Shown: positions 1 through 11,953 of the stretch, one piece after another
Numbering within the stretch: position 1 is the first letter of the stretch
Layout of the letters: each line of letters starts with the position of its first letter
The notes under the pieces: generated by a model
The model's database searches: none
Told to the model about the DNA's origin: nothing
The model's input: the letters and a program-made list of their open reading frames with translations, nothing else
Program-made: the position numbers and the translations under genes
From: a virus
Taxonomy: Duplodnaviria > Heunggongvirae > Uroviricota > Caudoviricetes
Direction: 5' to 3' (one strand)
Length of the DNA: 11,953 nucleotides
Virus record (IMG/VR): IMGVR_UViG_2645727563_000006
Span: 1 to 11,953 of that record

Positions 1-1122
1 CCCCGCCGCTAAAATGTTACGAGCGCCGTTTACATCGGCGTTCGCTGTATATCCACATACCTGGCATCTGAATTTACTTTGTGACAGGCGATTTTCTTTC
101 GCGGTATGACCACAGCACGCGCAACGCTGGCTTGTGTACGCTGGCGGCACTGCCAGTACCTGACCGCCATGCCAGAGCTGCTTATACTCAAGCTGGCGGC
201 GCATTTCATACCAGCCCTGATCCAGTATCGAACGGTTTAAACCTGATTTTGCCCGGACATTGCGACCCGGCTGACTTATCGTACCCGCCGCTGACTTTGA
301 CATGTGTTTAACCTTCAAATCCTCAATGACAATCATTGCGTGGTTTTTGCTGATGATCGTTGTGACTTTATGAAGGTAGTCTCTGCGGATATTTGCGATA
401 CGGGAGTGCAGTTGCTGTATTTTGCGTTTCTGCTTCTGCCAGTTGTTGCTGAATCTGACCTTGCGGCTTAACTGGCGCTGAAGTCTCGCCAGCTTTTTCT
501 GGTTTTTCTGGAAACTGTTTACAGGCTCAAAGACTGTGCCATCTGACAGCGTGGCGAGTTTAGCCACGCCAGCATCCAGTCCGACCATTGATACTGAAGG
601 GTGAACAGGAGTGGATACCTCTCTTTCTGTCTGAATACTGATGTACCACTTACCGCAGGACTGGCTGACAGTGACATTTTTCACAACACCCGTGACCTGA
701 CGGCTATTCCGGTAGCGCATCCAGCCAAGTTTCGGCAGAAAAATACGGCTGTTTTCCTGATCGAGCTTAACGCCCTGCGGGTAGCGGAATGCATCATTCT
801 GTCCCCGCTTTTTGAATCGGGGAAAAGCAGCCCGATTCTGGAAGAAGTTTTTGTAAGCCCGCTCAAGGTCTTTCAGTGACTGTTGCAATGGCTGTGAGGG
901 AGAATCTTTAAGCCATTCGGTTTCAGTGTCTTTTTTCCACTCAACCAACCAGGAAGCCATTTTCGTGTAAGGGATGTATTTTTTACCGGCCTCATGATTC
1001 TCATTCTGAAGCGCCAGAGCACGATTGAAAACGAAACGACATGCGCCTGCGAAGCGCCTCATTTCACGCTCCTGTTGACCATCTGGTCTTAATCGGAATT
1101 TGAATGACACCTGTTGTTTCAT
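1..1122 (-). CDS. tnpB: IS200/IS605-family TnpB (OrfB) RNA-guided-endonuclease-like protein; 3' end runs off the window
   Basis: Open minus-strand frame from ATG at 1122-1120 to position 1 (374 codons; absent from the ORF track because it is edge-truncated). Translation begins [20 protein letters not shown] and contains RuvC-I-like GLDAGV, RuvC-II-like IVIEDL, a CxxC...CxxC zinc finger (CACCGH...CQVCGY) and ADVNGARNI, the arrangement typical of TnpB. No obvious Shine-Dalgarno precedes the ATG. Confidence 0.85.
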
Positions 1123-1169
1123 GTCACTATTTTAAGCAAAAATAGCCGGGAGGAAAACTGTGCCTTATA

Positions 1170-1193
1170 TCCCCACTATGAGGAGCGTGGGGA
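1170..1193 (-). repeat. Subterminal imperfect palindrome (TCCCCAC / 10-nt loop / GTGGGGA), candidate IS left-end hairpin
   Basis: Direct reading: TCCCCAC at 1170-1176 and GTGGGGA at 1187-1193 are exact reverse complements; the position upstream of tnpB fits the ssDNA hairpins of IS200/IS605 ends. Confidence 0.5.
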
Positions 1194-1221
1194 GCGGCAC
1201 ATTGGATAAGGCGTAACAGGG

Positions 1222-4209
1222 ATGAGCTTAAGCGATCAGGTGGTTATGGCCACCAGCATAGAAACGCTGATCGAGCTGCTAAAGAACCTGCCCGATTACG
1301 GGCGGGTTTCGTATGTGGTGACAGCGAAGGGAGACGAGGTAAAAACGGCGTTTGATATCGTCGATGCCTCAGCTCTTTTGGTATCCAATACTCTGGATGG
1401 GAAAATTAATCCAGACTATCCCCAGGAACTTCAGCCGCGCGATCGGACCCGCGCATCCAGCCTTCTTCAGGTTAACCAGATATCCAAGGATTTGCGTCCT
1501 GCCCAGCTTACCGATTCCGGTTTATCCAGCCATGGTGCGCCAATAATTGGTGAGGACAATGCCGTTGAGTCAGGTAATGGGCGGACCATGGGGATCATTA
1601 AAGCCTATCAGGACGGTAATGCGGATCGGTATCGGGAGTACCTGATTGAACATGCGACCGAATTCGGCATACGGCCTGAAAAGGTTGAATCAATGACGGC
1701 TCCGGTACTGGTGCGCCGCCGGTTAACGAAGGTTGACCGTGTTCAGTTTGCCAAGGACTCAAATATTTCTGATCTCCAGGAAATGGCAGCCAGTGAAAAG
1801 GCTTTTGTTGATGCCGACAGCATAACACCGGCGATGATGGCGTTGTTTAACCCGTCAGAAAGTGGAGATCTGCTTAGCCGCAGTAATGACGCGTTTATTC
1901 GCGGATTCATGACGCAAGTTGGTGCCACACAGGCGGCTGGCCTTGTAACTGAAGATGGGCGACCAACACGGCAACTTGTTGACCGTATACAAAACGCGAT
2001 CTTTGCCAAGGCATATAAGGATGCGCGCCTGGTAAGGATGGTTGCAGAAGAACCTGATCCGGATATGCGTAATGTTCTGACGGCGCTTAATGCGGCAGCC
2101 AATGATTTTGTCCAGATGCAGGCTTTATCAGGAGAAGCGCACAAGCAGGCTGTGACAACTATTGTTGATGGCATTGAGACAGCGGATAGCCTCGATAAAA
2201 AGGCGCTGGCGGCATTGAAAGATGCGGTAGACCTGGTAAGGCAATCGAAGGAGTCAGGCCAGCATATTACCGATGTTATTGCTCAGGGGGATATGTTCAG
2301 CGAAACGGCCCCGGAAGTGAAAGCACTCGCGTTGTTCATCGTCGCGAATAACCGTAGCGCGAAGCGTATGGCCACCGCCTTTAAGTTGATGGCGCAACGT
2401 ATCAATGATGAGTTACAGCACCAGGGCCAGGCGCTCGGGGATATGTTTGGCGGCGGCGATGTGTCGTTACAGGATATCCTTCGCCAGGTGTCTCAGGAAC
2501 TGGAATACGAAGGCATGCAAGGGATATCCGGCGGTCTTTTCGAGTCCGTTTCCGGCGGTAGTTACAACGGTGTTGCTCCGTATACCAGTTTGCTATTACA
2601 TCGGGCATCCGGCATCAAAGACATTATTCATCTGATCAGGCTGCTTTCCCGCACAGATCCCCAGGATGAACAGCTTGTACAAGTGCTTGCGCATTTTGTT
2701 CGAATGCCTGTTGCCGACGTGAAAAAATGGTGCCGATTATTCGGTATCAGCAATTCGTTACTTCGCGGCTTGTTAAATCACGCATCCTCCCTTGGGCGCG
2801 ATGGCTTTGACGAGATAGCGCAGGCGATAAAAAACGGAGATATGCCACCAGCTATTGACTGGTTTTCCATTCGCCCAACCAGGGTGAAAGCATTCCTTAG
2901 CGCGGCGCATTTGGCATCACCATTGGCAGAAATGGTTCAGAGGTTGTCGCTCATATTCACAGACCATACCGCGTTGGGTGATCTGACTCTGGACGAGATG
3001 AAAGAAGCCTCCATTCAGTGGGCCGATCAACAAAATGAGGTTAACTCAGACTTCTTGCCAGCATTCAGGAAGGCCGTTAGTAAAGCTGATGATGCCCGTG
3101 GAATTCTGAAGGCATTTAAGGCATTGCAAAGTCAGGTTAATAAACATGTCGGTGATATCGATGGGGTAACGGCGGAAGGCAGGGATATCCTTAAAGAGCA
3201 CGGCATAACGCCAGAGTTTATTGATGAGATCAGGACTGATATGCAGCGTGAGGTCGTATCGTCCCTGCAAATTGTAGCCAGGGCGTTGGCGGATGCTAAT
3301 CCGAAGAGTGCGGCCATTGTTAACCGGGTTATTGGTGATATTGAAGCATCGGAGGGCATGGGGGCGCTGAAACTCTTCCTTTCGCGAGCGTTTAATCCTA
3401 ACGGCAATATTCTCCCTGGCATTATTGGTGAGGCTAAAAAGTATGTCAGTGAAGAAGAACTTGAGCAGCTTGACCAACTACTTAAGCGATTCTCATACAA
3501 CCCGCAGACACGCTGGCAAATGAATCAGCGAAGTATGGGTTCGGTCCACGAGAAAGTGTTATCTGCCATGAACAGTGCGATCGCAAACTCATCCGTATCT
3601 GAAGAAAAAGCTCTTGAGTGGGCCGACTCTTTTATCACGGAAGAAGTGGAAGAAGCCCGCGCTGGACAGAATGGTGGGATAGACCTGCGCAAGGAACTTG
3701 CTGATATTTATCGCCTGACCGGCGGTAAAATTTCGACCTTATCAAAGGTGGTTCACCACAAGGGAAGGGCATATGCAAATCTTAATGGTGTTGTTGCTGT
3801 CAATTTGAACGATGAAAATGCAAGTGCACTGTGGCACGAGCTGGGTCATCATCTTGAGTACAGTAACCCTGGTTTGTTAGAGAAAGCCCGGTCATTCCTG
3901 AAGGCCAATGTTGAAGGGGATAAGCCATCTTTCGTTAATATCGGTGGGCGTGGCAAGCCTGAATGGTGCTTCAGATCTCGATTGAGTAATATTTATATGG
4001 CGAAGGTATACCCGCCAGTCTCAGTGAGTAACTCCGGGAAAATTCGGCAGAAATCACCGACCATTTCCAAAACGTCAGCAACGGAAGTATTCTCTATGGC
4101 TCTTCAGTTGTATCATGACAAAGAGGCCGCTGCCGCATCACTGATGAATGGTGACGGATTGCTGGAACTGTTATTAGGTGTGGCAAAGGAGCTAAATAAT
4201 GCAGATTAA
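1222..4209 (+). CDS. Large 995-aa protein with a C-terminal HExxH (HELGHH) zincin-like metallopeptidase motif; candidate virion-associated polyvalent or anti-restriction (Dar/Ddr-class) protein
   Basis: Single 2988-nt ORF. WHELGHHLEY motif near residue 870. N-terminal QPRDRTRA is weakly reminiscent of ParB-like GxRRxRA, a low-confidence resemblance. ATG at 1222 has a poorly spaced RBS; an in-frame ATG at 1246 preceded by AGGTGG is an alternative start. Size and neighbourhood resemble the P1 darA-operon large protein (DdrB-like), from memory only. Confidence 0.8.
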   Translation: MSLSDQVVMATSIETLIELLKNLPDYGRVSYVVTAKGDEVKTAFDIVDASALLVSNTLDGKINPDYPQELQPRDRTRASSLLQVNQISKDLRPAQLTDSGLSSHGAPIIGEDNAVESGNGRTMGIIKAYQDGNADRYREYLIEHATEFGIRPEKVESMTAPVLVRRRLTKVDRVQFAKDSNISDLQEMAASEKAFVDADSITPAMMALFNPSESGDLLSRSNDAFIRGFMTQVGATQAAGLVTEDGRPTRQLVDRIQNAIFAKAYKDARLVRMVAEEPDPDMRNVLTALNAAANDFVQMQALSGEAHKQAVTTIVDGIETADSLDKKALAALKDAVDLVRQSKESGQHITDVIAQGDMFSETAPEVKALALFIVANNRSAKRMATAFKLMAQRINDELQHQGQALGDMFGGGDVSLQDILRQVSQELEYEGMQGISGGLFESVSGGSYNGVAPYTSLLLHRASGIKDIIHLIRLLSRTDPQDEQLVQVLAHFVRMPVADVKKWCRLFGISNSLLRGLLNHASSLGRDGFDEIAQAIKNGDMPPAIDWFSIRPTRVKAFLSAAHLASPLAEMVQRLSLIFTDHTALGDLTLDEMKEASIQWADQQNEVNSDFLPAFRKAVSKADDARGILKAFKALQSQVNKHVGDIDGVTAEGRDILKEHGITPEFIDEIRTDMQREVVSSLQIVARALADANPKSAAIVNRVIGDIEASEGMGALKLFLSRAFNPNGNILPGIIGEAKKYVSEEELEQLDQLLKRFSYNPQTRWQMNQRSMGSVHEKVLSAMNSAIANSSVSEEKALEWADSFITEEVEEARAGQNGGIDLRKELADIYRLTGGKISTLSKVVHHKGRAYANLNGVVAVNLNDENASALWHELGHHLEYSNPGLLEKARSFLKANVEGDKPSFVNIGGRGKPEWCFRSRLSNIYMAKVYPPVSVSNSGKIRQKSPTISKTSATEVFSMALQLYHDKEAAAASLMNGDGLLELLLGVAKELNNAD

Positions 4210-4507
4210 AATCGCAGCGCCATTAGGCGGAGATGCCATTATCGAATTTGATGATAATGAAGAAGTTTCCGGGCGTTTAAGCATTATCTCCGGTGACATT
4301 ACCGAGGACATGATCGCTGAAGCCATAGCTGGAGCAAATCCCAATAGCTATATGGGATTCGTTAACACCCTTGATGCTCCCGCAAGTGATGTTCTCCGAA
4401 CGCTGCATCTTTACGCTGGCTGGTTTGTTGATTGGCCAGCAGTAGATGGTGGCGATGAGGACGACGACGATGATTTTGGTGATCATGTAGACCAGATCGT
4501 ATATTGA
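4199..4507 (+). CDS. 102-aa highly acidic protein, translationally coupled to the upstream 995-aa gene; function unknown (candidate DNA-mimic, immunity or partner protein)
   Basis: ATG at 4199 overlaps the upstream stop by 11 nt. The product is rich in Asp/Glu with a C-terminal acidic tract DGGDEDDDDDFGD. Followed directly by a strong terminator. Confidence 0.65.
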   Translation: MQIKIAAPLGGDAIIEFDDNEEVSGRLSIISGDITEDMIAEAIAGANPNSYMGFVNTLDAPASDVLRTLHLYAGWFVDWPAVDGGDEDDDDDFGDHVDQIVY

Positions 4508-4510
4508 AGA

Positions 4511-4539
4511 AATCCCGCCAATCGGCGGGATTTTTTTTT
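4511..4539. terminator. Rho-independent terminator between convergent genes
   Basis: 9-bp GC-rich stem AATCCCGCC / loop AATC / GGCGGGATT followed by a run of nine T on the plus strand; an A-run precedes it, so it may also act on the convergent minus-strand gene. Confidence 0.8.
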
Positions 4540-5500
4540 AATCGCTTTCCACTTCTTCCGTAGTGTTTTCTTGCAGTTCTGTTAATGCAGCACGACACAG
4601 GCTCCGGGCATTGGCTATAGCCACACTTTTGACTTCATCCGTCATCGTGCAGGTAATGTACTGATCGAGTTCTTCAGCGCGGATGATGCTTTTGCCAATC
4701 AGAAACTGTATTTGCCAGAGCAGATCAGCATCCATAATCAGAATTTCTGCCGGGCCTTCAGGACCAGCCGGGAAGGAAACATAAGACTGTTTGCCCAGGC
4801 CGATAACTCGACAACTTGCTTCAAGAATTGCGCGATTGAGGTCTGACTTTGTAACTGATACAGGTTGATTTTCACCTGCGATTACGCCGTTGACATGGAT
4901 GTGGAATGGCATGTAGCTTGAAATTCGCTCTACTTTCCATACGCCAGCAAGCGATCCTTCATGCAGCACAATGGGGGTAACCGCGAGTTTCATCTCACCA
5001 TATAACTGCTGGCAGATAGCTGGATTGCTGAATACATCCAAAGGTTCACACTCAAACAGCGGCGCAATCTGTATGAGGTCCATCATGGTCATACCAGGGG
5101 TACGAGCAGTAATGAATCTGCGCATGCCAGTATCCATTGTGCGCCAGATAGCTACACCATGCTTTTTGCTCACTTCTTCAGTAAAGCCAAGGTGGCACAT
5201 GATGGTTTTTTCGATAGCCAGATCAGAGATAGAAACCTTTTCGCCAGGTACACCATCATTATTGATGGTCACTTCGACACTCTGGCCATTACGCAGGCGG
5301 TATTGAATTGTTTTAGTATTTTGTGCTGTCATAGTCTTTTCTCTGCTTAAAAACTGATGTATTGCGCCTTCAGGTGGGTCAGGAATGTTTTCCCACCAGC
5401 GAAAGCAATATCTCGGGGTGTTCTTTTCGTGAAAAGCGCGTGCCATTGCCAACTTTGGCGTTTTTTTGCGAGTTCGTGCTTTTGTCGGCGTCTTGACCAC
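4538..5500 (-). CDS. Hypothetical protein downstream of ssb, 264-320 aa depending on start; no motif recognised
   Basis: Long minus-strand ORF. The ORF-track start at 5500 is GTG with a Lys/Arg/Thr/Pro-rich 56-codon extension; the first ATG is at 5332-5330 (MTAQNTKTIQYRL...) with a weak purine-rich RBS. Start is ambiguous. Confidence 0.6.
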   Translation of the reverse strand: MVKTPTKARTRKKTPKLAMARAFHEKNTPRYCFRWWENIPDPPEGAIHQFLSREKTMTAQNTKTIQYRLRNGQSVEVTINNDGVPGEKVSISDLAIEKTIMCHLGFTEEVSKKHGVAIWRTMDTGMRRFITARTPGMTMMDLIQIAPLFECEPLDVFSNPAICQQLYGEMKLAVTPIVLHEGSLAGVWKVERISSYMPFHIHVNGVIAGENQPVSVTKSDLNRAILEASCRVIGLGKQSYVSFPAGPEGPAEILIMDADLLWQIQFLIGKSIIRAEELDQYITCTMTDEVKSVAIANARSLCRAALTELQENTTEEVESD

Positions 5501-5534
5501 CGCTTTTCTTTCAGTCGTTTTTTACTCATAAACT

Positions 5535-6023
5535 CTAAAACGGAATATCGTCGTCAAAGTCCATTGGAGGTTCGTTATTGGCGTTGCTCTGAGGTTTACC
5601 GCCACCACTGTATTGCTGGTGGTTTTGAGGTTGGTTTGATTGCCCCCAGCCATTTGAGGACTGTGAATCGTCACGGCGAGCGCCGATCATTTGCATGGTG
5701 CCGCCCTGGCTGACGATAATTTCCGTCGTGTAACGTTCTACACCGACGTCATCTGTCCACTTACGGGTTTTAAGTTTCCCTTCGATGTAGACCTGAGAAC
5801 CTTTTCGTAAATACTCACTCGCAATTTCAGCAAGTTTTCCGAACAAAACGACTTTATGCCATTCTGTCTGCTCTTTCTGTTGGCCCGTTTGCTTGTCGCG
5901 CCATGATTCATTCGTTGCGATGCTGAGTCTTCCGACAGCGCCGCCATTTGGTATATACCTGATCTCCGGGTCTTGCCCCAGGGTACCAATCAGGATGACT
6001 TTGTTTACACCGCGTTGTGCCAC
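5535..6023 (-). CDS. ssb: Single-stranded DNA-binding protein
   Basis: Translation [23 protein letters not shown]... has an OB-fold SSB N-terminus, a Gly/Gln/Asn-rich linker and the canonical acidic C-terminal tail [11 protein letters not shown] start at 6023 with AGGT upstream. Confidence 0.95.
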
Positions 6024-6042
6024 TTATCTTACCTAATAAAAT

Positions 6043-6059
6043 AAATTAATTAGAGCAAT
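6043..6059 (-). promoter_or_regulatory. P1 C1-repressor-operator-like 17-mer (ATTGCTCTAATTAATTT, 16/17 to remembered consensus ATTGCTCTAATAAATTT) in the ssb-lyz divergent intergenic region
   Basis: Read directly on the minus strand; lies about 20 bp upstream of the ssb start codon. The consensus is recalled from P1 literature, not looked up. Confidence 0.5.
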
Positions 6060-6083
6060 AATGTATATCTTTGAAACGTAGCT

Positions 6084-6102
6084 AACAAGTGATTTGCATT
6101 AT
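6084..6102 (+). promoter_or_regulatory. Candidate late-type promoter element upstream of lyz: AACAAGTGA box plus CATTAT -10-like hexamer
   Basis: AACAAGTGA at 6084-6092 and CATTAT at 6097-6102, about 90 nt upstream of the lyz ATG; shares its 9-mer with the prt upstream region. Confidence 0.3.
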
Positions 6103-6192
6103 CCTGTGCCTTCTAAAGGGATCGAGTCAGTCGGTATTGGCTGTGAATGGGTGTTTGTCCTGGAGCGTAAAAAATTCGCTTATGAGGTCTTT

Positions 6193-6750
6193 ATGAAGGG
6201 AAAAACAGCCGCAGGAGGCGGTGCAATTTGCGCTATCGCGGTGATGATTACCATCGTGATGGGTAATGGCAATGTGCGAACCAACCAGGCTGGGCTTGAG
6301 CTGATTGGTAACGCTGAAGGTTGCCGACGTGATCCATACATGTGCCCGGCAGGGGTATGGACTGACGGGATCGGTAATACACACGGGGTAACGCCGGGTG
6401 TGCGAAAAACAGACCAGCAAATCGCCGCTGATTGGGAAAAGAATATCCTGATCGCTGAACGCTGTATTAATCAGCACTTCCGGGGCAAAGACATGCCCGA
6501 TAATGCCTTCAGTGCAATGACAAGCGCGGCATTCAATATGGGATGCAATAGCTTACGGACCTACTACAGCAAAGCGCGAGGCATGCGAGTAGAAACGTCC
6601 ATCCACAAGTGGGCGCAGAAAGGGGAATGGGTGAATATGTGTAACCATCTCCCTGATTTCGTGAACAGTAACGGCGTCCCCCTGCCCGGGTTAAAGATTC
6701 GCCGTGAAGAAGAACGCCAGCTTTGCCTGACGGGGCTTGTCAATGAATAA
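6193..6750 (+). CDS. lyz: SAR (signal-arrest-release) endolysin, T4-type lysozyme fold, 185 aa; matches the organisation of P1 Lyz
   Basis: ATG at 6193 preceded by GAGG. N-terminal Gly/Ala-rich weakly hydrophobic segment MKGKTAAGGGAICAIAVMITIVMG (SAR domain) carrying Cys13, then Glu42, Cys44 and Cys51 (NAEGCRRDPYMC) at the positions described for P1 Lyz disulfide-isomerisation control. The ORF-track start at 6094 is an upstream extension. Confidence 0.93.
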   Translation: MKGKTAAGGGAICAIAVMITIVMGNGNVRTNQAGLELIGNAEGCRRDPYMCPAGVWTDGIGNTHGVTPGVRKTDQQIAADWEKNILIAERCINQHFRGKDMPDNAFSAMTSAAFNMGCNSLRTYYSKARGMRVETSIHKWAQKGEWVNMCNHLPDFVNSNGVPLPGLKIRREEERQLCLTGLVNE

Positions 6751-6994
6751 ACTCCGGCAGCTCCGCCGACTTTCGACAATGAAGTTATCGCTGGCAGCGA
6801 TAGTTTTCGACTCGATTTTCATGGCGGTATATGTGCTTAATGAAACGTGGCCACTGGAACCGCTATTGTATGCCGGGCTTCGGCTGTGCCTGACTTTTTT
6901 GAGCATGGCTGCGAGATTGATGCAGCAGAAAGAAACCGCTTCAGATTGTCCACGCCGCGCGGTGCGCAAATATATGGCACGCAGGCGAAGATGA
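6743..6994 (+). CDS. Putative small membrane protein (83 aa, two hydrophobic segments, Arg-rich C-terminus) overlapping the lyz stop; candidate lysis-associated protein, doubtful
   Basis: ATG at 6743 overlaps the lyz stop (6748-6750) with GGGG 7 nt upstream. Segments LSLAAIVFDSIFMAVYVL and LLYAGLRLCLTFLSMAARLM; C-terminus RRAVRKYMARRRR. No homology can be asserted. Confidence 0.3.
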   Translation: MNKLRQLRRLSTMKLSLAAIVFDSIFMAVYVLNETWPLEPLLYAGLRLCLTFLSMAARLMQQKETASDCPRRAVRKYMARRRR

Positions 6995-7004
6995 TTTAAC
7001 CATT

Positions 7005-7021
7005 ATTGCTCTAATAAATTT
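7005..7021 (+). promoter_or_regulatory. C1-operator-like 17-mer ATTGCTCTAATAAATTT (17/17 to remembered P1 C1 operator consensus), probable Op51-equivalent upstream of c4-icd-ant
   Basis: Exact match to the recalled consensus; paired with an inverted copy immediately downstream. Confidence 0.6.
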
Positions 7022-7037
7022 GATTTATTAGAGCAAA
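7021..7037 (-). promoter_or_regulatory. Second C1-operator-like 17-mer in inverted orientation (TTTGCTCTAATAAATCA, 14/17), forming a near-palindrome with 7005-7021
   Basis: Reverse complement of 7021-7037 read directly; the two sites together form an AT-rich inverted repeat spanning 7005-7037. Confidence 0.5.
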
Positions 7038-7210
7038 TAACCTACCATCGAACACGGCTCTATTGATCTCATCGTCGTTCAGGCTTATAGTTCCACCGTC
7101 GTAGCAAATTCTGCGACCAGGTTTGACAGCCTGAATACGAATGCGGACAACCGCAGATTTCCGATATTGCGGTATTTTTGTGTCCGTAAACCACGTTACG
7201 CCCGAATTAT

Positions 7211-7287
7211 GGTGGGGCGTGATGGGGAGGCTTCGGCCTGCTGGTTTCATTCGTGCCAGTCTGTCAACCCTGTCACGTCCTGCCACC
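7211..7287 (+). ncRNA. c4: c4-like antisense repressor RNA of the immunity-I module (77 nt)
   Basis: 77-nt segment bounded by complementary ends GGTGG (7211-7215) / CCACC (7283-7287) with an internal AGGC-TTCG-GCCT hairpin. It contains CATTCGT (7248-7254) and CTGTCAA (7261-7267), complementary to ACGAATG (7320-7326, abutting the icd RBS) and TTGACAG (7291-7297) downstream, in the order expected for antisense pairing. Length and position match the P1/P7 c4 RNA; exact ends not verifiable here. Confidence 0.5.
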
Positions 7288-7290
7288 TGT

Positions 7291-7329
7291 TTGACAGCGG
7301 GTCGCAGGTTGTTAAACCTACGAATGAGG
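7291..7329 (+). promoter_or_regulatory. Candidate c4 target sites (b'-like TTGACAG and a'-like ACGAATG) in the icd-ant leader, adjoining the icd Shine-Dalgarno
   Basis: Complementarity to the two c4-internal segments read directly; GAGG at 7326-7329 is the icd RBS. Confidence 0.45.
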
Positions 7330-7337
7330 CCGTAACT

Positions 7338-7559
7338 ATGGTTAATGCCAATCCTTGCGCACGCCCTGAATTTATCTGGCGCTTTTACTCCTGCCAGAAA
7401 CGTCACTATCACTTCGTAATTGCACCGACAGAAGATGAGGCCCGCTCTCAGCTTCCTGACGCTCCCTGCATTTTCTCTGCCCGCTTTTCCACTGATTCGC
7501 GCAACTCTCTCAGTTACTGGTGCCTCCCTGTTAACGCTTCTGCTCAGGAGGGACTATGA
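7338..7559 (+). CDS. icd: Icd-like small protein (73 aa), translationally coupled to ant
   Basis: ATG at 7338 with GAGG upstream; stop TGA overlaps the ant ATG (ATGA at 7556-7559). The ORF-track entry 7167-7559 is an N-terminal extension that would overlap the c4 RNA and is probably not translated. Confidence 0.6.
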   Translation: MVNANPCARPEFIWRFYSCQKRHYHFVIAPTEDEARSQLPDAPCIFSARFSTDSRNSLSYWCLPVNASAQEGL

Positions 7560-8647
7560 GAACGTCATTAGTCACCCGTGAAGAAATGATTGAGGCAATT
7601 GAACAGCACACATCCTGTATCAGTACCAGGGATATACCGGGTGTTATTGCCAACTACTTCATGATCACCAAACAACTTTACCGGAGAAAGGACAAGAACG
7701 CGGTTCACCGTATCCTGCTGTCTGATATCCGCGAATACCTGCTCGAACAGGGGCATCTGAATTACGCAACCGTCGCAGCCGAAGCACGCAAGGAGGCACA
7801 CAGAATGAAAGCAACTAACGTTAAATCAGAAAAAATTCATGCACCTTCAGTTCGGGAATCGGAGCTGGTGGTTGTTCAGAATCAGTCTGATGAAATTCCC
7901 GTTCTGGAATGGCTGGGAGTGCGTGTCGTAACGACCGAAACTCTTGCTAGAGGGTATAGTACCGATGAAGCCAATATTCGTAAAAATTTGTCTCGCAACT
8001 CCGATCGCTTTGAAGAAGGCAAGCATTACTATCTCTTAACCGGTTCAAAGTTAAAGGAATTTAAAAGGCTAGTGACTATTAGTCACTTGGTTAGCAAATA
8101 TACAAGTCAGGTAATTCTCTGGACAGAGCGCGGCGCTGCACGCATGTCTAAGATCGTGGACACAAATGAAGCATGGGCATTCTTTGAAAAACTGGAAGAC
8201 AGCTACTTCCGACAAAAAGAACAGCAACCGGTCTCAATTCCCCAGACGCTTCCAGAAGCTCTGCGCCTGGCTGCCGAGTTGGCAGAACAGAAAATGCAAC
8301 TGGAACAACAGCTGGTGGCCGCAGCCCCTAAAGTCGATTTTGCCGACCGGGTATCAGTGGCCAAGGGGATCCTGATTGGGAATTTTGCAAAGGTTGTTGG
8401 ACTTAAGCAAAACGCGCTGTTTGCCTGGTTACGGGAGAACGGCATCCTGATTGCGTCCGGCGGACGTAAAAATGTACCGTTTCAGCAGTACATAAATGCC
8501 GGGTATTTCACGGTGAAAGAAGTGGTGCTGGATGATGAAGATGGATACCAGATACGGTTGACGCCCCAGCTAACGGGGAAAGGCCAGCAGTGGCTGACGC
8601 GTAAACTGCTCGATGCAGGTTTATTAAAGCCTGTAGCGGCTGAGTGA
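7556..8647 (+). CDS. ant: Antirepressor Ant (Ant1, 363 aa) with nested in-frame Ant2 start at 7805 (280 aa)
   Basis: Central region VTTETLARGYSTDEANIRKNLSRNSDRFEEGKHYYLL resembles the antirepressor N-terminal (ORF6N-type) domain and the C-terminal part resembles the KilA-C/Ant C-terminal domain. A strong internal RBS AAGGAGG precedes ATG 7805, consistent with P1 Ant1/Ant2 dual products. Confidence 0.85.
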   Translation: MRTSLVTREEMIEAIEQHTSCISTRDIPGVIANYFMITKQLYRRKDKNAVHRILLSDIREYLLEQGHLNYATVAAEARKEAHRMKATNVKSEKIHAPSVRESELVVVQNQSDEIPVLEWLGVRVVTTETLARGYSTDEANIRKNLSRNSDRFEEGKHYYLLTGSKLKEFKRLVTISHLVSKYTSQVILWTERGAARMSKIVDTNEAWAFFEKLEDSYFRQKEQQPVSIPQTLPEALRLAAELAEQKMQLEQQLVAAAPKVDFADRVSVAKGILIGNFAKVVGLKQNALFAWLRENGILIASGGRKNVPFQQYINAGYFTVKEVVLDDEDGYQIRLTPQLTGKGQQWLTRKLLDAGLLKPVAAE

Positions 8648-8654
8648 TTAAATT

Positions 8655-8677
8655 AAAAAGGCGGCCTTTCGGCCGCC
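8655..8677 (-). terminator. Rho-independent terminator downstream of pro (minus strand); the hairpin may also stop ant transcription
   Basis: GGCGGCC / TTTC / GGCCGCC stem-loop at 8660-8677 preceded on the plus strand by AAAAA (8655-8659), which gives a T-run after the hairpin on the minus strand. Confidence 0.6.
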
Positions 8678-8760
8678 CGTTGAAGCAGGAACCCACCGAA
8701 ATGATTCAGGCGACAGCCTTAACGTAGCAGGAATCCACGCCCGTCAGGGCGTGGAGGGTG

Positions 8761-11491
<2,731 letters not shown>

Positions 11492-11526
11492 TTAATTAGA
11501 ATAATTCGCATCGTGTTTGAACGGAA

Positions 11527-11547
11527 ATTTAACACTAGTCACTTGTT
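11527..11547 (-). promoter_or_regulatory. Candidate late-type promoter element upstream of prt: AACAAGTGA box plus TTAAAT -10-like hexamer (minus strand)
   Basis: Minus-strand AACAAGTGA (plus 11539-11547) followed 6 nt later by TTAAAT (plus 11527-11532). The same 9-mer occurs upstream of lyz at 6084-6092, followed by CATTAT. Interpretation as an activator-dependent late promoter is inference. Confidence 0.3.
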
Positions 11548-11558
11548 AAGGATTACCA

Positions 11559-11953
11559 ATGAACAAGCTATCTATGGGGGTGTTTCGCTGTTCAAGTGTC
11601 AGCGAAATATTGAAATACATTAGGGCAATAACATCTCACCGAGCGCCGATTAAATACGGCGTGGAAAAGGTGGAAGGCAAAAGCTATGACCGACTGCGCC
11701 GTGAGGCGAATCAGAAGGCGATAGATTTGCTTAATTCGCTGGTGGACGGCGCGACACTGACAGATGAACAGCGCCAGATCCTGGCTGGGTACACCGGTGA
11801 AGGCGGCATTGGCGGGTCCGTCTCCGAATATTACACACCAAAGCCGATCGCTGAAGGTGTCTGGGAGATCATGAAGCTCTACGGCGCGGACGTAGGTAAC
11901 ACTCTGGAACCATCGGCGGGAACCGGCGTTTTTAATGAGACAAAACCGGTTGG
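11559..11953 (+). CDS. darB: N-terminal part of an N6-adenine DNA methyltransferase-domain protein, probably a large DarB-like protein; continues beyond the window
   Basis: ATG at 11559 with AAGGA RBS; open to the window end (131 codons). Contains EYYTPKP followed by LEPSAGTGVF, matching the (F/Y)(F/Y)TP plus motif-I (xxPxxGxGxF) arrangement of N6-adenine methyltransferases. Divergent from prt, as remembered for P1 darB. Absent from the ORF track because it is edge-truncated. Confidence 0.6.
   Translation, partial: MNKLSMGVFRCSSVSEILKYIRAITSHRAPIKYGVEKVEGKSYDRLRREANQKAIDLLNSLVDGATLTDEQRQILAGYTGEGGIGGSVSEYYTPKPIAEGVWEIMKLYGADVGNTLEPSAGTGVFNETKPV

Follow-up and report, generated by a model that had tools for sequence, protein, structure and literature searches.

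The insertion sequence IS609 of E. coli K-12 (insQ/ydcM and yncK) is 1748 bp long, and its tnpA pseudogene yncK is divergent from insQ. The cleavage sites of IS609 are given as 'left, TTAT; right, TCAA', IS609 or IS609-like insertions have been recorded in P1-like plasmids, and an 'IS609-like sequence' of 1338 bp is described in pSvP1 (Venturini et al., PMC6906374). For IS608 a distance of 19 nt between TTAC and the hairpin has been published (PMC3201880). In the literature on the activity of InsQ, the IS609 TnpB, we found passing mention alone and no characterisation of target cleavage by InsQ; a 2026 study has an IS609 TnpB among nine TnpBs purified for trans-cleavage screening, and the accessible part of that study gives no IS609 result.

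The window, which is the whole stretch of 11,953 nt that was analysed (positions 1–11,953 of the IMG/VR record IMGVR_UViG_2645727563_000006), begins inside a 1335-bp element that by its sequence is a tnpA-less, non-autonomous derivative of IS609 (IS200/IS605 family) and is not IS608-like. Window positions 1–1205 constitute the left 1205 nt of the element and the last 130 nt lie left of the window. We consider it very probable that the locus is such a derivative, with an intact TnpB, in the ddrA-ddrB spacer of a P1-like phage-plasmid, and the homing part of this reading is taken over from the general TnpB model. The element is ordinary and already known, as it is RefSeq-annotated, with annotation in many sequenced plasmids, and found within published P1-like phages. 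Its features and their surroundings are, in window coordinates:

1–40, minus strand: beginning of the predicted omega-RNA scaffold, a conserved 3' structure overlapping the end of the tnpB coding sequence, from the consensus fold; the rest is left of the window
1–1122, minus strand: tnpB (insQ), codons 1–374 of 402, ATG at 1122–1120, open at the window edge; from translation and Pfam
34–36, minus strand: RuvC-III aspartate D363 (NADVNGARN), by alignment to ISDra2 TnpB
55–123, minus strand: zinc finger CxxC...CxxC with C334, C337, C353 and C356, by translation and alignment; Pfam Cas12f1-like_TNB covers aa 304–370
322–324, minus strand: RuvC-II glutamate E267 (VIEDL), by alignment to ISDra2 TnpB
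574–576, minus strand: RuvC-I aspartate D183 (GLDAG), by alignment to the GVDVG motif of ISDra2 TnpB
1123–1205, minus strand: left end (LE), 83 nt from the tnpB ATG to the terminus, from filled versus empty site and LE alignment
1159–1201, minus strand: LE structure, outer stem TGTGCC/GGCACA (1201–1196 with 1164–1159) around an inner hairpin, from the DNA fold
1193–1187 with 1176–1170, minus strand: LE inner hairpin TCCCCAC-10 nt-GTGGGGA, from the DNA fold
1206–1209, minus strand: TTAT, left cleavage and target site and predicted TAM, from the empty P1 site, family copies and PMC6906374
1213–1216, minus strand: TTAC, part of the P1 ddrA-ddrB spacer (GCGTAAC in uninterrupted P1) and not an element feature
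1222–4209, plus strand: ddrB, 995 aa, ddrB-ParB domain PF18763 (1.8e-39), from Pfam and P1 annotation; downstream neighbour, outside the element

Boundaries and genomic setting of the insertion

The boundaries were obtained by comparing the filled sites of SJ46 and the E. coli MINF_9A plasmid with the empty site of P1. In uninterrupted P1 the sequence ...GAGGCAGC|ATAAGGCGTAACACGGATG comprises the ddrA stop codon TAA, a 12-nt spacer and the ddrB ATG, and the insertion point is located 3' of TTAT in the empty site GAGGCAGC|ATAAGGCG. The filled site reads ...GAGGCAGC, followed by the element (GTGACATCCTCCACG...CACATTGG) and then by ATAAGGCGTAACAGGGATG, with no target duplication. An uninterrupted P1-like genome had been proposed as the means to define the empty site, and it did so; the insertion is precise, as the preliminary description suggested, but the element does not extend to 1216 as stated there, since the similarity to P1 starts at window position 1206 and the terminus is consequently at 1205. 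In the element's own orientation TTAT flanks the left end, and the right end finishes ...GGAGGATGTCAC in relatives and should be followed by GCTGCCTC. TTAT at 1206–1209 corresponds to ATAA on the plus strand, in the former ddrA stop codon region, and TTAC is placed 7 nt outward of it and 19 nt from the foot of the LE hairpin. All six independent family copies, namely the P1-site copy, K-12 IS609 and four plasmid copies from unrelated sites, have TTAT immediately before the left end, and in the five copies other than the P1-site one the left end starts CC[AGT]GTG directly after TTAT, with no TTAC in their flanks.

The 130 nt outside the window were taken from relatives that are 100% identical over window positions 1–1300, not from the window's own source, and contain 28 codons of tnpB with the stop, followed by a hairpin-bearing right end of 43 nt that terminates in TCAC. 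The expectation that the right end and most of the omega-RNA region would lie just left of the window is borne out by these plasmids, in which the leftward extension runs through the stop to the right end without a frameshift; the omega-RNA scaffold is a prediction. The terminus GGAGGATGTCA[A/C] was present at every family right end examined. Between P1-site lineages the loop region at the top of the right-end hairpin is flipped, being CCACGCCCTTCGGGGCGTGG in SA186 and CCACACCCCGAAGGGCGTGG in the window's lineage (locus L016 versus L003, positions 2880–2900).

At the other end, the 83 nt between the left end and the tnpB ATG leave insufficient room for tnpA, as had been noticed, and the element, which had been called tnpB-only or tnpA-deleted, is an IS609 derivative missing a tnpA segment of about 430 nt. 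The left-end hairpin seen earlier is part of a DNA fold of -11.2 kcal/mol (z = -3.0). In K-12 IS609 the outer stem is GCGCC/GGCGC, so that both sides are changed relative to the window copy in a compensatory manner. A search of species-representative genomes (596 Gb) for the exact LE 19-mer CCAATGTGCCGCTCCCCAC gave 3 matches, in unrelated MAGs with no wider similarity to the locus, and about 4 are expected by chance.

The insertion lies in antisense orientation in the 12 nt that separate ddrA from ddrB in the late dar (anti-restriction) operon, and the remainder of the window has the P1 gene order hxr, ssb, lyz, pro and prt. The 995-aa gene that had been described as parted from its upstream neighbour is ddrB, and the neighbour in P1 is ddrA. 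The terminal GTGA of the element replaces the ddrA stop, GCA TAA becoming GCG TGA, which leaves the DdrA protein unchanged; a filled and an empty plasmid, one of each, carry the same DdrA protein accession. A scan of the element for promoters and terminators found nothing for tnpB beyond the expectation from shuffled sequences. Between lyz and pro, positions 6990–8765 are a variable cargo with a KilAC/ORF6N antirepressor-like gene (7556–8647), and this region is missing in the MINF_9A plasmid.

Two other plasmids carry related sequences. NZ_CP028585.2, a distant P1-like plasmid, has a related tnpB-only element of the IS609 family in the homologous ddrA-ddrB spacer (positions 1282–2620 of locus L009), where DdrA is 33% identical and the N-terminal 400 aa of DdrB are 65% identical. 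This element is co-directional with the operon and located at a different TTAT, indicating an independent insertion in the same intergenic slot. The IncY plasmid NZ_CP012491.1 has, at positions 2501–2638 of locus L015, an unannotated stretch of 138 nt between repA and parA that is 75% identical to the omega-RNA/right-end region, and this may be what remains of a right end that stands alone in the replication-partition region of P1.

TnpB and its predicted guide RNA

The minus strand of window 1–1122 has 374 stop-free codons from the ATG at 1122–1120, in a frame that is unclosed at the window edge, and the remaining two minus-strand frames over the same positions contain many stops. With the 28 further codons and the stop that follow in the plasmids identical over window 1–1300, the complete TnpB is 402 aa. 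Three Pfam domains were found, HTH_OrfB_IS605 (PF12323, 1.6e-15), OrfB_IS605 (PF01385, 4.4e-32) and Cas12f1-like_TNB (PF07282, 1.9e-24), all exceeding the Pfam curated cut-offs and arranged as in TnpB, with HTH/WED followed by OrfB_IS605 (RuvC) and the zinc-ribbon TNB. The protein aligns near full-length to the ISDra2 TnpB structures 8h1j and 8exa (E = 2.7e-51), and PGAP names the product in relatives 'RNA-guided endonuclease InsQ/TnpB family protein'. The three RuvC-like motifs and the zinc finger had been reported as apparently intact, and D183, E267 and D363 as well as all four cysteines are indeed present. From these residues it is plausible that InsQ is an active RNA-guided nuclease. Seven clustered substitutions at the second CxxC of the zinc finger (window 53–70, positions 3058–3069 of locus L003) distinguish the window, with RCQVCG, from SJ46, with VCRDCG. 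RCQVCG is the reading of K-12 insQ, and the cluster resembles the patch that gene conversion from a chromosomal IS609 would leave.

A consensus fold of ten family 3' ends gave 55 pairs, 7 of them with compensatory changes, and takes in the right-end hairpin as well as a stem-loop lying further upstream; the single-sequence RNA fold of the 3' 160 nt has z = -1.47 and is indistinguishable from shuffles. An Rfam scan of the locus gave no match to a curated omega-RNA family, and one match to RAGATH-18 just outside the window (28.1 bits, E = 0.012), which is below the gathering score of 44.9. Guide RNAs of IS607 TnpBs derive from the RAGATH-18 family (PMC11061315). Taken together, an omega-RNA-like region is plausible and partly supported.

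According to the TnpB model, which is said to go back to Karvelis and to Altae-Tran in 2021 and to Meers in 2023, the DNA that directly adjoins the right end reportedly serves as the guide, and the transposon target site as the TAM. The right-end flank GCTGCCTCTTTAATGTTGGCGGCTA equals the sequence after TTAT in empty P1, where TTAT and 25 nt were compared; it is exact in five of the seven empty genomes sampled (P1 and four of six other plasmids), the other two having one mismatch each.

In the preferred reading the single-strand peel-and-paste route placed the element 3' of TTAT, and the tnpB 3' end together with the right end would be transcribed into an omega-RNA with the flanking GCUGCCUCUUUAAUGU... 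as the guide. TnpB should in that case cut DNA where TTAT is followed by the guide sequence, the predicted target being TTAT-GCTGCCTCTTTAATGT (TTAT-GCTGCCTCTTTAATGTTGGC). The target would be the uninterrupted ddrA|ddrB junction in other P1-like genomes, or in the element's own genome after excision, and repair by recombination with a filled copy would bring the element back or spread it. Transposition would require TnpA in trans, from the full IS609 copies on most E. coli chromosomes. Sequence of the tnpA-bearing IS609 was found in 4994 of 5426 complete E. coli genomes, and a source of TnpA in trans should therefore usually be available.

Distribution, mobility and alternative readings

Over window positions 1–1300, phages SJ46 and RCS47 and vB_EcoM-813R1 show 97–98% identity, and the match is 100% in E. 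coli MINF_9A plasmid 3 and in one Salmonella plasmid. No record among those searched is identical to the window over its full length; the MINF_9A plasmid was considered as such a record and rejected, as it shows 98.6% identity and differs at 6990–8765. The same insertion, with identical junctions, orientation and size and 97–100% identity, is found in SJ46, RCS47, vB_EcoM-813R1 and many P1-like plasmids. The filled junction is present in about 64–75 of the about 460 P1-like plasmids in complete E. coli genomes (~15%) and the empty junction in about 387–397 complete E. coli genomes, and both alleles circulate together in phage-plasmids of E. coli, E. albertii and Salmonella. The 1338-bp IS609-like sequence of pSvP1 is probably the same insertion. 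Neither the SJ46 paper nor the 77-plasmid paper mentions the insertion.

The left-end type of the P1 site was found at one site only; 64 E. coli genomes carry it, as do 75 PLSDB plasmids, every one of P1-like size. At the right terminus, three lineages of the P1 site (that of L003, SJ46 and SA186) have TCAC, versus TCAA in nine other family right ends from eight distinct insertion sites. There are hairpins at both ends of the element, but its LE has no TAAAA, which precedes the hairpin in other copies, and its inner hairpin also differs from theirs. The position of TAAAA is that of the IS608 guide tetranucleotide (PMC3201880). The TCAC terminus and the LE devoid of TAAAA make mobilisation in trans doubtful, and the sequences suggest that the P1-site copy goes back to one old insertion and may have lost its mobility. 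To call it definitely immobile was rejected as too strong, given the change in the LE outer stem relative to K-12, the compensatory nature of which suggests that this end is still constrained.

One alternative goes further and takes the insertion for an inert passenger, a fixed and immobile relic whose TnpB has lost its function, with a frame that is kept intact by hitch-hiking on successful P1-like plasmids and by occasional gene conversion from chromosomal IS609. The single site and the restriction to P1-like plasmids are in line with this, and so are the two ends that deviate from the family consensus. Among P1-site copies the element has diverged by 2.2–3.5%, the darA/ddrB flanks by 1.0–1.5% and the short ddrA flank by 2.2–2.5%, and the clustered differences together with the higher divergence inside the element suggest conversion patches from other IS609 copies. 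Against a mere passenger, dN/dS is 0.23 between two P1-site copies and 0.12–0.28 for all pairs of family copies, which by this measure places tnpB under purifying selection. TnpB is also intact, with all catalytic and zinc-binding residues kept, in three P1-site lineages that differ by 29–51 substitutions within the element, and the 3' region of RNA structure is conserved. An inert passenger is on balance rather unlikely.

A second alternative makes the insertion a device of competition or drive, in which TnpB and its omega-RNA cut co-infecting or co-resident P1-like genomes that lack the insertion, and thereby exclude or convert them, to the benefit of the phage-plasmid. The exact match of the predicted guide at the TTAT-adjacent sites of most of the empty genomes sampled would be expected of such a device, although this match follows automatically from the IS200/IS605 mode of insertion and gives no evidence of selection for competition. 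The circulation of filled and empty alleles in the same hosts and species is likewise in its favour, but the proportion of filled sites is unlike that of a strong drive. In the 400 nt left of the junction, three filled plasmids are each nearer to an empty one (2–4 differences) than to another filled one (9–10 differences), a pattern that short conversion tracts would leave; P1-like plasmids are however mosaic throughout, and in this sample of 4 filled and 7 empty plasmids ordinary recombination explains the flank pattern equally well. We regard a competition or drive function as improbable.

With both flanks considered (window 1206–1221 +/- 400 nt; loci L001, L003, L016 and L018–L023), the filled allele occurs on at least three ddrA haplotypes, each closer to an empty plasmid than to other filled ones. 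In this small sample, homing, general mosaic recombination and precise excision would all produce the haplotype pattern alike.

The stronger proposal that the P1-site copy is no longer a transposon, and is kept as an RNA-guided exclusion or gene-drive device that cuts the uninterrupted ddrA|ddrB junction of rival phage-plasmids, is decidedly doubtful. The several flank haplotypes of the filled allele and the independent insertion in the distant homologous spacer would both fit with it. The filled and empty alleles with an exact predicted guide constitute a clean natural test bed, and if InsQ is active the allele pair would permit a direct test of TnpB homing in phage-plasmid competition. The practical value lies in the corrected anatomy, with the ends TTAT and TCAC, the size of 1335 bp and a ddrA stop codon that is provided by the element.

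A TldR-like nuclease-dead repressor, or a purely polar insertion that alters ddrB expression by uncoupling it from ddrA, is very improbable. Some effect on ddrB expression is likely, as 1335 nt of antisense DNA separate ddrA and ddrB compared to 12 nt in P1. The RuvC triad is however intact, unlike in TldR proteins, which are TnpB-like repressors that have lost the RuvC catalytic residues, and the putative ribosome-binding AAGG and the start codon of ddrB are untouched by the insertion. A scan of the plus strand inside the element found no convincing strong terminator.

Lastly, an IS608-like element inserted 3' of TTAC and reaching 1216, the target proposed in the preliminary description, would explain why TTAC lies at exactly the published IS608 spacing 5' of the hairpin foot (PMC3201880), but it is hardly credible, since positions 1206–1216 are present in the uninterrupted P1 spacer, where the empty site refutes it, and the five other independent copies have TTAT without TTAC; the junction is that of IS609.

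Comparison with known systems

The TnpB of the window shares the domain order and the catalytic residues with ISDra2 TnpB of Deinococcus radiodurans, and as in ISDra2 the predicted RNA extends across the 3' end of tnpB and the right end, the predicted TAM being the transposon target site. The two differ in that the TAM of ISDra2 is TTGAT and the one predicted for the window TnpB is TTAT, and in that there is no adjacent tnpA in the window element. With IS608 of Helicobacter pylori the element has in common the subterminal hairpins and a right cleavage site that follows GAAT and has its end 10 nt 3' of the hairpin foot. The left site of IS608 is however TTAC at 19 nt from the foot, whereas it is TTAT at 12–16 nt in the family of the window element, which moreover has no tnpA. 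Elements of the IS1341 type are similar in having tnpB alone between ends of the IS200/IS605 type, but by its sequence the window element is a deletion derivative of IS609 and not of the IS1341 lineage.

Sister copies with tnpB only are found at other sites (loci L008–L011), mostly on phage-like plasmids, with an LE of about 85 nt from the ATG. One of these loci, on the 65-kb plasmid NZ_CP018124.1 (positions 1–314 and 1277–2585 of locus L010), has two TnpB genes about 1 kb apart, and the second gene shares the GGAGGATGTCAA terminus but has a different, longer right-end hairpin and a different scaffold.

The closest described system is IS609 itself. Its insQ shows 94% DNA identity to the tnpB of the window and both encode 402 aa, and the target TTAT, the right terminus GGAGGATGTCA and a hairpin preceded by G[A/G]AT are shared. 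The window element is without the tnpA segment (1335 versus 1748 bp) and regains its homology to IS609 only 17 nt inside the ORF. Its first five codons and its LE hairpin are diverged, and the right terminus is TCAC where IS609 has TCAA.

What the first reader, a model, noticed from the sequence alone, without database searches (positions are those of the whole stretch)
1222..4507. IS-adjacent two-gene cassette: 995-aa HExxH protein coupled to a 102-aa hyper-acidic protein, candidate anti-defence or toxin/immunity pair
The 995-aa ORF carries one clear catalytic-looking motif (WHELGHHLEY, zincin-like) near its C-terminus and no ATPase, polymerase or recombinase signatures I can see. Its stop overlaps by 11 nt the start of a small Asp/Glu-rich protein, and the pair ends in a strong terminator. 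Large proteins with a metallopeptidase domain in a phage-plasmid backbone are characteristic of virion-packaged polyvalent or Dar-type proteins that are injected to counter host restriction. Big enzyme plus small acidic partner is also a common toxin/immunity or enzyme/DNA-mimic layout. It may correspond to the P1 darA-operon large protein, but I cannot confirm that from memory, and the IS sits only about 5 bp upstream, so its native promoter context is disrupted.
Basis: partly seen in the sequence, partly recalled or inferred. Interest (0 to 1): 0.7.

Follow-up and report, generated by a model that had tools for sequence, protein, structure and literature searches.

The report
Phage P1 ddrB–hxr anti-restriction genes
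The flagged pair is the already-known ddrB and hxr genes at the end of phage P1's anti-restriction (darA) operon, so it is ordinary; the one new point is that the small acidic Hxr protein, long labelled a "repressor", looks instead like a conserved partner of DdrB's metallopeptidase half.

Summary
ORFs 1222-4209 (995 aa) and 4199-4507 (102 aa) overlap by 11 nt and end at a strong hairpin terminator.

The upstream element is not IS1. It is a TnpB-only IS200/IS605-type element inserted exactly at the ddrA stop codon, 15 bp before ddrB. About 14% of P1-like plasmids carry it there. ddrB remains under purifying selection.

The added value concerns Hxr:
- It has no helix-turn-helix and a pI of 4.05.
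- Its predicted fold is α/β with a disordered acidic tail.
- It always follows, and is translationally coupled to, a DdrB-type peptidase module, even in phages about 40% identical and in proteins lacking the ParB half.

Hxr is most likely a dedicated partner of that module. Which kind of partner is untested.

The parts
1..1206 (-). Left (tnpB-proximal) part of a TnpB/InsQ-only IS200/IS605-type insertion sequence. The tnpB CDS occupies 1..1122 on the minus strand, and its last ~29 codons lie outside the window. A subterminal hairpin, CCCCAC-N10-GTGGGG, lies at 1171-1192.
   Evidence: 100% identical over 1-1230 to plasmid NZ_LR890336, where insQ/TnpB (402 aa) is annotated. The boundary was mapped by comparison with the uninterrupted P1 junction.
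1207..1221 (+). Native P1 sequence TAAGGCGTAACAGGG: the former ddrA stop codon plus the 12-nt ddrA-ddrB spacer, retained as the ddrB leader.
   Evidence: Alignment of P1, L003 and the window at the junctions.
1222..4209 (+). ddrB, 995 aa, orthologue of P1 DdrB (P1_gp022), a virion-internal Dar protein.
   Evidence: 98.0-99.4% nt identity to P1-family phages. P1 annotation. phrog_2299 matched end to end. 16 aa differences from P1, dN/dS 0.12.
1327..1722 (+). DdrB-ParB domain (aa 36-167). It lies within the slowly evolving N-terminal module, aa 1-450 (nt 1222-2571).
   Evidence: Pfam PF18763, E = 1.8e-39. Identity profile along DdrB.
2572..4206 (+). Fast-diverging C-terminal module of DdrB (aa 451-995). 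It co-varies with hxr.
   Evidence: Identity to L012/L013 drops from 84-98% to 12-67% at about aa 450. Hxr there is 45% identical, while the flanking genes are 70-83%.
3679..4131 (+). Zincin (gluzincin-type) metallopeptidase core, about aa 820-970. HELGHH lies at nt 3835-3852 and the predicted third zinc ligand E955 at nt 4084-4086.
4186..4191 (+). AAGGAG Shine-Dalgarno for hxr, formed by the conserved Lys-Glu codons of the DdrB C-terminus (…AKELNNAD*), 7 nt before the hxr ATG.
   Evidence: The same K-E-L / AAGGAG / overlap arrangement is seen in L006, L008, L010, L011, L012 and L013, despite about 40% protein identity.
4199..4507 (+). hxr, 102 aa (P1_gp021). It has an acidic α/β core (aa 1-80) and a disordered poly-acidic tail (aa 83-102, nt 4445-4504).
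   Evidence: P1 annotation. pI 4.05. AF2 model. dN/dS 0.12-0.30. Intact in 75 of 75 P1-type viral loci that hold it fully.
4506..4537 (.). Intrinsic terminator hairpin (14-bp stem, AAUC loop, U-run) shared by the convergent hxr and isaA-like genes.
   Evidence: RNA fold: dG -21 kcal/mol, z = -4.82.

Best explanation
The cassette is the distal end of the phage P1 darA (defence against restriction) operon in a P1-like phage-plasmid: ddrB followed by hxr.

Shown:
- DdrB is the orthologue of the P1 virion-internal protein DdrB.
- It is built from a conserved N-terminal half carrying a DdrB-ParB domain and a fast-evolving C-terminal half ending in a zincin metallopeptidase (HExxH plus a downstream Glu).
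- Hxr is not an Xre-type repressor. It is a small, very acidic α/β protein with a disordered poly-Asp/Glu tail.
- Its gene is translationally coupled to the end of ddrB: the Shine-Dalgarno lies inside the last DdrB codons and the stop and start overlap.
- Hxr co-diverges with the peptidase half of DdrB.
- Hxr-type or Hxr-like partners accompany DdrB-type peptidase modules across distant phages, including proteins that lack the ParB half.

Inferred:
- Hxr is made in fixed proportion with DdrB and binds its C-terminal peptidase module in the producing cell.
- It most likely holds the peptidase in check or in an assembly-competent state until DdrB is processed (reported to a 76-kDa form) and loaded into the procapsid behind DarA/Hdf/DdrA.
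- It may or may not travel into the virion itself.

The upstream TnpB-only IS is a common insertion polymorphism at the ddrA stop codon. It has not inactivated the pair.
For: Identity:
- 98-99.4% nt identity to 19 P1/P7-family phages; P1 annotation as ddrB and hxr.
- The full operon lydA-lydB-hdf-darA-ddrA lies beyond the IS in a plasmid that is 100% identical across the IS and junction (window 1-1230).

Domains:
- PF18763, E = 1.8e-39.
- Invariant H872/E873/H876/H877/E955.

Literature:
- DdrB gave 39 unique peptides in P1 virions (PMC9024508).
- It is one of six Dar proteins (PMC12707154, PMC12810830).
- ParB plus MPTase architecture and processing to 76 kDa (PMC5512222).

Hxr is not a helix-turn-helix protein:
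- No Pfam hit for 8 family members at E <= 10.
- No PDB hit by sequence or by profile.
- The model is β-β-β-α-α-β plus a disordered tail.
- pI 4.05.

Linkage:
- All 11 viral loci found through distant Hxr relatives have a full or partial DdrB homologue immediately upstream, mostly with the same 11-nt overlap. The same holds for L017.
- The AAGGAG/K-E-L junction is conserved.
- Co-divergence of DdrB aa 451-995 with Hxr.
- In the converse search through the peptidase domain, 12 of 16 independent hosts (386-1710 aa) have an overlapping 86-127-aa ORF with net charge <= -7, against 6 of 67 other long ORFs (p = 2.5e-7).
- Hosts without the ParB domain keep the partner.
- hhalign links Hxr to partner groups G2b, G2 and G1 with scores 22-39, against <= 15.4 for reversed controls.

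Selection: ddrB dN/dS is 0.05-0.12, including 0.046 between two IS-bearing plasmids; hxr is 0.12-0.30.
Against: - No physical interaction was tested. No complex model could be run because structure jobs were limited to single window sequences.
- The Hxr model is only moderately confident (pLDDT 67, 7-sequence alignment).
- Co-divergence could simply reflect one recombination block rather than co-adaptation.
- Hxr was not among the 27 proteins detected in P1 virions (PMC9024508). This is weak evidence either way, because Hxr has only three tryptic sites and would probably fail a two-peptide cut-off.
- Two partner groups (G3, G4) show no detectable homology to Hxr.
- 4 of the 16 peptidase hosts miss the strict size-and-charge criterion: L100 and L104 are followed by 401- and 322-aa ORFs, and L105 and L113 by small acidic ORFs of net charge -5 and -6.
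- The primary Dar paper (Piya 2017) and the P1 genome paper were not readable here, so an existing statement about hxr could have been missed.
- ddrB and hxr are dispensable for plaque formation on a non-restricting host (PMC10695390), so any role is conditional.
Confidence: 0.55

Rival explanations
1. Hxr is an independent anti-restriction effector: a DNA-mimic protein of the Ocr/ArdA kind that titrates type I restriction enzymes or other DNA-binding defences. It would be encoded at the end of the dar operon for co-expression only.
For: Net charge about -20 over 102 aa, with acidity conserved in all relatives. It sits in an anti-restriction operon. A tandem two-domain version exists (L017), and known mimics often act as dimers (own knowledge).
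Against: No sequence or fold similarity to any solved protein, including solved DNA mimics. About half of the excess negative charge sits in a disordered tail rather than on a rigid surface. A late-expressed, non-injected mimic could not protect incoming DNA, and Dar is reported to act only in cis on the packaged DNA (PMC12707154). The tight coupling to the peptidase module, even in proteins of very different architecture, is not explained.
Confidence: 0.2
2. Toxin/immunity pair: DdrB, through its ParB-like nuclease or its zincin, is toxic to the producing cell, and Hxr is its immunity protein.
For: The layout is a large enzyme followed by an overlapping small acidic protein. The partner tracks the enzyme module. 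This overlaps with the 'inhibitor' version of the best explanation.
Against: There is no evidence of toxicity. The gene order, enzyme first and partner second under a late lytic promoter, fits a morphogenetic operon. DdrB is a virion cargo protein (PMC9024508). No PADLOC model matches. The partner accompanies hosts without the ParB nuclease domain.
Confidence: 0.08
3. The legacy annotation is right: Hxr is an Xre-like transcriptional repressor.
Against: No HTH family matches any of 8 family members at E <= 10. There are no PDB hits. The predicted fold is β-rich rather than a five-helix bundle. A pI of 4.05 with only 3 basic residues is incompatible with DNA binding.
Confidence: 0.02
4. In this particular element the cassette is functionally silenced. 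The 1.3-kb antisense IS cuts ddrB-hxr off from the late promoter LPdar, so the genes are relics.
For: The IS lies between ddrA and ddrB. Only weak sigma-70-like sites face ddrB, for example 1104-1133 with 9 of 12 matches. A weak terminator-like hairpin exists on the + strand inside the IS, at L003 12488-12503, which is window 488-503.
Against: ddrB and hxr are intact. dN/dS between two IS-bearing plasmids that differ at 44 nt is 0.046. The insertion is present in 64 complete E. coli genomes and 11 of 72 viral loci, always with an intact ddrB 5' end. The insertion neatly preserves the ddrA reading frame and the ddrB leader.
Confidence: 0.1

Closest known systems
Phage P1 ddrB (P1_gp022) and hxr (P1_gp021), the distal genes of the darA operon
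   Same: Same genes: 98.0% nt identity to NC_005856 and 99.4% to MH422554. Same lengths (995 and 102 aa), same 11-nt overlap and same terminator.
   Different: A TnpB-only IS lies between ddrA and ddrB, whereas P1 has a 12-nt spacer. The window lacks the isaB-IS1 segment that follows hxr in reference P1.
Phage-type 'polyvalent proteins' with zincin MPTase domains (Iyer, Burroughs, Anand, de Souza and Aravind 2017, PMC5512222), for example N4 virion RNAP
   Same: A large virion-delivered multidomain protein with a DdrB-ParB domain and a C-terminal HExxH zincin. The fold was confirmed here.
   Different: That paper did not, in the passages I read, describe a conserved small acidic partner gene. 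Pfam's polyvalent-protein models do not detect this MPTase at sequence level: no peptidase family appears at E <= 10, only a weak LPD5 match.
DarA-DdrA pair of the same operon
   Same: A large Dar protein followed by an overlapping small acidic protein. DdrA is a proven virion component (PMC9024508).
   Different: DdrA is not homologous to Hxr (hhalign scores at control level). It is predicted helical by sequence character, and its acidity is not conserved in distant phages (pI up to 5.07).
Bicistronic metalloprotease plus cognate small inhibitor operons, such as serralysin-Inh and protealysin-emfourin (own knowledge, not tested here)
   Same: A zincin gene immediately followed by a gene for a roughly 10-kDa protein, co-expressed with it.
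   Different: No sequence or structural similarity of Hxr to any solved inhibitor. Those inhibitors are periplasmic or secreted and not poly-acidic. Inhibition by Hxr is untested.
DNA-mimic anti-restriction proteins such as Ocr and ArdA (own knowledge)
   Same: Small, strongly acidic, phage- or plasmid-encoded, in an anti-restriction context.
   Different: No homology or fold match. Late-operon position. Much of the charge is in a disordered tail.

Membership tests
P1 DdrB orthologue | Collinear full-length similarity to P1 DdrB | tested here: met
   995 of 995 codons align, with 16 aa differences from P1. phrog_2299 matches 1-995 of 995.
P1 DdrB orthologue | Position downstream of lydA-lydB-hdf-darA-ddrA and upstream of hxr | tested here: met
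   hxr follows in the window. The upstream operon is seen beyond the IS in L003, which is 100% identical across the IS and junction, and in L004. The window itself starts inside the IS.
P1 DdrB orthologue | Packaged in the virion head and dependent on DarA/Hdf | not testable with these tools
   Known for P1 from the literature only (PMC9024508, PMC12810830).
DdrB-ParB domain (PF18763) | Match above the Pfam gathering score | tested here: met
   135.1 bits against a cut-off of 27.6, aa 36-167.
Zincin / gluzincin metallopeptidase (polyvalent-protein MPTase) | HExxH on a helix plus a downstream Glu on a second helix, both conserved | tested here: met
   H872, E873, H876 and E955 are invariant in A2 and in seven DdrB homologues. 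The helices lie at fragment residues 169-182 and 257-266.
Zincin / gluzincin metallopeptidase (polyvalent-protein MPTase) | Zincin fold: helix, three-stranded sheet, then the active-site helices | tested here: met
Zincin / gluzincin metallopeptidase (polyvalent-protein MPTase) | Match to a curated peptidase profile (Pfam or NCBIfam) | tested here: not met
   No peptidase family at E <= 10 in Pfam or E <= 1 in NCBIfam. No PDB hit by sequence profile.
Zincin / gluzincin metallopeptidase (polyvalent-protein MPTase) | Zinc-dependent (auto)proteolytic activity | not testable with these tools
   Predicted by PMC5512222; never shown, to my knowledge.
Xre / HTH_3 repressors (legacy label of Hxr) | Helix-turn-helix domain detectable by profile or by fold | tested here: not met
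Xre / HTH_3 repressors (legacy label of Hxr) | Basic or neutral DNA-binding surface | tested here: not met
   pI 4.05, with 23 D/E against 3 K/R.
DNA-mimic anti-restriction proteins (Ocr, ArdA and similar) | High density of surface carboxylates | tested here: met
   Net charge about -20 over 102 aa, conserved in relatives.
DNA-mimic anti-restriction proteins (Ocr, ArdA and similar) | Homology or fold similarity to a known mimic | tested here: not met
DNA-mimic anti-restriction proteins (Ocr, ArdA and similar) | Binds and inhibits a restriction enzyme | not testable with these tools
   Needs biochemistry.
Toxin-immunity or protease-inhibitor gene pair | Conserved adjacency and translational coupling of the enzyme gene and the small partner gene | tested here: met
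   (12 of 16 against 6 of 67, p = 2.5e-7).
Toxin-immunity or protease-inhibitor gene pair | Physical binding, with neutralisation or inhibition | not testable with these tools
   No multimer prediction was available. Needs an experiment.
IS200/IS605 family, TnpB-only element | TnpB/InsQ ORF with a subterminal hairpin, no terminal inverted repeats, and no tnpA | tested here: met
   The RefSeq annotation is 'RNA-guided endonuclease InsQ/TnpB' (402 aa), with no other ORF in the ~1336-bp insert. Hairpin at 1171-1192. I did not analyse the right end or ωRNA, which lie outside the window.

The most novel reading that the evidence does not exclude
Hxr founds an unrecognised family of small poly-acidic proteins that are obligatory, translationally coupled partners of DdrB-type zincin modules across P1-like and more distant phages. 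This would make Hxr a seventh Dar-system component. It would control when the peptidase processes DdrB (or other cargo), or escort that module into the capsid. The 'repressor' label propagated through hundreds of phage-plasmid annotations would then be wrong.
Probability: 0.45. Interest if true: 0.5.

Novelty: already known. Interest (0 to 1): 0.3.

Why it matters
The cassette is textbook P1 biology, so finding it again changes nothing. The modest value is threefold.

1. The widely copied annotation 'putative repressor Hxr' is almost certainly wrong.
2. The Dar anti-restriction system, whose mechanism is still unresolved, probably has an overlooked component genetically tied to DdrB's peptidase module. 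This gives a concrete and cheap experiment: a Δhxr mutant, with DdrB processing and packaging as the read-out.
3. P1-like phage-plasmids are clinically relevant carriers of resistance genes. About one in seven carries a TnpB element precisely at the ddrA stop codon, which may affect Dar expression or reflect RNA-guided homing.

Tried and rejected
- **Hxr against profile libraries and the PDB.** I scanned Pfam, NCBIfam, PADLOC and PHROGs. Only PHROG 2292, of unknown function, matched. PDB sequence and profile searches found nothing.
- **Locus searches with Hxr alignments.** The search for related loci failed with the broad alignment A3 because it had no conserved stretch. With A4 in genome contigs, none of 15 pattern matches was confirmed.
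- **The 60%-identical Hxr relative P0010.** It lies in IS-scrambled DNA without ddrB and is uninformative.
- **First search through the peptidase domain.** It returned only near-identical P1 loci. I repeated it with the distant member placed first.
- **DdrA as an Hxr paralogue.** Rejected: hhalign scores were at control level.
- **L112 upstream ORF.** I asked whether it is a split-off ParB half of DdrB. It is not; it is DarA, and those phages simply lack the ParB half.
- **iddB, the antisense ORF inside ddrB.** The open frame is not conserved in diverged homologues, so it is probably not a gene.
- **Primary papers.** Lobocka 2004 and Piya 2017 are not held in the library.
Full report
**Observation.** The window holds the two ORFs exactly as described: 1222-4209 (995 aa) and 4199-4507 (102 aa), overlapping by 11 nt. 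The large protein has a single HExxH, HELGH at aa 872. The small one has 23 Asp/Glu against 3 Lys/Arg (pI 4.05) and ends in DGGDEDDDDDFGDHVDQIVY. A 14-bp hairpin with a U-run at 4506-4537 (dG -21 kcal/mol, z = -4.8) separates the convergent stops of this gene and the next one. Composition is unremarkable.

**Identity.** The 3.3-kb cassette is 98.0-99.4% identical to 19 P1/P7-family phage records. In reference P1 (NC_005856) the two ORFs are ddrB (P1_gp022, 'possible metallopeptidase') and hxr (P1_gp021, 'possible repressor; homolog of Xre'). They are the last genes of the late operon lydA-lydB-hdf-darA-ddrA-ddrB-hxr, driven by LPdar. The rest of the window is also P1-like: an isaA-like gene, ssb, lyz, an Ant gene, pro and prt.

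**What is known about DdrB.**
- It is one of six virion-internal 'defence against restriction' proteins (PMC12707154, PMC12810830).
- It gave 39 unique peptides in the P1 virion proteome and is described there as aiding DarB addition to the capsid (PMC9024508).
- Iyer et al. 2017 (PMC5512222) dissected it as a DdrB-ParB domain plus a C-terminal zincin MPTase. They reported that it is processed to about 76 kDa and predicted autoproteolysis.
- ddrB and hxr are non-essential for plaque formation (PMC10695390).

**The upstream element.** Positions 1-1206 are not IS1. They are the tnpB-proximal part of a ~1336-bp TnpB/InsQ-only IS200/IS605-type element on the minus strand.
- Comparison with the uninterrupted P1 junction shows that it sits exactly between the last sense codon of ddrA and its TAA.
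- The IS end supplies a new in-frame TGA, and ddrB keeps its native 15-nt leader TAAGGCGTAACAGGG.
- In plasmids carrying the insertion the whole upstream operon is intact.
- The insertion is a common polymorphism. Among complete E. coli genomes, 64 have the IS-ddrB junction and 388 have the P1-type junction. Among P1-type viral contigs the numbers are 11 and 61.
- ddrB remains under strong purifying selection: dN/dS is 0.046 between two IS-bearing plasmids and 0.06-0.12 for the window against others.
- I found no strong promoter facing ddrB. Expression presumably depends on read-through from LPdar, which is untested.

**The peptidase claim.**
- Pfam detects the N-terminal DdrB-ParB domain (aa 36-167, E = 1.8e-39) but no peptidase family, even at E <= 10. 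NCBIfam and PDB sequence searches are also silent.
- Relatives of aa 700-995, down to 27% identity, keep LWHE-GHH-E and a downstream TEV-SM glutamate. H872, E873, H876, H877 and E955 are invariant in all DdrB homologues examined.
- An AlphaFold2 model of aa 700-995 has a mean pLDDT of 69 and 81-93 in the core. It shows the expected order: helix, short β-strands, HExxH helix, Glu helix.

**Hxr is not a repressor.**
- None of eight family members matches any Pfam HTH family at E <= 10.
- There is no PDB match by sequence or by profile.
- The AF2 model (pLDDT 67) is β-β-β-α-α-β over aa 1-80, followed by a disordered acidic tail.
- A protein with pI 4.05 and three basic residues cannot plausibly bind DNA.
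- The searchable literature contains nothing on Hxr beyond the inherited label.

**Hxr is tied to DdrB's peptidase half.**
- A word-indexed search found only P1-type Hxr. An exhaustive HMMER search of 1.84 billion representatives found 19 hits, including about 97-aa relatives with the same plan.
- These led to 11 viral contigs. In every one the Hxr relative (41-46% identical) directly follows a DdrB homologue (42-60% identical), usually with the identical 11-nt overlap, inside a syntenic dar operon.
- A tandem two-domain Hxr (184 aa) also follows a 997-aa DdrB.
- The junction is conserved in detail. DdrB ends K-E-L-x4-5-stop, and the Lys-Glu codons AAGGAG are the hxr Shine-Dalgarno.
- Along DdrB, aa 1-450 are 84-98% identical between the window and L012/L013, but aa 451-995 fall to 12-67%. 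Hxr there is 45% identical, while the flanking genes are 70-83%. 'DdrB-C plus Hxr' thus behaves as one co-diverging cassette.
- Searching in the other direction, through the peptidase domain with a distant member ranked first, 12 of 16 independent host proteins (386-1710 aa) are followed by an overlapping (-1 to -17 nt) ORF of 86-127 aa with net charge <= -7. Only 6 of 67 other long ORFs in the same loci are (Fisher p = 2.5e-7).
- Several hosts lack the ParB domain. In L112/L114 a P1-like dar operon carries an MPTase-only 'DdrB' plus the partner.
- hhalign links Hxr to three partner groups with scores of 22-39, against at most 15.4 for reversed controls. Two further groups share only position, size and charge.
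- Four of the six background hits are the DarA-DdrA pair, but DdrA is not homologous to Hxr.
- hxr is under purifying selection, with dN/dS 0.12-0.30, and is intact in 75 of 75 P1-type loci that hold it fully.

**Mechanism.** What is shown: the identity of both genes, the domain content, the coupling, the co-divergence and the conservation of the pair. What is inferred: Hxr is co-produced with DdrB and binds its peptidase-containing C-terminal module in the producing cell. I favour a chaperone, inhibitor or assembly-adaptor role that controls DdrB processing or loading. My confidence in the partner role is about 0.55, and the specific sub-mechanism is open.

Absence of Hxr from the virion proteome is weak evidence. 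Its three tryptic sites give one ordinary 22-residue peptide, a 4-residue peptide, and two very long acidic ones (41 and 35 residues), so it would probably miss a two-peptide cut-off.

**Rivals.**
- An independent DNA mimic (0.2).
- Silencing of the cassette by the IS (0.1).
- A toxin/immunity pair (0.08).
- An Xre-like repressor (0.02).

**Verdict.** It is a rediscovery of P1 ddrB-hxr, so novelty is 'already known' and interest is low (0.3). The residual interest lies in re-reading Hxr as a conserved partner of DdrB-type metallopeptidase modules, and in the recurrent TnpB insertion at the ddrA stop codon.

Noticed in passing
window 1-1206 (also L003 11871-13206): A TnpB-only IS200/IS605-type element is inserted exactly between the last ddrA codon and its stop, and donates a new TGA. 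The same junction occurs in 64 of about 452 complete E. coli genomes with ddrB and in 11 of 72 viral loci. Recurrence at one site would fit RNA-guided TnpB homing against the empty site. That idea rests on my own knowledge and is untested; the right end and ωRNA lie outside the window.
   Followed up: partly
window 1743-2174 (-): This antisense ORF inside ddrB corresponds to the annotated P1 gene iddB. Its open frame is broken or shifted in the diverged ddrB homologues L010, L011 and L013, so it is probably not a real gene.
   Followed up: partly
window 4508-5500: Reference P1 has isaB and IS1 between hxr and isaA. Here hxr is followed directly by the isaA-like gene (4538-5500, minus strand). 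PHROG 2326 covers only aa 59-319 of the 320-aa ORF, so the true start is probably near codon 56.
   Followed up: no
window ~7000-8750: Relative to P1 there is a ~1.7-kb insert between lydD and pro. It carries an anti-repressor gene (ORF6N + KilAC, 7556-8647, + strand) and an unknown 133-aa ORF (7011-7412, - strand). Some other P1-like plasmids share it.
   Followed up: no
L010 57-2323; L011 848-3867; L012 1628-3990; L119 105-1684: DarA and DdrA form a second 'large protein plus overlapping small acidic protein' pair in the same operon. DdrA is not homologous to Hxr, and its acidity is not conserved in distant phages.
   Followed up: yes
L112 2915-4938; L114 3026-4938: Some P1-like phages (contigs of ~90-97 kb) have a DdrB equivalent of only 527-564 aa that lacks the ParB half but keeps the peptidase module and an Hxr-like partner. 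DdrB's two halves are therefore separable modules.
   Followed up: partly
L017 6001-6555: An Hxr variant with two tandem Hxr domains (184 aa) follows a 997-aa DdrB in an otherwise P1-like operon. An OmpD-like porin gene is inserted downstream.
   Followed up: no
window 6094-6750: The mechanical lyz ORF starts at a TTG (218 aa), but P1 Lyz is 185 aa. The real start is probably the internal ATG (MKGKTAAGGG…), which gives the signal-anchor-release type N-terminus.
   Followed up: no

Follow-up and report, generated by a model that had tools for sequence, protein, structure and literature searches.

A C1 operator-like site upstream of ssb in a P1-like phage-plasmid and its identity with the P1 operator Op21/Ossb

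Does a 17-bp operator-like sequence between the divergent genes ssb and lyz serve as a binding site for the phage repressor C1, and, if so, does it control ssb, lyz or both? The question arises in the window, the whole 11,953-bp stretch of DNA analysed here, which forms part of a P1-like (Punavirus) phage-plasmid. By megablast it is 97.9–98.4% identical to P1, SJ46 and relatives over the gene span ddrB-hxr-isaA-ssb-lyz-lydD-pro-prt; the element that hosts it is a P1-like plasmid variant and not P1 itself. The 301 bp around the operator are present in 497 of the 5,426 complete E. coli genomes, where they are almost always plasmid-borne. The left end of the window (1–1205, approximately 1.2 kb) matches SJ46 and vB_EcoM-813R1, not P1, and carries an IS200/IS605-type insQ/TnpB gene upstream of ddrB. 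Its reading frame runs past the window edge and hence lies outside the list of open reading frames; in the nearest plasmid this position is annotated as an ‘RNA-guided endonuclease TnpB family protein’.

The published 17-bp asymmetric consensus of the operators bound by the P1 repressor C1 is ATTGCTCTAATAAATTT (PMC8546580). A mismatch-tolerant scan of the window with this consensus returned four matches at ≤3 mismatches (Table 1), against a chance level of 0.03 ± 0.16 matches per window in 200 dinucleotide-preserving shuffles, none of which (0/200) reached four. The site upstream of ssb reads ATTGCTCTAATTAATTT on the minus strand (AAATTAATTAGAGCAAT on the plus strand) and departs from the consensus only at position 12, where it has T for A. 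Because shuffling yields only 0.03 such sites per window, we regard this site as real and not as a product of chance. Between the last base of the operator (6043) and the G of the ssb GTG codon (6023) the measured spacing is 19 nt, and 133 nt separate the opposite operator edge from the lyz ATG (6193). These values agree with the first-pass annotation, which had placed a 16/17 match on the minus strand 20 bp before ssb, at a distance of about 130 bp from lyz. Its description of the match as a third site also holds, the other two being the adjoining pair at 7005–7037, with a weaker fourth at 11613–11629. A repeat search found no inverted partner for the operator; it returned only a weak 12-nt pair (83%; 6058–6069/6091–6102) unrelated to the consensus. 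Since it lacks such a partner, the site is monovalent, as annotated in the P1 and P7 records discussed below.

Table 1. Coordinates of the operator-like sites, promoters, genes and other features of the window.
Feature	Position	Strand	Basis or detail
Operator-like site; C1 operator Ossb (former Op21), monovalent, ATTGCTCTAATTAATTT	6043–6059	−	1 mismatch (16/17 consensus); 100% identity to annotated P1/P7 operator; first 11 bases invariant in distant P1-like phages
Operator-like site	7005–7021	+	perfect match
Operator-like site	7021–7037	−	3 mismatches
Operator-like site	11613–11629	−	3 mismatches
ssb, 162-aa single-stranded DNA-binding protein, GTG start, MAQRGVNK...	5535–6023	−	Pfam SSB, E=7.8e-40; annotated Ssb in P1, P7, SJ46
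ssb ribosome-binding site, TTATTAGGT	6031–6039	−	transferred from AF125376.2
Predicted second sigma-70 promoter P1ssb	6026–6054	−	−35 TCTAAT within operator, −10 TAAGAT; AF234172 prediction
Sigma-70 promoter P2ssb (former Pr21)	6060–6088	−	transferred from AF234172 and AF125376; identical alignment
Lpa-dependent late promoter LPlyz	6087–6105	+	−22 box AAGTGATTT (6087–6095), −10 TATCCT (6100–6105); from AF234172 and P7 annotation
lyz, 185-aa lysozyme	6193–6750	+	Pfam Phage_lysozyme, E=1.2e-22; P1 Lyz annotation
Operator palindrome	7005–7037	both	perfect consensus 17-mer and overlapping inverted 14/17 copy
c4-a1b1 targets	7085–7137		
C4 RNA	7205–7290		Rfam
icd	7338–7559		
ant, 363-aa antirepressor (ORF6N+ANT/KilAC)	7556–8647		

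Comparison with P1 and P7 at the homologous position, which had been proposed as a check, returned the same 17-mer in the same place, annotated as a C1 operator in all three of the independently curated records consulted. The ssb-P1 record (AF125376.2) labels it ‘operator 21 (Op21); binding site for the major P1 repressor protein C1’ and sets the ‘promoter of ssb-P1’ directly upstream of it, the ssb ribosome-binding site downstream and the ‘late promoter sequence of lysA’ in divergent orientation. The P1 genome (AF234172) calls it ‘monovalent C1-controlled operator Ossb; corresponds to former Op21’ and further annotates the sigma-70 promoter P2ssb (former Pr21), the predicted promoters P1ssb and Plyz (the latter also of the sigma-70 type) and the late promoter LPlyz. 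In P7 (AF503408) the entry reads ‘monovalent C1-controlled operator Op(ssb); controls expression of ssb’. The first-pass annotation could not confirm the site as described for P1; such a description does exist, under the names Op21 and Ossb.

An alignment of the window with the two P1 records and P7 contains no difference in the operator, P2ssb or LPlyz. Between positions 6000 and 6200 of the window it has four variable columns; one is a SNP (6109), one a 1-nt indel (near 6169), and the other two, at 6026 and 6034, are substitutions confined to P7. With respect to P1, the rest of the intergenic region differs by the SNP at 6109 and by one extra A in the window at about 6169, and the 17-mer, its strand, its distance to the ssb start, P2ssb/Pr21, the ribosome-binding site and the divergent LPlyz are all shared. 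The P7 operator likewise agrees with the window in 17-mer, strand, distance to the ssb start, P2ssb/Pr21 and divergent LPlyz. We are therefore confident that the site is the identical-sequence ortholog of P1 Op21/Ossb, a single 17-bp C1 site silencing ssb in lysogens.

Op21 received its name from Citron, Velleman & Schuster (1989, J Biol Chem 264:3611), and ssb-P1 from Lehnherr et al. (1999, J Bacteriol 181:6463). A full-text literature search combining ‘Op21’, P1 and ssb returned no paper; the case for C1 binding at Op21 is drawn from GenBank annotation, paper titles and secondary citations. Independent literature counts ssb, together with dmt and kilA, among the ‘C1 repressor-controlled genes’, and RT-qPCR detected induction of ssb after thermal inactivation of C1.100 (PMC4713147). 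The proposal that the repressor controls ssb is thus supported both by the curated P1 and P7 records for the identical sequence and by the induction of ssb on heat-inactivation of C1.

The arrangement of the ssb promoter region suggests how such control would operate. On the ssb strand the order is the P2ssb −35 box TTGTTA (6088–6083), a 17-nt spacer, the −10 box TACATT (6065–6060), the operator (6059–6043), the ribosome-binding site (6039–6031) and the GTG codon (6023), so that no base separates the operator from the −10 box and it abuts a promoter already known from annotation as P2ssb/Pr21. Transcription would be expected to start 6–8 nt past the −10 box, inside the operator, which would then extend from approximately −6 to +11 relative to a start that we infer from this spacing. 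Since the operator adjoins the −10 box and covers the expected start, bound C1 should occlude RNA polymerase; the geometry suggests that a C1 monomer on Ossb would sterically block either the formation of the open complex or promoter clearance, repression in its simplest form. In a lysogen, C1 on Ossb would keep ssb silent with the aid of the co-repressor Lxc, which stabilises C1 binding (PMC8546580). Upon inactivation of C1 by Coi or Ant1/2 (PMC8546580), or by heat in the case of c1ts alleles, ssb would be transcribed as part of the dispersed C1 regulon. The second predicted promoter, P1ssb, is a doubtful candidate for ssb expression: its −10 box ends 3 nt before the GTG codon.

A generic sigma-70/terminator scan of 5950–6250 with a threshold of 9/12 returned neither a promoter nor a terminator. 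P2ssb was missed because its hexamers are weak (4/6 each, 8/12 in total) and fall under this threshold, which is not evidence against the promoter. The weak hexamers also fit a low expression of ssb: Lehnherr et al. reportedly describe ssb-P1 as being under tight control by the P1 immunity proteins, with full repression in lysogens and only weak expression during lytic growth.

Ossb resembles other monovalent operators of P1, such as Oc4 (Op51), OrepL (Op53) and Oc1c/d/e (Op99c-e), in having the 17-bp asymmetric consensus and in being a single site that overlaps or abuts a sigma-70 promoter serving a lytic or immunity function. Their placement differs in detail: OrepL overlaps the −10 box of PkilA and Oc4 the −35 box of P2c4, whereas Ossb lies just downstream of the −10 box, over the start site. 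Bivalent C1 operators such as Oc1ab (Op99a/b) have the same half-site consensus but consist of two overlapping inverted 17-mers, unlike Ossb with its single copy.

The site is also retained far beyond the close relatives of P1. Among 80 IMG/VR loci with close or distant relatives of Ssb-P1, 74 possess, beginning 36 or 38 nt ahead of the start codon, a sequence that matches the operator at ≤3 mismatches, and the remaining six are unrelated ssb contexts. The divergent lyz-ssb arrangement persists in three distant IMG/VR loci (L082, L083 and L085) whose Ssb proteins are 65–69% identical, as well as in Cronobacter phage JK004 (MZ188976.1, 83271–83450), which has approximately 78% DNA identity to L082. 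JK004 carries ATTGCTCTAATAATTAT before ssb, at the same position as Ossb, and encodes a C1 homolog 76% identical to P1 C1. In a five-way alignment of the intergenic regions, the longest invariant run is TTATTGCTCTAAT (13 nt), comprising operator positions 1–11 and two bases on their 5′ side. Invariant columns make up 13 of the 17 operator positions versus 66 of 170 elsewhere (Fisher p=0.003), the intergenic DNA being about 40% invariant. A second block, CAAATCACTTGTTAG, is nearly invariant in distant relatives as well and corresponds to the −35 box of P2ssb together with the LPlyz −22 box on the other strand. Judged from sequence, purifying selection acts on the operator core throughout the wider P1-like group, as far as the Cronobacter phage. 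Operator positions 12–17 (the 3′ third) are not conserved in distant relatives, and the contrast between this variable third and the preserved 11 bases on the 5′ side hints at which operator positions matter for recognition by the C1 family.

Two other explanations would deny the site a role as a C1 operator. One holds that the 17-mer is a chance resemblance in AT-rich DNA or a decayed, non-functional relic, ssb being regulated otherwise; the AT-rich composition of the region, the mismatch within the site and the weak promoter hexamers would all be in keeping with it. We consider this highly improbable, given that shuffled sequences almost never produce a match even at 3 mismatches, that an identical sequence, Op21, was named as an operator on experimental grounds, that the 5′ 11 bases of the site are invariant where the flanks of the relatives have diverged, and that ssb is induced upon C1 inactivation (PMC4713147). 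The other would assign the conserved block mainly to the Lpa-dependent late promoter, or to the binding site of another factor, and could invoke the proximity of CAAATCACTTGTTAG, which belongs to LPlyz, as well as the fact that conservation alone does not name the binding protein. The operator block and CAAATCACTTGTTAG are however separated by about 23 variable bases, 6043–6059 fits the C1 consensus and not the annotated −22 box of the late promoter, and about 20 similar sites are spread over a complete relative, before known C1-regulated genes; we give this explanation next to no credence.

Among complete plasmids that share the local layout, the relative in question, NZ_CP058684.1, is the closest (98% identical). 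It contains 20 operator-like sites versus about 0.5 expected and encodes a ‘phage repressor protein C1’; this number of sites fits the dispersed C1 regulon, for which ‘22 operators’ have been described (PMC8546580). The 12-kb window itself holds no c1 gene, and its cognate C1 is one that we infer from complete relatives. C1 homologs are encoded by all P1-like phages of the collection examined, the distant JK004 included.

Whether Ossb also acts on lyz is a separate matter. LPlyz stands back-to-back with P2ssb, its −22 box overlapping the P2ssb −35 box by 2 bp. The early promoter of ssb and the late promoter of lyz are thereby physically interlocked, and their mutual occlusion is possible. The segment 6082–6096 (CTAACAAGTGATTTG), in which the P2ssb −35 box lies over the LPlyz −22 box, is nearly invariant in very diverged P1-like phages. 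The operator itself is situated about 50–70 bp upstream of the LPlyz start, a distance unsuited to direct occlusion. C1 controls late genes through repression of lpa (PMC8546580), which explains the silence of lyz in a lysogen: lyz is driven by the Lpa-dependent late promoter and is under C1 only indirectly.

A direct effect on both arms could nevertheless be imagined if C1 on Ossb formed a roadblock just downstream of a sigma-70 promoter Plyz, stopping early or lysogenic read-through into lyz-lydD. At the corresponding place AF234172 does annotate a ‘predicted sigma 70 promoter Plyz’, directed toward lyz, with a −35 box TTTACA (6004–6009) and a −10 box TATCTT (6025–6030), which would place the operator at about +7 to +23. 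This promoter is, however, a computational prediction located inside the coding start of ssb, with a 15-nt spacer; it is absent from AF125376.2 and from the P7 annotation, and the generic scan did not return it. Moreover, the conserved Lpa-dependent LPlyz suffices for late lyz expression, and C1 reaches the late genes through lpa. Control of both arms by Ossb thus appears unlikely to us. The suggestion of the first-pass annotation that the repressor might govern a divergent promoter pair is weakly supported: the annotated LPlyz is out of the range of direct occlusion, and the Plyz that would read across the operator is a prediction.

An extended version of the same idea is a temporal switch, in which C1 would directly block ssb and early read-through into lyz, and Lpa-RNA polymerase at LPlyz would occlude P2ssb late in infection. 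The back-to-back arrangement of ssb and lyz is conserved even in distant relatives. We regard the switch as improbable; if true, it would account for the weak lytic expression of ssb-P1 reported for P1, and it would refine P1 biology without adding a new kind of system. Our preferred reading remains that Ossb silences ssb and that lyz responds to C1 by way of lpa.

The two operator-like sites at 7005–7037 belong to a different context. An additional immI-type immunity module occupies 7005–8647, inserted between lydD and pro, where P1, P7 and SJ46 have none. It is made up of a C1 operator, the C4 antisense RNA plus the a1/b1 sequences that it targets, icd and the antirepressor gene ant. The operator at its head is a perfect inverted repeat of 14 bp, organised like the bivalent operators, and aligns with P1 Op51/Oc4; the homologous Op51 of P1 is monovalent. 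With insQ/TnpB nearby in SJ46-like relatives, the palindrome was also considered as an end hairpin of an IS200/IS605 element, and this was rejected, as the insert is a c4-icd-ant immI-type module and the palindrome aligns with Op51. The module layout is common to eleven PLSDB plasmids, and NZ_CP058684.1 carries three C4/icd/ant modules as well as c1. In the Rfam hit for C4, a short stretch reads TTCATTCGTGCC in the window versus TTCACTAACGCC in P1; should this difference fall in the target-recognition part of the RNA, it may confer a different immI specificity. Extra icd-ant homologs, as well as the junction of lysis and head-processing genes as an insertion hot-spot, have been noted earlier (PMC6906374).

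The fourth match, ATTGCCCTAATGTATTT (14/17 to the consensus), falls in the 5′ end of darB, with the prt start about 130 nt farther downstream. P1 has the same sequence (AF234172, 17166–17182), with no C1 operator annotated there, and NZ_CP058684.1 has a 15/17 version, ATTGCACTAATATATTT, at an equal distance from prt. Chance may account for the match in darB; alternatively, it may represent a weak operator that has escaped annotation.

The control of ssb by C1 through Op21/Ossb is already known, and nothing at the site in the window departs from P1. The meaning of the finding is mainly one of annotation: a P1-like plasmid prophage keeps the canonical regulatory link between C1 and ssb, and a real, experimentally defined repressor site was recovered by reading the sequence alone.

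Follow-up and report, generated by a model that had tools for sequence, protein, structure and literature searches.

The window, by which we mean the whole 11,953-nt stretch of DNA that was analysed, is part of a P1-like plasmid prophage that is 97-98% identical to P1, P7, SJ46 and many plasmids; the related plasmids come from E. coli, E. albertii and Salmonella, and the similarity spans ddrB, ssb, lyz, lydD, pro and prt. Positions 1-1206 match an insQ/TnpB element of the IS200/IS605 type that is also found in SJ46 and in some plasmids and is absent from this place in P1. Similarity to P1 stops at position 6990 and resumes at 8765, and the 1.77 kb in between (6991-8764, plus strand) form an inserted cassette that replaces 52 bp of P1 backbone (AF234172 20034-20085) between lydD/E and pro. 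The insertion cuts LydE, the putative antiholin, which is identical to its P1 homologue through residue 48 and ends after 50 aa as compared to 71 aa in P1, and Pro is intact beside the cassette. At the right end of the cassette lies a G+C-rich hairpin (8659-8678, minus strand) that qualifies as a canonical terminator for the minus strand only, on which pro is transcribed.

The cassette carries a c4-icd-ant module, all of it on the plus strand. The leader contains the a1/b1 target sites of the C4 RNA (7085-7137; Rfam RF03163, 57.1 bits) and is followed by the C4 antisense RNA itself (7205-7290; Rfam RF01695, 69.8 bits), the b' loop of which reads ATTCGT. Downstream, icd (7338-7559, 73 aa) is a reading frame that is annotated as Icd-like in the closest plasmid and is joined through an ATGA overlap to ant (7556-8647, 363 aa), which encodes an antirepressor with a KilAC domain, 57% identical to P1 Ant1. 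Pfam recognizes ANT and ORF6N domains in this protein; the N-terminal ~90 residues and the C-terminal KilAC domain of P1 Ant1 are kept (about 95% identical), whereas the middle part is replaced by the ORF6N domain. The layout is that of immI in P1 and P7, with a C4 RNA, a1/b1 and a2/b2 targets, an icd that overlaps ant, two tandem promoters and an upstream C1 operator. In P1, however, the canonical immI is located between sim and kilA-repL, and since the module of the window sits between lydD/E and pro, with lysis genes on one side and head genes on the other, it is not the canonical immI locus. The earlier note on this DNA had named it the immunity-I module, a name that fits its genes but not its place, as it is an accessory cassette.

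The specificity of the C4 RNA resides in three hexamers, b1 (7139-7144), b' within C4 (7248-7253) and b2 (7322-7327). In the window b1 and b2 read ACGAAT and C4 carries ATTCGT, so that b1 and b2 are identical and both are the reverse complement of b'. The same relation holds in each of the 23 parsable loci, the hexamers co-varying among them, and these loci fall into four specificity classes: ACGAAT as in the window, GTTAGT as in P1, GATTGT as in P7, and a fourth, GTACAT. Because its hexamer differs from theirs, the cassette is expected to show heteroimmunity, at the level of C4, towards P1 as well as P7.

Upstream of this leader, two 17-mers in inverted orientation make up an element of 33 bp. 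The asymmetric 17-bp consensus of the C1 operator has been quoted as ATTGCTCTAATAAATTT (PMC8546580), and direct reading of the left arm (7005-7021, plus strand) gives ATTGCTCTAATAAATTT, a match at 17/17 positions; the 17-mer that the earlier note had given as the P1 C1 consensus is hence the one in print. The right arm (7021-7037, minus strand) reads TTTGCTCTAATAAATCA and matches the consensus at 14/17 positions, its mismatches being at positions 1, 16 and 17. Base 7021 is common to both 17-mers. A repeat search returned the corresponding palindrome, with arms of 14 nt each (7006-7019 and 7023-7036) that are 100% complementary around a centre of 3 nt, in agreement with the direct reading and with the inverted 14/17 copy and 33-bp near-palindrome described previously.

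At a threshold of three mismatches the window contains four C1-type sites, at 6043-6059 (minus), 7005-7021 (plus), 7021-7037 (minus) and 11613-11629 (minus), as compared to 0.03 expected, and none of 200 shuffled sequences reached four. We also scored the window with a weight matrix derived from nine of the operators that the P1 GenBank record annotates, with Oc4 excluded so that the test of the left arm stays independent. The left arm obtained the top score in the window (28.2 bits), followed by the site at 6043 (25.6 bits), the right arm (22.2 bits, third best) and the site at 11613 (16.1 bits), while the next best 17-mer of the window reached 8.9 bits. The annotated P1 operators themselves score between 12.5 and 28.2 bits, a range into which both arms fall, and the right arm comes close to the annotated operator Oc1a (23.3 bits). 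Its three deviations are each found, one at a time, among the operators annotated in P1: T1 in OrepL, C16 in Oc1a and A17 in Oc1d. The shuffle counts and the weight-matrix scores together rule out that the pair is a chance match.

The gene for the repressor, c1, is absent from the 11,953-nt window. In NZ_CP058684.1, the closest complete relative, the C1 protein is identical to P1 C1.100 at 282/283 residues, and this plasmid contains ~20 operator-like sites. Within the window, the site at 6043-6059 is the counterpart of P1 Ossb (Op21), indicating that the backbone uses the same repressor. The weakest of the four sites (11613-11629, ATTGCCCTAATGTATTT, three mismatches) lies within the darB coding sequence; P1 has an identical 17-mer at the equivalent place in the 5' portion of darB (OP279344 12605-12621, ~AF234172 17166-17182), where the P1 record has no operator annotation.

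As the earlier note had proposed, we compared the element with P1 Op51. P1 positions 48104-48354 align with window positions 6975-7215, and P1 Oc4 (48140-48156, AATGCTCTAATAAATTT) falls column for column on 7005-7021, making the left arm the positional counterpart of Oc4, which the P1 record labels as the 'monovalent C1-controlled operator Oc4', formerly Op51, controlling c4 expression. Oc4 of P1 and Op(c4) of P7 are 16/17 identical to the left arm and match it in orientation and in their position upstream of the two c4 promoters; the end of the operator overlaps the -35 of the upstream promoter in the same manner, and c4-icd-ant follows downstream in all three. To describe how general this arrangement is we gathered 79 IMG/VR loci through the Icd protein, blind to the operator, 77 of which had sufficient upstream sequence. 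A forward operator with at most three mismatches was present 331-385 nt upstream of icd in 76 of these 77 Icd-anchored loci, which makes the Op51 position near-universal in c4-icd-ant modules. Across the 23 leaders of the window type whose upstream sequence could be read, the left arm had at most one mismatch. Judged by sequence and position, the left arm is an operator of a known kind, the counterpart of Op51.

The right arm is distributed differently. P1 and P7 lack this site at the aligned position and both records annotate a monovalent operator; where the window has GATTTATTAGAGCAAA, they have GTATTTTTAAGTC(G/A)CG, with 10-11 mismatches to an inverted operator. The likeness to Op51 is thus a likeness to a single site, to which an inverted partner is added only in some relatives. 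Such a partner, with at most four mismatches, was found in 12 of the 77 Icd-anchored loci, always at an offset of 16. Among the 23 window-type leaders the mismatches of the right arm grade from 3 (10 loci) to 4, 5, 8 and 9, and in the two P1-type loci of the Icd sample there are 10-11. Nucleotide diversity, computed over the 14 distinct haplotypes of the window-type leader, was 0.041 in the left arm, 0.163 in the right arm and 0.319 in the free spacer at 7049-7062, as compared to 0.060 in the -10 of the upstream promoter-like site (P51a-like, see below) and 0 and 0.044 in the -35 and -10 of the downstream one (P51b-like). The constraint on the right arm therefore falls short of that on the left arm and the promoter hexamers and exceeds that on the free spacer, the right arm being four times as variable as the left arm and half as variable as the adjoining spacer. 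Against a second site that is required stands its decay in most relatives, P1 and P7 included, and some pairs of otherwise near-identical leaders, such as those of loci L034 and L031, differ mainly in the right arm.

The intact pair is found in four different backbone locations and on four leader haplotypes that differ at 12/25 positions just downstream, which points to retention or spread of the intact arm in some lineages, although the four-haplotype comparison is post hoc, as the loci were picked for an intact arm. We discarded 14 IMG/VR contigs with the identical 33-mer as evidence of conservation, since the pattern search that retrieved them fixed 24/33 positions, and for this reason the Icd-anchored sample replaced the pattern scan. 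A scan of the GTDB representatives, in which a single genome stands for each species, did not find the pair, a result that is uninformative because P1-like plasmids are accessories that vary at the level of the strain. Full-text searches of the literature returned no description of a two-armed Oc4.

Two promoter-like sites follow the operator. The P51a-like site (7020-7048, plus strand) consists of a -35 TTGATT (7020-7025), a 17-nt spacer and a -10 TACCAT (7043-7048), and its position matches that of P2c4 (formerly P51a) as annotated in P1. Its hexamers are present in all 14 haplotypes, TTGATT being invariant and the -10 being either TACCAT or TACTAT. It is a weak site that matches the consensus at 8/12 positions, which is why the promoter scan did not list it. 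The P51b-like site (7063-7091, plus strand), which the scan did list, is composed of TTGATC (7063-7068), 17 nt and TATAGT (7086-7091); it aligns with P1c4 (formerly P51b) of P1, its -35 is invariant and its -10 nearly so, and it is the stronger of the two. Its -35 contains a Dam site, GATC, that is invariant in 14/14 haplotypes, where P1 has TTGACC. In P1 the -35 of P2c4 overlaps the last three bases of Oc4 and P1c4 lies downstream and free. As the window keeps this layout, the right arm comes to occupy the -35 and the spacer of the P51a-like site, so that the pair as a whole covers both, whereas the P51b-like promoter begins 25 bp past the pair and is covered by neither arm. A further candidate, a promoter inside the pair in the style of P1ban with its -35 (TTGCTC) in the left arm, was rejected on direct reading, there being no -10 at the right distance.

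The earlier note had placed c4-icd-ant under C1 control. An Oc4 counterpart does stand upstream and the module follows it, yet of the two promoters only the P51a-like one is overlapped, and since the P51b-like promoter lies outside the pair, control of c4-icd-ant by C1 is probably only partial.

P1 provides two annotated bivalent operators with which the pair can be compared, Obanab (Op72ab, 68667-68694) and Oc1ab (Op99ab, 94166-94193), each of 28 bp. Like the pair of the window, both consist of two asymmetric 17-mers, inverted and tail to tail, that form a near-palindrome over a promoter or, in the window, over a promoter-like site; in the window the plus-strand arm is followed by the minus-strand arm and their AAATTT ends face each other. 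In Obanab and Oc1ab, however, the two 17-mers share the palindromic AAATTT, overlapping by 6 bp with a start-to-start offset of 11, whereas the arms of the window overlap by 1 bp over 33 bp with an offset of 16. The distance between the half-sites thus exceeds that in the two P1 bivalent operators examined by 5 bp, or about half a turn of the helix. P1 contains no pair with an offset of 16, and the closest complete plasmid has none elsewhere. Given the difference in offset, the precedent of two-site binding in P1 is not directly transferable to the window.

Taking these observations together, we consider it likely that the 33-bp element is a bivalent operator for a C1 of the P1 type, placed at the extreme left end of the accessory c4-icd-ant cassette. 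Binding of C1 to both arms, firing of the P51a-like promoter and a better performance of two sites over one are all plausible from the sequence. With C1 monomers on both arms, arranged tail to tail, the region from about -50 to -18 of the P51a-like promoter would be covered in a lysogen, and this promoter would be shut more completely than by the single site of P1, which touches only the edge of the -35. The P51b-like promoter would stay free and would keep supplying C4 RNA, which in turn would block the expression of icd and ant. It is unlikely, in our estimate, that the offset of 16 marks a distinct functional C1 architecture selected on accessory cassettes for a tight silencing of their C1-sensitive promoter that permits antirepressor modules to be stacked. 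If it did, the two monomers would sit side by side with no steric overlap, their phase shifted by about half a turn of the helix relative to the Op72/Op99 type, and P1-like plasmids could stack two or three antirepressor modules of different C4 specificities without inducing themselves.

A simpler reading is that only the left arm works and that the right arm is a leftover of the lineage or an accident, for instance of a local palindromic duplication within a promoter spacer, that contributes little or nothing to regulation, the element acting as a monovalent Op51. P1 and P7 function with a single site, the offset differs from that of the bivalent operators examined, and across the relatives the mismatches of the right arm run in a continuous series from 3 to 11, with the left arm at no more than one; the diversity of the right arm is also closer to the values of the spacer than to that of the left arm. 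Yet chance falls far short of explaining a match of 14/17 in which no position of the core TTGCTCTAATAAAT is changed, and the arm scores like the annotated operator Oc1a. It is unchanged on four leader haplotypes whose adjacent spacers differ at roughly half of their positions, and it is half as variable as the free spacer next to it. Moreover, with a sequence so near to the consensus, binding of C1 is to be expected irrespective of selection. We regard the left-arm-only reading as rather unlikely.

The palindrome could also be read as RNA. The earlier note suggested that a hairpin formed here might end the lyz transcript, and the 14-bp stem is indeed predicted to fold at -14.9 kcal/mol with a z-score of -5.1. 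There is even a vacancy for such a terminator: P1 has one downstream of lyz-lydD/E (AACCCCGGCAGCTGCCGGGGTT followed by ATTTTT, P1 20045-20066) inside the 52 bp that the cassette replaced, so that the lyz operon is left here without a canonical one, and the scanned stretches 6700-7400 and 8560-8820 held no terminator-like site on the plus strand. However, any pair of inverted operators folds into a hairpin by construction, and the stability is no more than expected of a palindromic operator. The features of an intrinsic terminator are missing, as the stem is A/U-rich, with G-C pairs at 4 of 14 positions, the tail AUAACCUACC has no U-tract and the terminator scan did not call it, and the identical pair is present in three other genomic contexts in which lyz is not upstream. 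The complementarity of the arms also decays among relatives while the left arm persists, which fits a protein site rather than a stem. That the palindrome serves as a terminator against read-through of the late lyz-lydD/E operon is for these reasons very improbable, and the suggestion of the earlier note did not hold. With the terminator of P1 missing, late lyz transcripts probably read through into the cassette.

Still more remote is the idea that the palindrome is primarily the recombination joint of a mobile immI cassette and not a regulatory element. Its appeal lies in the boundaries, for in six upstream contexts, those of the four locations and of P1 and P7, the similarity starts within ~0-3 nt of the 5' end of the left arm; the window is an exception in which weak P1 similarity reaches about 11 nt further. 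A repeat search at the right end of the cassette detected no flanking repeats, no target duplication and no operator or operator-like sequence, and it is because of this result that we rate the idea so low. In addition, there is no recombinase in the cassette, selection acting on random recombinants usually leaves module boundaries at the edges of functional units, and the left arm is fully explained as Op51.

The proposed bivalent operator belongs to a cassette that occurs in four locations, namely the lydD-pro gap, a site where it replaces ref, a site past the end of the ban operon, and the cre/c1 side. The sequence shared among the four starts a few bases from the left arm and ends ~40 bp past the stop codon of ant, beyond the G+C-rich hairpin; that the cassette spans the module from operator to terminator is as expected, since a module of this kind must bring its own regulation. 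Where the cassette replaces ref, the left arm is preceded at 77-78 bp by an additional minus-strand operator-like sequence, TATGCACTAATAAATAT (TATGCTCTAATAAATAT in locus L027); it is seen in L003 at ~2925-2941, and at -411 to -413 from icd in L027, L031, L034, L036, L037, L042-L046, L048 and L049. Owing to this extra site, some locations of the cassette have three C1-like sites.

In a further difference from the immI operon of P1 and P7, relatives carry the window-type module as one of up to three such cassettes. NZ_CP058684.1 (loci L019 and L020) has three c4-icd-ant cassettes, beside kilA-repL (the canonical place), between lydD and pro, and beside c1, with c4 genes at 37215-37302 (minus), 65655-65740 (plus) and 76952-77039 (minus); the two-armed operator is found only at the lydD/pro copy, and the other two copies have single operators and a leader of the isrK type. 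Two or three copies also occur together on at least seven of the IMG/VR contigs in the Icd sample, and extra icd-ant copies have been noted descriptively in pSvP1, pTZ20_1P and RCS47 (PMC6906374). A 105-bp query over the pair and its leader (window 6996-7100) matched 28 PLSDB plasmids. The junction of lydD with the operator was present in 16 of 5,426 complete E. coli genomes; 439 of the genomes matched at least part of the 131-bp junction query (window 6930-7060), mostly its lydD portion, and plasmid NZ_CP027575.1 of E. coli 2013C-4081 matched it at 100%.

P1-like phage-plasmids are frequent vehicles of resistance genes in E. coli. As a regulatory element the pair described here is ordinary, and its form is slightly unusual: a two-armed Oc4 is not annotated in P1 or P7, and its spacing is unlike that of the P1 bivalent operators examined. 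For the annotation of P1-like elements our results offer the Op51 position as a landmark that nearly all c4-icd-ant modules share. In a minority of the modules a second half-site is present at a spacing that is not annotated in P1, and such modules move as complete units, from operator to terminator, to several places of the backbone. The picture of P1 immunity is unchanged by this and the significance is modest. If the second arm does tighten repression, the relatives with 3, 4, 5, 8 and more mismatches would constitute a natural allelic series, which would show how a monomeric repressor makes use of paired asymmetric sites.

Follow-up and report, generated by a model that had tools for sequence, protein, structure and literature searches.

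The c4 circuit has been textbook material since 1990, and a further example of it, ordinary in kind, adds nothing in principle. The locus described here raises a more specific question: whether a segment lying between lyz and pro in an 11,953-nucleotide stretch of viral DNA (the window hereafter) holds an intact c4-icd-ant operon of the P1/P7 immI type, and whether such an operon would by itself define the immunity specificity of the element that carries it. As read from the bases, its recognition code differs from the experimentally studied P1 and P7 codes and shares the a segment of P1; since b differs while a is shared, the locus offers a natural test of the idea that a single recognition segment suffices for heteroimmunity. 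Public plasmid records carry no annotation for this RNA, though it is probably key to coexistence and displacement among P1-like elements, and the coexistence of such elements bears on the phage-plasmids that spread resistance genes.

By its matches to sequenced plasmids, the window derives from a P1-like (Punavirus) phage-plasmid, with the E. coli plasmids NZ_CP058684.1 and NZ_CP013030.1 showing 97-98% identity to it across 89-97% of its length. A comparison of flanking genes placed the module between lyz and pro, and not in the canonical immI arrangement (sim/upf-c4-icd-ant-kilA-repL). Genomic position, however, marks the classical immI locus, and neither the RNA family nor the mechanism. 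The window lacks a c1 gene, which is present in the relative NZ_CP013030.1. Elsewhere in the window, a 320-codon open reading frame without a Pfam match (4538-5500, minus strand) occupies a slot bounded on one side by a 995-aa ddrB/ParB-domain protein with a small ORF downstream of it (together 1222-4507) and on the other by ssb (5535-6023). In NZ_CP058684.1 the same slot is taken by the HipA-family toxin YjjJ, and in NZ_CP013030.1 by three other ORFs, one of which encodes a DUF2829 protein; it looks like a variable cargo hot spot.

A c4-type RNA and its surroundings

We compared the region with the curated genomes of P1 (NC_005856) and P7 (NC_050152), in which the operator, promoters, a1, b1, c4, a2, b2, icd and ant all lie at the same relative positions as in the window (Table 1). 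The Rfam model of the C4 antisense RNA (RF01695) matched at 7205-7290 on the plus strand with 69.8 bits against a cut-off of 45 (E = 2.9e-12), over its full length (model positions 1-87 of 87), and the 77 nt of the RNA can be aligned base for base with the misc_RNA annotated as c4 in P1 (48343-48419). In the predicted fold, a 17-bp terminal stem encloses a GGCUUCGGCC tetraloop hairpin and a second hairpin, with the b' segment inside the 9-nt loop of the latter and the a' segment in the unpaired stretch between that hairpin and the terminal stem. The minimum-free-energy and centroid structures agree, and the folding energy of -42.8 kcal/mol (z = -5.7) was equalled by none of 200 shuffled sequences. 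Features of an RNase P substrate are visible as well, namely an acceptor-like stem and an unpaired 3' ACC. Both NZ_CP013030.1 and NZ_CP058684.1 leave this RNA without annotation (the entry under the match is 'none').

Table 1. Features of the c4-icd-ant module and its neighbours, in window coordinates
Feature	Position	Strand	Basis and remarks
lyz	6094-6750		Upstream neighbour of the module
Small ORF	6737-6994		Upstream of the module, with lyz
C1 repressor operator	7005-7037	both	Palindromic, apparently bivalent; ATTGCTCTAATAAATTT at 7005-7021 (+), TTTGCTCTAATAAATCA at 7021-7037 (-)
P2c4 (P51a)-equivalent position	7020-7048	+	TTGATT...TACCAT; P1 alignment only, weak consensus match
P1c4 (P51b)-equivalent promoter	7063-7091	+	TTGATC-17 nt-TATAGT; P1 alignment and consensus scan
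c4-a1b1 leader element	7085-7137	+	Two hairpins, the second with a1 in its loop; RF03163
a1 site	7123-7129	+	TTGACAG; homologous to P1 'putative a1 target site'
b1 site	7137-7144	+	ACGAATGC; homologous to P1 'putative b1 target site'; 7137-7143 pairs with b'
c4 antisense RNA gene	7211-7287	+	77-nt mature form by P1 homology; Rfam, P1 alignment, fold
b' recognition segment	7247-7254	+	UCAUUCGU; loop of second hairpin; variable core 7250-7254
a' recognition segment	7261-7267	+	CUGUCAA (P1 type); unpaired stretch in the fold
a2 target site	7291-7297	+	TTGACAG; icd leader; homologous to P1 'target site a2'
b2 target site	7320-7327	+	ACGAATGA; homologous to P1 'target site b2'
icd	7338-7559	+	73-aa cell-division inhibitor; 82% identical to P1 Icd, gapless
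ant1	7556-8647	+	363-aa antirepressor; 57% identical to P1 Ant1; Pfam ANT/KilAC, ORF6N
pro/prt		opposite	Downstream neighbour of the module

On the plus strand of the window the heptamer TTGACAG begins at 7123 and 7291 only, with its complement CTGTCAA at 7261, within the RNA, and ACGAATG begins at 7137 and 7320 only, with its complement CATTCGT at 7248. The a' segment can form 7 bp with a2 (7261-7267 with 7291-7297), and b' can form 8 bp with b2 (7247-7254, UCAUUCGU, with 7320-7327, ACGAAUGA), extended by a possible G7255.U7319 wobble. The b2 site reaches into the Shine-Dalgarno sequence of icd (GAGG, 7326-7329) and overlaps its first two bases. Upstream of c4, the flanks of a1 widen its complementarity to the RNA to 14 of 16 nt (7118-7133 with 7257-7272), extending into the 3' strand of the terminal stem, and the spacing between a1 and b1 mirrors that between b' and a'. 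Heptamer counts by themselves are within chance expectation (4 matches for each, against 1.5-1.9 expected, with 16-26 of 200 shuffles reaching 4); the feature is real on the strength of two Rfam matches, base-for-base homology to P1 and complete covariation, and not of motif counts.

A preliminary description of this region, made from the bases and their open reading frames, had proposed a c4-type antisense RNA like those of P1 and P7, and this architecture is confirmed by Rfam, by alignment with P1 and P7 and by the covariation described below. Its 77-nt segment with paired ends and an internal tetraloop hairpin was recovered both by folding 7211-7287 and by the Rfam match, and the two segments within it that had been called complementary to 7291-7297 and 7320-7326 are indeed so, the b'/b2 pairing being one base longer than proposed. 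The placing of the second target at the icd ribosome-binding site was likewise borne out. A repetition of both targets upstream of the RNA had also been noted, and holds; the TTGACAG copy lies where it had been put (7123-7129), and the other, given as 7136-7143, has to be moved by one base, with b1 at 7137-7144. The suggested alignment with P1 and P7 immI brought all annotated features into matching relative positions, and the alternative that c4 in P1-like phages lies elsewhere relative to icd was not seen in it.

Downstream of the RNA, icd keeps the same offset from c4 as in P1, and its stop codon and the start of ant share the tetranucleotide ATGA (7556-7559), from which we infer translational coupling of the two genes; icd translation would be the direct target of c4, by analogy with P1. 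An internal ant2 start lies at 7805 (M84), preceded by AAGGAGG, with both the start and its Shine-Dalgarno sequence conserved. Relative to P1 Ant1, the protein keeps the N-terminal ~95 and C-terminal ~135 residues and differs in its central part, where residues 117-200 match ORF6N.

Upstream, the operator site aligns with the P1 operator annotated as Oc4/Op51 and contains a perfect 14-nt inverted repeat (7006-7019 and 7023-7036, 3 nt apart), to which C1 would presumably bind. The two inverted copies here contrast with the single, monovalent Oc4 of P1 and P7, and regulation by C1 may therefore differ in strength. Among the surveyed loci, 87 have a monovalent operator, 14 a palindromic one like this and 36 no such core; in NZ_CP013030.1, modules 2 and 4 have the palindromic form and module 1 the monovalent form. 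The sole promoter-like call within 6950-7400 was 7063-7091, at a position identical to the annotated P1c4 of P1, and the c4-icd-ant transcript is likely to start there, whereas the P2c4-equivalent 7020-7048 was not called by the consensus scan. The C1-controlled operator and promoter that belong to an immI circuit are in this way both recognizable at the level of sequence.

A second Rfam family, RF03163, also matched upstream of c4 and on the same strand, with 57.1 bits against a gathering threshold of 46.7 (E = 1.6e-12, model positions 1-53 of 53). Between a2 and b2, the segment CAGGTTGTTAAACCT (7305-7319) is complementary, G.U pairs included, both to 7118-7133 in the region of the a1 hairpin and to 7289-7298 in that of a2, and the UU within it tolerates both a types. 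The predicted fold of the 259-nt precursor pairs 7118-7133 with 7305-7319. Folded by itself, the icd leader (7288-7350) shows no significant structure (z = -0.7), and we therefore gave no weight to this long-range pairing, nor to a hairpin that would sequester a2.

Covariation of the recognition code among relatives

We scanned IMG/VR for the constant parts of c4 and extracted the variable cores of all sites. The pattern of the first survey fixed the base before the b' core and missed the type found in phage D6; a scan with a relaxed pattern followed, and the counts are lower bounds. In a non-redundant alignment of 45 distinct sequences, b' and b2 were paired in 100% of cells, with 5 of the 8 pairs changed on both sides, and a' and a2 likewise in 100%, where such two-sided changes affected 2 of the 7 pairs. 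Sliding the partner by 1-3 columns lowered the pairing to 32-53% and left almost no double changes. The upstream sites covary as well: b'/b1 pairing held in 100% of cells, with two-sided changes at 5 pairs, and a'/a1 pairing in 99.8%, with such changes at 3 pairs. All four target sites thus covary with c4, and we take these patterns as strong comparative evidence that the a and b pairings are under selection. The internal helices of c4 were paired in 99.9-100% of cells in the same 45 sequences, with scarcely any variation, so that little can be learned from covariation about the internal stems.

In the first scan, a1 and a2 were both the complement of a', and b1 and b2 both the complement of b', in all complete loci but one. 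The relaxed scan yielded at least 14 combinations, drawn from a minimum of 8 b and 2 a types that recombine freely, and among the matches listed all 139 loci with complete flanks had cognate a1, b1, a2 and b2. The sole broken code of the first scan was found on a 4928-bp contig (IMGVR_UViG_2565956613_000015) with c4 near the contig end, in which b1 and b' are of the ACGAA type and b2 of the P1 type, GTTAG. It is either a natural recombinant, which would be expected to be derepressed for ant, or an assembly chimera that joins two modules of the same genome.

Outside the recognition segments proper, position 7119 in the a1 flank covaries with 7271 in c4 across 118 loci (G/C in 78, A/T in 35, G/T in 5 and A/C in none), and both states occur within the same a type. 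These patterns hint at pairing between a1 and c4 within the precursor.

The combination found here, a P1-type a with a b' of AUUCGU, is rare. This exact type was present in 3 of 146 IMG/VR loci among the matches listed, the window itself included, and in none of the 23 isolated phage records with a c4 match. Its 120-nt core from c4 to b2 was recovered at 99% identity or more in 25 of the 575 PLSDB plasmids with a c4 match, from E. coli and mostly E. albertii; the 575 records hold 679 c4 loci in all.

Predicted duplex energies separate cognate from non-cognate pairs. At the b site, cognate duplexes reach -17.5 to -18.0 kcal/mol against -7.4 to -12.8 for non-cognate ones, with the c4 described here predicted at -9.0 to -11.6 kcal/mol on the b2 sites of P1, P7, Ro157c2 and the ACTTG type. 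At the a site, the corresponding values are about -9 for cognate and -4.7 to -6.7 kcal/mol for non-cognate pairs. Its b type is unlike those of P1, P7 and D6 (its own targets being ACGAAUGA), and it is therefore predicted to be orthogonal to all three at the b site. With an a identical to that of P1, the changed b may be enough for full heteroimmunity.

Mode of action and alternative readings

We consider it very probable that the region is an intact c4-icd-ant operon of the P1/P7 immI type, which would act as its counterparts do in those phages. Later papers (PMC8198154, PMC12197685 and PMC5499578) give the mechanism of P1/P7 c4 and its processing by RNase P with reference to Citron & Schuster 1990 and Hartmann et al. 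1995, the last of the three citing Hartmann et al. 1995 for the processing. On this analogy, transcription would proceed from 7063-7091, downstream of the C1 operator, through a1/b1, c4, a2/b2, icd and ant, and the 77-nt c4 would be cut out of the operon transcript, the 5' cut being made in P1 by RNase P. The b' segment in the hairpin loop and the unpaired a' segment would then form duplexes with b2 and a2, both in the icd leader, and icd translation would be blocked because b2 overlaps the icd Shine-Dalgarno sequence. Since ant would depend on icd translation through the ATGA overlap, it would stay silent, such that the antirepressor could not inactivate C1 and lysogeny would be kept. As c4 would act in trans, an incoming module with the same a/b code would also be silenced, and this is the immunity phenotype that we would expect of the locus. 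Work by Biere et al. from 1992 is said to have described Rho-dependent termination in P1 when icd is untranslated, contributing to the silencing of ant.

The position of the module between lyz and pro, together with the presence of up to four modules in relatives, among which redundancy is conceivable, would suit a silent or decaying duplicate whose element draws its immunity from a canonical immI module elsewhere. We find this very improbable, since the operator, promoter, a1/b1, c4, a2/b2, the icd frame and the ant frame with both of its starts are all intact, 25 plasmids from E. coli and E. albertii retain the 120-nt core at 99-100% identity, and all four target sites have followed b' in its changes, a pattern that requires selection for pairing. 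A different kind of doubt concerns the nature of the repressor. The early P1 record X15639 labels c4 as a CDS, and a frame of 64 codons (7141-7335) is open across the region here, so that a small protein, and not an RNA, might be imagined to carry the repression. This reading we regard as scarcely credible: sequence differences cluster in the segments that base-pair and are offset by changes at distant sites, the region fits the Rfam structure model, and c4 is annotated as RNA in the genome records of both P1 and P7. The frame itself was rejected as a protein because it is interrupted by stops in P1 and shifted by a 1-nt indel in P7, as it is in Ro157c2.

The upstream sites invite a further reading, in which c4 acts mainly in cis, with a' and b' contacting a1 and b1 to control folding or processing, or acts on extra host targets, and in which immunity in trans is secondary. 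The sites a1 and b1 covary with c4 as strictly as a2 and b2 do, the a1 flank is complementary to c4 7257-7272 at 14 of 16 positions, the 7119/7271 pair lacks the A/C state, and the a1-b1 spacing mirrors that of b' and a'. Such contacts, however, would add to the trans mechanism and not replace it, as b2 still overlaps the Shine-Dalgarno sequence and covaries fully, and the 7119/7271 signal consists of one column pair in related sequences; we therefore hold a mainly cis-acting c4 to be very unlikely. The reading of an intact operon that represses icd, and by coupling ant, in the manner of P1 and P7 is the one that we retain.

Several immunity modules per element and comparison with known systems

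The preliminary description went on to claim that this locus defines the immunity specificity of the element, which overreaches: the site is non-canonical, and the closest fully sequenced relatives have three or four c4-icd-ant modules that all differ in their recognition codes. With several differently coded modules in its relatives, the locus need not alone define immunity. The 97.7-kb NZ_CP013030.1 has four such modules, with icd at 2509-2730, 29374-29595, 46696-46917 and 73411-73632. The module adjoining kilA, the canonical one, has the code a GA, b GATTG; the one between lyz and pro, identical to the module described here, has a GA, b ACGAA; and the one adjoining dnaB has a GA, b GTACA. 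These three have the P1-type a in common and differ in b alone, and the fourth module, adjoining c1, has a much more divergent c4 with target-like sites of its own. IMG/VR contigs with two to four copies of c4 show the same pattern, four being present on 2703718869_000013. None of 18 co-resident pairs had the same (a, b), and in the one pair that shared b the a segments differed. The pairs are non-independent and type is partly correlated with position, so these numbers are only suggestive of an avoidance of identical codes among co-resident modules. We rejected the idea that specificity type tracks genomic position, as the ACGAA b is found together with the other a type at the canonical site next to kilA, too; the lyz-pro site, for its part, hosts at least 3 types.

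The module is thus best taken to be one among several interchangeable immunity modules and not the only one, and the locus would contribute one specificity to an immunity that is probably set by several modules. Extra modules have been touched upon before: a second c4-icd region is mentioned in passing for a D6-like prophage (PMC6799933), and extra icd-ant homologues are described for pSvP1 (PMC6906374).

A broader reading, which we put forward tentatively and which may well fail, is that P1-like phage-plasmids use a combinatorial RNA address, made of at least 2 a and at least 8 b types, which is recombined over at least four sites and stacked into as many as four orthogonal modules in one genome. 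If so, a resident would be immune to several classes of incoming relatives, and each extra antirepressor would give it a way past the immunity of residents that lack the matching c4. The module in the window would be such an address, a rare one (P1-type a, b' AUUCGU) located at the accessory lyz-pro site, and its a1/b1 copies would pair with c4 in the precursor, as the 7119/7271 covariation may indicate, tuning its release. The codes in the survey are modular, and single elements stack several modules predicted to be orthogonal, which points to an RNA-based immunity arms race. A partial literature search found no description of such a combinatorial system; the extra b types and the multi-module arrangement may already be described.

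The nearest of the studied systems is the immI region of P1 (c4-icd-ant1/2, NC_005856 48140-49731), whose order and spacing from operator to ant are as here. A comparison of recognition segments with P1 and P7, also suggested at the outset, identified a as the P1 type and b as a separate type that is neither that of P1 nor that of P7. The P1 c4 is identical at 73 of 77 nt, all four differences (7250, 7252, 7253 and 7254) fall within b', and the b' core reads UUCGU here and CUAAC in P1, with b1 and b2 altered to match. The a sites (TTGACAG) are identical and the icd/ant overlap is common to both, whereas the flanks differ (simABC and kilA-repL in P1, lyz and pro here), and so does Ant, which is only 57% identical to P1 Ant1 and has a different central ORF6N domain. 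P7, the classical heteroimmune partner of P1, has the same architecture on the same 77-nt scaffold (NC_050152), but its c4 differs at 8 of 77 nt, in the a' core (CU in P7, UC here), the b' core and stem position 7271.

D6 (NC_050154, 1290-1635) has P1-type a sites and the same c4 scaffold, with 97% identity over c4 and a2, and a b type of its own (b' UCGUAAGU, b1/b2 ACTTACG). It differs in having no upstream C1-type operator, a different, Roi-like Ant and repL upstream. Because the D6 b' has also changed at the base before the core, the variable part of b must span 6 nt or more, and types will escape any survey that keeps the flanking A fixed. The accessory modules of NZ_CP013030.1 (E. coli 2012C-4227, 29.2-30.7 kb) and NZ_CP058684.1, at the same lyz-pro position, are 100% identical over the 120-nt core and show no difference within the module itself.

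A more distant parallel is the CI RNA of satellite phage P4, a short immunity RNA that is cut from the leader of the operon under its control, is a substrate of RNase P and pairs with repeated target sites on its own transcript. The P4 RNA is, however, unrelated in sequence and family, and acts through premature transcription termination and not through occlusion of a ribosome-binding site.
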